In this document: positions 1 to 64,000 of the stretch, piece by piece
How positions within the stretch are numbered: the stretch's first letter is position 1
Layout: each line of letters begins with the position of its first letter
Assembly (NCBI GenBank): GCA_965262715.1
Contig: OZ253553.1
Span: 2,144,001 to 2,208,000 of the forward strand
DNA from: Bdellovibrionales bacterium
Lineage (GTDB): Bacteria > Bdellovibrionota > Bdellovibrionia > Bdellovibrionales > JAUICD01
DNA length: 64,000 nucleotides
Direction of reading: 5' to 3'
Position numbers and translations under genes: made by a program
Notes under the pieces: generated by a model
The model's database searches: none
Told to the model about the DNA's origin: nothing
Seen by the model: the letters and a program-made list of their open reading frames with translations, nothing else

Positions 1-264
1 AAAGAAGATCTTATTCGATTTGACGACGATGAAGATGGCAGTTTTGAATTTGAAGGTGATAAATACTGGCTTGAAGATTCAGATGCTGCTGTATTTTACC
101 GTTATAGTAATGATAAGGAAGCTGAAAAATTATATTATTGGGATTTTGAAACAGAAGATAGTAAAAAATACATTGGCATTGAAAAATGGTCTGACAATTC
201 ATACGATGTCACTTATAGCGAGCCTATTAAGTCTTCTCAAGTGACTGTTTACACATTAGAATAA
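1..264 (+). CDS. 3' end of a DUF4178-like protein (partial)
   Basis: Frame 1 is open from base 1 (KEDLIRFDDDEDGSFEFEGDKYWLEDSD...YYWDFETEDSKKYIGIEKW...TVYTLE*) to TAA at 262-264. It precedes DUF350, as in the known DUF4178-DUF350-spermidine synthase clusters. Confidence 0.6.
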   Translation, partial: KEDLIRFDDDEDGSFEFEGDKYWLEDSDAAVFYRYSNDKEAEKLYYWDFETEDSKKYIGIEKWSDNSYDVTYSEPIKSSQVTVYTLE

Positions 265-279
265 ACATAAAGAGAGTTC

Positions 280-1140
280 ATGATTGATTTTAGTAGTGAG
301 TTTATTTCAGGAATTATCTTTTTAGCTTTAAGCGTCTTTTTATTTATCATTTCTAAGTACGTTAAAGATATTCTAACACCTTATCAGCTAAGAAGACAAT
401 TAGACACCAAACAAAATGTTGCAGTTGCAATAAGTCTTGCAGGCTATTTAATGGCTGTTGTGATTATTCTTCTAGGGGCATTTTTAAGCCCTTCAGAAAG
501 TCTTTTAGGTGATATTTTGGAGTTTATTCAATATGCAGTTCTTGGAATTGCTCTTCTTAATATATCTCGCATCATTAATGATAAATTCCTTTTAAGAAAA
601 TTTTGTAATGTTAAGGAGTTAGTTGATGATCAAAATGCAGGTGCTGGTGCTGTAGAGTTTGGCTCTTATATTGCCTCAGGTCTTGTAATTGCAGGCTCTA
701 TTCATGGACAGGGAGGTGGCTTGCACACAGCTTTAGCCTTTTTTATTTTAAGTCAAGGAGCATTAATCGCTTTTGCATTTCTTTATAATTTTATCACTCC
801 ATTTGACGTTCAAGATGAAATTGAAAAAGACAATATAGCCGCTGGCGTGGCCTTTGGAGGCACTTTAGTGGCTTTAGGCATTATTCTATTAAAAGGAACT
901 GTAGGTGACTTTATTAGCTGGCAATACAACCTAACAAACTTTTTAGTTAGTGTCATTTCTAGTCTGATCTTTTTCCCAATTATTAGACTTCTATTAGATA
1001 AGCTGCTTATTCCGAAAATTGACTTAAATCATGCAATAGCACAGGACAAAAACCTTGCCATTGGAATTCTTGAGATGACAGTTGCTGTTTCTTTTGCTGT
1101 GATTATTTACTTTTCAATTGATTTTGATCTATATTTTTAA
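280..1140 (+). CDS. DUF350 family membrane protein (tandem domains)
   Basis: Repeated hydrophobic units with N.A.A/G motifs (KQNVAVAI, DQNAGAGA, KDNIAAGV, DKNLAIGI). Confidence 0.8.
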   Translation: MIDFSSEFISGIIFLALSVFLFIISKYVKDILTPYQLRRQLDTKQNVAVAISLAGYLMAVVIILLGAFLSPSESLLGDILEFIQYAVLGIALLNISRIINDKFLLRKFCNVKELVDDQNAGAGAVEFGSYIASGLVIAGSIHGQGGGLHTALAFFILSQGALIAFAFLYNFITPFDVQDEIEKDNIAAGVAFGGTLVALGIILLKGTVGDFISWQYNLTNFLVSVISSLIFFPIIRLLLDKLLIPKIDLNHAIAQDKNLAIGILEMTVAVSFAVIIYFSIDFDLYF

Positions 1141-1734
1141 AATTTGAGCATTTGCAATCACTAAATCTTTTTCGATAAAAGCAATGCCATTCCCTTTATA
1201 GTCTTTTGCTTGAAAGCAAAAACTATATGCATCACTTTGTAACAAGTTCCAATCAAAAATACAAATATGACTTATAAAAAGAGAGTCATTACCTGGAGGT
1301 ATGCACTTAAAGGAAGCCTCTTTGGCCACCCATAAAAGAGCATTTACTGGAGCTTGCTGCACTTCTTCTACTTGAGAGAGACGATCTATCAAACCAGGTT
1401 TTACTCGTACAATTTGTTCAATATCAAGTCCTACAGAAATATTAAGCTTAAGAGAAAAAATGAATCCTCCTAAGATTTTACAGTGAGAAATAGAAATAGA
1501 AGCAAGATCAGCCCAAGGTCGCTTTCCAGGCATTAAAAGCTTTTTTCTGTCTGCTCCAAGATGAACAACCTTTTCTAGATGATTTGACAATATTTTCCTT
1601 AATTTTAAGCGTTCTTGCCAAGTGGGCCGATCAAAAAAATGGAAATAACAATAGGGGCAGCTACCCCAATACATAAGGTTGATCTGTCTAAATTTATCTA
1701 TTATCTTTTTTGTTCTACACAATAAATCTTTCAA
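1129..1734 (-). CDS. 4'-phosphopantetheinyl transferase superfamily protein
   Basis: SISISH, VGLDIE and WVAKEASFK motifs; start codon uncertain. Confidence 0.8.
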   Translation of the reverse strand: MKDLLCRTKKIIDKFRQINLMYWGSCPYCYFHFFDRPTWQERLKLRKILSNHLEKVVHLGADRKKLLMPGKRPWADLASISISHCKILGGFIFSLKLNISVGLDIEQIVRVKPGLIDRLSQVEEVQQAPVNALLWVAKEASFKCIPPGNDSLFISHICIFDWNLLQSDAYSFCFQAKDYKGNGIAFIEKDLVIANAQILKI

Positions 1735-1829
1735 AATATTCCCTTATAATAGCTATTTATGGGTTTTAACACTTATAAGTTGATTTTTCACCAAAAAGAT
1801 TTTTTACTGACTCTTGCAAAAACAACAAG

Positions 1830-2504
1830 ATGAACTATGATTTAAGAATGCCAAAAAAAGAAAATCAAGACCAAAAAAAGCCATCTAACAATACCACAAA
1901 GATTATAGGGATTCTTATCGCTTTTTCAATGCTCTGTTTTATCACATCATGCTTTATGAATATGAATACAGATTCAGTTATAAAAGAAAGTATCCCTATA
2001 ACAGGCGGTGAAATTGGGCCTATTGAAGTGAGCAAAGACTATTCTGTTTACAATGTGCATGTTGAAAAATATCTTAACAATAATTCATGGAGTTTTATTG
2101 GAGGGGATGTCTTAGACCAGGATAAAAATTACCTTTTTGGATTTGGTAAGGAGCTTTGGAAAGAGTCAGGCTTTGATTCTGACGGACGATGGGCAGAACA
2201 AGACACAGATATGAACATTAAAATTACATTTAACAAGGCTGGTATTTATTATCTTAGATTCAATGACGAGTCAAGCAATACAGCTACTTCAACAACCAGT
2301 AGTTTTAATTCTCAATCTAATCGCTTATCAGGCTTGCAGGTGACAGTATCGCCTAAACTTGGTAGTTCTTTAATACATTTTATCTTAGGATGTATTGCAC
2401 TCATAACTGGAGTTGGTTTATTTTTATTTAGTCAACTTACAGCTAAAGAAAATTCATATAACTTAACTAATAGAAACTCTAGGAATAATTTTTATGACTT
2501 TTAA
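1830..2504 (+). CDS. hypothetical membrane protein of the spermidine-synthase cluster
   Basis: Two TM segments flanking a soluble domain; overlaps the next ORF. Confidence 0.6.
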   Translation: MNYDLRMPKKENQDQKKPSNNTTKIIGILIAFSMLCFITSCFMNMNTDSVIKESIPITGGEIGPIEVSKDYSVYNVHVEKYLNNNSWSFIGGDVLDQDKNYLFGFGKELWKESGFDSDGRWAEQDTDMNIKITFNKAGIYYLRFNDESSNTATSTTSSFNSQSNRLSGLQVTVSPKLGSSLIHFILGCIALITGVGLFLFSQLTAKENSYNLTNRNSRNNFYDF

Positions 2505-2757
2505 AAAAAATAAGATCTCCAAAAATGAAAAAGGTAGCGCAGTAATTATATTATTGATTGTAATGTTCATTTTTATCTATTTTTCAGCCTTTTCCTGTAG
2601 CCGTAGAGGCTGGGGTTACCCAGGTTACTATGGCTATCACTATGGGCCATCTTTGTGGTATTGGGGTAGTCCCTACACTTATAATAGGCCAAGTGTTCGT
2701 TCCGGAAGTGTTGGTGGTCCTCGTCATCGCGGTGGGGGTTTAGGTGGTGGAAAGTAA
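2494..2757 (+). CDS. small membrane protein with Gly-rich C-terminus
   Basis: TM helix then SVRSGSVGGPRHRGGGLGGGK; overlaps both neighbours. Confidence 0.65.
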   Translation: MTFKKNKISKNEKGSAVIILLIVMFIFIYFSAFSCSRRGWGYPGYYGYHYGPSLWYWGSPYTYNRPSVRSGSVGGPRHRGGGLGGGK

Positions 2758-4288
2758 ATCCCAAAACAAAATTCAAAAGTTTGAATCCATTGTCTTACTT
2801 TTAACTGTATTCATAGTAGGCCTATGCACAATTGTTTATGAACTTCTTATCGGAAGTGTCTCTTCTTATTTTTTAGGTGACAGCATCACTCAATTTTCTA
2901 TCACCATTGGTCTTTCTATGACAGCTATGGGAGTTGGAACTTTACTCTCACGTTATATTGAAAATAATCTGATCCGTTATTTCATCTTTGTTGAATTTGC
3001 GCTTGGTTTTATTGGAGGGCTTAGTGTTCCTATTTTATTTGTAGCTTACACACACACTTCAATATATTACCCGATCATGGTTTCTATGATTATGATAATT
3101 GGAATTTTAATAGGACTTGAAATTCCTTTGCTAACTAGAATTATGGAATATTCTTACTCTTTAAGAATAAACATTTCAAATGTTCTTTCTTTAGATTATT
3201 TAGGAGCACTGGTAGCCACTATTTTATTTCCTTTTTTTCTTCTGCCTTTTTTTGGAATTTTCAAAAGCTCTATCATAACGGGAGGAATCAACCTGTTAGT
3301 TGGTATTTTTAATCTCTATTACTTCCAACATCAACTTAGAATTAGAAACATTAAAGCTCTTCGTTTTATAAGCGCAAGCATAATCACAATTATGATTGGG
3401 CTTTTTATATTTTCTCAATTTTTGATCAATGCATGGGAAACCACAATTTATGAGGATAGAGTTATTTTTTCTCATCAATCTAGATATCAAAAAATCGTGC
3501 TGACAAAAAACAAAGAAGATATCAGGTTATATCTTGACGGCAGCCTTCAGTTTTCATCTATTGACGAATATCGCTACCATGAAGCATTAGCACATATCCC
3601 TCTCTCTTTAACACCTTATCGAGAATCTATCTTGATCCTAGGAGGTGGAGATGGCCTTCTTGCAAGACAGTTATTAAAATATTCAGATATCCAAACTATT
3701 ACAGTAGTTGATATGGACAAAGAGGTTACAAGGATTGCAAAAAAGCATCCTCTTCTATTAGAAATCAATCAAAACAGTTTAAATAACAAAAAAGTTAATG
3801 TGATCAATAATGATGCTTTTAAATATTTAGAAAGCACTTCTCAATACTATGATATTATCTTAGCTGATCTACCTGATCCTAAGAATACAAGTTTATCTAG
3901 ATTGTATAGTCGAGAATTTTTTAAATTGATCAAAAAACGTTTAAGTAAACAGGGAATTTTTGTCACGCAATCAACAAGTCCTTTTTTTGCTAAGAAAGCT
4001 TTCTGGTGTATTCATGAATCCATTAAATCTGCTGGATTTCATTTTGTAAAACCTTATCATGCTTACGTGCCATCTATGGGAGATTGGGGTTTTGTTATGG
4101 CTGCAAACAGATATTTAGATATTGATAATATGAATTTAGATGTACCTACACAATTTTTAAGTGCTACTGAGATAAAAACTTTATTTTATTTTCCAAAAGA
4201 TTTAATTTTAAATCAGGTTTTGTCAAGTTCTCTTAGCCGTCCAAATGTGTTAAATTATTATTTGGAAGGCTGGAAGCATTGGCATTAA
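2744..4288 (+). CDS. speE: membrane-bound polyamine aminopropyltransferase (spermidine synthase)
   Basis: N-terminal TM domain; LQFSSIDEYRYHE, LILGGGDG and ADLPDP motifs. Confidence 0.92.
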   Translation: MVESKSQNKIQKFESIVLLLTVFIVGLCTIVYELLIGSVSSYFLGDSITQFSITIGLSMTAMGVGTLLSRYIENNLIRYFIFVEFALGFIGGLSVPILFVAYTHTSIYYPIMVSMIMIIGILIGLEIPLLTRIMEYSYSLRINISNVLSLDYLGALVATILFPFFLLPFFGIFKSSIITGGINLLVGIFNLYYFQHQLRIRNIKALRFISASIITIMIGLFIFSQFLINAWETTIYEDRVIFSHQSRYQKIVLTKNKEDIRLYLDGSLQFSSIDEYRYHEALAHIPLSLTPYRESILILGGGDGLLARQLLKYSDIQTITVVDMDKEVTRIAKKHPLLLEINQNSLNNKKVNVINNDAFKYLESTSQYYDIILADLPDPKNTSLSRLYSREFFKLIKKRLSKQGIFVTQSTSPFFAKKAFWCIHESIKSAGFHFVKPYHAYVPSMGDWGFVMAANRYLDIDNMNLDVPTQFLSATEIKTLFYFPKDLILNQVLSSSLSRPNVLNYYLEGWKHWH

Positions 4289-4640
4289 CAAAAGTATAAC
4301 AACTTATATTTCTATTGAAATGATGAATCTCACATTATATAACTTTTAAAAATATATAATATTTTATAGCAATAAGAAGTACCTTATAATGACTATCTAA
4401 GTTTTTAAGCTATTTTTAAGATTTTTTAAGTAATCTATAGTTTTCACATTAAATGCCAGATACCTAGACATAAAACCTTTTTTATGCGCATTCTCTTAAT
4501 AAAAACTTCTTCATAATAAAAGCCATCTAGTTGATTACTTTATTTCTTTATTTCTAGACAGATAAGTCCTAGTCTATTCATAAACCCTAAATTTTTATAA
4601 TATGGGTTTTATCTATCTATCAAAAACTAACGGTGATTTT

Positions 4641-4874
4641 ATGAAAAATATAAAGTTTAAGAGAATTTACTTAATAGAACTTATTATTGCTGTTACTATT
4701 TCTGTCGCAATAGTCAGCATCTTTTCGTTTAAATATCTTACACAAGTCCATAGACAATATATAAGGCATAGTAAAATGTTTATTGAAACTCATCAAAGAA
4801 TTGACCTCCTTGAAGAACAATTAAAAGAAGGGTGTCTAAAGTATCATAAGAATATTAATCCAACTGAATTATAA
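4641..4874 (+). CDS. small protein with degenerate prepilin-like N-terminus
   Basis: KFKRIYLIELIIAVTISVAIV resembles G-F-x-L-I-E-L but lacks the Gly/Phe cleavage site. Confidence 0.4.
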   Translation: MKNIKFKRIYLIELIIAVTISVAIVSIFSFKYLTQVHRQYIRHSKMFIETHQRIDLLEEQLKEGCLKYHKNINPTEL

Positions 4875-4880
4875 ATAAGA

Positions 4881-4972
4881 ATCCACCCATCTATTAAAAT
4901 AATGATCCTGAGGTTTGCCCTGTACAAACAAAGCTTTACCTAGATAAAGTAAATGTAAATGCAGCTTTATAA
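4881..4972 (+). pseudogene. remnant of the C-terminus of a paralogue of the 24669..25614 gene
   Basis: Reads NNDPEVCPVQTKLYLDKVNVNAAL* versus NNDPNACSVQTRLYLDETNAAL* in the 24669 ORF, with clear nucleotide similarity. Confidence 0.75.
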
Positions 4973-5380
4973 TAAACCTCTAAGACCTTACCTCAAAAAG
5001 GGAGAAAACACCTCTTTTTAACACTATCCATCATAAAAGCTCTTTTAATAACGATGTGAAGTATAAAATATTTTTAGATTGATATTCTCAAAAATAGCAC
5101 ACTTTTAATGTTTTTTCTTGCATATTTTATGTCTTCTTGAAAGACTAGCTTGTTTTAAATACTCTCTGTGAAACACTCAATCAGAAGCACTTCCACTATG
5201 TATTATTTAAGAATTATTTTAATCCTAATAGTACACCAATTTTAAAAATATCTATAATCATAAAAAGTTGCGTTTATAATTTGAACTTATGTTATAATGA
5301 TATGAATTTAGTTTGACATATCTATGTAAAAGTTAAGACCATTAAAGTAACAGTTTAAATCCATATCTTCTTGATTAAAT

Positions 5381-6196
5381 ATGAACCAGCTTTTTTACAA
5401 AGATATAAGATGTATTCAGATTTCCTTCATGGGAGTTCTTTTTAGCTATGGTGTCTTAGTATTTGATTTCTCTCTCCTATGGACACAAGTAGTTATGACA
5501 TTTATTACTGGTCTTATAACTCAGTTTTTTTGGATAAAGAAATTCAATTTAAAAATAAACAGTCTTTTAAGTGCTATGATCACTTGCTTAAGCCTTGCTC
5601 TTTTATTAAGAAGCTATAATTTGTGGATACATCCTCTAGCAGCCTTTATTGCCATTAATTCAAAATTTATGATTCAATATAAAAGACAACATCTCTTTAA
5701 TCCATCTGCTTTTGGAATTTTTATTGTCTTATTATTAGAAGGAGCTTGGCTCTCTCCTGGGCAGTGGGGATCTAATGTGTCTTTAGCTATATGGATGGTT
5801 GCTTTTGGGTGCCTTATTGCTAGCCGAGTTCATCGTATGGATACAGCTTGGTTATTTTTAGTATTCTATTTAGGAGGACTTTTGATGCGAAATACATACT
5901 TAGGTTATGAAATGCCAGTTTTTTATCATACAGCTTCAAATGGTTCCCTGCTATTGTTTGCTTTTTTTATGATCTCCGATCCTAAGACTTCCCCAAATCA
6001 CTTCATAGGTAAAACACTATTTACCCTTTTAGTGGCTTTCACTGCTCTTATTTGTAATTACTATTTTTATATACAAAATGGCTTAATTTATTCCTTAGTA
6101 TTTTGGTCTTGTTTTATTCCTTTTTTAAACTATCAATTCTATGCAAGTCCTTTTCAGTGGAAAATAGAAAAAGAAAGCAATAAAGTTTTAACTTAA
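5381..6196 (+). CDS. RnfD/NqrB-like integral membrane protein
   Basis: HLFNPSAFG and FFMISDPKTSP motifs; paired with DUF2330. Confidence 0.8.
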   Translation: MNQLFYKDIRCIQISFMGVLFSYGVLVFDFSLLWTQVVMTFITGLITQFFWIKKFNLKINSLLSAMITCLSLALLLRSYNLWIHPLAAFIAINSKFMIQYKRQHLFNPSAFGIFIVLLLEGAWLSPGQWGSNVSLAIWMVAFGCLIASRVHRMDTAWLFLVFYLGGLLMRNTYLGYEMPVFYHTASNGSLLLFAFFMISDPKTSPNHFIGKTLFTLLVAFTALICNYYFYIQNGLIYSLVFWSCFIPFLNYQFYASPFQWKIEKESNKVLT

Positions 6197-6219
6197 AAGA
6201 AATATTTCTAGGAGGAAAA

Positions 6220-7569
6220 ATGAGAAGGTCTTATATTTTGATAATCTATCTACTCTTATCTGTTAATAAATCTTATGGCTTCTGTGGTTTTTATGTAGCT
6301 AAAGGAGATTCAAGTCTTTTTAATAAGGCTTCTCAAGTGGTTTTAGTACGAAATGAAAATAAAACAGTCATAAGTATGCTCAATGATTATGAAGGATCTT
6401 TTAAAGAGTTTGCATTGGTGGTTCCTGTTCCCTCTATTTTGAAAAAAGAGCAAGTTAATGTTGGTAATAACAAGCTCTTTGAAAGGATCGATGCTTTTAC
6501 AGCTCCTAGGCTCGTTGAATATTTTGATAAAGACCCCTGTGTCACCCCAATAGTACTTAGAGCTGCTAAAAGAGCTAGAGGGGGAAGATCCGCTAGGAAG
6601 AACAAGTCTAAAAAAAGATCCTTAGGTGTCACAGTTGAAGAAAAATTTACAGTTGGAGAATATGATATTGTTATTTTATCAGCAAAAGAATCCCAAGGCT
6701 TAGAAACGTGGCTGACAACAAATAAATATAAAATTCCCAAAGGAGCTCATAAAGCACTTGCGCCTTATATTGCACAAAAAATGAAATTTTTTGTAGCTAA
6801 GGTCAACCTTGGACAACAAGCCAAAACAGGCTTAACTCATTTAAGACCTATCCAGTTTGCTTTTGAGTCAGAAAGATTTATGCTACCTATCCGTTTAGGA
6901 ATGCTAAATGCTAAAGGATACCAAGACTTATTTGTTTATGTATTAAGTAAAAAAGGGCGCGTAGAAACCACAAATTATCGGACAATAAAAATCCCGACAG
7001 ATATAGATATTCCAGTTTATGTTAAAAATAAATTCTCTGACTTTTACAAAGCACTTTTTGAGACACAAGTAAAAAAAGAAAGAATGAAAGCTATCTTCAC
7101 AGAATATTTTTGGGATATGGGTTGGTGTGATCCTTGTGCTGCTAATCCTTTAACTCAAAAAGAATTAAGACAATTAGGTGTTTTTTGGATTAACAAAAAT
7201 ACAAATCCATCTCATTTTTCTAATCCTGGTCCTTTTAGAAGAGGAGGTCAAGCTCAACCAGTTAAAGTCACTCGTCTTCACCTTCGTTATGACCATAAGA
7301 CTTTTCCAGAAGATCTGATGTTCCATGAAACAGATGATAAAAAGAATTTTCAGGGACGTTATATACTCCGACATCCATGGAAAGGGTCCTTACAATGTGA
7401 AGCAGCTCAAAGATATGTTGAAAATCTTCCCTATCGCCAAGAAAAAGAGGCTCAAAATTTAGCTCAACTCACAGGATGGGGTATCAGCGAAATCAGAAAG
7501 AATATTGACTTTTCTGCTCCTCCCTCTAAAAAACCTAAACATCCTTGGTGGAAAGATCTATGGGAATGA
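6220..7569 (+). CDS. DUF2330 domain protein (exported)
   Basis: Signal peptide, FCGFYVA, APRLVEYFDKDPC, WCDPC; AGGAGG RBS. Confidence 0.85.
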   Translation: MRRSYILIIYLLLSVNKSYGFCGFYVAKGDSSLFNKASQVVLVRNENKTVISMLNDYEGSFKEFALVVPVPSILKKEQVNVGNNKLFERIDAFTAPRLVEYFDKDPCVTPIVLRAAKRARGGRSARKNKSKKRSLGVTVEEKFTVGEYDIVILSAKESQGLETWLTTNKYKIPKGAHKALAPYIAQKMKFFVAKVNLGQQAKTGLTHLRPIQFAFESERFMLPIRLGMLNAKGYQDLFVYVLSKKGRVETTNYRTIKIPTDIDIPVYVKNKFSDFYKALFETQVKKERMKAIFTEYFWDMGWCDPCAANPLTQKELRQLGVFWINKNTNPSHFSNPGPFRRGGQAQPVKVTRLHLRYDHKTFPEDLMFHETDDKKNFQGRYILRHPWKGSLQCEAAQRYVENLPYRQEKEAQNLAQLTGWGISEIRKNIDFSAPPSKKPKHPWWKDLWE

Positions 7570-8050
7570 TTCAATATATCAAACAAAGTGCTGATGACAT
7601 TTTCTAAATATTTTTACTTTGCAAACATAAGCTTAATTAGAAGTTATTATCAAGGAGCTTGTTGTTCTTCGGCAAGTTGTTGAAGTTTTTGTTTAACAAA
7701 TCTCTCATGACTATTTTCATCATAGTGTGAATCATCATAATCATAAAACCTATCTATTGAAAATAACTCTGACTAAAGGTGTTAAAGTTTCACAAAATTT
7801 AATACAAGTAATATTTTAGCAAGCTGACTAAATAACAGAAGATAGAAAAGGAACTCTCTATAAAAGGTATTACAAGCTCACGTGTTTGTAATATAAATAT
7901 TCTTAAAGAGGAATTTTAACTAAAAACACTTTTTTATGGCTTTATAGTTAGAAAATATTTATTTTAGATTGTGCAATCAGGTAGTTTTTTATATAGTAAG
8001 TGATGTAATAATAGACATCTTTAACCCATTCACCATTAACCAAAAATAAA

Positions 8051-8608
8051 ATGAACCTATTAGATCAAATATTGAATTATAACAAAAGTTGGGCGAAGGA
8101 AAAGCAAGATACAAACGGCTTTCTAACACAAAATCAACACCCTTCATGCTTATGGATTGGCTGCTCTGACAGTCGTGTGCCAGAATCTATCATTTGCGGG
8201 ATGGATAGTCAGATATTTGTTCATAGAAATATTGCTAACCTTATAGCAAAAGATGATCATAATTGCTTAGCTGTTATTGAATATGCTGTTGATATCTTAC
8301 ATGTACCCCATATCATTGTATGTGGACATTACGACTGTAAAGGAATACAGATGGCAATGAACTCTAATAACGTGGATAAAGGTAACCATTTAAATATATG
8401 GATTAACAATATAAAACATATCCTTGATGGTTGTTCAAATCATAAAGATATAGTGAAAAAGAATGTTTTATATCAATTAGACACTTTAGCCAGTTTACCT
8501 GTTGTACAAAAAGCCAGACAACGTGACCATCAATTAAGTCTACATGGTTTGGTTTATGACCCTCACACAAGATTACTTAAAACTATTGATGCTTTAAAAT
8601 ATCTGTGA
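8051..8608 (+). CDS. can: beta-class carbonic anhydrase
   Basis: WIGCSDSRVP, FVHRNIAN and VCGHYDC zinc ligands. Confidence 0.93.
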   Translation: MNLLDQILNYNKSWAKEKQDTNGFLTQNQHPSCLWIGCSDSRVPESIICGMDSQIFVHRNIANLIAKDDHNCLAVIEYAVDILHVPHIIVCGHYDCKGIQMAMNSNNVDKGNHLNIWINNIKHILDGCSNHKDIVKKNVLYQLDTLASLPVVQKARQRDHQLSLHGLVYDPHTRLLKTIDALKYL

Positions 8609-8915
8609 AAGCTTACTGCTAAGTGTGCTAGTTGCAAAAGAAAGTTAAGCAATTACAATAAGTTATAATAATAAAGAAAATAATCAAAAGTTGTAACAAG
8701 CAAAAATTGAAATATATAAGCTGCTTATGCATTATAATATAGATAAAGAAAAGCCTTCATAATAAGTATTTTGTTATTGAATTTCTCTAAAATATATGTA
8801 ATTATAGCTCTTCTACTTTTTTATAAAAAAGATAGATCACTCAATATGAAATGAAGTCGAGGAATTATTAACAAATTAAAATTACGAAGTTTCTATACAA
8901 TATGAAGGTGTCATC

Positions 8916-10379
8916 GTGAATAAAAAAATAATAGGTATGGGAGTTAAACATTTTTATTTTAGAGATGAACAAGTAAGCCTTTATTCATCAAGTGATAATG
9001 TATCCTTAATAGATGGAGATATGATTTTATTCTCCCCAAAGTTTTTTAACTATCCCCGTATCAATCAAAACCAGTTTGATGGAGAGCAATTACTGACAAA
9101 AGATCAATCTGCTCTTTTTCGAGATGAATTTCAGTACTGGCAAATTGAAATGGAAATTGCAATTAAAAAAAAGAAAACTATTTTTGTTTTTTGTGAACAA
9201 CCAAAAAGATTTTATTTTTATTCAGAATCTCTTATATGTCCCGATTTCTTCATTGGCTCTCTTCTTCTTTTAGATTTACCATACTTAAAGAGATACCGCC
9301 TTGTTTCAGGAAAAGAAATTAAATATCACAACAAAAATACTATCTTAAAACCTCTTTGGGAAAATTTTCACAAATACTTCTGGCATAAAATAGCTTTTCA
9401 AAAAAAACATTTTTCAGAGAATGTGTATTTTGTTCCAAAAACTTTTAATCCAAAAAATGAAGAATCAGAAGTATTTGGTGGAATTATTCGCACATCCTAT
9501 GGCGGATTTGTAGTTGTTCTTCCTGCAATTAATTTCAAACATCCAGACTTTGTAAGCGAACTTCAACATTCAAAAACTGGCATACAAAACATGTATGATG
9601 AAGAAAAGTTACTAGATCTTTCACATCAACTCATACAACATATCATTCAAATAGACTATACACTTAAAAGCTACTATACTTTAACTCCTGCTCCTGCATG
9701 GTCTAGTCAAGATGAATTTAAAATAAATACTGCTTCTAAAATAGAAAAAGACATAAGCAATTTACAAACTAAAATACAAAAATTAGATCAAAATAGAACC
9801 CATCTTGAAAAACGCTTAGAGAGGGAAAAAATACCTCATAGACTTCTTTTTGAAAATGGCAAACCTCTTAGAGAAGCTGTTATAAATTGCTTGAAGTTAA
9901 TCGGATTTAATAATACCTCATGTTATGATAAACAAGTTCAATTTGATGTGATATGCAAATCCGAAGAAGGGACATGTTTAGGTGAGGTTGAAGGTAAAGA
10001 TAATAAAGCTGTTGATGTAAATAAAATTTCTCAATTAACAAAAATGCTTAAAGATTATATTGAAAATAAAAAAGTAAAAACACCGTTAAAGGGAGTGATC
10101 TTTGGAAACGGATATCGATTTGAAGAACCAAATAAGAGACCAAATCAATTTACCAATGAGTGCATCAAAACTGCTAAACAACAAAATATCTCTCTTGTCT
10201 GTACAACAGACTTATTTTATATATCACAATATTTAAAAAATCATTTAGACATTAGCTTTGCAACCAAGTGCAGGCAAGTTATCTTATCAGCTAAAGGAAT
10301 GGTTTCATTTGAGTCTATTTTTAAACAAAGATCCTCTGATCAAAAACTATCTCCCACTTCTAAAAACCCTCTTATTTAA
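8916..10379 (+). CDS. hypothetical protein with coiled coil and C-terminal PD-(D/E)xK-like nuclease domain
   Basis: FDVICK...LGEVEGKD motif after a heptad-rich segment. Confidence 0.55.
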   Translation: MNKKIIGMGVKHFYFRDEQVSLYSSSDNVSLIDGDMILFSPKFFNYPRINQNQFDGEQLLTKDQSALFRDEFQYWQIEMEIAIKKKKTIFVFCEQPKRFYFYSESLICPDFFIGSLLLLDLPYLKRYRLVSGKEIKYHNKNTILKPLWENFHKYFWHKIAFQKKHFSENVYFVPKTFNPKNEESEVFGGIIRTSYGGFVVVLPAINFKHPDFVSELQHSKTGIQNMYDEEKLLDLSHQLIQHIIQIDYTLKSYYTLTPAPAWSSQDEFKINTASKIEKDISNLQTKIQKLDQNRTHLEKRLEREKIPHRLLFENGKPLREAVINCLKLIGFNNTSCYDKQVQFDVICKSEEGTCLGEVEGKDNKAVDVNKISQLTKMLKDYIENKKVKTPLKGVIFGNGYRFEEPNKRPNQFTNECIKTAKQQNISLVCTTDLFYISQYLKNHLDISFATKCRQVILSAKGMVSFESIFKQRSSDQKLSPTSKNPLI

Positions 10380-10431
10380 TAGTGTAAGTGAATTTAAAAC
10401 TTTAAGAGGAAGATGTTATTATAAATATTGA

Positions 10432-10923
10432 TTAAGCAGACACTTTTAATGAAACACATTTATGAAAAAATTTCTGTAGAGGCACTTTTAAATCAATGTG
10501 TTGAGAAAAAATCTTATAAGTCACATCACATAAGTCATTAAGTTCTCTTAACAATGTAGTTTTAATAGGAGCTTGTTCCCATATTGCAAAAAACACAGGG
10601 GCTTTGTTTGCCTTAAAAATATTGTAGGCTAATTCAAAAGCACTACTTTCACTCAAAGCTGTTCTTATAACAATAAATGCCTCTGCTTGATCTATCAAAT
10701 TTAATCTATAGTCACGGAAGTTTTTAGGTGTAAATTCTTTTTTCTGATCTTGCTCAAAAAACTGTTTAAAAGAATCTTGTGACTGTGCCTTAAGAGGTGT
10801 AAGAAATCTCAGTGGTAAATTTTGTTTTAGATCAGATAAAGTATCCATTACACTTTGAATTCGACAACAATCTTCTTTACTAGATTGAGTAAATGGTTGA
10901 CGTACAAAAACATTAACATTCAT
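10432..10923 (-). CDS. nucleoside 2-deoxyribosyltransferase-like protein
   Basis: VFVRQPF...LIDQAEAFIVI...SESSAFELAY pattern of the NDT fold. Confidence 0.55.
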   Translation of the reverse strand: MNVNVFVRQPFTQSSKEDCCRIQSVMDTLSDLKQNLPLRFLTPLKAQSQDSFKQFFEQDQKKEFTPKNFRDYRLNLIDQAEAFIVIRTALSESSAFELAYNIFKANKAPVFFAIWEQAPIKTTLLRELNDLCDVTYKIFSQHIDLKVPLQKFFHKCVSLKVSA

Positions 10924-10975
10924 AAACACTCTCTTGAACAAAAATTTATGATTTTTAAAATATTACTAAAATAAT

Positions 10976-11306
10976 TAGAAGCGGTCTCAAAAATAAAAGT
11001 TTAATAAATATTGCCAGAAATTCATAACTTTATCTAACTATAATATATCTCTGTGTTCACCTTCGTCTATAAACGTTTGTACCTATTACCTCTAATTTCT
11101 TATATAAAAGGGCTGTCTTCCTCAAAATGAATCACGCCGCTGGCGTGCTTTCTGGCACTAATCCGATGGTGAAAAACCATCGGATTAGTACCTAGAAAGC
11201 CTATTCATTTTGAGTAGAAGCCATCTCATGGGCTGTTTTGTATAATGCAAAACTGGTATCTTTTTTAAAACTTTTCTCTCTAGGAGCATTTTTGAGATGG
11301 CTTCTA
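10976..11306. mobile_element. MITE-like element, copy A
   Basis: Terminal inverted repeats TAGAAGCGGTCTCAAAAAT...ATTTTTGAGATGGCTTCTA; homologous in inverted orientation to 29917..30274; no ORF. Confidence 0.7.
11119..11216 (-). repeat. structured repeat core nested in MITE A
   Basis: CTCAAAATGAAT...ATTCATTTTGAG outer stem with an inner ACTAATCCGATGGT/ACCATCGGATTAGT hairpin; related to copies at 26.6, 29.0, 29.3, 30.1 and 52.7 kb. Confidence 0.7.
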
Positions 11307-11708
11307 GATACATATAGTCTTATTATAGTCGACTTTTACACATCACGACAAATAGATATTATTATAAAAATATAATCCTTGACCACAAGTATTGAGTTTA
11401 TTTGTTTAATTAACCTTGATCTCAACTTATATACAGACAAAAGAATAGTACGAAAATGCTAAGATTATTAAACCTTATCTCAAAAATACTTTCAACATCT
11501 ACATTTTAAGACAGATTCTTCACCAAAAATTGCAAGAATAGATTGATATAAATTGTATCTTAGAACTTTATTACTGAAATTATACAGATTACGATAAGTA
11601 TATAATCTGGTTACATACTTGCCATTTTGATTTATTAGCTCTCTATGATCTAAAAATAGTTAATCTTCAATATCAAACGACATAGAGTTTGTAAAATATA
11701 AGATTCAT

Positions 11709-13838
11709 TTAATTATTATTATAACTTTCCAAAATGGTATTAGGGTAGAAATATGAAAGAATATCTTGGGAGTTCCATGGAGTATTAATATCATTAGGAA
11801 CAATAGCACCTTGTGAAGGGCTATTGCTATTGTCATTCCACCCATTACGAGCTAAAGTATAACTAGCAATCTGAGGCATCCCGTATCCATGACCACCACC
11901 GTTAACATACTCATCGCAAGATACATGACTAGGAATTGTCCTAACAGCTGACACAGAGCTAGCAAAGTTCTTGACTGTTCTATCCTCTACACAAGCATGA
12001 TATTGTGTATATGCTGGTTGCCCTCTGTATGTTAAAACTAAACCTAAAGTTTCTGCAACAGCTTCCTCAAAGCGAGGATGCTGTCTTCCTATCCCTGGAT
12101 AGTATTGAAATCTAGTTGTCGGACCAACATCCCAAACACGGTTAAACATACGTGCTCGTCTTGCTCGATTGAAGCCAAAGGAACGGGCAAGAGTTGCCTG
12201 TGCTTTTAATGCCTCTATAGGACTATCTCCACTTCTAGCCTCTTCAGAAACTACAGACACAACATATTGCTCTACAGGAATGTCATTGATCAAACTCCAT
12301 TCCATAATAGCGTCATCTATATCATCCTCATCCATATTATTATCATTTGTTCTTCGAGCCATTCTCATATAAAAACCACCTAGATAATCACGATCCACCT
12401 TAATATTTGGATATCCCCATCTAACACGAGTTGGCTGCCCTGAATCCTCAACATGAATTTGGATATACCCTGATAAACTTAAAGCATCCCCATGCACCAA
12501 ATTACCTAAAGTATAACTTTCCCATTGCGCACTTTCATTCTGTCTGTACTTAATTTGATTTTCTACGCAATCAGGTTCATTAGGACAATTGATATTCATC
12601 TCAATCTCTTGAACACCCTCAACCAAAAGTATCCCTTCTGTTGACCCAACTTCGTAAATTTCTATTCTAAACCCTTGAGGATGAGACAGAGATAAATATT
12701 GTTGATCTTGCTCAGTCGTTCTAGAATAAGCAGGATCTCCTACCGCCAAAGGAAAGAGCTTTACTTTGAATGTGGATTTATCCTCCATAACAAAATTATC
12801 AATAGCATCTCTAAACTCCCCTGCACCAGCTGAATAATTAGCTCTTCTCGTTCTTACTCTTCTTCTCGATCTTCTTGCGTTTCTTGGTGCTTCTGATAGT
12901 CTTATCCTTCTTGTTTCTGCTACTTCAACACTAGGAGTTAGCACAGTGTAACCTTCACAGCCCATCTTAGAAGGAAAAGAACATAGAGCATTTCGAATAA
13001 AATTCTCCCTCTCTATAGGATCCCTTATTAAACATGGATTTCGAAAAGACATTGTATAATTATTAGCTTTATGACAACGTTCTAATTGGTCTCTATGTGA
13101 AATAGCTAAGGCAAGCTGCTCTAAATCACGAGGAAAAGTAGTAAACCATCCCAAACGCTCTTCCATATAAGGATAGATAGCACCATTTCTTGCTAGATCC
13201 CTCTCTCTATGAGTGAGCAAAGCCCACTCTTCAAGAAAGATTTGCGTTCTAATTGTGTCGTATTCACGACTACGTCAATCTATCCCTTCAATTGCTTCTG
13301 CTGTTCTGGCTTCTATACGAGCTTTGAGCTGTTCATCTAACCTTCTATACATCTCTCTTCTGTTATCATCTATCTCTTCAATGATCCTAATAGGTTCATG
13401 AAACATAGGGTCTATTAACGCCATTTCTTCTGGTGAAAATCTCACCTCAATATCTGTAGATGAAATAGTAGGGTCATATCTATAATAGTCTTTATTTCTA
13501 TCACGAACATTACGTTCTCTTGCACTTTCTCTCTCATAAAAGATCTGATAGGGATGATAGCCATGCCTAGTACCTCCTCCTATCCATGCCACAGCAGCAT
13601 CATTAAGCTTTGATTTCAAATCATTATCTTTTTTAGCTGTCACCTCAACATTTACATTTTCCCAATTTGCCTCAGGGTTCAACCAACGTTCTTCTATAAA
13701 AGTTTTCAGTTTTTGATTCATCTCACGTTCTAGCTCCAACTGCTCTTCATCCCCACTACCAAACCAGCCTTGTGCATAAACTTTAACAGACACTATCTGT
13801 AACTGTAATAATAAAACCAAACAGAAAACCCTTAACAT
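11709..13838 (-). CDS. secreted SpoIID/LytB-domain protein interrupted by one in-frame TGA (pseudogene or readthrough)
   Basis: The 187-aa and 503-aa ORFs share a frame (...EGID*RSREYDTIRTQIFLEEWALLTHRERD...). N-terminal signal peptide; SpoIID motifs EQYVVSVVSEE, EALKAQATLARS, GGGHGYGMPQ, ILSYFYP. Confidence 0.75.
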
Positions 13839-14144
13839 AAATACCTCTCTTTGTTTAAAATGTACTTTTTAAAAAATTTTTATAATTGTACAAGATAGTA
13901 GGTTTTTAACAACGCGAGCTATATTCAACTGGAAAAATTCAGACATACTAACTTAATACTAAATAAAAAAACACACCTAGGAACTCTTGTCAAAAAATAA
14001 CACTATGTCAAAAATTAGAGAAAACTTAAACTGAACTGATTTCCAGATAACCGGGTTGCTGGTTTCCCGAAATATCAGAGATTAAAAACCGGAGCAATTT
14101 AGAAGCGATCTCAAAAATAAGTTTTGCATTTTAAAATATTTGAG

Positions 14145-14301
14145 ATAGAGTTATGGCAGGTTTCTGGAATAGGCCTAGGCCAGTGTCTTAGGAGACAAGG
14201 ATTTTATAAAGTACTTTATTCTATAATAAGTTTTTAAAATAACAGAAGTACAAGGCACGGGGGTTGCCTGTTGCCTATGGAAATACCTGCCATAACTCTA
14301 T
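14145..14301. repeat. 157-bp element bounded by a perfect 17-bp inverted repeat
   Basis: ATAGAGTTATGGCAGGT ... ACCTGCCATAACTCTAT; preceded at about 14100 by a lone MITE-type end TAGAAGCGATCTCAAAAAT. Confidence 0.6.
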
Positions 14302-14344
14302 GGTCTTACATTAATACAAGGTCAGTTAATAAGCAGTTATGAGC

Positions 14345-14815
14345 CTACATTAAAAAGGTATCAAGTATAAGACCTATTAACTCAGCAGCTTCATCAGCAA
14401 TTCCTGGACACTTACTCTCACGAGGTCCTGCAACATTTAAAATCTTAATATCAGATGTTTTAATCCATGCACAAATTGTAGGCACATTAACATCTTTTTT
14501 AAGATCAACAACCATATAAGGTTTTGATAATTTATAAGCCCAATCAATAGTTTCCTTTGTTCCTCCAAAAGGTGCTTCACGAGTTATAATCAATGTGCCA
14601 TCAGAGTCCTCAACATTTTGACGTGTCCGATCAAGATAATTCTTTGTTGGCATTTCCTTTAAAAGATAGTGTGTGGGAATAAGGCCGTCTTCAGCACGTC
14701 TTCCAGCTGGACACCATCCTCCACATAGAAACTTATATTTTAAAGCAGCATCCAGCGCACCACGATCAACACCTGTCTGCCCTCCAGAAATAATCCTTGT
14801 CAACATAACTCTCAC
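14345..14815 (-). CDS. putative molybdenum carrier / SLOG family protein
   Basis: IISGGQTGVDRGALD, RTRQNVEDSDGTL, LNVAGPRES. Confidence 0.88.
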   Translation of the reverse strand: MRVMLTRIISGGQTGVDRGALDAALKYKFLCGGWCPAGRRAEDGLIPTHYLLKEMPTKNYLDRTRQNVEDSDGTLIITREAPFGGTKETIDWAYKLSKPYMVVDLKKDVNVPTICAWIKTSDIKILNVAGPRESKCPGIADEAAELIGLILDTFLM

Positions 14816-15006
14816 CTACTTTTATCTACAGGTTATTCAAAGAAAATTGCATCTTATTAAAATATATATGTCTTTCCTACCATTATAAATGACTTTAACA
14901 ACTATATTTTACTACAACGAAACATATGAATAAGATAAATATGTTTTTTATGCACATTATTTCTTTGCATAATCTCAGTAAATAAAGCAAAACTTCCTAA
15001 AAAGGA

Positions 15007-16011
15007 ATGCCTACTATGTATTTAAAGAAATTTTTATATGCATCATGTATTTTTTATATAGTAGCAGGTTTATTTAACCTTCAATTGGTATTTGCCTATA
15101 CAAAATATTGTAGTTTTTCTAATTTAGAAATAGAAGGTGTCGAAGTAGCTCTGATTGGTGATAGAAAGATATACACTTTGTTTACAGGGCACTTGCTTGC
15201 AGAACATATAGAACCTCTTAATATTATTGGATCTCATGGACCAGAAGAGGCTATACCTCTCTTCAATCAATTGCTTGAAGAATATCAAGAAATAATCGCA
15301 TCTGAACAATCTGATGCTCAAAAAATAATAGAACTAGCTCAATCTGAAAAGATCGATTGGATTGGTATTGAAGATTACAATAGATACGCTTCTTATGCTG
15401 ATAGAGATGTAAATGATAATTATTTAAATGATCAATACTTGCTTCAAAAGACAGTACGTTATTTAAGTTTTAGAGATTTTATTAGCCCACTCAATCATTT
15501 ACCTGGTTGGAATTCAAATAAAACAACTCAGTTACTATTTCTTATTTTTCCTGCTCAGGCTATTATTCGCGCAAATCATCCAGAAGTTTTTCGTAGGGTG
15601 AAAACATATCCGTTAGAAAATCAGAGTTTAAAAACTGAAACAATGAGCAGAGCAAACAACGTCTTTTATTGGGATAGATTTATTCTTGAAGACACTCGCA
15701 TCACATCTTATGAATATTCACAAGTTTGGTCTTTTATAAAAAAAGCCCATCCTCTAAATCCAATCTCAAATGAAAGCCTTGATGCTCTTCTCAATATGCT
15801 TGAAATTAGAAGAGATGCTCGAGAAAATATGAGAAATTCTATAAAAGCATATAATGATTTTATATCACTCATTCCACAACGTGGCGCAAGAGTTGTTCAA
15901 TCTGTTCTCAACTTACCTGGCAATGGACTTATAACTTTTGGAGCATTCCACGGACCTGGTGTTAAGCGAGGCTTAATAACTGCTTGTCGAAATGGAAATG
16001 GTTCACCATAA
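15007..16011 (+). CDS. secreted hypothetical protein
   Basis: Signal peptide ending VFA; C-terminal FGAFHGPG weakly resembles the TraB/ChaN-like G-x-x-H motif. Confidence 0.55.
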   Translation: MPTMYLKKFLYASCIFYIVAGLFNLQLVFAYTKYCSFSNLEIEGVEVALIGDRKIYTLFTGHLLAEHIEPLNIIGSHGPEEAIPLFNQLLEEYQEIIASEQSDAQKIIELAQSEKIDWIGIEDYNRYASYADRDVNDNYLNDQYLLQKTVRYLSFRDFISPLNHLPGWNSNKTTQLLFLIFPAQAIIRANHPEVFRRVKTYPLENQSLKTETMSRANNVFYWDRFILEDTRITSYEYSQVWSFIKKAHPLNPISNESLDALLNMLEIRRDARENMRNSIKAYNDFISLIPQRGARVVQSVLNLPGNGLITFGAFHGPGVKRGLITACRNGNGSP

Positions 16012-16137
16012 CTCTCATGCATGTTTGTGCAACAAAGTCGACTCTGATTGCAATATACCAACCTACTCGACTGCCTGATTATTGAAAGAAGAAGACTTAA
16101 CTCATCTGAACTTTTAACATTATTTGTAAGATGGCTT

Positions 16138-16875
16138 CTAAAAAGCCCAACCTACACCTACAAGCGCGTAAAAAGAGCTTAAAACCAATTTAACATCGTC
16201 AGTCTTTATTGTATCATTTTGACATATAACACTCTCTTCTCCTAAATTACTTGAACAATTAAAGCCAGGACTGAAAGAAGATAGATCATATCCAACCTCT
16301 CCCTTAACAAACAAACCAGGAGGTATTTTTATACCTGCTTCTATACCTGCCATACCACTTGTCCTGATAAATTGCTTATGAGTTATTTCAACTTCTTCAC
16401 TAACCCCTTGATCCTCAAAAGAAGCCTTAATATTCAAAGACCTCCAAATGTCTAAAGCCAAAAGTGCTCCTAGAAAAAAAATCTTTGTATTGATAACTCT
16501 ATAACGTCCTATTAAAGATATTCTATGACCACTCATTTTAAGTTTATTCATACCCTCTACATCATAATCTTTTTCTGGTAAAAAAGAATATTGATATCTC
16601 ACACCTATACCAAACTTAGAAAGAGCAAGTGGAGGGCTAAGAAACACATCTCCTCCAATAATCAATGGCCCTTCATTTTTACTTTTCCAATGGTCCTCAT
16701 TACCAGCATTGAATTTTGTCAGATCAAGATCGCTTTTAAACTTAAGAGCAAAATGACCTGAAACATCAAGAGCTATAGCTCCATAAGCCGATAGAGGAAA
16801 AATAGTTATAACTACAATTATGTAAAACATATTCAACCATTTTCTTAAATAAAGTTTAAAATTAAACATAAACAT
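16138..16875 (-). CDS. outer-membrane beta-barrel protein
   Basis: Signal peptide, alternating beta-strand pattern, C-terminal VGVGWAF beta-signal. Confidence 0.7.
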   Translation of the reverse strand: MFMFNFKLYLRKWLNMFYIIVVITIFPLSAYGAIALDVSGHFALKFKSDLDLTKFNAGNEDHWKSKNEGPLIIGGDVFLSPPLALSKFGIGVRYQYSFLPEKDYDVEGMNKLKMSGHRISLIGRYRVINTKIFFLGALLALDIWRSLNIKASFEDQGVSEEVEITHKQFIRTSGMAGIEAGIKIPPGLFVKGEVGYDLSSFSPGFNCSSNLGEESVICQNDTIKTDDVKLVLSSFYALVGVGWAF

Positions 16876-16889
16876 TCCCCCTGATCAAT

Positions 16890-17609
16890 TTAGTTTCTAG
16901 GTCCAAAAAGACACTCTCCTAATCTTACTATAGTAGCTCCCTCTTCTATAGCTACTATAAAATCTTGTGAAGTTCCCATAGAAAGTTGTTTGAAGTCCTC
17001 CCCTAAAAATGAAAACTGCTTCTTAAAACGATTTAATAAACTTTTGAGCTCCTGAAAATATACTTTAGAATCTTCTGCATTTTGAGTCAATGGTGGTAAT
17101 ATCATCAGCCCTTTACATTTTAAATGCCCATATCCTTGATGTTCACATTCTTCTAAAAAAGTAAATACACTCTCTAACTGATCAACAGTAAAGCCTTGCT
17201 TTGAAGTTTCATGAGAAAGGTTCACTTGTAAAAGAATATCTTGAGTTACACATTTTTTCTGAGCTATTTGATGGCCTTGCTTTAAATGCTTAAAACTACT
17301 CATTGAATGAACAAGATAAACATTTCCTATAACAAATTTTAACTTATTAGGCTGCAATGAGCCAATAAAATGCCATTTTAAATGAGGAAAATACTTTTGA
17401 CGTTCCATAAGCTCTTGAGCGTAATTTTCACCAAAGTGTTTATGCTCGTCATTAGATGTAATTTCCTTCAATTTATTTAAAGGCTGTTTTTTTGAAACAG
17501 CTAAAAGTAAAACAGACTTTGGGTCTCTGCCAACCTGTTTACAAGTCAATTCAATCTGTTTTCTTAAACTTGTAAGGTTTTTCTTAATATCAGATATGAT
17601 ATCTTTCAT
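16890..17609 (-). CDS. yggS: YggS family PLP homeostasis protein
   Basis: LLAVSK, FGENYAQE, WHFIGSLQ, LSMGTSQDF, EEGATIVRLG; AAGGAG RBS before ATG 17609. Confidence 0.95.
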   Translation of the reverse strand: MKDIISDIKKNLTSLRKQIELTCKQVGRDPKSVLLLAVSKKQPLNKLKEITSNDEHKHFGENYAQELMERQKYFPHLKWHFIGSLQPNKLKFVIGNVYLVHSMSSFKHLKQGHQIAQKKCVTQDILLQVNLSHETSKQGFTVDQLESVFTFLEECEHQGYGHLKCKGLMILPPLTQNAEDSKVYFQELKSLLNRFKKQFSFLGEDFKQLSMGTSQDFIVAIEEGATIVRLGECLFGPRN

Positions 17610-17853
17610 ACATTCTTTCTCCTTACACAAATTAACTAGAAGTCATTTTAAAAATAAATTTTTGTATTTGAAAATATAATAGACCTGAATCCATCGCCCT
17701 TCACTATTATCTTATTTTATTCTAGAAATCTGGCAAGCCGACAAATATACAAGTTCATCTGTTAAGCAAAAAATTGCAGTTTTTAGAAAAAGTAAGATAA
17801 AGATACATATATTTCGATCTGTTTGTAGGCAATATTGGACATTAGAGCTTGTT

Positions 17854-18477
17854 TTATGAATAAAGTATTCTTTCTACGTTCCAATTATTCTCCTTTAAAA
17901 GTCTTTCTAATAAATTCCGAGGAAGCCCCATCACATTATTCACCGAACCCTCAATATGATCAATAAAACTATCTTTTACAGACTGAATGCCATAAGCTCC
18001 AGCTTTATCCAGACAGTCATCTGTCTTTACATAAGAGACAATATCCTCTAAAGAAAGGGGCTTAAAGTGTACTTTTGTTGTTTCAATTCCAGTAACAACT
18101 CTGTCTAAATGATCCCAGAGACAAAGACCTGTTTTAACTTCATGCATACATCCTGAAAGCCTTTTTAAAAAATCAATAGCTTCCTTTTTCGATCTTGGCT
18201 TGCCTAAAGTACAGTTTTGAAGCACGACCAAAGTATCGGCTGATAGTAAAAGGTAATTATGTCGATTTTTGAGATAACCGCTATCTTTAAGAGCCTTTGA
18301 CTTTTGTCTAGCTATATCCTGAATTGCAAGGTCTAAACTCATGTTTTTGCTTAATTTTTCCGATATTTCTACAGGGCATGTACAAAATTCAAATCCCCAT
18401 TTATTTAAAAATTTTATTCGTCGAGGTGACTGAGATACCAAAATAAGATGAAGGTGATTGGACATTAATTTAGACAT
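17854..18477 (-). CDS. maf: Maf family nucleoside triphosphate pyrophosphatase
   Basis: LVSQSPRR, SADTLV, LGKP, DKAGAYGIQ, NVMGLP. Confidence 0.95.
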   Translation of the reverse strand: MSKLMSNHLHLILVSQSPRRIKFLNKWGFEFCTCPVEISEKLSKNMSLDLAIQDIARQKSKALKDSGYLKNRHNYLLLSADTLVVLQNCTLGKPRSKKEAIDFLKRLSGCMHEVKTGLCLWDHLDRVVTGIETTKVHFKPLSLEDIVSYVKTDDCLDKAGAYGIQSVKDSFIDHIEGSVNNVMGLPRNLLERLLKENNWNVERILYS

Positions 18478-18507
18478 AGTACCTTACATACCATATAGGA
18501 GTTTGAA

Positions 18508-19410
18508 ATGGGAGAGATAATGCTAATAGGTGCCTTACTTCTTGTAGGCACTAGCGTTTACCTTATTGTGCATCTTTTTTTAAGTGCAAATGACGATGTC
18601 CCTGTTATGTCATGGGACTCGGATGATGACAATCCCAATAAATCCAAATCTAAGTTTATTGAAGTATCCCGCAACCTCGTGCATCGATTCTGTATGAAGT
18701 TTGCAATTAAAGTAAAGTTTCCAGGATACAGAAAAAAAGTAAAGCAAAAAATCACTACAGCAAGGTTATCTTCTGAAATTACTGTCGATGAATTTATAGG
18801 AATGCAAATCTTATGGGGCATCCTTTTTCCTTTGTTATTATTTTTATTTAACTTCACACTAGAAATGGGTTATAACCCTGTATTTATAATTATATGCGGA
18901 CTTGCTGGTAGTTATTTTCCTCATCTCTATGCCAATGCAGAAAAAAGTAAATGCTATACTTCAATTATAGCTGATCTGCCATTCTTTATTGATCTTTTAT
19001 CTCTCTCTACAAAAGCAGCAGGTATGGATTTTATCACAGCCATTCAAAGAGTGGTCGATAAGGCTGAACACTCGGTGTTTGCAGATGAGCTAGCCACTGT
19101 CTTAAAAGATATTAAAATTGGATCTTCGCGAAGGGATGCGCTAAAAGCTTTAGCAGATAGGTTAGATATACATGAAGTCACTAGCTTTGTTGTAATTGTC
19201 ATTGATGCAGAAGCAAGTGGTCAGAGTGTAGGAGATGTGCTTGCACAACAATCCATACAAATGAGACTAGAACGCCTCATGCGTGCAGAAAAAGCAGGAG
19301 CTAAGGCATCTCAACTTATACTCATTCCAATCATGCTATTTATACTGCCCGCTGTTCTCATTATGATTTTAGGACCCGTTATTTTAAGCTTTTTCTCTGG
19401 AGGACTCTAA
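18508..19410 (+). CDS. tadC: TadC-like type II secretion system F family protein
   Basis: DLPFFIDLL...G..RRDALKALADR...AEKAGAKASQLILIP. Confidence 0.85.
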   Translation: MGEIMLIGALLLVGTSVYLIVHLFLSANDDVPVMSWDSDDDNPNKSKSKFIEVSRNLVHRFCMKFAIKVKFPGYRKKVKQKITTARLSSEITVDEFIGMQILWGILFPLLLFLFNFTLEMGYNPVFIIICGLAGSYFPHLYANAEKSKCYTSIIADLPFFIDLLSLSTKAAGMDFITAIQRVVDKAEHSVFADELATVLKDIKIGSSRRDALKALADRLDIHEVTSFVVIVIDAEASGQSVGDVLAQQSIQMRLERLMRAEKAGAKASQLILIPIMLFILPAVLIMILGPVILSFFSGGL

Positions 19411-19763
19411 TGTTATCTCTTACACTTAAAAACTCTACTCGAAAAGAAGTCCTAGCAACTCATGTAGAAAAAGCCAATAGCCTATTTAGCAGAATGAAAG
19501 GACTCCTGGGAAGATCTGGCCTAGAGAACCATCGCACCCTCTGGATTTCAAACTGTAATAGCATCCACACTCTTTTTATGAAATTTTCTATTGATGTTAT
19601 TTTTGTCAATAAAGACCTCATTGTAAAAGCTGTATATAGAAATATTAAACCTGGCCGTTTTATTCTGCCTATTTGGGGGGCATCTTCTGTATTCGAATTT
19701 TCTTCAAAAGCACTCAAAAACAAAGCCATTGAAAAAGGAGATCAACTAGATGTGGGGCATTAA
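19410..19763 (+). CDS. DUF192 domain protein
   Basis: RMKGLLGR, CNSIHTLFMKFSIDVIF. Confidence 0.88.
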   Translation: MLSLTLKNSTRKEVLATHVEKANSLFSRMKGLLGRSGLENHRTLWISNCNSIHTLFMKFSIDVIFVNKDLIVKAVYRNIKPGRFILPIWGASSVFEFSSKALKNKAIEKGDQLDVGH

Positions 19764-21384
19764 GGTTGTACTTGGCCTAAAAACAAGTCAGGTTTATGAG
19801 CTAAAAGACGGCAAAAGTATAATAGGTCGACATGAATCTTGTAATATTCATATTTCTCATCCTGGCATATCAAGAAAACATTTCGAAATTTTACTTAGAG
19901 ATAACGAATTGATCTTAAGAGACCTTAATTCAATCAATGGAACATTCATAAATGGCGTTTTGATTAAACAACCAACTCTGCTCACTCCAGGGGATAGAAT
20001 TTCTTGCAATAACATTATTTTTGAATTTAACAAAATGGATTACTTACAACCTCTCCATAAAGAACCAAAAGTATCTCATATCAATCAATCACCTATGCTA
20101 CATCCAGAATCATTTCACGATGGATCATTGTTACCAGGAAACATTGATGGAAATTTAGCTCTTCAAAATCAACAACAAACACTCGCACTCACAGAAGAAA
20201 AATCGAAGAATATAAACGACCCTGTAGCTAATTCTCCATTTAAACCATTACAAGACTACTTTGAAAATGTAGTGATGCCAGGAGTGTATCAATTAGCCCA
20301 ATGGGGAGAGTTTAGGTGGGTCTTAGGAGGATTCATTCTTATCTACATTATTTTAATCACACTACTTTCTATTTTTCCCTTAATGCAAATCTCAAGAGAA
20401 AGAATTTTAAAAGAAAGCCAGCTGAGAGCTGTAGAAATTACAAAAAATCTCGCAAGAAACTATGGAAGTGCTATACGTCAAGGCTTATCTTCTACGTTTG
20501 TTGTTAAAGAAGAACGATTACCAGGCGTAGATACAGCAATGATCATTTCAGCAAATGATGGACATATTTTAGCTCCTGCTAGAAAAATTGGAGGCCATGC
20601 TGATCTACCATTCATTCACAAAGCTAGAGAACAAGACACCTTAGTTGTAGAAGAATTGCAAAATAATACAATAGGAGTCAGTGTTCCTATACGTACAATA
20701 AATCCTGAAACAGGAGATAGTGTTGTTACAGCTTTTTCTGTATTGATCTATAATGTAAGTCTTCTAAAAAACGAAGATGTTGTCAGATTAATTGTACAAG
20801 TTTTATCTTTTGCTTTTTTGATAGGACTTGCTTTATTCATTTTGCTGTATAAATTAATTGAATATCCTATACAAGAACTCAACGTACAAATAGATAAAGC
20901 GCTCAAATCAGGAGATAGCGAAATTGAAGTCAACTTTAGATATCCTGCAATCCAAAAACTCATTACAAATATCAAAAGCGCATTATCTCGTATCGCAGAA
21001 TCAGAAGATATAAACCCCTCTTCTCCAGAAGTTGGCGTAGAAGAAGAAGCTCAAAGTCTAATTCAACTTATAAAAACAGAGGGATTAATTTTAGACGCAA
21101 GTGGTACAATCATCGCCATAAACTCTCAATGTGACAATCTTATTGCAGAACATGAGACTTTATTAAACAAAAATATCTCTGATATCACAGATCAAGCCTT
21201 GCAACTCAATTTAAAAGATCTTTTTCAAAGAGCTATTTCCCAGCAAGGTCAAACAGTTGAAAATGAACTTGAGTTTTCTGGAGTTAATTACACTATTGAG
21301 GCAATGTGCGTCTTAAGTGGAAGCACTCCTAAATTTGCAATTGTTATTTTTTCTAATCAAGAAGGAGCAGGAGGAGATTTTTAA
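19750..21384 (+). CDS. FHA-domain membrane protein
   Basis: IIGRHESC..ISRKH..DLNSINGTFING FHA motif; two TM helices; PAS-like C-terminus. Confidence 0.85.
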   Translation: MWGIKVVLGLKTSQVYELKDGKSIIGRHESCNIHISHPGISRKHFEILLRDNELILRDLNSINGTFINGVLIKQPTLLTPGDRISCNNIIFEFNKMDYLQPLHKEPKVSHINQSPMLHPESFHDGSLLPGNIDGNLALQNQQQTLALTEEKSKNINDPVANSPFKPLQDYFENVVMPGVYQLAQWGEFRWVLGGFILIYIILITLLSIFPLMQISRERILKESQLRAVEITKNLARNYGSAIRQGLSSTFVVKEERLPGVDTAMIISANDGHILAPARKIGGHADLPFIHKAREQDTLVVEELQNNTIGVSVPIRTINPETGDSVVTAFSVLIYNVSLLKNEDVVRLIVQVLSFAFLIGLALFILLYKLIEYPIQELNVQIDKALKSGDSEIEVNFRYPAIQKLITNIKSALSRIAESEDINPSSPEVGVEEEAQSLIQLIKTEGLILDASGTIIAINSQCDNLIAEHETLLNKNISDITDQALQLNLKDLFQRAISQQGQTVENELEFSGVNYTIEAMCVLSGSTPKFAIVIFSNQEGAGGDF

Positions 21385-22367
21385 TGAATGATCTAAGTGC
21401 TTCTTTCTTTATTGAAATTATCAACGGCAAGAACAAAGGCAGCAGATTTCAAATTGTTTCTAAAAAAGTTTCTATCGGTCGATCAAAAAACAACGACATC
21501 GTTTTAGATGACCCTAAAGTGTCAAGAAATCATGCTGCTTTATACATCACACCAGAAGGATTGCAAGCTATTTGTCTTAATCCAGAAAGAAAAATTTTTG
21601 TAGGTAAGCAAGATGTAAAAAATGCAATTTTAGAATTACCATCAATCATTCTAATAGGAAATACAAAACTTAAAGCTACAATGACCAGTAATATGCCATC
21701 TCATCTACCTATACCAGTACCTCCAAGTAATCTACAAACAGGATCTTTACAAAATCTACAATCCAACACTCTACAAAATAACAATCAATTAATGACCTTT
21801 CAAAATGAAGTAAATCATTCAAGCTCCTCAAAAAAAATGAACTTTTACATCATTATTGGAATCGCGGGTTTGCTTATGTATTTCTTATTTTCGTCTAAAC
21901 CTAAAAAAGAAGAAGAAAAAGGTCTTGTTACTTCTGAACAACAAGAAAAGCAACTAGCCTCCATTCAAGAAAAAGTACAAGCTATTTATACTATAAGAAA
22001 CAACAAAGGTAGAAATACCAAACAATACAAAGAAGCAGAATCTCTATTTATACAAGGATTGAGAGATTATAGAGAACAAAATTATTTAAGAGCAATGAGT
22101 TACTTTAATGGAGCTTTAGCAATTTTTCCTCAACATGTGCTCTCACAACGTTATCTACAAAAATCAAGAACAAAACAAGATAAATTAATACAATTGAACC
22201 TGCTAGCCGCAAACAGGCATTACGAACATAAACAATATAGACAAGCGATGGCTAGCTATGGACAGATTTTACTTTTAGTACAAGACAGAACAAACAAAAT
22301 ATATCGAGAAGCTGCAGGGCGCAGAGAAGAGTGTGAAGCAATTATACAAAGCTATGTGTATAAATAG
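21384..22367 (+). CDS. FHA-domain protein with TM and TPR-like region
   Basis: IGRSKNND..DPKVSRNHA; one TM; TPR-like helices. Confidence 0.85.
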   Translation: MNDLSASFFIEIINGKNKGSRFQIVSKKVSIGRSKNNDIVLDDPKVSRNHAALYITPEGLQAICLNPERKIFVGKQDVKNAILELPSIILIGNTKLKATMTSNMPSHLPIPVPPSNLQTGSLQNLQSNTLQNNNQLMTFQNEVNHSSSSKKMNFYIIIGIAGLLMYFLFSSKPKKEEEKGLVTSEQQEKQLASIQEKVQAIYTIRNNKGRNTKQYKEAESLFIQGLRDYREQNYLRAMSYFNGALAIFPQHVLSQRYLQKSRTKQDKLIQLNLLAANRHYEHKQYRQAMASYGQILLLVQDRTNKIYREAAGRREECEAIIQSYVYK

Positions 22368-22383
22368 AAGACCGGAGATATAA

Positions 22384-24561
22384 ATGAAAGTATTAACTTT
22401 ATATCATTCTCATAATCAAGTTGCAGAATACAATATACAAGACAGTCAAGAAATTATTATTGGCAGAGGTCAAGATTGCACTATTAGTATTGATGATCAT
22501 GCCATTTCTCGAAAGCATTTACGTATCTTTTTTGAAAATAACCACTGGAATATTGAGTGCATCTCAAGACTAGGCCAGCTTAAAGGAAATGATGGCCATG
22601 TCTTTTCTCAGAAAAAAATAGATACAGATTCAAATTTTGAGTTTTGGATGGCAAATTATAAGGTCTGTATATCAGATGCTACCACTCAAAAGTCTACAGA
22701 TGATAATAAAGATATCTCAAGTCCTGAAAACACATCCCTTATGGTACTTCCAGATCAAGATCAAAAAGATGATATGTCAAACGATCTAGCAAATTTGAAT
22801 GCTGACAATATAAATAATCTTGAAAACTCACAGCTTATTCCATTAGAAGACAATATGGAAAATAATAAAAGTTTATCTAGCACGAACTCATCAAGCGCAT
22901 CACTTCATGTACCTGATGAAAAATCAAGTGTTCCAAGTAACGAAGATAGTCAAAGAACTCAACTTGTTCAACAAGGAGTACACTCAGCTCACTTAGAAGC
23001 TAGGTTAAAGGTTTTAAAGAAAATTGGTGAAGAAGAACAATTCGTGTTAAAAGGAACAAAATGGGTTATTGGTCGATCAAAAAATTGTGAAGTTTTATTA
23101 AATCATCCCAAAATCAGCCGCACACATTGTGAGATTATTTATATAGAAGATGAGTATTATATTAAGGACCTAAAAAGCGCAAATGGAACATCTGTTAATG
23201 GTAAAAAGATCAGTCATCTTCAAGCTACTCTCTTACAATCTAATGATCATATTCATATAGAAGATTTAATGTTATGTTTTGAGCTTTATAATACAGACAT
23301 AGAAGAAAAACTTAGCGATTTAAATTCTGAAAAAGAGATCCCTCACTCTCCGACAATAGATGCTCCTTCAGGTGCTCCTTCAGGTCCTCCTTCACACGCT
23401 CCCTCAGATGCGTTTGTAAATACACCTAATAATTCATCACTTCAACCTATCAATAATCAAGTCCCAGGAGTTGTTCGCATTCCTTCAAATGTTAAAAATA
23501 AAAAATTTAATAAGAAAAAACTTATTCGGTTTGCTGTCATTGCTTTAATAGCTACCATCGGTTATATTTCAATTTTTGATGACTCACAAGAAATAAGCTC
23601 TAAATCACAGCCTTCAAAAAGTAATTTAGATGGAGATGAATTTGAAAAACTAACACCTGAACAAAAAAGTACTGTGGTCAATAGTTACAAAGTGGCAAAA
23701 GAGTTACAGAATCAAAGTAAGTTCAGAGTGGCCCTTACAGAAATTCAAAAAATCCATGCGCTAATATCTTCATATAGAGACTCTAAAGATATTGAAAAAA
23801 ATTTAGAAGCATCCCTTGAAACACTGAGGCAAGCTGAAGAAATAAATCAAAGAATAGAAGAAGAACAAAGATTAAAGCAAGAAGTAGTAAGGATTATCAA
23901 TCGTTGTAAAAAAGAAGCTCAAACTTACACAGACCTCACACGCTTGCAAGACTGTCTTCAACCAGCAATAGAAAGAGATCCAGAAAATTCAAGCTATCAA
24001 TCATTAATAGAAGAAATGAAGGATAAAATTATCAAAGAGGAAATGAGAAACAAAAATAAAGCAAGATATTTAGCAAGTGTAAGATCAGGAAAAAAGCTTC
24101 ATGAAAAAGCTGAATCTCTACACGATAAACAACAACTATTAAATGCCATTGATGCTTATCAAAAACATATAAAATCTAAATATCCTGACCCAAGTAAATT
24201 AAAAGACAAGTCAAAGATGTCAATGGATCAAATACGTAAAACCATTACTGATAAAATCACTTTTTATCAAAAGAAAGCTGATGAAAGAATAAAAGCAAAG
24301 GATCATAAAGGTGCTATTTCACTTTTGAAAAAGACATTGGAATTAGATCCATCTCTTGTTTCTTCTAAAAAGAAAATAACAGAATATTCAATAACGCTTA
24401 CAAAGCAAATGAAGATTTTATACTCAGAAAGCATATTAGATGAAAGCTTAGGACACCTTGAAGAGGCTAAGGAAAGATGGAGAAAAATATTCAAACTGGA
24501 TGTTTTAGATGGAGAATATTACAAAAAAGCCAAAATCAAATTAACAAAATATGAACTATAA
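22384..24561 (+). CDS. double FHA-domain protein with TM and TPR-like region
   Basis: Two FHA motifs (IGRGQDC..ISRKH; IGRSKNC..ISRTH..DLKSANGT), TM, helical repeats. Confidence 0.85.
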   Translation: MKVLTLYHSHNQVAEYNIQDSQEIIIGRGQDCTISIDDHAISRKHLRIFFENNHWNIECISRLGQLKGNDGHVFSQKKIDTDSNFEFWMANYKVCISDATTQKSTDDNKDISSPENTSLMVLPDQDQKDDMSNDLANLNADNINNLENSQLIPLEDNMENNKSLSSTNSSSASLHVPDEKSSVPSNEDSQRTQLVQQGVHSAHLEARLKVLKKIGEEEQFVLKGTKWVIGRSKNCEVLLNHPKISRTHCEIIYIEDEYYIKDLKSANGTSVNGKKISHLQATLLQSNDHIHIEDLMLCFELYNTDIEEKLSDLNSEKEIPHSPTIDAPSGAPSGPPSHAPSDAFVNTPNNSSLQPINNQVPGVVRIPSNVKNKKFNKKKLIRFAVIALIATIGYISIFDDSQEISSKSQPSKSNLDGDEFEKLTPEQKSTVVNSYKVAKELQNQSKFRVALTEIQKIHALISSYRDSKDIEKNLEASLETLRQAEEINQRIEEEQRLKQEVVRIINRCKKEAQTYTDLTRLQDCLQPAIERDPENSSYQSLIEEMKDKIIKEEMRNKNKARYLASVRSGKKLHEKAESLHDKQQLLNAIDAYQKHIKSKYPDPSKLKDKSKMSMDQIRKTITDKITFYQKKADERIKAKDHKGAISLLKKTLELDPSLVSSKKKITEYSITLTKQMKILYSESILDESLGHLEEAKERWRKIFKLDVLDGEYYKKAKIKLTKYEL

Positions 24562-24668
24562 CCTTAGGTTTATGACCAGTTAGCTTTCTTTTTTTCTGGG
24601 ATCTCGCAGTCGGGCAAGCTGTTTGTTTTGAGCTTTAAAGTTATAAGTCTATATCAAATCCAATACAG

Positions 24669-25614
24669 CTATAAGGCTGCATTTGTTTCATCTAGATAGA
24701 GCCTTGTTTGTACAGAGCAGGCATTTGGATCATTATTTAATAGATGGGTTGGATAAACTTGTCCTTCAATATATTTACTTCCAAAGTCTCCTCTTTTTGA
24801 AAAGAGTTCTCTATAAAGTTCTTGTCGAAGGATTGGATCTTCATTTAGATCAAGTTTATGTAAAGATGATCTTTGTGTATACATAATGGATCTTACTACT
24901 TCTTGTTCATGGTCTCGGTCAAGATCAGCATGTCCTAATTCATGAAAAAGAAATATTTCTTTATTAACAATAATGTGTCTGCTGTCAAAAAAAGTGCCCA
25001 TAACTTCAAAGTTAAAATTTCTTGCTAAACGACTAACTTGCCTCCAAGTTTCACTATCTGACCTATAAAAAAGAATCTTGATAGGATAATCAAACTCTTC
25101 TTTGCCTGTAATTTCGTTTTTTATAGTGAGATATCTTTCAATATAAGGTAAAAACTCAGGGTGTGTTTCTGCATCTGCCCATGTTTGACGGAAATCAGCT
25201 ATACAACTTGTAGGAACAAGTTCGGGAAGGAAAATAGGCCAGAAGCGTTTAGACCAATCAGCATTAGCGTCTAATGCCGCATCTCTTGCCATTAAATATT
25301 CTGTCATCTCTTCATTTCTGTTTTTAAGAGCCCAATAAAAAGCAGTTCGCCCAAAGCTGTCTGGTTGGTTGATATTTGCTCCCATCTCTATAAGAGCTAT
25401 TGCAATTTCATTTTGCCCAAAAATAATTGCCTCATGAAGAAGAGTTACTCCTTCTTCATCTGATGTATCAATATCTACTCCAGTAAGTAAAGACTCTACT
25501 ACATACTCCAGATCACCTCTAAACATTGCATTAGACATATCATGGTCTTGAGCATAAACAAAACTGTTCAAGTATAAAAATAATAAAATATAAAATAACT
25601 TTTTGATAAAACAT
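24669..25614 (-). CDS. ankyrin-repeat protein with HELGH zinc-peptidase motif; start apparently out of frame by 1 nt
   Basis: GVTLLHEA and GRTAFYWA ankyrin repeats; FHELGH. The signal-like IKKLFYILLFLYLNSFVYA is in frame, but ATG 25614 is offset by one extra T (ATG TTTT ATC). Confidence 0.7.
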
Positions 25615-25887
25615 CCTTACTTAAAAACTATTTTTTAAATTTCTAGTTTTTGAAATAAACAATAACCTGTATCGTCGCCTAAATTCCTTCTTAATCAACT
25701 TTGTAGAAAATTACATTCTACCTTAACTACCTTCTCATTAAAGCACAGCTAATCACTTTTCTTTTAATACGTATTAACTACCCTTACAATTAAATAATAT
25801 GTAATTAAGATAAATATAAAGCTTCCATTATAAAATAAGGTTTATAACTAGATAAGCTTTCTTTATTCCAGTATCTGGCAAATAAGG

Positions 25888-26125
25888 CAATACCTAGAAA
25901 GCCTGATCATTTTTTAGAAAGAAGATACCCTTCGTTTTTTTACACAATACTAAAGAAATTGGTTTATTTCCTTACTTTATCTCACACTTCCTCTCTTTAA
26001 CAAATCATCCAAATCTTTATAGCAAAGTACAATTTGATGCATAAGCTAAACGACGAGACCTTCCGTAGAAAAATTCCCGGTGGCAATTTCTCGAGGACTT
26101 CGAGGGTTTAACTTATGCCTCAAAT
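25888..26125 (-). repeat. modular structured repeat (degenerate core plus second hairpin module)
   Basis: Collinear similarity to 26720..26944 (caaatca.tccaaatctttata; gaga.cttccg...ctcgaggacttc). Confidence 0.6.
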
Positions 26126-26207
26126 CAAAGCTTTCAAAAATGTTGTTCTAGACATCCTATTGCAGAAAGCGATCAAAATAATACAGATTAGATGTTAAAA
26201 ACAAAGG

Positions 26208-26555
26208 CTATTTTTGCATATAGGAAGCACCTTCAAAAACTGCACCTTCTTCAATCTTAAGGCTAGGAGTGGTCACTGTGCCCTTAAGTATGGCAGGTGG
26301 GTGCATTACAACTTGCTCTTGAGCAAAGATATTACCTTTTACAGTGCCAGAAACAATGACAGTATTAGCTTCAATCTGTGCCTCAACATCAGCACCAGGA
26401 TCTACCACTAAAGTGTCTTTTGTGAATATCTCCCCACGAAATTTTCCACCAATGCGCACAACACCCTCAAAAGTCAAATTACCCTCAAAGGTTGCTCCCT
26501 TATCTAATAAGGCAGTGACATGATGAAAATCTTTATTGTTTGTTATACCTGCCAT
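26208..26555 (-). CDS. bactofilin (polymer-forming cytoskeletal protein)
   Basis: FEGNLTFEGVVRIGGKFRGEI...IEEGAVFEG beta-helix pattern; downstream of parB. Confidence 0.92.
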   Translation of the reverse strand: MAGITNNKDFHHVTALLDKGATFEGNLTFEGVVRIGGKFRGEIFTKDTLVVDPGADVEAQIEANTVIVSGTVKGNIFAQEQVVMHPPAILKGTVTTPSLKIEEGAVFEGASYMQK

Positions 26556-26623
26556 TTTCTAACCTGTTTTTAAAATCAAAAAATTTATTATCTTTTATAA
26601 GTTTACTGATATTTACATCAATA

Positions 26624-26639
26624 TGTTCCACGTGGAACA
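26624..26639. promoter_or_regulatory. parS centromere site
   Basis: Perfect palindrome TGTTCCACGTGGAACA near parB. Confidence 0.92.
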
Positions 26640-26641
26640 TT

Positions 26642-26944
26642 TTTCACTCAAAATAAACCAGCCTCTGGCTGTTTTTGGGCAATGACCCCGATGGTCTTAC
26701 GCCATCGGAAAATGGTCATTGCCTCAAAAATCCGTTTATCTTGAGTAGAGAGACTCCCTTCATTTTTTAACAAAATGTTAAGGAAATCGTCCTTTTACTA
26801 TCTTCTTCTCTCTCCTGCAAATCACTCCAAATCTTTATAACTAAAAAAAGAGTTGATATTTTAAGTTAAAGGCGAGATCTTCCGCAGAGAGATCGCTACC
26901 AAAGCGATCTCTCGAGGACTTCTCGCCTTAACTTAAAATATTAA
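26642..26944 (-). repeat. modular structured repeat, most complete copy
   Basis: Core hairpin (ccgatgg/ccatcgg), purine-rich linker, and a long imperfect palindrome at 26853..26944. Confidence 0.7.
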
Positions 26945-27071
26945 ATCATTGCCTCAAAAGATTTTCCCTTGTCCTTTCTAAAAAACCCCTTACCCATCCA
27001 CTTTGAATAAAAAGATAGCTCTTTTATCTTACTTACATTATATTAAGGAAAATTTCCTCCTACTTATCTTT

Positions 27072-28016
27072 TTATGCTTTTACTGATGAAAGCTTCTCCG
27101 AAATAGCAGTTAATTGCTCATTAGAGTAATATTGAATAATGATTTGCCCTTTTCCATCTTTATGATGAATCACTTGTACCTTTGTGCCTAAACTTTTTTG
27201 TAAGTCTTCCGCCATCTTATGAATGATATTCCTTGTTAAACTTGCTATTTTTTTCGATGATTTAAGGTTAGCATGAGATGTCCTGTCAAGATTCTTTTTA
27301 ATTTCTGCCAATCTATGAACACTTAACTGTTTTTTCACAACTTGATGTGCCAATTGTTTTTGCCGTTTTGTATTACTTATACCTAAAAGCACTTTGGCAT
27401 GACCACTTGATATTTTACCCTCAGAAATAAGTTTTTGGACCTCTTTATCTAACTTTAATAAACGCAAGGCATTCGTGATAGTTGTACGGTCCTTACCTAC
27501 TTTTTGAGAAATATCTTCCTGAGTCATTTTGTGCTTTGATAACAATTCATAATATGCCAAAGCCTCTTCAATGGGATTTAAGTCTTCTCTTTGAATATTC
27601 TCGATCAAAGCAAGCTCTAAACCTGACTTCTCATCTATTTCTGTACCTTCTTTTATAATAGCTGGAATAGTTTTCAACCCAGCCATTTGACTAGCTCTCC
27701 ATCTTCTTTCTCCTGCAAGAATTTTAAAAGTAGAACTATCTGCCCTTTTGACTATAACCGGCTGTAAAATACCTTGCTGCTGTATGGAATTTGCTAATTC
27801 TTGCAATTTTGCTTTTTCAAAAACCTTTCGAGGTTGCGTTGTACCAGGTACAATCTTATGCAAAGCAATATTCCAAATACGTAAATCTACATTTTTATCT
27901 GTTGGTTCTATAAAAACATTGGCTTCAAACAAGCTATCTAAACCTCTTCCAAGAGGTTTAGATAGTGCCTTTCTAGACCTATTAGCTTTTTTGCCAATTT
28001 TATTTGTATTTAACAT
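27072..28016 (-). CDS. parB: chromosome partitioning protein ParB
   Basis: LGRGLDSL, QPRK, GILQPVIV, AGERRWRA, LIENIQREDL, HTH. Confidence 0.97.
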   Translation of the reverse strand: MLNTNKIGKKANRSRKALSKPLGRGLDSLFEANVFIEPTDKNVDLRIWNIALHKIVPGTTQPRKVFEKAKLQELANSIQQQGILQPVIVKRADSSTFKILAGERRWRASQMAGLKTIPAIIKEGTEIDEKSGLELALIENIQREDLNPIEEALAYYELLSKHKMTQEDISQKVGKDRTTITNALRLLKLDKEVQKLISEGKISSGHAKVLLGISNTKRQKQLAHQVVKKQLSVHRLAEIKKNLDRTSHANLKSSKKIASLTRNIIHKMAEDLQKSLGTKVQVIHHKDGKGQIIIQYYSNEQLTAISEKLSSVKA

Positions 28017-28858
28017 AATTGATCCTTTTTTGCTTGAGTCATTTTAATTGGTTTTTGCAATGAAATTGAATCGCTATTTTGAATTTGTTCATCTAACTCT
28101 TCTGCAAGTTTCTGATAACAAATCGCTCCAACAGATCTAGAATCATAATCAAAAATGCAAAGTCCATGACTGGGAGCTTCACTTAACTTAACATTTCTAG
28201 GAATAACGCTTTTAAACACTTGCTTACTAAAATGCTGATTGGTTTCAGCAATAATTTGATGAGATAACCTATTTCTGACATCAAACATGGTAAATAAAAT
28301 GCCTTGCATATTCAGTTTTGGATTGAGCTTTTTCTTAATCAAGCTGGCTGTATTAAGAAGCTGGCTTAACCCTTCCAATGCATAATACTCACACTGCAAA
28401 GGGACTATAAACGACTTAGCAGCTGTTAATGCGTTGATAGTCAATAGATTAAGAGAAGGAGGTGCATCTATTAAAATATAATCTAAAAGACTGTTTTTAG
28501 AGGGTTTTTTACTTTGATGTTTCATAAAATGAGAGATGCTATCTGATAATAAGTGCTCCCTACGAGATATATCAACAAGCTCTACCTCAGTTCCTGCAAG
28601 ATGAGAGTTAGCAGGAACCAGACTTAAGTTGGGAACTGAAGTCTCCATCATTACATCAAGAAGAGTTTTTTGACCAATCAGAACATTATAAATAGTGTCT
28701 TCTTTTCTTATACCAAGACCGCTAGAAGCATTAGCTTGAGGGTCCATATCAATAAGCAATATCTTTCGACCTAAACGTGCAAGTCCAGCCGCAAGGTTGA
28801 TGGCAGTCGTTGTTTTGCCTACACCTCCCTTTTGATTCACAATACAAATAGATTTCAT
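28010..28858 (-). CDS. parA: chromosome partitioning ATPase ParA/Soj
   Basis: NQKGGVGKTTT, DMDPQAN, IPRNVKLSEAPSHG. Confidence 0.97.
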   Translation of the reverse strand: MKSICIVNQKGGVGKTTTAINLAAGLARLGRKILLIDMDPQANASSGLGIRKEDTIYNVLIGQKTLLDVMMETSVPNLSLVPANSHLAGTEVELVDISRREHLLSDSISHFMKHQSKKPSKNSLLDYILIDAPPSLNLLTINALTAAKSFIVPLQCEYYALEGLSQLLNTASLIKKKLNPKLNMQGILFTMFDVRNRLSHQIIAETNQHFSKQVFKSVIPRNVKLSEAPSHGLCIFDYDSRSVGAICYQKLAEELDEQIQNSDSISLQKPIKMTQAKKDQLC

Positions 28859-29020
28859 AATACAACCGCATCTTGTTTCAGTAAGGAGAATACCCTTGTT
28901 CCAAAACAACCTCCCCTACTCTAATGAACTTTAGAATCACTTTTGATGACACGCAAGTGAATTTTAAACATATTTAAGTAAAAGTAAGCATTTCCTTAAT
29001 AGGCACTTTTAGTGAGACAG

Positions 29021-29147
29021 GTTCCCTTAACATGATGTTAAAGGACAAGAGGTATCTGCTTTACTCAAAATGAACGGATTTTTGAGGCAACAACCATTTT
29101 CCGATGGCGCAAGACCATCGGGGTCATTGCCCAAAAACAACCAGAGG
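29021..29147 (+). repeat. structured repeat copy
   Basis: Closely matches the reverse complement of 26660..26750. Confidence 0.75.
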
Positions 29148-29197
29148 TGTGAGAGTGTATTGTTTTTTAGAAAAACAAGAAAAAATCTTTGGAGTTA

Positions 29198-29342
29198 TGA
29201 TTTGGAGTGATTTGTAAGGGAGAAAGAGAAGAAGATAGTAAAAGGACATTTTCCCTAACATTTTGTTAAAAAATGAGGGGTACCTCGTTTACTAAAATGC
29301 ATCAGTTTTTCTAGGCAGAGGCGAAATGCATTTTAGTGAAAA
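29198..29342 (+). repeat. structured repeat copy with internal deletion
   Basis: Reverse-complement match to 26750..26832, followed by TTTACTAAAATGCAT...ATGCATTTTAGTGAAA. Confidence 0.7.
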
Positions 29343-29350
29343 GCGAAACG

Positions 29351-29366
29351 GGTTCCACGTGGAACA
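29351..29366. promoter_or_regulatory. parS centromere site
   Basis: GGTTCCACGTGGAACA, one mismatch from the palindrome. Confidence 0.88.
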
Positions 29367-29473
29367 CTCTAAGTAAATACTATTTTTATAAGAAACAACA
29401 ACTGCTTACACCCTTCACCCTATCATAAACACCTCCTTTTGTTATAGTCACTCCTATTAATAAAAGCGAAAAG

Positions 29474-29893
29474 TTGCCTAGGTGTCATGTACACCACAAT
29501 CATCCAGGGAAAGAATTGCTCAAAAATGGAGCTGATCCAGATATTAAGGATAGTCAACTTCGAAGTGCCTTAATGTTTGCCAGTGCTACAAGCTTTATCC
29601 CTGGAGTAGAAATTCTTATTGAATATAACGCTGATGTAAATGCAAATACTGCTATATCTCCAGAATCAGACCTAGCTATAAGAGCTGCAATGAGACGCAC
29701 AAAACTTGATGAGTATCTCACTTTCGATCCAAATAACTTTATATCACCTATGATTTGTGCAGATATAATAGATATTCTAGTAAGTCCTAATAATACTGAA
29801 AGGATTAGAGAGATACTCTCAGAAGCTGGAGCTGATGCTCTGTCAGACAATACTGAAATAACAAGTTACCATATAAGTCGATGTCTGGGATAG
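29474..29893 (+). pseudogene. ankyrin-repeat gene fragment
   Basis: LLKNGADPDIKD..RSALMFA..LIEYNADVN; starts mid-repeat with no credible start; flanked by repeats. Confidence 0.55.
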
Positions 29894-29916
29894 AGCTGGT
29901 GGTTCGAGACAGTTAT

Positions 29917-30274
29917 TAGAAGCCATCTCAAAAATGAATGCTCCTAGAGAGAAAAGTTTTAAAAAAGATACCAGTTTTGCATTTAATTTATTTCACTCAA
30001 AATGAATAGAAGACAAGCCTTTTATACAAGAAATTAGAGGTAATAGGTACAAACGTTTATAGACTTTTACTGAAACAGCACGATTCCCTTAACATGATGT
30101 TAAATAATGAGGAGTATCTCGTTTACTAAAATGCATCAGGCTTTCTAGGTCAGCTATTTGCTGACGATGTGAATCGTCAGGCTGACTACCAGAAAGTCGC
30201 CAGAGGCTAGCCTCGAGAGGCGAGATGCATTTTAGTGAAAATAGATTAAACTTTTATTTTTGAGACCGCTTCTA
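29917..30274. mobile_element. MITE-like element, copy B (contains a structured repeat at 30083..30240)
   Basis: TAGAAGCCATCTCAAAAAT...ATTTTTGAGACCGCTTCTA; long blocks match the reverse complement of 10976..11306. Confidence 0.7.
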
Positions 30275-30323
30275 GATTTAATTCTCATTTTTTTGAAAGT
30301 GCTTCTTAAATTACCTGGTGCTT

Positions 30324-31169
30324 TTACTGCCAACCTGTACTATCATCACTATCTGAAGGAGGTCTTGAGTTATTATTTGAAATAAGCCCAGCCAGACGTC
30401 CTGAACTAACACCTTTACAAAAACGATGTCTATGAGATACTTTACGTAAACCATCAGCAAAATATTGATAACGCGAACCCTTAAACCCAAAAATTTGAAC
30501 ACTCCGGTAGTGTTCAGCAATTGGCCCTACTACAGCAGATCTCTGACCTAATGCAGCAATTACAGGCTTTAAAGTACTTTGTCCACTAACAATATACGAG
30601 TTATATGGTGCCTTATCTAATAAACTTGCTAAACTGTCAAGGTCACGATAAGTGAGCTTATTTTTTGAATAAAGTTTTTCTAAAGCATCTTCAGATTCTC
30701 TGACGGCTTCTCCACAATACTCCATCAAATAAATATCTGGTTCATCCGTTCCATACAATTTCAATATTGCGCGGCTATCACCACTGCGACAAACAGCTTC
30801 TTGGCAGTAATCTTGTAAATGAATTATACGATCTTCTATAAAACCTAAGATTTGATCCCCATGAGGTACTTCATCATCTGCATTTGTCACACCTTCACCA
30901 CTACAAATATATTCTCGTTTCAATTCAGATAAGACAGCTACAATAGAGGCCACTCCATCATCATCAGTTAAGGTTTGTCTTTCGCATTCTGTCTGACCAT
31001 GATTACAAAAAACAAAGTTCAATTTGACATTATCACCATCTCTTTCAATACCACTTAGACCATGTGGTTCAGATTGACCTTGTGTCCATCCTATTTGACT
31101 GACTATAAGTAAAGTGATTCCAAAAAATATAAGATAGAAGTATTGATTCATTGACAGTTTCATTTTCAA
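30324..31169 (-). CDS. secreted Cys-containing hypothetical protein
   Basis: Signal peptide; ATGA overlap with the upstream ORF. Confidence 0.6.
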   Translation of the reverse strand: MKMKLSMNQYFYLIFFGITLLIVSQIGWTQGQSEPHGLSGIERDGDNVKLNFVFCNHGQTECERQTLTDDDGVASIVAVLSELKREYICSGEGVTNADDEVPHGDQILGFIEDRIIHLQDYCQEAVCRSGDSRAILKLYGTDEPDIYLMEYCGEAVRESEDALEKLYSKNKLTYRDLDSLASLLDKAPYNSYIVSGQSTLKPVIAALGQRSAVVGPIAEHYRSVQIFGFKGSRYQYFADGLRKVSHRHRFCKGVSSGRLAGLISNNNSRPPSDSDDSTGWQ

Positions 31170-31525
31170 TCCTTTGATACTTTACTTCTTGTACTTTTAA
31201 ACTTCGAGCGCGCTTTACTAGCAGGTTGCCTTCTATGTTTTCTAATCTTCTTATAAGACAGTATAGCATTAGAAGGAATGCCCAATTGTATTCTTCGGCC
31301 TATTCTCTTATTCATTTCTTTTTTTAGATGTGGAGTTAACTTGGAGTTTTGAACTTCGATCAATGCATTATTTGTCTTAACTTGATACATGCCATTTTTA
31401 TAAGACTGCACAGCCCCATTTATATGAATATAAAATCCTGCAAAACTTTGCTCTGCTAAGCTTAGAAAAAAAAAGATAAAAAATGAAAGAAGACTTATTA
31501 CAAGTGCTTTTAATGTTTTCATCAC
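31166..31525 (-). CDS. secreted hypothetical protein with basic C-terminus
   Basis: Signal peptide ending SFA; RRQPAS and a K/R-rich tail. Confidence 0.6.
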   Translation of the reverse strand: MMKTLKALVISLLSFFIFFFLSLAEQSFAGFYIHINGAVQSYKNGMYQVKTNNALIEVQNSKLTPHLKKEMNKRIGRRIQLGIPSNAILSYKKIRKHRRQPASKARSKFKSTRSKVSKD

Positions 31526-31619
31526 AGAACCTTTGATATCAATACAATGTATATATATCGATCAATATGATTGAAAACTTTAGCTATTTGATATATTTTA
31601 GGTTTCTATTGAATGCGAT

Positions 31620-33356
31620 TTATTTATTACTTCTATTTTTTGATTTTGGGCCCTTATCTTTGATTAAAGGTTTTCGATCCAAACGGCTATCACTATTATC
31701 AGCATAAGAAGCCTTAACCCAAGCTTCTAGTGTAGTTTTTGGAAACTTTACTACATCTTTAGTCAAGTTAAAGTCTGACTGCCCTGTATTCTTTTTAATC
31801 AGATGAAACCCATGTTCAGAAGAAACTAAAGTTTCTTCACATATCTGTGTTACTAATTTATCTTGAGATTTAACTTTCGATATAATTTCATCACGAGCTT
31901 CTATATCAAAACTAATTTTTATCCCATGTTTTTTATAAAAACTATCTTCAAACTTTGTGATTTCTTTATAACAAAGAAGTTTATTCTTCTTTGATTTGTT
32001 CATACTTGATCTGCTCATGAGAGTTTTTAAATATTTTTGAGGCTGATTCACCAGGTGAGAGCTTAAGGTGAATCTCTGCACAGAAGTTGAAGGAAGTTCA
32101 AATTTATAATCTCTAAACAAAGTTTCCAAAACAGTTGCAAGACCTCTCGCTCCTGTTTTCTCTGTAAAGGCCTTCTTTGCAATCTCTTTTAAACCAGAAT
32201 CTTCAAAACAAAATTGAATATTATAACTTTTAAAAGCTTGTCGATATTGTTTTAAAATAGACCCTTCAGAATATTTAAGAATATCAAATAGATCTTTTTC
32301 TGAAAGTTCATGACAACTTACACGTACAGGAAGCCGACCAACAAACTCTGGCTCAAAACCAAACTCAATCAGATCTTCTGTAGCTACTTGAGTTAGATAT
32401 TCTGAATCTGTCTTTTCATTTTTAAGTTCACCACCTAATCCTAATGCGCCTCTACTCACTCTTTGTGCAATAATGTCTCTTAAACCTGTAAACGCGCCAC
32501 TTACAATAAACAAAATATGTTTTGTATTGATGATTTCCCTATCGACCTTGCCTTTTGACTGCATATCTGAAAATGCCTTAATTTGAGACATGATATCATT
32601 AGCCCCTCTTAAATCAACTTCTGTTTCTTCCATAAGCTTCAATAAACCAAACTGAACACCTCGACCTGTAATGTCTTTGCCTCTTATGTTATTAGAAGAG
32701 GCTAATTTATCAGCTTCATCCAAATAAATAATACCATACTGAGCAAGTTCCACCTGACCGTTTGCTTGAGATACTAAGTCTCTAATAAGATCATCAACAT
32801 TTGCTCCAACATAACCTGTTTCACTAAATCGAGTGGCATCTGCTTTAACAAAAGGCACTCCAATTAATTTGGCCATTTCTCTGACCAAATAGGTTTTACC
32901 AACTCCTGTTGGTCCTAACATCAATACATTTTGTTTAGCATAATTAAAGTCATCTTTTTGCTTATTGTGTATACAATCCAAAACATGATTGTAATGATCG
33001 CAAATAGCAATAGACAAAGCCTTTTTAGCTTCTGTCTGGTGTATTATGTTCTTATCAAGATGAACTTTAACTTGTTTTGGAGTATAATCAAACTTGATTT
33101 TTTTTAAAGGAGATTCTTCCTCCTCCTCATGGTCACCTTTTCTAGTTGTTCTTGCCTTACTCACACTACGAGGAACTGCCACTTCTGTATGAAACTGTAC
33201 AGACTGCCCAAACTTTTCTCTGATGACTTTTTCAAACTCTTTACGAATTTCTTCTGGAGATGGAATCTTGTTGGATACCTTATCTGCATCAGTTTTATTA
33301 GACTTTACATCCTTCACTTTTTTAATTATATTCTTTATTAGGTCTATTTTTGCCAC
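31620..33356 (-). CDS. clpX: ClpX-like AAA+ ATPase (no N-terminal C4 zinc finger, C-terminal extension)
   Basis: GPTGVGKT, DATRFSETGYVG, IIYLDEADK, GVQFGLLK, PEFVGRLP, TGARGL. Confidence 0.8.
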   Translation of the reverse strand: MAKIDLIKNIIKKVKDVKSNKTDADKVSNKIPSPEEIRKEFEKVIREKFGQSVQFHTEVAVPRSVSKARTTRKGDHEEEEESPLKKIKFDYTPKQVKVHLDKNIIHQTEAKKALSIAICDHYNHVLDCIHNKQKDDFNYAKQNVLMLGPTGVGKTYLVREMAKLIGVPFVKADATRFSETGYVGANVDDLIRDLVSQANGQVELAQYGIIYLDEADKLASSNNIRGKDITGRGVQFGLLKLMEETEVDLRGANDIMSQIKAFSDMQSKGKVDREIINTKHILFIVSGAFTGLRDIIAQRVSRGALGLGGELKNEKTDSEYLTQVATEDLIEFGFEPEFVGRLPVRVSCHELSEKDLFDILKYSEGSILKQYRQAFKSYNIQFCFEDSGLKEIAKKAFTEKTGARGLATVLETLFRDYKFELPSTSVQRFTLSSHLVNQPQKYLKTLMSRSSMNKSKKNKLLCYKEITKFEDSFYKKHGIKISFDIEARDEIISKVKSQDKLVTQICEETLVSSEHGFHLIKKNTGQSDFNLTKDVVKFPKTTLEAWVKASYADNSDSRLDRKPLIKDKGPKSKNRSNK

Positions 33357-33585
33357 TAGATAACCTCCTTATCCACCTAACTTTAAAGCCTTAAAGTTAA
33401 TCAATGAAGTATAACAAAATCACAAATAAATCAAGATTCAAAACGTATACTTAAAATATTTACCTTATTTCATAGAATTCTTGTAATATATTTAGGATAA
33501 CATTTTAGCTTTATGATCATTTTTTCACGGTTTTTATATTTTACCATAAAAACACAATAACATCATAGAACAAGTAATAGAAAGT

Positions 33586-33999
33586 TTAAGAAGATGAAGA
33601 ATCTGTACGTGCTAACTCAAATGGGATACGAGCAGCCTTGCCTCTTAAATTACGAATATAATACAAACGAGAGCGCCTAACACGACCATAAGAAATGACC
33701 TTTACCTTCTCAATGGCAGGACTATTAAAAGGAAACGTACGCTCCACCCCTATTCCGTTTGCAATTTTTCTGACAGTAAAAGATCGTCCAGCACCAAAAC
33801 CTTGTATTTTCAAAACTAGACCTTTAAATACCTGGGTCCTCTCCTTTTCTCCTTCTTTGATGCGAGCATAAACCTCAATAGTATCACCTGTTTTAAACTG
33901 CGCATTTACGCTGCTTTTATTATAGTCTTGTGTCGCAGATTGCACCAAATCTTCGAAAATAACATCTTCCTTACTGTCTATACTGAGTTTGTTAGTCAT
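33586..33999 (-). CDS. rplS: 50S ribosomal protein L19
   Basis: IKEGEKERTQVFKG, FTVRKIANGIGVERTFP, GRVRRSRLYYIR; AGGAGAG RBS. Confidence 0.97.
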   Translation of the reverse strand: MTNKLSIDSKEDVIFEDLVQSATQDYNKSSVNAQFKTGDTIEVYARIKEGEKERTQVFKGLVLKIQGFGAGRSFTVRKIANGIGVERTFPFNSPAIEKVKVISYGRVRRSRLYYIRNLRGKAARIPFELARTDSSSS

Positions 34000-34112
34000 T
34001 TCAAACTTCTCTCTCCTACTATATCCGCAAATTATACTCCTAAAAGTATATAGTCTATACAATAAGAAGTAAAGAAGTCTCTTATAATTTTAATATTATA
34101 TAACTTTATAGA

Positions 34113-35327
34113 TCATTGACTTTGAGCTTTGCTTTTAAATTTCCCCAGATCTTCCCTAGAATTATCTGGAGCTAACAAATCAAAAGACTCGTTAAGCTGC
34201 TGATCAGTAAAATCTAACTGAAACCGCACAGGAAGCTCATAAATAAAAGCATAACCCAATGATTTCAACCGAAGTGTACTAGCTCCTTGGCGAGCTGCGT
34301 CATCTAGCCGTCTAGAGCCTGTAGATTTGAGCACTTCTATTTTTCGAGGTTGCCCATTTTTATCAAAAAACATCCTTAAAATACCTGTACCTTCCTCTTT
34401 TAAACGACGACTGGCTTCAGGGTATTTAAAGCTTGTAGGTCTTATCACATGCATCTGATTCACTCGATAGGTTGGACTATCTTTTTTGTTTTTTAAGCCA
34501 ACAGCAGGTTTTGAGGTTTGCTGCTTTTGAACAGATGCTACATTTCCTGCATTAGCGGATGCTGCTCCAGATGAGTCTGCTCCAGATGAGTCTGCTCCAG
34601 ATGAGTCTGCTCCAGACGAGTCTGTATTTGAACTTTGTTCACTGACTACATTAGAGTTGTTCCCAGCTTGCGCCTCAGACTGCTCTGCTATATCTGTTAC
34701 TTTTTTTAACTCCTGTATCGCAGCAGATCCAGACTTATTCCCACTTGCAACACTACCTTCTTCTCCACTAGATCTTTCTACTTCAGATGCCACCGCTTCA
34801 GCATTGTCATCAACAACAATTTTAGAATCTTCATCAGAAACAGCAACATCAGGTCCTTTATCAGAAGACTCTGTACCAGACGAGTCTGTACCAGGCGAGC
34901 CTGTACCAGAAGAGTCTGTATCTAAAGGAGCCTCTGGTAAACCAGATAATACCCCTTCTTCGTCTGTGCCAGATGAGTTTGTGTCAGATAAGTCTGTGTC
35001 AGATGAGTCTTTTTGTGGTGCTGCATTTTTTTGAGACAATGCTCCACTTTCAACACGAGGTGTCTCAACACGAGGTGTCTCAACACGAGGTTTCTCAACA
35101 CGAGGTGTTTCGACACGTTGCTTTTTTCGAGCTATGCGTTTTTTTGGCGCCGGAGGTTCTTTATATTCTGTTTGTTGATCTATTTCATCCTGACCAATAA
35201 TTTCAATAGATTCTATATTTTGCTCATTATCATTTGTTTTTACAATAACATAAGCAATTAGCCCATGTACAATAACTGATAATATAACAAAAGTCATAAT
35301 TGCTCTATTTGTATTTTTATGATCCAT
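34113..35327 (-). CDS. tonB: TonB family energy transducer with repeat-expanded linker
   Basis: N-terminal TM with S..H; C-terminal YPEASRRLKEEG...STGSRRLDDAA; VETPR and DSSGA/T repeats. Confidence 0.85.
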   Translation of the reverse strand: MDHKNTNRAIMTFVILSVIVHGLIAYVIVKTNDNEQNIESIEIIGQDEIDQQTEYKEPPAPKKRIARKKQRVETPRVEKPRVETPRVETPRVESGALSQKNAAPQKDSSDTDLSDTNSSGTDEEGVLSGLPEAPLDTDSSGTGSPGTDSSGTESSDKGPDVAVSDEDSKIVVDDNAEAVASEVERSSGEEGSVASGNKSGSAAIQELKKVTDIAEQSEAQAGNNSNVVSEQSSNTDSSGADSSGADSSGADSSGAASANAGNVASVQKQQTSKPAVGLKNKKDSPTYRVNQMHVIRPTSFKYPEASRRLKEEGTGILRMFFDKNGQPRKIEVLKSTGSRRLDDAARQGASTLRLKSLGYAFIYELPVRFQLDFTDQQLNESFDLLAPDNSREDLGKFKSKAQSQ

Positions 35328-35513
35328 AACCCATTCCCTTCATTACATAAAAAGCAAGATAATAGAGTTTCCGCTTTTATTTCAATAAGCTATCGGTTAT
35401 TTTATTAAGACACTAGAAATTTTTTCGCCTTCTACTCTTTATTTTTTATTTAAATTTAAGAGATGCTAAAATACCGTTTAGAAATGTCGAGATTGAAGAT
35501 AGTTTCTTCAAAA

Positions 35514-36215
35514 TTAAGATAAAACCAAAAATTTATCTCCATTTAATGGATTATCACTTATTTGAGTTATGCACTGGAAGACTTCTCTAAATTTACCACT
35601 TTCTAAGGTTTCTACAAGTGGATTTTTTTGAAACGGTGAAGGTAAAATCCATGCAAAAGCTTCTTTAAAACTTAAAGTCCAATTAAAATTATGAGTAGTG
35701 ATTAAAAAGGAACACCCTTGTAAAGACATTTCTTTTAATATCACTTGTAAAACTTTTTGAAAAGGCCAATCTAAGTGAACTAAAGGCTCATCTAATAAAA
35801 ATGTTTCACAATTCATACTCAAAGTAGCCACTAACCAAACACGTTTATACTCACCAGAGGAAATTTGCGCAATACACTTATTATTAAGATGATCTGTTTG
35901 TAAAAGTTTTTCGTTTTTTCTTACCAAATTTTTATCACAATCTAAAATGTCATAGACATCATTCACCATGAGGTCACCATCTAAATAAGGCGTAGCAGGA
36001 AGATAAAAAATAGACTTACCTAATACAGACTTGTCTGACAACTGAATATTTCCTTTTGTTGGACTTAAAACACCAGCAATCAAATTCAGCAGTGTGGTTT
36101 TACCACTACCATTTCTACCAAAAACGAATCCTATTTCTCCTTTTTCAAGCTCTAAGTGAACATCTTTTAAAATAATTTTATTTTTAATAGCGTATGATAA
36201 GGACTCAACTCGCAT
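35514..36215 (-). CDS. ABC transporter ATP-binding protein (BtuD/FecE-like)
   Basis: GRNGSGKTT, ISSGE, LLDEP. Confidence 0.85.
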   Translation of the reverse strand: MRVESLSYAIKNKIILKDVHLELEKGEIGFVFGRNGSGKTTLLNLIAGVLSPTKGNIQLSDKSVLGKSIFYLPATPYLDGDLMVNDVYDILDCDKNLVRKNEKLLQTDHLNNKCIAQISSGEYKRVWLVATLSMNCETFLLDEPLVHLDWPFQKVLQVILKEMSLQGCSFLITTHNFNWTLSFKEAFAWILPSPFQKNPLVETLESGKFREVFQCITQISDNPLNGDKFLVLS

Positions 36216-37170
36216 ACTTATATCTCCTAAACAATACAAAAATAAAAAAAGGCGCTCCGATGATTGCCGTGATACTTCCTGTAGGTATATCTAATGTGCC
36301 TCCAATGATTCTACCTAAAATATCAGCACTTAAGAAAAATAAAGCTCCTAAAAGAGAAGAATATAAAAGGCCTACTTTATGACGTGATGTTTTTAAAATT
36401 AACCGGCAAATATGCGGAGAAAGTAAACCCACAAAACCAATAAGTCCACATATAGATACAGATATAGATGTGAGTAGGGAAACTATAAGTATAAGATTTC
36501 TCTCAAAGCTTTTTTGGGTTGGATTTAAGGATTTTACAGTTTTTTCATCAATCAAAAACATATCCAATTTTTTAGCAGATTTTAAACTCCAAAATAAACA
36601 AAATAAAAAAGCCAAACAGCTTAAATACCAATATTGATCTCTCTCTGTCCCACACTGTCCAATCATCCAAAAGAGAGCTGTTTGCAATTTTTGAGGTTCC
36701 ATAAAGCTAACAGTCAAAGTGACAATAGATCCACAAAGAAAAGAAATCATAACACCTAATAAAATGAGGTTATGTTTTTGTTTAAAAGTAAATATTTTGC
36801 GAAATTGCAAAATCAGAAATGTAACAAACCAACAGCCCACAAAAGACCCAAAAAACAAAAACTGCCAGCTCATCGATAAAAACAAAATAGATCCTAAACT
36901 TGATCCACCAGAAAGTCCTAAAGTATAAGGTTCTGCAAGAGGATTTTTTAAAAAAGATTGTAAAAGCAGGCCCGACAAGGCTAAGCTAGCACCTACAAAA
37001 ATACAAACAAGAGTTCTTGTCAATCTAAGGTCAAAAAGAATCATTTGATCTGTAAGAGTTAATTTCTGACTGAAAATATCAAAGACACTCACACTGCTTG
37101 CACCTGTATTCAAAGAAACAATGAATAACAAAAAAAAGAGACCAATAAATAAATAGCTATAGTACTTCAT
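36205..37170 (-). CDS. FecCD/BtuC family ABC permease
   Basis: LRLTR, NPLAEPYTLGLSGG, IGFVGL, IGAPFF. Confidence 0.9.
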   Translation of the reverse strand: MKYYSYLFIGLFFLLFIVSLNTGASSVSVFDIFSQKLTLTDQMILFDLRLTRTLVCIFVGASLALSGLLLQSFLKNPLAEPYTLGLSGGSSLGSILFLSMSWQFLFFGSFVGCWFVTFLILQFRKIFTFKQKHNLILLGVMISFLCGSIVTLTVSFMEPQKLQTALFWMIGQCGTERDQYWYLSCLAFLFCLFWSLKSAKKLDMFLIDEKTVKSLNPTQKSFERNLILIVSLLTSISVSICGLIGFVGLLSPHICRLILKTSRHKVGLLYSSLLGALFFLSADILGRIIGGTLDIPTGSITAIIGAPFFIFVLFRRYKYAS

Positions 37171-37335
37171 AGAAACCTTTTTAATAAATGCTTGATGATC
37201 ACTACGTGTAACAAATTTTGTCGACAATGACAATTTAGGTCTTGATTCCAAGTTGAATTCCTAGAATCATATATATTAAACTATAAACTTTGACTCGAAT
37301 TTCACTTATTCCTTAAAATTTTAAAAGGTTCTATC

Positions 37336-38334
37336 ATGCTTACGCATTTATCAAAATCAAATAGAGTCTATTATCTGCTATTGGCCTGTTTTTTATTAAG
37401 CTTTATACAATCAAATCTAGGAATATCTGGTCAACAATGGAATCAAGAAACCACTTTACAGTACCTTAACTCACACGGCATTAAACCTGATAACACAAAT
37501 AAATACACTATAAACAATCTTTATCAATTCATAGGTGAAAGTTTAGATGTATTTGATCGTATTGCACAACTTGAAACAGATCCCGAGTTTTTACCTTATA
37601 TTGAAAAATATAACACTTTAAAGATTCAACAAACAGGTCAACCTATTAACCCTCATGTTAAAATAGTTTTTAGCAGAAGCACACTCAGAAATCTTGATTA
37701 TCAATACTTTAATACAACAGCATTTTGCAGTAAATTTACTCGTATTATTTTTATAGATCGCAGTTCTTGGAACTATTATTCTGAAATTTTTAGAGAATTT
37801 CTTATATTTCATGAACTAGGACATTGTGATCTAAATAAAGATCACACAGAAGATTTTACTATTATGAATAACTCTTATCTATTTAATAGGTTATTTATAC
37901 CATATCTTCTATTATCGCCAGATCATCAAATGGATAGCGATGAAAAAGCAGCAATCATTATGGACAATTATCAAACCCGCTTTAACTCAAATTTATATAG
38001 AACATTTGAAACATTAAAAGCAGAGTTGTTTTCTGAAACTAATGATCCAATATATATTGTTTCACTTTTAGTATCTTTAACCCTTAGTCTTCCTTATCTC
38101 GAAATGGGTGTATTCACATTTGAACAAAGATTAACTACAAACAATTGGATAATAAATCAGGTATTGAAAAAACTAGAACTTTCTGAGCAAGAAATTCAAG
38201 AACAGACTGAACTTGCAAATATAGAATATTCAGATAATATAATATACACCCTACAACAAGGTAGAAATAGCCAGAATACACAGCGTATCGATGAAGTGAT
38301 AGAAATTATAAGAGAAGCACAAGAAAATAAATAA
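37336..38334 (+). CDS. secreted putative zinc metallopeptidase (HELGH)
   Basis: Signal-like N-terminus; FLIFHELGHCDLNKDH...IM; paralogous to the 24669 ORF (ETDPEFLPYIEKY vs ETHPEFLPYIERY). Confidence 0.7.
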   Translation: MLTHLSKSNRVYYLLLACFLLSFIQSNLGISGQQWNQETTLQYLNSHGIKPDNTNKYTINNLYQFIGESLDVFDRIAQLETDPEFLPYIEKYNTLKIQQTGQPINPHVKIVFSRSTLRNLDYQYFNTTAFCSKFTRIIFIDRSSWNYYSEIFREFLIFHELGHCDLNKDHTEDFTIMNNSYLFNRLFIPYLLLSPDHQMDSDEKAAIIMDNYQTRFNSNLYRTFETLKAELFSETNDPIYIVSLLVSLTLSLPYLEMGVFTFEQRLTTNNWIINQVLKKLELSEQEIQEQTELANIEYSDNIIYTLQQGRNSQNTQRIDEVIEIIREAQENK

Positions 38335-38499
38335 TCTTGTGCATATAATACATACTTCTATAAAAATTTATTGCGCATGTGTTATTTCATAATAAATTGT
38401 TACCGAAAATTTTGAGATAAGAGATAAGTTATTGCTTTTTTATTTTTGTTCTGCTATAAGGTCTTCTTATAGTTTTTTAACCTGTCAGGCAGGAGTGTA

Positions 38500-40902
38500 A
38501 TGAAAGCAAGGAAAAAACAAAGAAAATGTAAATTAATATCTGTATTTTCAATATGCAATTTATTAAGCTGCTTTATCATTTCATTCGTGATTAACTCTGC
38601 AAAAGCTGCAGAGTTACATAGATCAAGTATTCAACAGGAACCCACATATACCAGTTGCAAATGGGCTTTATCAAGCCCTCAATTAGAGAGTTTTAATAGG
38701 GTTATTCTTCAATTGTCATCAGTTTTAGATATATTGTCAAATCGTATAACTGTGACTAATACAACGCAGGACTCTATTGAAAAGATTCGTGGTATGATTA
38801 TAAGATGGATGTCTGGGGACCGTGTATTTCCTGTAGAAAATCTGCTACAAATTGCTTACTTTTTGGATATTGAACCTGCTGTATTGTTAAGCGCACAAGA
38901 TTTGCAAACCAAAGTTAATATTGATGAATTGACTCAAAGATCTTTTATGCCAGATACACTTCTACAAAGTCATCTAAGATATATCAATCAAGCTCTTAGG
39001 GAACACATTGCAGATTTTACTTTTCAATTTTCTTTACAATTTGAAGACCCTAACTTTAGCTTATCAGATTTAGCAATTACTATAGGAGTTCCAATTGAGG
39101 ATTTAAATCAGATTAACTCTTCACATTTTGTTCCTCACTACTTACAAATGGCACAAATACTTAATACTGGTAACAATAATGATATAAAGGTTAGTGTTGT
39201 TGATTTTTTTAGAAAAAAAGAAGAAACCTTTGGAAATCTAGGCACATTTTATCAAGTGTTGTTACAGTTAGAACAAATTTTAAAGAGCATGAATAAAGCT
39301 CCTACAACAACCGAATCCATCACACGAAGAAAAAACATATTTATTTATTATTCTTTTATCTGGAAATTGAGAAATGGACAAACCAATTTTCGAATGGGAA
39401 CTATTTTACAACTTGCCTATCTTTTAAAACTGCGACCTTCTGTACTGTTAAGTTCAAATGATTGGATATCTACAATAGATCCATCAGTCCCAGGGCATTT
39501 TCTGTCAAACACTCAATTGCAACAATTATTGAACCTTATCAATTCTCATTTAAAAAAGAAAATAGCAAATAACAATTTGGATATATCTATATCTCATAAG
39601 AATTTCAAAAATATTATGCATTTTAATAAGGTGCCTAATTATCATTTATTAGAAGAGGTTCTAACCCAATTAAATACTTCTATTGAGGAATTTTTCCAAG
39701 AAATTGAAGATTCCGATGAGTTTCGTACTATTTTTGACGAAAGTTCAAAAGAAGAAAGAAGCTCTTATATTCGTCAACCGCTCACTACAGAAGAAAAAAG
39801 TGCTTCAAAAAGTATGGCGGAATATCTTATCAGTATTATAGATCAAAATTCATCTACCCCAGCTTATAAAATAATTAAATCTATAGGTTTTGCCAACAGG
39901 AAGATATTAAGCGAAAACCATACTAGTTTTCGTGTTTCATCTTTAATTGCAACACATTACGTGATGAGATATTCTATTTCAGATATTATAAGTAAAAGAC
40001 AATTAACAGAAGAGCAGCTTGCTCAACTGCCTGAAATCAGATTAACAAGAGATCTAGCTAGAAAAGAATATATTGATAAGGCGCTAAGTGCTTTAATTTA
40101 TCTTATCAAACGTCAAATGCAACATATAGGATTATCCATTCGTTCATTATCCTTAAAAAGTGGAGTTTTGGTAGCAACTATTTATACATTTTTTCAACGA
40201 GGAAATTCTATATTTTACCTTAATTTATTAAAAATAGTAGAAAATGGATTTGAAATACCATTAGAAGATTTTTTGGCTGGTGATAATATGATGTATCTTA
40301 GCCTCGAGGAACTTATAGAACAATTTGATTCATTGAATCTTGATTTAGATATTCAGATTGATTATGTAAATGATAATGATGTAGATAGTCAAATATATGA
40401 CACTTATGTAACACATTTTAAAAATCGATTGATAGAAATACTCAAAGCAATTGATGCTGCATCTCTTTCAGAAGCTTATTTAAAGCAAATCCTGGGGTTT
40501 CAGTATCGCACTTGGAAGCTCACTCCTTTAAAGAAGATTTCGAGTTTACTAAGAATTGCTCATTTGTTTAACGTTGATTTAGCTACACTTTTATTCCATC
40601 ATAAAGATTTGTCATCTTTAAGGCCTGTGAATCTAGAACGCCTTCCTGATGGGGTCATTCAAAATAGCTTGAATATTTTGGCTCAAAATATTCAAAACGA
40701 GATGGACACACGTCATCTTACTTTACGTGATTTGCACTTAAGATCAGGTGCAAATGGATTGAGACAACTAGAAGCTATTTTGAATGGACAGATGACAGTC
40801 ACTTACTCTCAATTAATAACTATTTGTCAAGGACTCCTTGAGCCAGGTGAAGACCCTTTTGCATTGTTGCAACGTCTTTTAAATGGGGTTTCTACACTTT
40901 AA
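38500..40902 (+). CDS. signal-peptide protein with multiple XRE/Cro-like HTH units
   Basis: Basic-hydrophobic-AKA N-terminus; recurring LLQIAYFLDIEPAVLL / ILQLAYLLKLRPSVLL / LLRIAHLFNVDLATLL and LSIRSLSLKSGV / LTLRDLHLRSG units. Confidence 0.65.
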   Translation: MKARKKQRKCKLISVFSICNLLSCFIISFVINSAKAAELHRSSIQQEPTYTSCKWALSSPQLESFNRVILQLSSVLDILSNRITVTNTTQDSIEKIRGMIIRWMSGDRVFPVENLLQIAYFLDIEPAVLLSAQDLQTKVNIDELTQRSFMPDTLLQSHLRYINQALREHIADFTFQFSLQFEDPNFSLSDLAITIGVPIEDLNQINSSHFVPHYLQMAQILNTGNNNDIKVSVVDFFRKKEETFGNLGTFYQVLLQLEQILKSMNKAPTTTESITRRKNIFIYYSFIWKLRNGQTNFRMGTILQLAYLLKLRPSVLLSSNDWISTIDPSVPGHFLSNTQLQQLLNLINSHLKKKIANNNLDISISHKNFKNIMHFNKVPNYHLLEEVLTQLNTSIEEFFQEIEDSDEFRTIFDESSKEERSSYIRQPLTTEEKSASKSMAEYLISIIDQNSSTPAYKIIKSIGFANRKILSENHTSFRVSSLIATHYVMRYSISDIISKRQLTEEQLAQLPEIRLTRDLARKEYIDKALSALIYLIKRQMQHIGLSIRSLSLKSGVLVATIYTFFQRGNSIFYLNLLKIVENGFEIPLEDFLAGDNMMYLSLEELIEQFDSLNLDLDIQIDYVNDNDVDSQIYDTYVTHFKNRLIEILKAIDAASLSEAYLKQILGFQYRTWKLTPLKKISSLLRIAHLFNVDLATLLFHHKDLSSLRPVNLERLPDGVIQNSLNILAQNIQNEMDTRHLTLRDLHLRSGANGLRQLEAILNGQMTVTYSQLITICQGLLEPGEDPFALLQRLLNGVSTL

Positions 40903-41011
40903 ATGGATATTATAGTAAGTATATGTTTACTGACTTCAGGCTTGTGTAAGTAGAAATTCTTTTACTCAACTGTAACAATTTATTCTGAAGTCACAAAACA
41001 TCAACTAAAAA

Positions 41012-41839
41012 TTAAGATATTATTTTTCTACAAACTTGAGTACCTATATTAGATAAACGAAATGTGAGACGACCTATTCCACTAGGATCAAAAAACTTCA
41101 CTTGTATATTTTTCAAAAGAGGATATGACTTCCAATAGTCAATAACTTTCGATTTTGTCATCATTTTATCTAAGTGTTTAAACGTTAAAATTTTATCTGG
41201 TTTTAAACTGGCCAAAACTTCTCTTGAAACTTTTTGATAACCTTTTTCTTGAAAAACATTAAAAGCTCCACACTTTTCAACTACTTCATTAAGATGTGTC
41301 TCTTTTCCTGCAAGGATTAATGGATTTTGATCAACTTGAATGATCACCTCAATGCGGTTTTTTAAAGTAGGTATTTTTGCCCAATTATTGTCCCATTTTC
41401 TAATAAGACTTTTCCCACGAGATTCAACATCAAATACTTTAGATAAAGTTCTTATGTTCTCTTCAAAATCTAAAAGTGACTTTGTGTTCAAAACAATAAG
41501 TGGTATTTTTGCTTTCTTTAAAGTGGATGAAATAGTATCCACTCCTTCACTCGCAGCTATTACCAGTGTGGGTTTGAGTGCTAAGATCATCTCTAGGCTA
41601 GGTCTTTGATAAGGACCAATACGCTTGATTTTTAAAGCCTCTCTTGGATAATCAGAATACTGGGTTGTCCCTACAATAAAATGTCCTAATTGCAAATCAA
41701 AAAGCATTTCAGTTGTTGCTGGAGATAAACTCACAATCCGAACATCTTGCTTTACACTAGAAGATTTCTCAACAGCAAATACAATTTTTGCTACAATAAT
41801 AAATCCTAGAAAACTTATAAAAATGATATTTTTCAACAT
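41012..41839 (-). CDS. periplasmic binding protein, BtuF/helical-backbone family
   Basis: RIVSLSPATTEML, SDYPREA, PSLEMILALKP. Confidence 0.88.
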   Translation of the reverse strand: MLKNIIFISFLGFIIVAKIVFAVEKSSSVKQDVRIVSLSPATTEMLFDLQLGHFIVGTTQYSDYPREALKIKRIGPYQRPSLEMILALKPTLVIAASEGVDTISSTLKKAKIPLIVLNTKSLLDFEENIRTLSKVFDVESRGKSLIRKWDNNWAKIPTLKNRIEVIIQVDQNPLILAGKETHLNEVVEKCGAFNVFQEKGYQKVSREVLASLKPDKILTFKHLDKMMTKSKVIDYWKSYPLLKNIQVKFFDPSGIGRLTFRLSNIGTQVCRKIIS

Positions 41840-41851
41840 AGATCAAACAAA

Positions 41852-42724
41852 CTAATCAATAGCTTTAATTACTTCAGCACATCTATAACAAACATGTTCT
41901 GACTTCTTATAACTCTCTATAAGACTTCTTGTATGGCCATCTGTTATCTTTCCATATTTTCCTATCTCTTCAACTTTTGATATAAAACTAAAAAGAGAAG
42001 GTATCCTATTTAACAAAGCAAGATGATTGATACTTTGTTGAAATGTACGAGAAGTCATCATGTCTAGATCTCTCATAAAGTGGTTAATACCATCTATTTT
42101 TTCTTTTTTACATACATCTAAAAAATCAGTAACAGTCATCTTATTAATATTTAAGTGTTGTGCAGAAGCTTTATCATTATCTGTGTTTTGAATTAACCGG
42201 GGGTTAATACCAGTAACCAATTTAATAATATAATCAATATCAATGTCATTTGCAGAACAATCATATATAAGCTCACTATCAGTATATTTATTTCTAATTT
42301 TGTTATTGATTCTTTTTAGTTCCGCAAAAAACTTTAGAACGTCATCTCGAGGTATCTCTTTTGCATTTTGTATATCTTTATCATAAGGATTAAATCTATG
42401 TGCAAAAACGTTTCTTAAATACTTTAGTCTCTTCCTCATTTGACTGATATTGCATATCTCATCTTCAAAGTCATCAAGACCTTCAATATATTCTTTTAAA
42501 TTTTTTACAAAATCATCTAATTCTATTATAAAAAAATCTGCCAACAAATCTAAAAAAATATATAAGACCTCGTTATTTGGAAGTGGCCCTAGTTGTTGAG
42601 AAGCTATTAATTCATTAAGTTTTTTATGATATTTTATAAGAGGCTTATAAAATTTTTGAATTTTAATAAGATAGTCTTCAAATTTTTCTAAAGAAAAAGA
42701 CTCCTTTTTTTTATTACGTTTCAT
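41852..42724 (-). CDS. hypothetical protein with HEPN-like RxxxxH motif
   Basis: LKYLRNVFAH in an all-helical N-terminal region. Confidence 0.5.
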   Translation of the reverse strand: MKRNKKKESFSLEKFEDYLIKIQKFYKPLIKYHKKLNELIASQQLGPLPNNEVLYIFLDLLADFFIIELDDFVKNLKEYIEGLDDFEDEICNISQMRKRLKYLRNVFAHRFNPYDKDIQNAKEIPRDDVLKFFAELKRINNKIRNKYTDSELIYDCSANDIDIDYIIKLVTGINPRLIQNTDNDKASAQHLNINKMTVTDFLDVCKKEKIDGINHFMRDLDMMTSRTFQQSINHLALLNRIPSLFSFISKVEEIGKYGKITDGHTRSLIESYKKSEHVCYRCAEVIKAID

Positions 42725-42842
42725 TCCTTTTGTCCTCTATGTTTCACTACCATATACCACTCAAAGTTATAACACAAAAAACTAAAACCCTTTATACATT
42801 ATGACATCGATCATTTGTTAGCACTTCTTCTAAAAAGAACTT

Positions 42843-43268
42843 CTAGAGAAAGTCTTCAAAGATGTAAAGATTTTTAAAACTTTCTACAACTGCAAGAAGA
42901 GCATACACATTCTCATAACGAGTAGAAAGGTATAAATGTGCTCTTCTTAACCTTTCAAATTGCTGGCTATACTTAACTCTTTCTAACATTTCAAAAGAGC
43001 TTACAGACTTCACCTCAATAATAAAGAATCCTGAAGGATGCCTCATAAAAAGATCTATTTCAGCAAAAGGAGTTTTAAGATGTTTTTCGATAAGAGAAAA
43101 ACCTTGCTTTTCAAAGTGTAACTGAACACACTGTTCAGCGATTTTCCATCGAGGTGATGTGCTCCTTAACTCCTGCAAAGGTTTTTCGATGTTGGAAACA
43201 GGGGCCAAATTGGGATATAGCCTCTTTGTGTTTTTTTGTCGCATACCCTTTATGAATGTCAAAACCAT
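42843..43268 (-). CDS. yraN: YraN family protein (true start probably downstream of the ORF start)
   Basis: AEQ...KTPFAEIDL...IIEVK; follows rnhB. Confidence 0.8.
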   Translation of the reverse strand: MVLTFIKGMRQKNTKRLYPNLAPVSNIEKPLQELRSTSPRWKIAEQCVQLHFEKQGFSLIEKHLKTPFAEIDLFMRHPSGFFIIEVKSVSSFEMLERVKYSQQFERLRRAHLYLSTRYENVYALLAVVESFKNLYIFEDFL

Positions 43269-43770
43269 AACTTGGATACTCCCTTGCTAAAGTCAACATC
43301 TTTTGATCTCTAGTCACTTTTGCCATAATAGAAGCTGCTGCAATAGGAGTAGCCCTTAACTCCCCTTTAATCAAGGGAATCTGGTCAAACCCATTTAAAT
43401 TTGGGATGGGAAATTTCCCGTCTATAAGAAGTGTCCCATAAAAAACATTCAGTTTTAAAACTGCCCGCCTCATTGCTAACAAAGAAGCTTGCAAGATATT
43501 TATAGTATCGATTTCTACACGTGTGGCAAAACCAATAGCAAAGCTTTGACGAGCCATAATATCTTTTGCTAAATACTGCCTCCGATCTGGAGAAAGCAGC
43601 TTGGAGTCTGTATAGTCCTCTATTCCAGATAAGTCCTTCAAAATTACTGCTGCTGCGCAAACTGGACCCGCCAGACACCCTCTGCCAGCCTCATCAACTC
43701 CTATCACTGGAGAAGGAAGTTTTTCCCAATTTAGCCTATCCCAAGCTGATTTATTGATCTTCTTTGCCAT
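43135..43770 (-). CDS. rnhB: ribonuclease HII
   Basis: GVDEAGRGCLAGPV, DSK, IAAASIMAKVTRD, HKGYAT. Confidence 0.97.
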   Translation of the reverse strand: MAKKINKSAWDRLNWEKLPSPVIGVDEAGRGCLAGPVCAAAVILKDLSGIEDYTDSKLLSPDRRQYLAKDIMARQSFAIGFATRVEIDTINILQASLLAMRRAVLKLNVFYGTLLIDGKFPIPNLNGFDQIPLIKGELRATPIAAASIMAKVTRDQKMLTLAREYPSYGFDIHKGYATKKHKEAISQFGPCFQHRKTFAGVKEHITSMENR

Positions 43771-43839
43771 TATGAAATAAGGTAGTAGCCCCAACACATC
43801 TTATTTGCAAATAATGACTCAAATATCTACTTTTAATTC

Positions 43840-43896
43840 AAAATGTCGTGAAAAATTGTAAAAATGTCGCAATAACAGTTTTCACGACAATTTTAA
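43840..43896. repeat. 57-bp direct repeat, copy 1 (internally palindromic)
   Basis: TGTCGTGAAAA...TTTTCACGACA; 4 mismatches to 47564..47620. Confidence 0.85.
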
Positions 43897-43944
43897 TGTA
43901 TAATATTCACAGAATCTAAGAAACCTCAAAAAAGGGTTATATCA

Positions 43945-45356
43945 ATGTCTAGAAAAAGTATCACTCAAAAACAAGAATTAGAAAGTATTAGAGATATTTT
44001 AAAAAGTTTTCCGAGAGGGGCTTCTATAGAAGAAATAGAGCAAGAAACCGCAGGTTTAGGCCTAAAATGGACTCGAAGAACACTACAAAGGCGTCTTACT
44101 CTTTTATCTCAACGTAAAGAGATTGTTACAAAAGGCCTATCTCGCAGTATGAGATACTATCTGGCTGAATTAGCAAACAAACCTAAAATCACTACAGATG
44201 AATTAGATATACCGCTTTCAAGATCTGCTCAAAATCTCCTGGATTTAGTTAAACGTCCACTATTAAAAAGAGAACCTGTAACTTACCATCGTTCATTTTT
44301 AGAGTCTTACCAACCTAATAAAGATAGTTACCTAACACCTGCCCAAATAAAAAAATTAAGTCAACTGGGTCGAATCCAAACTCCTATTCAACCTATTGGT
44401 ACATACTCCAAGGATATTTTAGACCGCTTGTTGATTGATTTTTCATGGAATTCTAGTCGCCTTGAAGGAAACACTATTCTTTGCTAGAAACACAGAGACT
44501 ACTAGAATTTAATGAACGAGCTGATGGTAAACAGGCTAAGGAAGCTCAAATGATTCTTAATCATAAATATGCGATAAGATATCTTATTCAACCACCAGAC
44601 GAAAATATACCACCAGATCAAAATATAGGATTTAATTGCTATACAATTCTCAATTTACACGCATTGTTATCTAATAACTTATTATCATCTCGTGATTCAG
44701 GCACTTTACGTAAGAAGATTGTGAAGGTTAGCCATTCCACTTATAAACCATTAACAATTCCACAGATGATATCTGAATTATTTGATCTTATACTAAAAAA
44801 AGCAAGTCAAATTAAAAATCCCTATGAACAATCTTTTTTTATTATGGTTCATCTCCCTTATTTACAGCCTTTTGCAGATGTTAATAAACGTGTCTCTCGT
44901 TTAGCAGCAAATATTCCTTTTATTAAAAATCAGCTAGCACCTTTATCATTTATTCATGTACCTCAAGAAATTTACGTACAAGGCCTACTAGGTGTATATG
45001 AAATGAGACGTATATTTTTATTAAGAGATGTTTTTTTATGGGCTTATGAGCATTCTGCTAAACAATACAACGTTTTAAGTGATGTAGATAGCGGAAAACC
45101 AGATATTTTCCGTCTTAGATATCATAAAAAAATTACTCTACTTATATCCTCTTTAGTTCATCAAGCATTAAAACCAAAAAAAGCTTCAGTTAAAATTAAA
45201 TTAGAGTCAAAAAAACTTCCGAAAACAGATCAAACAAGGTTTGTAGAAATAATTGAGTCAGAGCTTTTGTCTCTACATGAAGGTAATTGTGCACGTTACA
45301 ACATTCAACTCTTAGAGCTTGAACATTGGAAAAAAATTTGGTCAAAAAAATCTTAA
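43945..45356 (+). pseudogene. Fic family protein with N-terminal HTH, split by a 1-nt deletion near 44478
   Basis: WNSSRLEGNT|(Y)SLLETQRL is broken between two ORFs; Fic-like motif YLQPFADVNKRVSRL; could be an assembly error. Confidence 0.85.
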
Positions 45357-45368
45357 AGGTAACTTTCT

Positions 45369-47501
45369 ATGGAAAACCCAATAAATATAATCAATCAAAG
45401 AAATAAAGAAGAATTAGAAAGATCTAAAAAAGAAATAGATAATTTTATTTTAGAATATGACCCTATTGAAACTCTTTTTTATATATCTCAGTATTATTAT
45501 ACATCTCAAGACTCTAACAAAATTGAAGAAAAAATAGAACTGCCCATAGTGAATTTTTTATTCAATATGTATTTAAAGCAAAAAGATTTAAAAAATAAAA
45601 AACCATCACAAAATGATATTAAGCAGTTAAAAGATACACTGATCAACTACTGTCGTGCTTTTCAACATTTAATAAGGTATAAAAATAATAACAACTCCTG
45701 GCTTCCTAAAGATAACTTTTTATATCTTTCGCAGGAGCAATACATTCTAAGCTTAACTCAACCTGAAATATATCTCCATCAGTTAGAAGAAAGGTTTAAA
45801 AGTTTATTTTTAAATATAAATGAAGATTTTTGTAAAGAGTTTGGGTTCAGTCCTCTAAGCGCATATTTATTTGCAGAAACAATAGGACATATCTATAGCA
45901 AAAAAATTAAAACTTCTAGCACAAATTTTTTATTTACTAAAGATGATATAGAAAATTTTCTAAATGCTGACCTTCCCGAAAAAAGAAGATATATTTTTAG
46001 AAAAGAACTCAATGCCTATCTTAAGAGTTTTTCTATTAAGGTAGGAGAAGGAAATTCTAATTATGATTCTTTATTAGATGAAGATATATCTTGGCAAAAA
46101 CCTATAATAAAAACACGAAATAGGTATTTAGGGATAAATATTCTTCAAGCTGAATATGGTATAATTAACCAATTAGAATGCTTAATTAAAAATAACAAAG
46201 AGAACAATACAACTTTATGGAAAAAATATAATAATGCAAAAAGTAAATACGCAGAAGACTTGGCTTACAAAAGTTTTCAAAAAATTTTCAAAAATCGAGT
46301 TTATAAAAATTTAAAATATCAATATAAAGGTAAGGATTGTGAACTTGATATTTTAATAGAATATGACAACAAGATCATCTTAGCTGAAGTGAAATCTGGC
46401 TCTTTAAGATATAAAGCAAAGGCCGGACATAAAAAAGAATTAGAAACAGGCTTAGAAAGGGTTCTTGGAAAAGCTTATGAACAAGCTAAAAGAGCTTCTG
46501 ATTATATTTTAAGTGAAGATCAACCTATCTTCTATCAAGGTAATAAACCTATCAGTCTCAAAAAATCAAACCATCTAGAGATCTTCTCTATTTGCATTGG
46601 CCTAGAAAATCTAATGATGATCACACAGAATTTAAAAACAGCTAAACTAGAAAATCTATTTAAAGAAAACCAATATCCTTGGGCTGTTAATCTTCTAGAG
46701 TTAGAAATTATTCTAAATCATATAGAATACCCTTCTTTATTTCTACATTACATAAAGGCCAGATTAGAAGCACAAAAACAAGATCAACAAATCATTTTCA
46801 CAACAGATGAACTCAGTTACTTTGGATTCTATCTAACAGCAAGTCCTCATGGTGGTTTCCATTTTAAAGATAATTACAATGTTGTATTTCTTCCTCCACA
46901 ATGGATTGAACCTTTTGACAAATATTATTGTACAAATGATCTTGATCCTCAAAAACAGCCTAAGCTTAACTTAGACTCTAGATTGAGAAGATTTATCAAA
47001 GAATGGGATCTTTTATATTCTCAAGGCAACCTGTTTTCTATTCATGGAGAAGATTTAAGAGAGCTTGCACAAAGTCCCAAACCAGCCACTCTTAAAAAAT
47101 TATTAAGAAAAAATCAAGGCCATATAGGTCACTCAGATATTATTTATTGGTTATTGTATTTTAATTCGTCCACTATAAAAGAAATTTTTGATTTAATAGA
47201 AAATTATACAAAAGATACAGAGAAAAACAAAAGACCTCATAGTTTATTTTTAGATGCAAACCCATTCTGTCTAACCTTCCATTCTCAGTATCAAGAAGAA
47301 GGTCTTCAAAAAAATATGCTAAGTTATGGTCTCACCAAAAAATATGAATTCAAAAAAGATTTATTATTAAGCCTAGGGACATACATAAGCCCTCAAAGTT
47401 CACAAATGATCAATGAAATTATGATTCTTGATTTTCCTTACAAGAAAGATTCAAAAATGCAAGAGCATCTTAATCTGTTGAAAAAATATAAAAAGAGTTA
47501 A
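45369..47501 (+). CDS. NERD / PD-(D/E)xK nuclease-domain protein
   Basis: ELDILIEYDNKIILAEVKS...KAYEQAKR motif. Confidence 0.65.
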   Translation: MENPINIINQRNKEELERSKKEIDNFILEYDPIETLFYISQYYYTSQDSNKIEEKIELPIVNFLFNMYLKQKDLKNKKPSQNDIKQLKDTLINYCRAFQHLIRYKNNNNSWLPKDNFLYLSQEQYILSLTQPEIYLHQLEERFKSLFLNINEDFCKEFGFSPLSAYLFAETIGHIYSKKIKTSSTNFLFTKDDIENFLNADLPEKRRYIFRKELNAYLKSFSIKVGEGNSNYDSLLDEDISWQKPIIKTRNRYLGINILQAEYGIINQLECLIKNNKENNTTLWKKYNNAKSKYAEDLAYKSFQKIFKNRVYKNLKYQYKGKDCELDILIEYDNKIILAEVKSGSLRYKAKAGHKKELETGLERVLGKAYEQAKRASDYILSEDQPIFYQGNKPISLKKSNHLEIFSICIGLENLMMITQNLKTAKLENLFKENQYPWAVNLLELEIILNHIEYPSLFLHYIKARLEAQKQDQQIIFTTDELSYFGFYLTASPHGGFHFKDNYNVVFLPPQWIEPFDKYYCTNDLDPQKQPKLNLDSRLRRFIKEWDLLYSQGNLFSIHGEDLRELAQSPKPATLKKLLRKNQGHIGHSDIIYWLLYFNSSTIKEIFDLIENYTKDTEKNKRPHSLFLDANPFCLTFHSQYQEEGLQKNMLSYGLTKKYEFKKDLLLSLGTYISPQSSQMINEIMILDFPYKKDSKMQEHLNLLKKYKKS

Positions 47502-47563
47502 TAACTCTCTTATACAAAAACCCGGTAAAGTTTTACTAGATATCCAATAGATGCGGTTTTCAA

Positions 47564-47620
47564 AAAATGTCGTGAAAAATTGCAAAAATGTCGTAATCAT
47601 AGTTTTCACGACAATTTTAA
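47564..47620. repeat. 57-bp direct repeat, copy 2
   Basis: Matches 43840..43896. Confidence 0.85.
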
Positions 47621-47672
47621 CAATTTCATTTATGGTCTTGACTTAAAATATTCATAAAAATAACAATAACAT

Positions 47673-48371
47673 ATGGCTAACTATATAAATCCTATTATTG
47701 TTTGTCTTGTAGCAGTATTAATAACAGGTTGTGTAACTCACCCAGGCTTTTATAGAGCATCTCTAAAATCTAGAATGAATAACAAATTTCACTATAATGT
47801 ACAACGTTCAGATTCTTACTGTCCAAAGACAGATGAAAAAGGTCGCCATGTTAAAAGCGAAGATGGCTATAAATATCAAGAGGTCTGCACTGACTCTAAT
47901 GGAAACAAATTATACTTAAGTAAACAAAAAGCTATTTCAGGTCTCGCTGAAATTGTTAAAGCGGAATGCGAAAAGCAAAATCTTAAATACAAGTTTGTAG
48001 GACAGGAAAATATTAAAGAATTTGTTAAAATGAGTGATTCTCGTTGTCGCACTAAAGTAACAGAAGATGAAAATACCTCTAGTTATGGCATCCAAAGAGA
48101 ACGAGGGGTTAAAGACTTCAGAGGCAGAGTAGTAGAAAAAGAGCCTTCTAATTATGACCGCCGAAGAAGGAAGAGGCTCAGAAACAGAGCAAGAGAGAAT
48201 AAAGATTATACATCTAGTTATGGCCATGGCCGCTTATATGAAGATTCAGGTACTGCTAACTATCAGAATTCTAATACCTCAAAAACAGGATATTCAACTA
48301 CAACTTGCTCAGAAAGTTTTCCCATCTATCGCCATAGCACTGATTTACATTATTTATGTGAGTCAAAATAA
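47673..48371 (+). CDS. hypothetical lipoprotein
   Basis: Lipobox LITGC; internal TSSYG duplication and an Arg-rich tract. Confidence 0.65.
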   Translation: MANYINPIIVCLVAVLITGCVTHPGFYRASLKSRMNNKFHYNVQRSDSYCPKTDEKGRHVKSEDGYKYQEVCTDSNGNKLYLSKQKAISGLAEIVKAECEKQNLKYKFVGQENIKEFVKMSDSRCRTKVTEDENTSSYGIQRERGVKDFRGRVVEKEPSNYDRRRRKRLRNRARENKDYTSSYGHGRLYEDSGTANYQNSNTSKTGYSTTTCSESFPIYRHSTDLHYLCESK

Positions 48372-48374
48372 TCT

Positions 48375-48689
48375 CTACATTAGGCTTTTATTATTTTCTA
48401 TCGTCTGGAACTGGACATTTACAAAATTAACAATTTCACTTTCATCAATAGCTTGCTCTATAATACACTCATCAAAGCTTTTTAATTCTTTAGCTACAAA
48501 ATCAATAGCATGATGCTCAGAATTAAATGAAGCTAAAATACTTTTTTCATGTATTACAAGATATTTACCCTTATATTTTGGGTTTTCTAAGACTTCTTTT
48601 AGATGCTCTTCATACCATTGAGTATTCTCTTTTTGCCTATCTGTAAGGTCAAACATAAACCACCTTTTATTTTTATAATCTATACTCAC
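48375..48689 (-). CDS. DUF5678-like small protein
   Basis: WYEEHL..KYKGKYLVIH pattern. Confidence 0.5.
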   Translation of the reverse strand: MSIDYKNKRWFMFDLTDRQKENTQWYEEHLKEVLENPKYKGKYLVIHEKSILASFNSEHHAIDFVAKELKSFDECIIEQAIDESEIVNFVNVQFQTIENNKSLM

Positions 48690-48988
48690 TTTTTATAAAC
48701 GTACAAGCTTTTTTATCAATTTTTTGGAATAATGCAAGAAAAACCAAACGTCTAAAAATAACCAAAATAGATGAAGAAATAACTAGAGATAAGACTAAGC
48801 TCATAACTGACTTCCTTAAATATAAGTTTATAGTATTTATCGGCACTTAATTAAGACAGGCCATCCTTAAATTCTCAAAATTATGCTTTAGAATAATCTG
48901 TATTGCCTTAAAATAACTCATCTCTTTCTTATCTTTCCTTATTCCGAGGTAATTCCTTAATCAACCGAATTTACAGACAAGATTTGAC

Positions 48989-49019
48989 TTAATGTACACT
49001 TAAGTTAAGTGTACATTAA
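48989..49019. promoter_or_regulatory. perfect 15-1-15 palindrome, probable TA operator
   Basis: TTAATGTACACTTAA-G-TTAAGTGTACATTAA, 18 bp upstream of the antitoxin ATG. Confidence 0.75.
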
Positions 49020-49037
49020 TAGAAATTAAGGTGTTCT

Positions 49038-49334
49038 ATGAAACTTTCAAAGACAAAGACCATAACTCAACTTAGAAACTCACTTTTTAAGACTTTTGAT
49101 GAAGTGATTGAAGGGCAATCTCAAGTTGTTATGCACAAAAAAGGTGATATGGTAGCAATAGTTCCCATACATGAAATAGAAAGGCTTGAAGATGAAATCA
49201 AGCTTCATAAAAATCTTGCTATTGGCTATGCTCAAGCTTTAAGAGGAGAAGGAATTTCTACTCAGACCTTAAAAAGGAGACTTAAAGAAAAGGAAAAAGA
49301 TTTGAGAAAAGATATAGTAAAAGTGGACATCTAA
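49038..49334 (+). CDS. Phd/YefM family antitoxin
   Basis: TITQLRNSL..FDEV..QVVMHKKG..AIVP pattern; operator palindrome. Confidence 0.8.
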   Translation: MKLSKTKTITQLRNSLFKTFDEVIEGQSQVVMHKKGDMVAIVPIHEIERLEDEIKLHKNLAIGYAQALRGEGISTQTLKRRLKEKEKDLRKDIVKVDI

Positions 49335-49434
49335 ATCCGAAGATGATTTAAGAGAAATGGCTGAATACATTACAAAAAATTTCAATGTCGGCTGGCTGCC
49401 AAAAAGTAGCTACAGCATTTTTAGCGATTTATAG
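49311..49434 (+). pseudogene. truncated RelE/ParE toxin remnant
   Basis: KWTSKSEDDLREMAEYITKNF is a typical ParE N-terminus; no in-frame start and the rest is missing. Confidence 0.7.
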
Positions 49435-49459
49435 AGCAAGAAAAAAGAGTAAATGGCTT

Positions 49460-49984
49460 ATGGCTGAAATGGAATTCTACAAACAAGACAATATTGATGA
49501 AAATCTATTCAAGGATGTCAAATGCCTAGCTGATAAAATTCTAAACCATTTGAATAAACCAAAAATTCGTGAAAAAATCTGTGAAGCTAATAAACTTGGA
49601 AATAACAGTCAGCAGATTCAAAAGGTTTTCCAAGGATATCTTGAATCGTTAGATTTTTCATCAGAGAAAAAAGGCTTATTTAAAGATACTCCAAATAAGT
49701 CACTTAGACCGGATTTTTTTAAAGAAATTGACTCATATAATGGTATATTAATTGAGGTTGAGAGGGGGAAGACCACAATCAATAACATGGATATGCTTGA
49801 TTTCTGGAAGTGTCATATTTGCCCAAAAGCAAACTTTCTTTTTTTATTTGTTCCCATAAAACTGCGTCAAAATAATAAAGATAAACCTCGTGATGAGTTC
49901 AAGACTGTAAAAGGCCGTATAGAATCCTTCTTCAATGAAGATACTTATACCAATGTAAAAGCCGTTTTCCTATTTGGATATTAA
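49460..49984 (+). CDS. restriction-endonuclease-like PD-(D/E)xK protein
   Basis: LRPDFF...ILIEVERGKT...DMLDFWK. Confidence 0.6.
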   Translation: MAEMEFYKQDNIDENLFKDVKCLADKILNHLNKPKIREKICEANKLGNNSQQIQKVFQGYLESLDFSSEKKGLFKDTPNKSLRPDFFKEIDSYNGILIEVERGKTTINNMDMLDFWKCHICPKANFLFLFVPIKLRQNNKDKPRDEFKTVKGRIESFFNEDTYTNVKAVFLFGY

Positions 49985-50417
49985 CAAAGGTGACAAGCTC
50001 TCTTTAGTATAGTGCTCTATTGTTTAATGCCAATTCAAAGTTGAGTGATCATAAGTATACACTACAAATATAAAATTAAGTTTTTTTTAAAATATACTTT
50101 TAAAAACCTGTCTAGCTGATTAAAATATAAGGGTTTTATAAGATAAATGTCAGGTTTTATCAAAAAAAATCAATGTAGTGTATATTTTTAATCACGAAGT
50201 CAGGAGATTCAATTTAACCTATAAAATAACAGAGGATAAAAGATACTTATTAAAATATTCCCAAATGAGGTTAAAAATGACTTCTTTTGAGTCGACATAA
50301 GAATAATTCACTAGCACAAAACTGAAATAGAAGTTAAAATAATCTTGACATCAAGAAACTCCATATGATATGCAACAGGTAGTTTTTTTGAGGTACTTAA
50401 AGATATAAGGAGATAAC

Positions 50418-50870
50418 ATGATAACGGCTTTAGATGTTTCTGAATATTTTTTAAAAGGATTAAGTGAGCCAGATGAAGGTGATATTATTTCCAATTTAAA
50501 GCTTCAAAAATTGCTTTATTACGCTCAAGGTATCCATCTAGCAAAATATGATGAACCTTTATTCAAAGATGAAATTGTTCATTGGCAACTTGGGCCTGTC
50601 GTTAAATCAGTGTATAAAAAATATAAAGAATATAATAATAAAGCATTAATTATACCAGATGAAATAGAGAATATTTCAAATTTTTCTAACACACATAAAG
50701 ACAGCATCAGGCTAACCTATAATAACTATGGCCAGTACTCTGCTTGGGTATTAAGTCAAAAAACACATCAAGAGGACCCATGGAAAAACACAGATCAGGA
50801 TGACATTATTACAAAAACGGCTATAAAAACATTTTTTAAGGTAGAGTTACCACGCTTAGGTGTTATTTAA
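50418..50870 (+). CDS. Panacea/DUF4065 (SocA/GepA-like) antitoxin
   Basis: ISNLKLQKLLYYAQG, WQLGPV, THQEDPW; AAGGAG RBS. Confidence 0.9.
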   Translation: MITALDVSEYFLKGLSEPDEGDIISNLKLQKLLYYAQGIHLAKYDEPLFKDEIVHWQLGPVVKSVYKKYKEYNNKALIIPDEIENISNFSNTHKDSIRLTYNNYGQYSAWVLSQKTHQEDPWKNTDQDDIITKTAIKTFFKVELPRLGVI

Positions 50871-51273
50871 AAAGTTGATTAACCCCTCAAAATATCTCCA
50901 AAAAGAATCAGTAAGTTTCCAAGAAACTCCAAGCTTTCAAAAAAGCCCCAATACGCTTAAACCCTACTTCGATTTTCAATATATCGATCGTAAAAATATA
51001 AAAAAAATAGCAAAAGAAGACTGGGAACAATTCACGAAAAAGCTAAGAATGTTAAAAGATCGTTCATGGGATGAAATAAATTCAAGCTCCAAAGGTCAAT
51101 TTGGATATGAAACTATACCAATAAAAAACCTTAGAAAGCCCCTAAACAATCCATTTGATGAAAACAAAGTCTATGTGTTTAAGTATTCTCAAAAAGGAAG
51201 ATTTTTAGGGTATAAAAAGCAAGATATTTTTTATATCATAAAAGTAGACCCAACTCATGAATATGATAAATAA
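50860..51273 (+). CDS. putative RelE-fold toxin paired with the Panacea antitoxin
   Basis: Overlaps the antitoxin; basic protein ending GRFLGY...FYIIKVDPTHE. Confidence 0.6.
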   Translation: MLFKKLINPSKYLQKESVSFQETPSFQKSPNTLKPYFDFQYIDRKNIKKIAKEDWEQFTKKLRMLKDRSWDEINSSSKGQFGYETIPIKNLRKPLNNPFDENKVYVFKYSQKGRFLGYKKQDIFYIIKVDPTHEYDK

Positions 51274-51367
51274 ACTAAAAATTAGCTTATAAGCTTTAAG
51301 AATTCTAAAAAACGTCTTTAAGAGTGAGGATTTCAAAGATTAACTCTAAAACCTCACTCTTTGAGAG

Positions 51368-51790
51368 AAATGGCTGACGATAAGCCGGATTCTGTAAAAT
51401 CAAAAAAAGACGTCATATCTCTCACACTTTTGACTTTTGCATCCATTCATCTGGGAGATACATTACTGCATCCCTCAGAGCCACAGGCTCGTAGAGCTAC
51501 AAGCTCATAGAGCCTAAGCTTGCAGAGCCATAAGCTCATGCGATCAACCCGAAAGCAGGTGCTGGCTACACTTTTTATGCTCTCCTATTTGATCTTGCTT
51601 CGCACAGAGTTTAGCTGGTTTCACTACAGCAATTGTTTCCTTAAAAGGAAACAATCCTGTACATACTTTCTGTTCCACTTGTCCTCACTTTACAGTGGAG
51701 GGGCGTTACCCCTTGTGCTGCCATACGAAGTCCGGACTTTCCTCTCTGCTATACCAAACGACATAACAGAGCGAATGCATATCAACCGCC
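51368..51790 (-). ncRNA. rnpB: RNase P RNA (type A) with tandem-hairpin insertion
   Basis: Minus strand carries GAGGAAAGTCCGGAC, AAGCAAGATCAAATAGG, CAGATGAATG and ACAGAATCCGGCTTATCG conserved blocks. Confidence 0.95.
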
Positions 51791-51795
51791 TATTT

Positions 51796-51824
51796 ATAGT
51801 AACAATTTTTACTGAATTTGACAA
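51796..51824 (-). promoter_or_regulatory. sigma70-type promoter of rnpB
   Basis: TTGTCA-17 bp-TACTAT with an extended TG, ending 5 bp before the predicted RNA 5' end. Confidence 0.7.
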
Positions 51825-51855
51825 GGTTTAAGGTTTGGTTTTGGCCATACTATTT

Positions 51856-52188
51856 TTATTTAGGTTCAAGAACAGGCTTGTTTTTTTGAAAGTTAACAAT
51901 AGGGGTAGGAAGGTCTGATTGAGATTGACTGGTAAGATTTTGATGTGCTTTATAAAGATCAACTGCTCTCTGGAGGTTCAACCAAAAATCAGGGGTTGTA
52001 TTAAATGTAGAAGCCAATTTTAGTGCTAAAATAGTTGAAATAGGCTCTTTATTATTAATAAGTCGATTGAGCACCTTCTCATCACAGTTAATGTGATCTG
52101 CTAGATCCTTTTGCGTTAATTGAAGTGGAATAAGAAATTCTTCTTTTAACATCTCTCCAGGCGTTGTTGGCATTCTTTTTATCTTCAT
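51856..52188 (-). CDS. higA: HigA family antitoxin
   Basis: PTTPGEMLKEEFL, TTPDFWLNLQ. Confidence 0.92.
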   Translation of the reverse strand: MKIKRMPTTPGEMLKEEFLIPLQLTQKDLADHINCDEKVLNRLINNKEPISTILALKLASTFNTTPDFWLNLQRAVDLYKAHQNLTSQSQSDLPTPIVNFQKNKPVLEPK

Positions 52189-52243
52189 TATAACAACCCT
52201 CTCCATTATAATAATCGGTTGCTTAATATCTAACCTTTACCCT

Positions 52244-52527
52244 TTAATGATAATCAGTAATTTCAACTTCTTTAGCTCCTTGTTTCGTCCATTTGAAAAT
52301 AATTCTCCATTGTCTATTAACATAAATCCTATAAAAAGAATTTTGAAGTTCCTTAAGACGATTACCCGGAATTGCTCTTAAGTCTTCAATATCTGTAGCT
52401 GCTTGTATTGCATCCAGTCTTCTTAAAACAATATTTTTTAGGCCACACCACTTTACCCCTTTCGACGGTAAAATGTTCTCATAAAAAAAGTCTTCATTAG
52501 TCTATCTTTAAAACTTAAAATAGCCAT
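52244..52527 (-). pseudogene. higB: HigB toxin, frameshifted after codon 8
   Basis: MAILSFKD, then a shifted frame TNEDFF...RRLDAIQAATDIEDLRAIPGNRLKEL...VNRQWRIIFKW...VEITDYH*. Confidence 0.85.
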
Positions 52528-52676
52528 ACATGTCTACTTGATATTTTATGTTGCTTGGTGGATTGAAAATAGATACTATCTATGACATACTATTGACATA
52601 TAATACTAATTAAATGTTGAAATAGTAAGCTTTGTCATCTGATAGTCTGGCATCCAGACAAATAAGATGGGGAAAC

Positions 52677-52828
52677 ATTTCCTTAATACGCTATTAAGGA
52701 ATGAAAAGATTCTCTTTTACTAAAAATGAACGGATTTTCTAGGCAATATCTTCCTGGGGCCGATGGTATAAACTTAGGCATTGTCAGAAATAGCCTTAAA
52801 AGAATAATCCAGCTCATTTTTAGTGAAA
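52677..52828 (+). repeat. structured repeat copy upstream of tRNA-Gly
   Basis: tttccttaa..ttaagg, TTTACTAAAAATGAACGGATTTTCTAGGCAA ... CATTTTTAGTGAAA. Confidence 0.65.
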
Positions 52829-52862
52829 CAAAAGTATATTTCAGTTTGAGTGAAACAATTTA

Positions 52863-52939
52863 GCGGGAATAGCTCAATTGGCTAGAGCATCAGCCTTCCA
52901 AGCTGAGGGTTGCGAGTTCGAGTCTCGTTTCCCGCTCCA
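52863..52939 (+). tRNA. tRNA-Gly(TCC)
   Basis: Cloverleaf; TCAGC-CTTCCAA-GCTGA; encoded CCA. Confidence 0.97.
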
Positions 52940-52962
52940 AACAATGTTTTGTGTCTGCAAAG

Positions 52963-53037
52963 GCCCATGTAGCTCAGAGGTAGAGCACACCCTTGGTAAG
53001 GGTGAGGTCACGGGTTCAATTCTCGTCATGGGCTCCA
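52963..53037 (+). tRNA. tRNA-Thr(GGT)
   Basis: Cloverleaf; CACCC-TTGGTAA-GGGTG; encoded CCA. Confidence 0.97.
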
Positions 53038-53241
53038 AACAGGATAAAAAAGACACAACAGAGCAATAAAAAGATTAAAGAATGTGAAAAAATAATTTAT
53101 AATCAATAAAGTCCCTCATGAAGGTTTATTTATTATGAAACTAAATATTCTTATAGACAAAAGAGTGTGATAAAGTTAAAAAAGAATACCTTTATGTATT
53201 TCATCTAATAATTTTAATTAATTTTTTTAAGGAGAAATGCC

Positions 53242-54432
53242 ATGGCTAAAGAAAAATTTGAACGTAACAAACCTCACGTTAACATTGGAACCATTGGACA
53301 CGTGGATCATGGTAAAACAACACTAACAGCCGCTATAACAAAAACTCTAGCTGAAACAGGTGGCGCAGTAGCGATGGACTATGAGCAAATCGACAAAGCT
53401 CCTGAAGAGAAGGAAAGAGGAATCACTATTTCAACCACTCACGTTGAATATGAAACAAACGCACGCCATTATGCTCACGTAGACTGTCCAGGTCACGCCG
53501 ACTATGTGAAAAATATGATCACAGGAGCTGCCCAGATGGATGGAGCCATATTGGTGGTATCAGCAGCAGATGGACCTATGCCTCAAACAAGAGAACACAT
53601 TCTACTTGCAAGACAAGTCGGTGTCCCTGCAATAGTTGTCTTTATGAATAAATGTGATCAAGTCGACGACCCAGAACTCCTTGATCTTGTGGAGTTAGAG
53701 ATACGAGAACTTCTTTCCAAATATGAGTTTCCAGGCGATGATATCCCAATTGTTCAAGGTTCTGCTCTTAAGGCGCTTGAGGGTGATTTATCAGATATGG
53801 GCAAACCTGCGCTTCTTAAATTGATGGAAGCCTGCGATAAATACATTCCAGAGCCTAAAAGAGACATTGAAAAGAGCTTTTTAATGCCTATTGAAGACGT
53901 ATTTTCTATTTCTGGACGAGGCACAGTTGTAACTGGCCGTGTGGACAGAGGCATAGTTAAAGTGAATGAAGAGGTAGAAATTGTAGGCATAAAAGAGACA
54001 ACCAAAACAACTGTCACTGGTGTAGAAATGTTCCGTAAGCTTTTAGATCAAGGACAAGCTGGCGATAACATTGGAGCTTTACTTAGAGGCACTAAAAAAG
54101 AAGATGTTGAAAGAGGCCAAGTCCTTGCCAAACCAGGTACAATCACTCCTCATAAGCAATTCAAAGCAGAGGCTTATATTTTAACCAAAGAAGAGGGAGG
54201 AAGACATACTCCTTTCTTCAAAAATTACAGACCTCAGTTTTACTTTAGGACAACAGATGTCACTGGTGTAGTCACCCTTAAAGAAGGGGTAGAAATGATC
54301 ATGCCAGGGGATAATGCCGAGCTGAGCGTAGAGCTTATTGCTCCTATAGCTATGGAGAAAGGATTAAGGTTTGCTATCCGTGAAGGCGGTCGAACAGTAG
54401 GTGCAGGAGTTGTTGCAGATATTACAGACTAG
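53242..54432 (+). CDS. tuf: elongation factor Tu
   Basis: [36 protein letters not shown]. Confidence 0.99.
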
Positions 54433-54486
54433 TAAATTACTACTAGATTTTTTATTTATATTGATTTTTAGATATGTTATCGTTTT

Positions 54487-54517
54487 AGGAAGAAGGCTTA
54501 TCCTTCTTCCTTTTTTT
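54487..54517 (+). terminator. intrinsic terminator-like hairpin between tuf and the tRNA array
   Basis: AGGAAGAAGG-CTTAT-CCTTCTTCCT followed by a T tract. Confidence 0.65.
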
Positions 54518-54523
54518 ACTTTT

Positions 54524-54879
54524 AGGGTAGTAGCTCAGCTGGTAGAGCAACGGACTTACAAATCCGTATCGCGGGTTCGACTCCTGCCTGCCCTTTTTGA
54601 CAAACAAAATGAAGGGTAGTAGCTCAGCTGGTAGAGCAACGGACTTACAAATCCGTATCGCGGGTTCGACTCCTGCCTGCCCTTTTTGACAAACGAAATG
54701 AAGGGTAGTAGCTCAGCTGGTAGAGCAACGGACTTACAAATCCGTATCGCGGGTTCGACTCCTGCCTGCCCTTTTTGACAAACGAAATAAAGGGTAGTAG
54801 CTCAGCTGGTAGAGCAACGGACTTACAAATCCGTATCGCGGGTTCGACTCCTGCCTGCCCTTTTTGACAAACGAAATAA
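54524..54879 (+). repeat. four tandem 89-bp units, each a tRNA-Trp-derived cloverleaf with an 8-nt anticodon loop
   Basis: Units start at 54524, 54613, 54702 and 54791; identical 71-nt tRNA-like body plus an 18-nt spacer. Confidence 0.95.
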
Positions 54880-54955
54880 AGGGTAGTAGCTCAGCTGGTA
54901 GAGCAACGGACTCCAAATCCGTAGGTCGCGGGTTCGACCCCTGCCTGCCCTGCCA
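54880..54955 (+). tRNA. tRNA-Trp(CCA)
   Basis: Canonical 76-nt cloverleaf; ACGGA-CTCCAAA-TCCGT; G discriminator plus CCA. Confidence 0.97.
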
Positions 54956-54975
54956 TTTTCAAATTATCTTGCCAA

Positions 54976-57504
54976 TCAAATTTTTCTTTGATTATTTAAA
55001 TACGTATAAGTAGCACTATCCCCCAAAAGTTTTAAATCACTAGGAGACCCTTTGGCTACTAAGAATCCCCCTTGCTCCCCTCCATCAGGCCCTAAATCAA
55101 TAATGTAATCACTAGACCTTACAACATCTAAATTATGTTCTATTAAAATCACAGAATGCCCCTTATCCACAAGCTCCTGGAGAAGACCAATAAGCTTTTT
55201 CACATCTTCAAAATGCAGTCCAGTTGTAGGTTCATCTAATATATAGAGATTTTTTCTGCGACCAGTTTTCGACAGCTCTTTAGATAATTTAATCCTTTGT
55301 GCTTCTCCTCCTGATAAAGTAGGAGAACTTTGCCCTAAGCGAATGTAATCTAAACCCACAAGACTTAGTGTTCTTAGCTTATTTTGAATATTTATATGAT
55401 TTTTAAAAAAATCTTTAGCCTTTAAGACCGTCATGTTTAAGATATCTGAAATGCTTTGTTCTTTATATTTTACAGCTAAAGTTTCAGAATTATACCTCTT
55501 ACCCATACACACTTCACATTGAGAGAAAAGGTCAGCCATAAAATGCATTTCTACTCTCACTTGTCCTGCTCCCTGGCAATGTTCACAACGCCCAGATTTC
55601 ACATTAAAGCTAAACCTTCCAGGTTTATATCCTCTTCTTCTCGACTCTGGCAGACGAGCAAAAAGCTCTCTAATAAAAGAAAACAAACCTGTATAAGTTG
55701 AAGGATTAGAGCGAGGTGTTCGTCCAATAGCCTTTTGAGTCACATTGATCACACTATCTAAATTTTTTGCTCCTATGATATTTGTATGAGGTTGAATAGG
55801 ATATTGTGATTTATAAAAATGATTGTGTAAATGATAAAATAACGTATCCATAATTAGTGAACTCTTTCCACTACCAGAAACACCTGTTACAGATACAAGA
55901 ACTCCTAGAGGTATATCAACATCTATATTTTTCAGATTATTTGCCGATGCGCCTCTAATATGTAACCAGTTTTGCGCTTTTTTATAATTCCGTTTTTTAT
56001 TTTGATATGCTACTTTTTCTTTCCTGAGATATTGTCCTGTCAAGCCTTTAGATGTTTTTTGAACTTCAATAGGGGAACCTATGGTTACTATCTCTCCTCC
56101 ATGATCACCTGCACCAGGACCAAGATCAACAACATAATCTGACCGCAAAATGGTCTCCTCATCATGTTCTACAACTAAAATAGTGTTCCCTCGATTTTTT
56201 AATCGATCCAAACTATCTAATAACTTATGATGATCGCGAGGGTGTAAGCCTACTGAAGGCTCATCTAACACATAGGTCACGCCTATTAGACTACTTCCCA
56301 ATTGATTTGCAAGACGCACTCTTTGATATTCTCCACCTGAAAGAGACCTTGCTGGACGTAGTAAGTTTAAATATCCAACTCCAATTTCACAAAGAGTGTT
56401 TACTTTGTCTTTTAAATCAACTAAGACTCTTTTTACAATTTCATAGGGTCTTTTAGACAACGAAAGATCCTTATCTAAAAAACTTTTTAATTCATTAAGA
56501 GTCATCAAAGATAAATCAACAATTGACTTGTTATTAACAAACACGTTCCTTGCAGCAATATTCAAACGACTTCCTTCACATTCATCACAAACAATATCAG
56601 CATTTTCTATCATATCATTTTCATCATCAGATAATATAGTTGATATATGACCTGAGCCTGAACATTTTCGACAAGCTCCTTTAACATGATTGAAACTAAA
56701 ATGACTAGGTTCCAGCTCATCAAAAGAAAAATAACATTCAGGACATGTGGCAACAGTAGATAAAAAGTGCTCTTTTTCAGGTTGAAGAATTCTAATTTTC
56801 ATATAGCCATTTGATAGTTCTATAGCTGTTTGTATACTCCTTTTAATTCTTAAATAAGCTTCTGAATTCATGATCACTTGATCTATTAGCAGATCAATAT
56901 AGTGCCTTTTTGTTCTTGTAAGTATTGGTAAAAACTCTAAATCGAAAGCCTTACCATTAACAAAACACTTGATATAACCCAAATTTTGCCAATGACGTAT
57001 TTCTTTAAAAAAAGAGCCTTTTTTTCCTCTAACAACAGGGGCTAAAATTAAAAATCTATCTCCACTTTTGAAACGCAAAACCCAATCTAAAATTGTATCT
57101 ACTGATTGGCCAATAACAGCGGTTTTGTGTTGTGGACACCTAGGAGTTCCTACCCTGGCGTAAAGAAGCCTCAAATAATCATAAATTTCTGTTATTGTTC
57201 CTACAGTGGAATTTGACGCAAATGAGAGTGATTTCTGCTCAATAGAAATAGAAGGAGAAAGCCCTGATATAGAATCAATATCTGGTTTTTTGAATTTTTC
57301 TAAAAAGTTTCTAGCATAAACTGAAAAACTTTCTACATAACGTCTTTGACCTTCAGCATAAATTGTATTGAAAACTAATGAAGATTTCCCACTTCCAGAA
57401 AGTCCTGTGACAACAGTCATTTTATTCCTAGGAAGAGTGACATTGATGCCCTTTAAATTATGTTCCCTAGCTCCTAAAACAACAATTCCTTTATCCTTCA
57501 TCAA
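54976..57504 (-). CDS. uvrA: excinuclease ABC subunit A
   Basis: GAREHNLK, GLSGSGKSS, LSGGE, DEPSVGLHPRD, second ABC cassette, zinc fingers. Confidence 0.95.
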   Translation of the reverse strand: MMKDKGIVVLGAREHNLKGINVTLPRNKMTVVTGLSGSGKSSLVFNTIYAEGQRRYVESFSVYARNFLEKFKKPDIDSISGLSPSISIEQKSLSFASNSTVGTITEIYDYLRLLYARVGTPRCPQHKTAVIGQSVDTILDWVLRFKSGDRFLILAPVVRGKKGSFFKEIRHWQNLGYIKCFVNGKAFDLEFLPILTRTKRHYIDLLIDQVIMNSEAYLRIKRSIQTAIELSNGYMKIRILQPEKEHFLSTVATCPECYFSFDELEPSHFSFNHVKGACRKCSGSGHISTILSDDENDMIENADIVCDECEGSRLNIAARNVFVNNKSIVDLSLMTLNELKSFLDKDLSLSKRPYEIVKRVLVDLKDKVNTLCEIGVGYLNLLRPARSLSGGEYQRVRLANQLGSSLIGVTYVLDEPSVGLHPRDHHKLLDSLDRLKNRGNTILVVEHDEETILRSDYVVDLGPGAGDHGGEIVTIGSPIEVQKTSKGLTGQYLRKEKVAYQNKKRNYKKAQNWLHIRGASANNLKNIDVDIPLGVLVSVTGVSGSGKSSLIMDTLFYHLHNHFYKSQYPIQPHTNIIGAKNLDSVINVTQKAIGRTPRSNPSTYTGLFSFIRELFARLPESRRRGYKPGRFSFNVKSGRCEHCQGAGQVRVEMHFMADLFSQCEVCMGKRYNSETLAVKYKEQSISDILNMTVLKAKDFFKNHINIQNKLRTLSLVGLDYIRLGQSSPTLSGGEAQRIKLSKELSKTGRRKNLYILDEPTTGLHFEDVKKLIGLLQELVDKGHSVILIEHNLDVVRSSDYIIDLGPDGGEQGGFLVAKGSPSDLKLLGDSATYTYLNNQRKI

Positions 57505-57570
57505 TTACCTCAATCATGGATTTGGTCACATTCCATAAAGGAAATCATTTTACCTACTCTTTTGATTAGC

Positions 57571-57664
57571 AGTCAAGAGATACCTAAGGAAGTGGCAAGA
57601 TATCTGCTACAAAAATATTAATTCTTTTAAGATGTTGGAGGCTGTTGCTGTTTTGATAGTAAAT
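57571..57664. repeat. 94-bp target-site duplication, left
   Basis: Identical to 59618..59711. Confidence 0.93.
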
Positions 57665-59617
57665 CCTGAGTTTGACAGTTGCGAAAATAAAGTTGAGTTA
57701 TTTTAGTTAGTTACAGTGGATGTGTGATTTTGTACCACTACATTTTGATTTTGTGGTAGAGATTTAAGAGATTGTTTGTAGGTTTAAGTAGATTCAATTT
57801 TAAGTTGTTTTGATGGGATCTTAACTCCTATAGCTTTAAATACATCAGCGTTATTGCCATAAATATCTGTTCTTATCCAAATAGTTTTGTTTTTATATCT
57901 GACAGGTATAGCTCGTACTTCTTTCAGCTTTGACATAGCTTCCGCTACACTCAATGGCCTTGACTTTATTCTCTTGTCTGTGATCGCTTTATCTTTTAAT
58001 GTGATGTTTCTTTGATGTAACTTCTTTGCAAAATAAGCCTCACATAAGTAAGATAAAAAACACACAACTAAATGACCTAATATCCTCTTATCTGTCCAGT
58101 GGAACATAGGACGTGTCTTTAATGTACCCTTCAACTCTCTAAATGAATTCTCTACCTTCCATAATTGCTTATAGTTCATTATAATCTCTTCAGAGCTTAA
58201 ATCTGTGTTTGTAATTATTCCAAAAAAACCATCTGTCCTCTCTGATTGTTCTATAGCTGACTTATTTAAAGTAGGCTTGCCTTTACTCTTAGGATGAACA
58301 ATATACTTCTTATAATTACTATTAGATAAAAAAGATCTTGTGCTTATGGACTTCTTTGATAATTGAGCTTCTATCTTAGATAGAATATCTTCTCTTACTT
58401 TCTTATCTCGTTCTGCTCTCTTTCTCGACCAGGTAATTATACAACGATCATTATTATAGCTTGTCTCGTATATAGCTAAATCTTCATTTATAAATTTAAA
58501 ATTCTTTAAATTGTATATCTCTGCATGACGATCCTTTAATAAACCTAGCTTTAATCCTACTATAAATTCATCTCCCTTTGCTTTTAATGATTGGAGATTC
58601 TCATTAGAAAATAAACCTCTATCTCCTACTAATATAAATCTTCTGATCTTAAACTTCTTTTTTAGCTTCGTCATAACTGAAGGTATTGTTTTACCTTCAA
58701 ATGTATTCCCAGGATAAACATCAAAGCCTAAGGGCATACCTTCTGTATCTACTAAAAGTCCAAATACCACTTGTGTGCAATCACTCCTCTTCTCTTTGCT
58801 ATAACCAAACCTTCGAAGATTATCTAAATCCTCACGGGTACTCTCAAATCTCAATGTCGTTAAATCATACAAAATAACATCACACTCATTGAAAAAACTT
58901 AATTGAGACTTACCTCGCATATAAAGAGTCTTCTCTATATCTTCTTTATGCTTACTTAGAATATCTAAAGAACGATAAATGTCTTGAAGATGAAGCTCCC
59001 CTTCTAAAAAATCAGGATAAAATAACTTCTGCCAGTGTGAAAATACTTTAAGCTTAGAACAAGGCTCTACAAAACGACTTATAACCAATGTAAAAATAAT
59101 CTTAACAAAATCAAATTGCACTTTACGATGCTTCTGTTTTAAATCTGTTAATAATCTATAGAGATTTAATTGTTTAAAAATAGTATCTATTATAAGCAAA
59201 GGACCTAAAATAAAAGTGTCTTTTACATCAATCTCTTTTAATAACTTACTAGCAGGAATTATCTCTAACTCTTTAGATAATACTTCTAGAAGCTTCTTCA
59301 AGTTAACTTCCTTATCCGCGGCTTTACCTAAAGACATTAGAATCCTTTGCTTCACTTGAGAACCTAATCTGTAGCTCTCAACAAGATGATAATATATGTC
59401 TCCTCTCGGATTTCTTGTAGACCTTATGAACATAAAAATACATTACAAGAAAAATATAAAAAATAAAAGAAAATAAGGTATATGACGCGTAGTGTATGAT
59501 AAATAAGTACACTACACTTTTTGACCAAAATACAAACACAATAACCGCTAATGACTATAAATACAACATTCCTTGAAAAAAATATCACGAAAATTCAAAT
59601 TAAGTGTCAAACTCAGG
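57665..59617 (-). mobile_element. IS1634-family insertion sequence
   Basis: 13-bp perfect TIR CCTGAGTTTGACA/TGTCAAACTCAGG; single DDE transposase; long flanking direct repeats. Confidence 0.92.
57784..59433 (-). CDS. IS1634 family transposase
   Basis: YYHLVESYR, LYDLTTLRFE, FGYSKEKRSD, VGDRG, YKQLWKVENSFRELK. Confidence 0.92.
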   Translation of the reverse strand: MFIRSTRNPRGDIYYHLVESYRLGSQVKQRILMSLGKAADKEVNLKKLLEVLSKELEIIPASKLLKEIDVKDTFILGPLLIIDTIFKQLNLYRLLTDLKQKHRKVQFDFVKIIFTLVISRFVEPCSKLKVFSHWQKLFYPDFLEGELHLQDIYRSLDILSKHKEDIEKTLYMRGKSQLSFFNECDVILYDLTTLRFESTREDLDNLRRFGYSKEKRSDCTQVVFGLLVDTEGMPLGFDVYPGNTFEGKTIPSVMTKLKKKFKIRRFILVGDRGLFSNENLQSLKAKGDEFIVGLKLGLLKDRHAEIYNLKNFKFINEDLAIYETSYNNDRCIITWSRKRAERDKKVREDILSKIEAQLSKKSISTRSFLSNSNYKKYIVHPKSKGKPTLNKSAIEQSERTDGFFGIITNTDLSSEEIIMNYKQLWKVENSFRELKGTLKTRPMFHWTDKRILGHLVVCFLSYLCEAYFAKKLHQRNITLKDKAITDKRIKSRPLSVAEAMSKLKEVRAIPVRYKNKTIWIRTDIYGNNADVFKAIGVKIPSKQLKIEST

Positions 59618-59711
59618 AGTCAAGAGATACCTAAGGAAGTGGCAAGATATCTGCTACAAAAATATTAATTCTTTTAAGATGTTGGAGGCTGTTGCTGTTT
59701 TGATAGTAAAT
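59618..59711. repeat. 94-bp target-site duplication, right
   Basis: Identical to 57571..57664. Confidence 0.93.
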
Positions 59712-59884
59712 CATTGAAGTTACAAGTTATTTCTTGCTAAAGTAATCATTTTTTGATATCTGGCAATCAGGTTTCAGGCAAAGCTGGCAAACTGTAACTG
59801 ACAAATGGATATATTCTGAGTTTTTACATCTAAAAGATTTCCTTCCGAGCTTCTGACAGGTTTTAATAAAGGAGGAAATTTTAT

Positions 59885-59960
59885 TGGTGGCTTAGGACGG
59901 AATCGAACCGCCGACACAAGGCTTTTCAGGCCTCTGCTCTACCGACTGAGCTACCAAGCC
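59885..59960 (-). tRNA. tRNA-Phe(GAA)
   Basis: Cloverleaf on the minus strand; GAGGC-CTGAAAA-GCCTT; encoded CCA. Confidence 0.97.
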
Positions 59961-60110
59961 ACTTTTTTCTAATTTATCATAGGGTTCATTGATATAGCAA
60001 TACATTAACTTACGAATAAGATTGATTAGGTTCTAGAGTTTATTCTGAACAAGCTTGACTATCTGTTAAATCTGGCAGGTTTTAGGAATATAAGCAATAT
60101 TTTAATATAA

Positions 60111-60323
60111 TTATTGCAGTATAAATTTTTCAGGGTTACTTACAAAACCACAATGCCTACATTTTAATTGTTCCTTGATTTCTAGATAAGCAACATCAAC
60201 AGTGTAGCAAAGAGAAGACTGTTCTCCACATGCATCACAAGATTGATTTTCTTCATGCATATACATTGTCATACCAGTTTCTTTAATAGGTGAGTTTATT
60301 GATTGATTTTCTTGAATATTCAT
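60111..60323 (-). CDS. small zinc-ribbon-like protein
   Basis: CDAC...CRHC; AAGGAG RBS. Confidence 0.65.
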   Translation of the reverse strand: MNIQENQSINSPIKETGMTMYMHEENQSCDACGEQSSLCYTVDVAYLEIKEQLKCRHCGFVSNPEKFILQ

Positions 60324-60412
60324 AATTCTCCTTATATTTATTCTCTTAATTGTACTTAATACTCTTACCAGACAACTTAATAGCTAAAAAAGGTTAATTT
60401 TTATTTCAACTT

Positions 60413-61987
60413 TTAATTTTGAACTACAGAAATAACCTCAAAATCAGGTGTAAACTCTTTAGAAACAACACCTAAGCAAGATTTATTTTTGGTCGACTGT
60501 TTGACTTGATAAAGAGCATTATCTGCTACCTGAATGAGTGATGTAGCATCCCAACTTAAAGATGGATACTCTGAAATGCCTATACTAACAGATAAATGTC
60601 CTAATGGTTGATGCTCACCATAAGGCAATTTTGCATTGAGTATCATGCGCCGGAGTCTTTCTGCCTTAATCATTGCCCTTTTTTTGTCCGTGTGAGGCAA
60701 TATCATAACAAGTTCTCCGTTTTTCCACTTAGAAACCCAATCTGTTTTACGGCTTGTTTTAATAAAAGCATGAGCTATCATTCTTAACAAAACATGAGTC
60801 ACCTGCTCTCCATTACGCTTCATATAGCTATCAAAATCATCAATATCAATATAAAGTAAAGATAAAGGGTGTTTGATACGATAAGCACGACTCATTTCTT
60901 GATCTAAGATTTTCATAAAGTATTTTTTATTATAAGCTCCTGTATGTAAATCACATACAAGTAAGTCTTGCGCTTTTTCTTGAAAATAAACTTTTGCTAA
61001 AAACAAATTAAATGTTTTTATATAACTGTTTACAACATCAGCGTAAATTGACTTATCTACAGATTTATAAAAAACAACAACCAATCCTAATATATCTTCA
61101 TTGACCTTTATAGGAATTGGCAAATAAGATTCTACCTGAAAAACACTTGTCATAAACTGCTTAAGTTGCTGAAAAGTGTCTGGTTCTTTTATCTTTCTCA
61201 AATAAGATTGAGGCTCTTCTTTAAATGAAATGCCAGCATTTTTAAATTGATCAGTATTTAGACCATAAGCATGCGTTACAAGTAATGATGTATGTGAAGG
61301 AATATACTTCAAATATATGGCAGGTTGACCTACTAAATCTGATAGACTATGAAGAAAACAATCGACAGCGCCATTTGTATTATTAATCACAGACAGTCTG
61401 GTTACGAATTGATCTATTATATCTATTATTTTTTTATTTACATTTTCTTCTTTACTTAGACTACTTGTACTTTCTGATCTTACTTCTAATGGAGGCTGGC
61501 TTTGATCTTTATTAGCTATTTCTGTATTTGCAGTATGAATTTTAAGATTTGAGTGAATCTGATGATCAAGTTCTTCCAATAATTGTTCATTTTGAAACTT
61601 CAAATATAATTTCTCTATAGCTTTATCTAATAAGTTTATCAGATACTTTTCCTTTATGTTTTTATCAATAACGTCATAAGCGCCCTTCTGAAAAGCTTTA
61701 TCTTTATCAGATTCATCAGAGGTGACTATTAATACCAAAATATCATCACTTGCTTTTTGAATATTTTCTAAGAAATCTAATCCATTCATTTGAGAAAGAT
61801 CTATATAACTAATGACAATGTGAGGGGGTTCTTGCACTAATCTTGCTAAAACAGCTTCTGCTGTTGAAAAATGCATGGCACCAAATCCTGCATCATTTAA
61901 AAATTGATGTAAATTATCCTGAGATGCCGTTTTTTTGGGCATAACAGTATATATTTTAAATTCACCTCTAATAGATTCTATCTTCAT
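60413..61987 (-). CDS. REC plus degenerate GGDEF protein (CdgA-like c-di-GMP receptor candidate)
   Basis: Atypical receiver domain; DIDDF; I-site RKTD with the active-site motif replaced by KNGEL. Confidence 0.75.
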   Translation of the reverse strand: MKIESIRGEFKIYTVMPKKTASQDNLHQFLNDAGFGAMHFSTAEAVLARLVQEPPHIVISYIDLSQMNGLDFLENIQKASDDILVLIVTSDESDKDKAFQKGAYDVIDKNIKEKYLINLLDKAIEKLYLKFQNEQLLEELDHQIHSNLKIHTANTEIANKDQSQPPLEVRSESTSSLSKEENVNKKIIDIIDQFVTRLSVINNTNGAVDCFLHSLSDLVGQPAIYLKYIPSHTSLLVTHAYGLNTDQFKNAGISFKEEPQSYLRKIKEPDTFQQLKQFMTSVFQVESYLPIPIKVNEDILGLVVVFYKSVDKSIYADVVNSYIKTFNLFLAKVYFQEKAQDLLVCDLHTGAYNKKYFMKILDQEMSRAYRIKHPLSLLYIDIDDFDSYMKRNGEQVTHVLLRMIAHAFIKTSRKTDWVSKWKNGELVMILPHTDKKRAMIKAERLRRMILNAKLPYGEHQPLGHLSVSIGISEYPSLSWDATSLIQVADNALYQVKQSTKNKSCLGVVSKEFTPDFEVISVVQN

Positions 61988-63546
61988 TTCTCTTTGATCT
62001 TTGGTGGTCTAATTTTCACTTTAAATTCTACTTTCTTCTTATTTACTATATCATGTTTATCTATAAAAAAATTATCTTTTTCTTCATTAAGTATTACTTG
62101 TTCAGGCTGTTTGTGTATCATCGTTGCATCATTTTCTTTATTTGCAACCTGATTTGTTTGTTGAGGTTGTAAATCAGGTTCGTCTAAAGACAAATCAAGC
62201 TCCAGTTTATCTATCTTAAGTGATTCTATCTTAGGTATTTTATCTGAAGATTTTAATTTTTCTTGCAAACTAGATAATGCATCACTTTTTTTATTTCCTT
62301 GAAACGGATTTTTCATACCTTCTAATGCCTCTTTATTAAACACTGAAGATTTCACCTTTTCCATTTCACCTGTTTGATTTACAGATACATTGCCAATAGA
62401 AGCCGTTTGTTTTGGTTGTGAAGAAATGATATCTTTTTCTATAAAAAGAGTTTCCTTATGCGAGCTAATGAGCTTCTTTGGAGTTATATTTTCTTGATTT
62501 TGCAAGCTTTCAGGATACGGAAGATCAATTATAAAGGTACTTGCTTTATTACTTTTGGATTCCAAGTAAATATTTCCTTTATGCCCTTTGATGATGCCAA
62601 AGCAAACAGAAAGGCCTAATCCCTTTCCTTCTTGAGGTTCTTTTGTTGTAAAAAATGGTTCAAATATTTTATCTACAATATTCTCAGGCACACCAATTCC
62701 TGTATCACTGATCTGAATATGTACACCATTTTTTGTGTCCTCTGTATATATAGTTAGTATTCTTTTCTGAGATCTCTCCATAGCATAGATAGCATTATTG
62801 ATTAAATTGACGAAAACTTGTTGCATTTGAAGAGCATCTACATAAACATCTTGATCTGATATCAACTTTTTTTGGATTTGAATGTTTTTATCTTTTAATT
62901 GTGTTTCCATCAGATCTATTGTTTCTAGTATGACTTGATTGATATCTATCACCTTACAATCTAATGGTATATTTTTAGAAAACTTCATTAAATCTCTGGT
63001 AAAATCTTTAACTTTACGTATTTCTTTTTCAATGATATCTAGATGTTTTTGTAAGGGAAGACCAACCGACTTGCCTTTTGCTAGCTGTGCATGTCCTAAT
63101 ATGCCTGCGAGAGGATTATTGATCTCATGTGCAATACTTGTACTCAAATGATCCAAAGCTCTCATTTTGTCTCTTTGATTTAGAGTTTGATATTTTTTGT
63201 TGATCGACCGCTCATATTCTATAAAATACTCTCTCATGTGAAGTAGAAGGTCAGCAAGTTCCGCAAATGGACCTTTTACTATCTTTTGTTTTGCTAAATA
63301 TTTATCTGCAAAATAATTATCTTTCGTTAAATAAAGCAATGAGTGTTTAATCGATAAAAGTTTGTCATTGATTTTCTTTTCTACAAATAAAGTAGCCGCC
63401 AAAGCAATCAAAGAAAAACCAATCAATAAGATCATTGCCATCAGCATAAAATCATTGCGAGACTCCAAAGCAGGGCTAAAAATAGCTATGCTTTCACCAA
63501 TAAGCAATCCCATGATAACTATGGGTATAAAAAATGATATAAACAA
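61984..63546 (-). CDS. membrane sensor histidine kinase
   Basis: AHEINNPL, QVFVNLINNA, DTGIG, FEPFFTTK, GKGLGL. Confidence 0.92.
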   Translation of the reverse strand: MFISFFIPIVIMGLLIGESIAIFSPALESRNDFMLMAMILLIGFSLIALAATLFVEKKINDKLLSIKHSLLYLTKDNYFADKYLAKQKIVKGPFAELADLLLHMREYFIEYERSINKKYQTLNQRDKMRALDHLSTSIAHEINNPLAGILGHAQLAKGKSVGLPLQKHLDIIEKEIRKVKDFTRDLMKFSKNIPLDCKVIDINQVILETIDLMETQLKDKNIQIQKKLISDQDVYVDALQMQQVFVNLINNAIYAMERSQKRILTIYTEDTKNGVHIQISDTGIGVPENIVDKIFEPFFTTKEPQEGKGLGLSVCFGIIKGHKGNIYLESKSNKASTFIIDLPYPESLQNQENITPKKLISSHKETLFIEKDIISSQPKQTASIGNVSVNQTGEMEKVKSSVFNKEALEGMKNPFQGNKKSDALSSLQEKLKSSDKIPKIESLKIDKLELDLSLDEPDLQPQQTNQVANKENDATMIHKQPEQVILNEEKDNFFIDKHDIVNKKKVEFKVKIRPPKIKEK

Positions 63547-63876
63547 TAAATTGTAACGAAGCTTCAGAAATCACTCCTAGGTTGCATTTATTGACAAATA
63601 AACAGTCGCCAGCTTGCCAGAGAACTGGTTCACTGGAGCTTTACCAAGTTTAAATACATTCTGTACTCATTATTTGCATAAAGTTTATCTTTATTTTCTA
63701 AGATCTGACAAACCAAGTAATCAAATAACCAGACAATAAATATACCTGATGACCAGATCACTGAACTACCTGACTTCCAAAATTGTACTTTCATTATGAG
63801 AGCTTACACAATCTTAGTATGGCATTTAACGTTTCTCATACCAAGTTATTTTTTAACGATAAAAAGTGTGTATAGG

Positions 63877-63999
63877 CTAAAGAATATCTTTTATTGAAAG
63901 AAGGCAATGGAATTGTAATCCCTTAGCTTCAATATTTCCTTGCCCTCCTTCTTTGCGATCAACACAGGTAAGGACACCCTCAACATTGAGTTTTGCTTG
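63877..63999 (-). CDS. pyrE: 3' end of orotate phosphoribosyltransferase (partial)
   Basis: LNVEGVLTCVDRKEGGQGNIEAKGLQFHCLLSIKDIL* matches the PyrE C-terminal VDR.EGG pattern. Confidence 0.65.
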   Translation of the reverse strand, partial: QAKLNVEGVLTCVDRKEGGQGNIEAKGLQFHCLLSIKDIL

Positions 64000-64000
64000 C

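Follow-up and report, generated by a model that had tools for sequence, protein, structure and literature searches.

Four disabled copies of tRNA-Trp stand head to tail directly upstream of the working tRNA-Trp gene in the genome of an uncultured Bdellovibrionales bacterium. The array is real and unusual, and we consider it rather probable that it represents an old disabled duplicate of tRNA-Trp that was expanded and homogenised in tandem and now consists of non-decoding pseudo-tRNAs. It is located in a window of 64,000 nucleotides (contig OZ253553.1, positions 2,144,001 to 2,208,000; positions below are those of the window unless prefixed with a genome) of the host genome (G000; one contig, 2.94 Mb, 33.6% GC, 92.7% complete). 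Five units, all on the forward strand, follow each other with an exact 89-bp period between 54524 and 54955 (starts at 54524, 54613, 54702, 54791 and 54880), for which TRF reported 4.8 copies with 97% matches and a score of 796. Units 1 to 4 (54524..54594, 54613..54683, 54702..54772 and 54791..54861) are identical to each other across 71 nt, while unit 5 (54880..54955) is the sole tRNA-Trp(CCA) of the genome, with G73 and an encoded CCA. The anticodon loop reads CTTACAAA in units 1 to 4 (8 nt; 54555-54562 in unit 1) as compared to CTCCAAA (7 nt) in tRNA-Trp, the variable region reads ATC (3 nt; 54568-54570 in unit 1) as compared to AGGTC, position 60 in the T-loop is T as compared to C, and base 72 is followed by a T-run as compared to GCCA, i.e., the units lack G73 and CCA. 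The period, the four identical cloverleaves and these differences had been described in an earlier note made from the letters alone, and all of them were borne out, as was the stepwise series of spacer variants (caaaatga, cgaaatga, cgaaataa, cgaaataa). The spacers have 18 nt each (54595..54612, 54684..54701, 54773..54790 and 54862..54879, forward strand); the first begins with the T that would be the discriminator and contains an exact TTGACA without a usable -10 box, the second differs from the first and the third from the second by one change, and the fourth is identical to the third and serves as the leader of the real tRNA-Trp.

Four sequencing runs were compared with a stretch spanning the end of tuf and unit 1; runs X1, X4 and X5 come from two studies, one of which may have yielded the assembly itself, with X4 and X5 taken from a single sample, and run X6 comes from a third study. 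In X1, X4 and X5, a contig of 116-119 nt loops from the spacer back into the start of the unit, with no gaps and one other letter. The depth of this contig (6.44, 32.8 and 30.1, respectively) was 2.8x, 3.8x and 3.6x that of the flank (2.3, 8.65 and 8.3), which fits approx. four copies, contig depth being a rough guide to copy number only. As contigs built from the reads of two studies thus contain the unit and its head-to-tail joint, with a depth 2.8-3.8x that of the flank, the array is no assembly artefact, and the duplication is real, as the earlier note had argued. An artefact of the long-read assembly, in favor of which one may cite a few single-base breaks within conserved genes, is largely refuted by these gap-free contigs and is hardly conceivable. 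The single-base frame breaks, found near G000:C1 1318120, 2188475 and 2708925 in conserved genes that are intact in a congener (G001), are probably residual long-read errors; one of the broken genes encodes a 1,380-aa protein with 83-89% identity to its G001 counterpart. The break at 2188475 corresponds to approx. 44475 in the window.

The array is part of a cluster with the order tRNA-Gly, tRNA-Thr, tuf, terminator-like hairpin, array, tRNA-Trp and convergent uvrA. The tuf gene (EF-Tu; 53242..54432, forward strand; NCBIfam TIGR00485, 749.5 bits) is the only copy in the genome (a single tblastn hit) and is followed on the same strand by an intrinsic-terminator-like hairpin with 10 pairs (54487-54511; z -2.70) and a T-run reaching 54519, located between tuf and the array and missed by the earlier note; uvrA (54976..57504, reverse strand) ends 20 nt past tRNA-Trp. 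Among 29 relatives, 21 have tRNA-Trp directly behind tuf, mostly with a structured gap between the two. In the congener G001, a normal tRNA-Trp is located away from tuf, and nothing tRNA-like was found downstream of tuf (loci L034 and L035). The usual order tuf-trnW-secE is broken in the host genome, where uvrA converges on tRNA-Trp (54956-54976) and secE is distant (G000:C1:189885-190034). An integration scar, i.e., a fragment of an att site, was considered and rejected, as the copies are upstream and 5'-complete, no gene is located between them, and they are flanked by tuf and uvrA. Elsewhere in the window (49038-52206 and 57784-59433), several small toxin-antitoxin-like genes (SocA-like, below the cut-off, and HigA) were observed around rnpB (51365-51790, minus strand), as was an IS1634 transposase adjoining tRNA-Phe.

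No promoter-like site was called between tuf and tRNA-Trp, and we thus infer that tRNA-Trp, and hence the four units as well, probably depends on read-through from tuf. It is also conceivable that the array itself controls tRNA-Trp, with the TTGACA of each spacer driving its transcription or the T-runs attenuating it; an exact TTGACA is found in only 0.4% of random 18-mers from the genome, and TTGACT likewise trails partial tRNA-Pro copies in G001. However, no promoter- or terminator-like site was called within the array, the sequence 17 nt downstream of TTGACA is TAGCTC, which makes a poor -10 box, and the corresponding spacer found in run X6 (see below) has neither TTGACA nor a T-run. Overall, a promoter or terminator function of the array is very unlikely.

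Individually, the units are predicted to fold like tRNAs. ARAGORN calls units 1 to 4 as tRNA-??? (taca), i.e., with a 4-base anticodon, and the Rfam model RF00005 places them in the tRNA family with 54.7 bits (67.6 bits for tRNA-Trp; gathering score 29). The predicted cloverleaf has all four stems (MFE -26.9 kcal/mol, z -2.55), including an anticodon stem of 5 bp, and a normal D-loop; matches to Rfam YrlA were weak (approx. 31 bits against a threshold of 69) and were ascribed to tRNA likeness. The earlier note stated that the units differ from tRNA-Trp in unpaired parts only; this is correct insofar as the changes affect the loops and the 3' end and leave the stems untouched, but the lost variable-loop bases, labelled unpaired, belong to the tertiary core of tRNAs. 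With 3 nt, the variable loop of the unit is outside the 4-5 nt of canonical class I tRNAs, and 3 nt is a feature of tRNA-Pyl (PMC7609411). While this length is shared with tRNA-Pyl, the latter has an anticodon stem of 6 bp, a short D-loop and its own synthetase according to the same source (PMC7609411), as compared to a stem of 5 bp and a normal D-loop in the unit. A Pyl-like 6-bp anticodon stem can not form in the unit, where A is opposite A.

The features of a functional tRNA-Trp, i.e., CCA in a 7-nt loop as well as G73 followed by a 3' CCA, are both absent from the unit, which thus combines a tRNA-like fold with the lack of features needed for translation, as does a pseudo-tRNA of the tRNA-Other type. 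While CCA is encoded in all 34 real tRNAs of the genome, it is encoded in none of the units, and no match to RNase Z was found in the genome (92.7% complete); two genes of the PolyA_pol family could add CCA. That both main TrpRS identity elements (anticodon and G73) are altered, as the earlier note had pointed out, agrees with PMC12135181, where the anticodon is an identity element and a G73U change cuts charging by B. subtilis TrpRS approx. 17-fold. The unencoded CCA, the lack of an RNase Z match and the altered identity elements all favor the interpretation as pseudo-tRNAs. We also observed that the genome, with its one tuf, has no match to trpA, and that the two PolyA_pol-family genes are possibly a split pair of CC- and A-adding enzymes.

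Codon tests bearing on decoding, for which the earlier note had named an opal-type UCA anticodon with an inserted A and a UACA quadruplet reader, were performed on the host genome as compared to the congener G001, which does not carry the array, using 1,138 orthologue-like proteins. One decoding reading is an opal-type tRNA-Trp with the anticodon UCA and a bulged extra A, which would read UGA or back up UGG when the normal loop is cut. A C34-to-U change plus an inserted A accounts for the loop, and E. coli TrpRS need not tell C34 from U34 (PMC12135181). However, TGA was found under aligned Trp at 0 of 4,123 positions in the 1,138 proteins, TGA terminates 268 of 1,263 long ORFs, and G73 and CCA are absent from the units. 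Nine cases of TGA under Trp in a first pass were all located in short shadow ORFs and disappeared once these were removed. A UGA reader is thus extremely improbable.

A further decoding reading is a natural quadruplet (+1) tRNA, which would be trimmed, receive CCA from the host nucleotidyltransferases, be charged with Val or Cys or be mis-charged, and read UGUA or UGUG. Its structural basis is an 8-nt loop on a 5-bp stem, with U33 and the A37/A38 flanks in place, as in quadruplet or +1 suppressor tRNAs. The two PolyA_pol-family genes able to add CCA also speak for it, as do engineered E. coli scaffolds, which can be made to read four bases in all classes (bioRxiv 2021.04.26.441066). Moreover, the loop of the unit equals the loop of tRNA-Val(TAC) plus A; conversion from tRNA-Val(TAC) would explain the letters of the loop, over a comparison of 8 nt. 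Conversely, the units have no encoded CCA, carry U73 and have a variable loop of 3 nt, and enlarged loops occur rarely in nature, the tRNAs concerned being mostly not known to frameshift (PMC5009743). In-frame TGT-A occurs at 1,671 sites with an observed/expected ratio of 0.92 as compared to 0.85 in the array-less G001, i.e., it is not depleted, although a young element would leave little trace.

Among the 1,138 orthologue-like queries, seven frame breaks were found, of which two would need a +1 shift; when paralogues were allowed, there were 17 junctions, including nine needing +1, in a scan covering breaks more than approx. 12 codons from gene ends in genes present in G001. An in-frame TGT followed by a purine near two of these nine junctions (TGT-A near one and TGT-G near another) would fit a quadruplet reader, but both junctions are in a Cys-rich repeat family where TGT precedes the stop regardless. 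In addition, the new frame entered at the TGT-A junction is closed by a stop within six codons, the junction with TGT-G is a deletion of 20 nt, and TGT-T is found where a third paralogue has the same junction. With no productive +1 break at TGT-A and with TGT-A undepleted, the UACA reader put forward by the earlier note is not upheld, and we regard it as highly improbable. Within this coverage, neither matching +1 sites nor quadruplet avoidance was found in the host genome, which encodes a full standard tRNA set. Both decoding readings failed all genomic tests applied, and decoding by the units appears unlikely from the DNA; the absence of a codon-level footprint favors pseudo-tRNAs.

The proteins of the Cys-rich family, with a repeat of approx. 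50 aa, are encoded near G000:C1 54685, 62115, 73728, 83508, 876150, 1453024, 1629836 and 2735981. Many of these paralogues end directly after C-x-K-x-K and are followed by out-of-frame remnants of the repeat.

The option that one pseudo-tRNA was neutrally amplified, also raised by the earlier note, gains context from the frequency of near-identical tandem arrays (period of at least 40 and at least 95% matches) in the genus. There are 42 such arrays in the host genome and 72 in G001, and several are derived from tRNA genes. At G000:C1:858218-861235, seven identical 431-bp units were found, six of which end in bases 1-38 of tRNA-Ser(GCT) while the last enters the intact gene. In G001, bases 1-47 of tRNA-Pro(TGG) occur five times (L211:15854-17749) and bases 1-47 of tRNA-Pro(GGG) occur twice (L181:10724-11316) upstream of the respective real gene; in both arrays TTGACT is located within 5 nt after each partial copy, and the same G12-to-A change, perhaps reflecting a mutation hotspot at GCGC, is present in three of the seven copies. 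The Ser and Pro arrays have the layout of the Trp array, with leader and 5' tRNA part repeated head to tail and one intact gene last, which favors the reading of the latter as a pseudo-tRNA array. They differ in that their units end at base 38 or 47 and are in part stem-broken, while the Trp unit reaches base 72 with all stems kept. Partial 3' copies were also found downstream of tRNA-Arg(TCT), tRNA-Pro(TGG) and tRNA-Asp in the host genome (G000:C1:1103535-1104264, 937316-937716 and 2649859-2650230, respectively), and stem-breaking changes are present in the Arg and Pro copies of the host as well as in three of the seven Pro copies of G001.

A dispersed hairpin repeat, with a copy at 52670-52850 just 5' of tRNA-Gly, gave 144 merged genome hits when this copy was used as the query. 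The query, being one copy and missing diverged copies, overlapped 13 of 31 non-coding arrays; it did not overlap the Trp array, which counts against a mechanism shared with the other arrays and is a point against the pseudo-tRNA interpretation. Two CRISPR-like arrays were also observed in the host genome, one with approx. 59 units and a period of 63 (G000:C1:2603446-2607152), the repeat of which we take to resemble Cas12a-type repeats, and one with approx. 6 units and a period of 61 (G000:C1:2450771-2451225), the repeat of which presumably resembles type I-E.

Under the pseudo-tRNA interpretation, the leader and positions 1-72 of tRNA-Trp would first have been duplicated upstream of the working gene. 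The start of the spacer resembles the tail of the terminator, both being located after CCT, and this likeness together with TTGACA fits a copied leader, so that the missing GCCA would probably mark the breakpoint of the duplication rather than a separate loop mutation. The anticodon loop of the duplicate would then have been lengthened and its variable loop shortened by two bases; these changes predate the amplification because all four copies carry both of them. Disabling may have been a precondition for tolerating several copies. The unit would subsequently have been expanded and homogenised, possibly by slippage or unequal crossing-over, as the stepwise spacer gradient would suggest. Today, transcription reading through from tuf probably covers the copies together with tRNA-Trp; RNase P would then cleave each copy at its 5' end, and the copies would be left uncharged and turned over.

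A different interpretation, which we consider possible but unlikely, is that the units are maintained as a tRNA mimic outside translation, in the form of uncharged CCA-less cloverleaves that are either released by RNase P or retained within the tuf-trnW read-through RNA. They might sequester proteins that bind tRNAs, such as toxins, nucleases or modifying enzymes, or they might tune the maturation or dose of tRNA-Trp, and might be likened to B. cereus tRNA-Other or E. coli rtT RNA. As parts of the same joint reading, such a lineage-specific mimic would be kept by selection in several related species as a decoy or as a regulator of tRNA-Trp maturation, and would be disabled at the anticodon loop, the variable loop, the discriminator and the CCA while produced in amounts reaching up to fourfold those of tRNA-Trp. 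In its favor, none of the 42 paired bases of the units is changed, unlike in other tRNA-derived copies of the genus (those of Arg and Pro), and identity with the real tRNA-Trp begins exactly at base 1 (unit 1) and stops exactly at base 72; both observations fit poorly with a dead array. By chance, a loops-only pattern would arise with a probability of 0.07 if three events took place and of 0.03 if there were four. The earlier note's suggestion of a maintained tRNA-like RNA thus draws little from the loops-only pattern alone, while the relative described below, which seems to keep the loop lengths with a different spacer, gives a hint in its favor. As context, the genome encodes one PIN-domain protein and one RelA/SpoT protein and gave no match to trpA, and tRNA-Other provides a precedent (PMC3399842).

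Two sets of positions bear on the age of the units. T60 of the units is the state found in 28 of 29 relatives; the split between unit and gene may therefore predate a change in the working gene, which speaks against a simple pseudo-tRNA array. Conversely, C16 and C59 are common to the units and the working gene and are found in the Trp genes of none of the 29 relatives. This suggests that letters were exchanged within the array or that its origin is recent. In both cases the body could stay constant without selection, which weakens the case for a mimic. A decoy for an anticodon nuclease or an integrase is expected to keep the anticodon loop. In the units, however, this loop is the very part that is changed.

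A lead on persistence comes from run X6, in which an 81-nt contig (depth 17.6) matches 54550-54595, i.e., the 3' 46 nt of the unit, without gaps and with 2 other letters; an A-rich spacer of 12 nt follows, after which a further tRNA-Trp-like body begins, with T at position 16. In gap-free control comparisons with this stretch, tRNA-Trp showed 18 mismatches, the loci of the relatives at least 19, and no other host tRNA had 16 or fewer. As every real tRNA tested has at least 17 mismatches, a relative probably carries a tandem unit in which the loop lengths are unchanged, with U73, no CCA and a different spacer. The X6 tuf pieces listed have 1/173, 14/173 and 10/240 other letters at a depth of 2-3, which indicates at least two related organisms; 16 of 18 classified differences in these pieces are synonymous. 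There is no cover over 54433-54512 in X6, so that the tuf pieces and the unit contig are unlinked. For two differences in 46 nt (the mismatches being unplaced), P is 0.13 if the neutral rate is taken as 0.105 and 0.003 if it is taken as 0.2, and reaches 0.00002 within the range of rates assumed, which are rough guesses from short tuf pieces. The apparent persistence of the unit with another spacer, its depth of 17.6 as compared to 2-3 for tuf, and a divergence that looks low against the assumed neutral rates would be in line with a mimic rather than with a dead array. On the other hand, two X6 contigs have an extra C near unit position 23, which may or may not belong to the unit of the relative; if it does, the D arm is decaying, which would count against a mimic.

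Beyond this relative, the distribution of the array is narrow. A pattern combining the 8-nt loop and the 3-nt variable loop (2 mismatches allowed) was found in none of 383 other genomes of the order, in which tRNAs and repeats are frequently unassembled, and only in the host (1 of 384). The absence from these 383 genomes, which include the congener, agrees with a pseudo-tRNA array, and the restriction to one genome of the order speaks against a mimic. In none of 29 loci from relatives did ARAGORN detect a further copy at a distance of up to 1.5 kb from tRNA-Trp (11 of 40 relatives gave no locus). In larger collections, from which records of this or very near genomes may be missing, the anticodon stem of tRNA-Trp closed by an 8-nt loop was matched at 51 loci, of which 48 are in metagenomes, 2 in GTDB genomes and 1 in viral contigs. 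These 51 loci were rejected as homologues, as none has TACA, none is derived from tRNA-Trp and all have at least 21 mismatches to the unit; most resemble tRNAs for Lys, Phe or Asn with one extra homopolymer base. In the metagenome contigs (L036-L083) many tRNA-Lys and tRNA-Phe have an extra base in an anticodon homopolymer, and such 4-base anticodons are often sequencing errors. Only ordinary tRNAs, at approx. 80%, were found in phage records. The array is probably shared across a group of species.

By analogy, the array would work like a pseudo-tRNA, with tRNA-Other and the tyrT repeats with rtT RNA as the nearest cases. The E. coli tyrT repeats are reportedly located downstream of the gene and contain only the 3' end of the tRNA. 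They resemble the present array in that they derive from a tRNA, are repeated in tandem and share a transcript with a functional tRNA gene (bioRxiv 2024.07.17.603846), as the units probably do, while the array described here is upstream and consists of the whole cloverleaf minus the 3' tail. Positions 50000-60000 gave no match to Rfam rtT at E values up to 1. Among known systems with altered decoding, we take hopR to belong with the +1 frameshift suppressors. Frameshift suppressors and engineered quadruplet tRNAs (SufB2, sufD, sufG, qtRNAs) have in common with the unit only the 8-nt loop on a 5-bp stem; they are charged and keep the CCA, the discriminator and the tertiary core (bioRxiv 2021.04.26.441066), all three of which the unit lacks at the DNA level. 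Yeast mitochondrial tRNA-Thr (PMC3113583) and the exceptions covered in PMC5009743 are, like the unit, natural enlarged-loop genes derived from another tRNA. However, natural tRNAs with 8-nt loops serve codon reassignment or decoding in these sources, and no reassignment is seen here, where the standard tRNA set is full. B. cereus tRNA-Other is, like the unit, a Trp-related cloverleaf; it is poorly charged, acts outside translation and may form a tRNA-like part of some longer RNA, traits that the unit may share, but it retains the Trp anticodon and occurs once, at a genomic island (PMC3399842). The array described here, known from sequence alone, differs in its four copies in tandem, its place within the tuf-trnW cluster, its anticodon and variable loops of 8 and 3 nt, respectively, and its lack of CCA. 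Our literature search, with most subscription journals outside its range, yielded no description of an upstream tandem array of full-cloverleaf pseudo-tRNA-Trp.

As a dead array, these units would exemplify how a repeat-prone genome disables a duplicated essential tRNA gene and then amplifies the copy, and they serve as a warning for annotation pipelines that report 4-base anticodons. Natural enlarged-loop tRNAs are few and mostly not known to frameshift (PMC5009743), so that even a small chance of activity is of interest. If conservation in the relative holds, the array would represent a natural multi-copy tRNA mimic inside a core translation operon.
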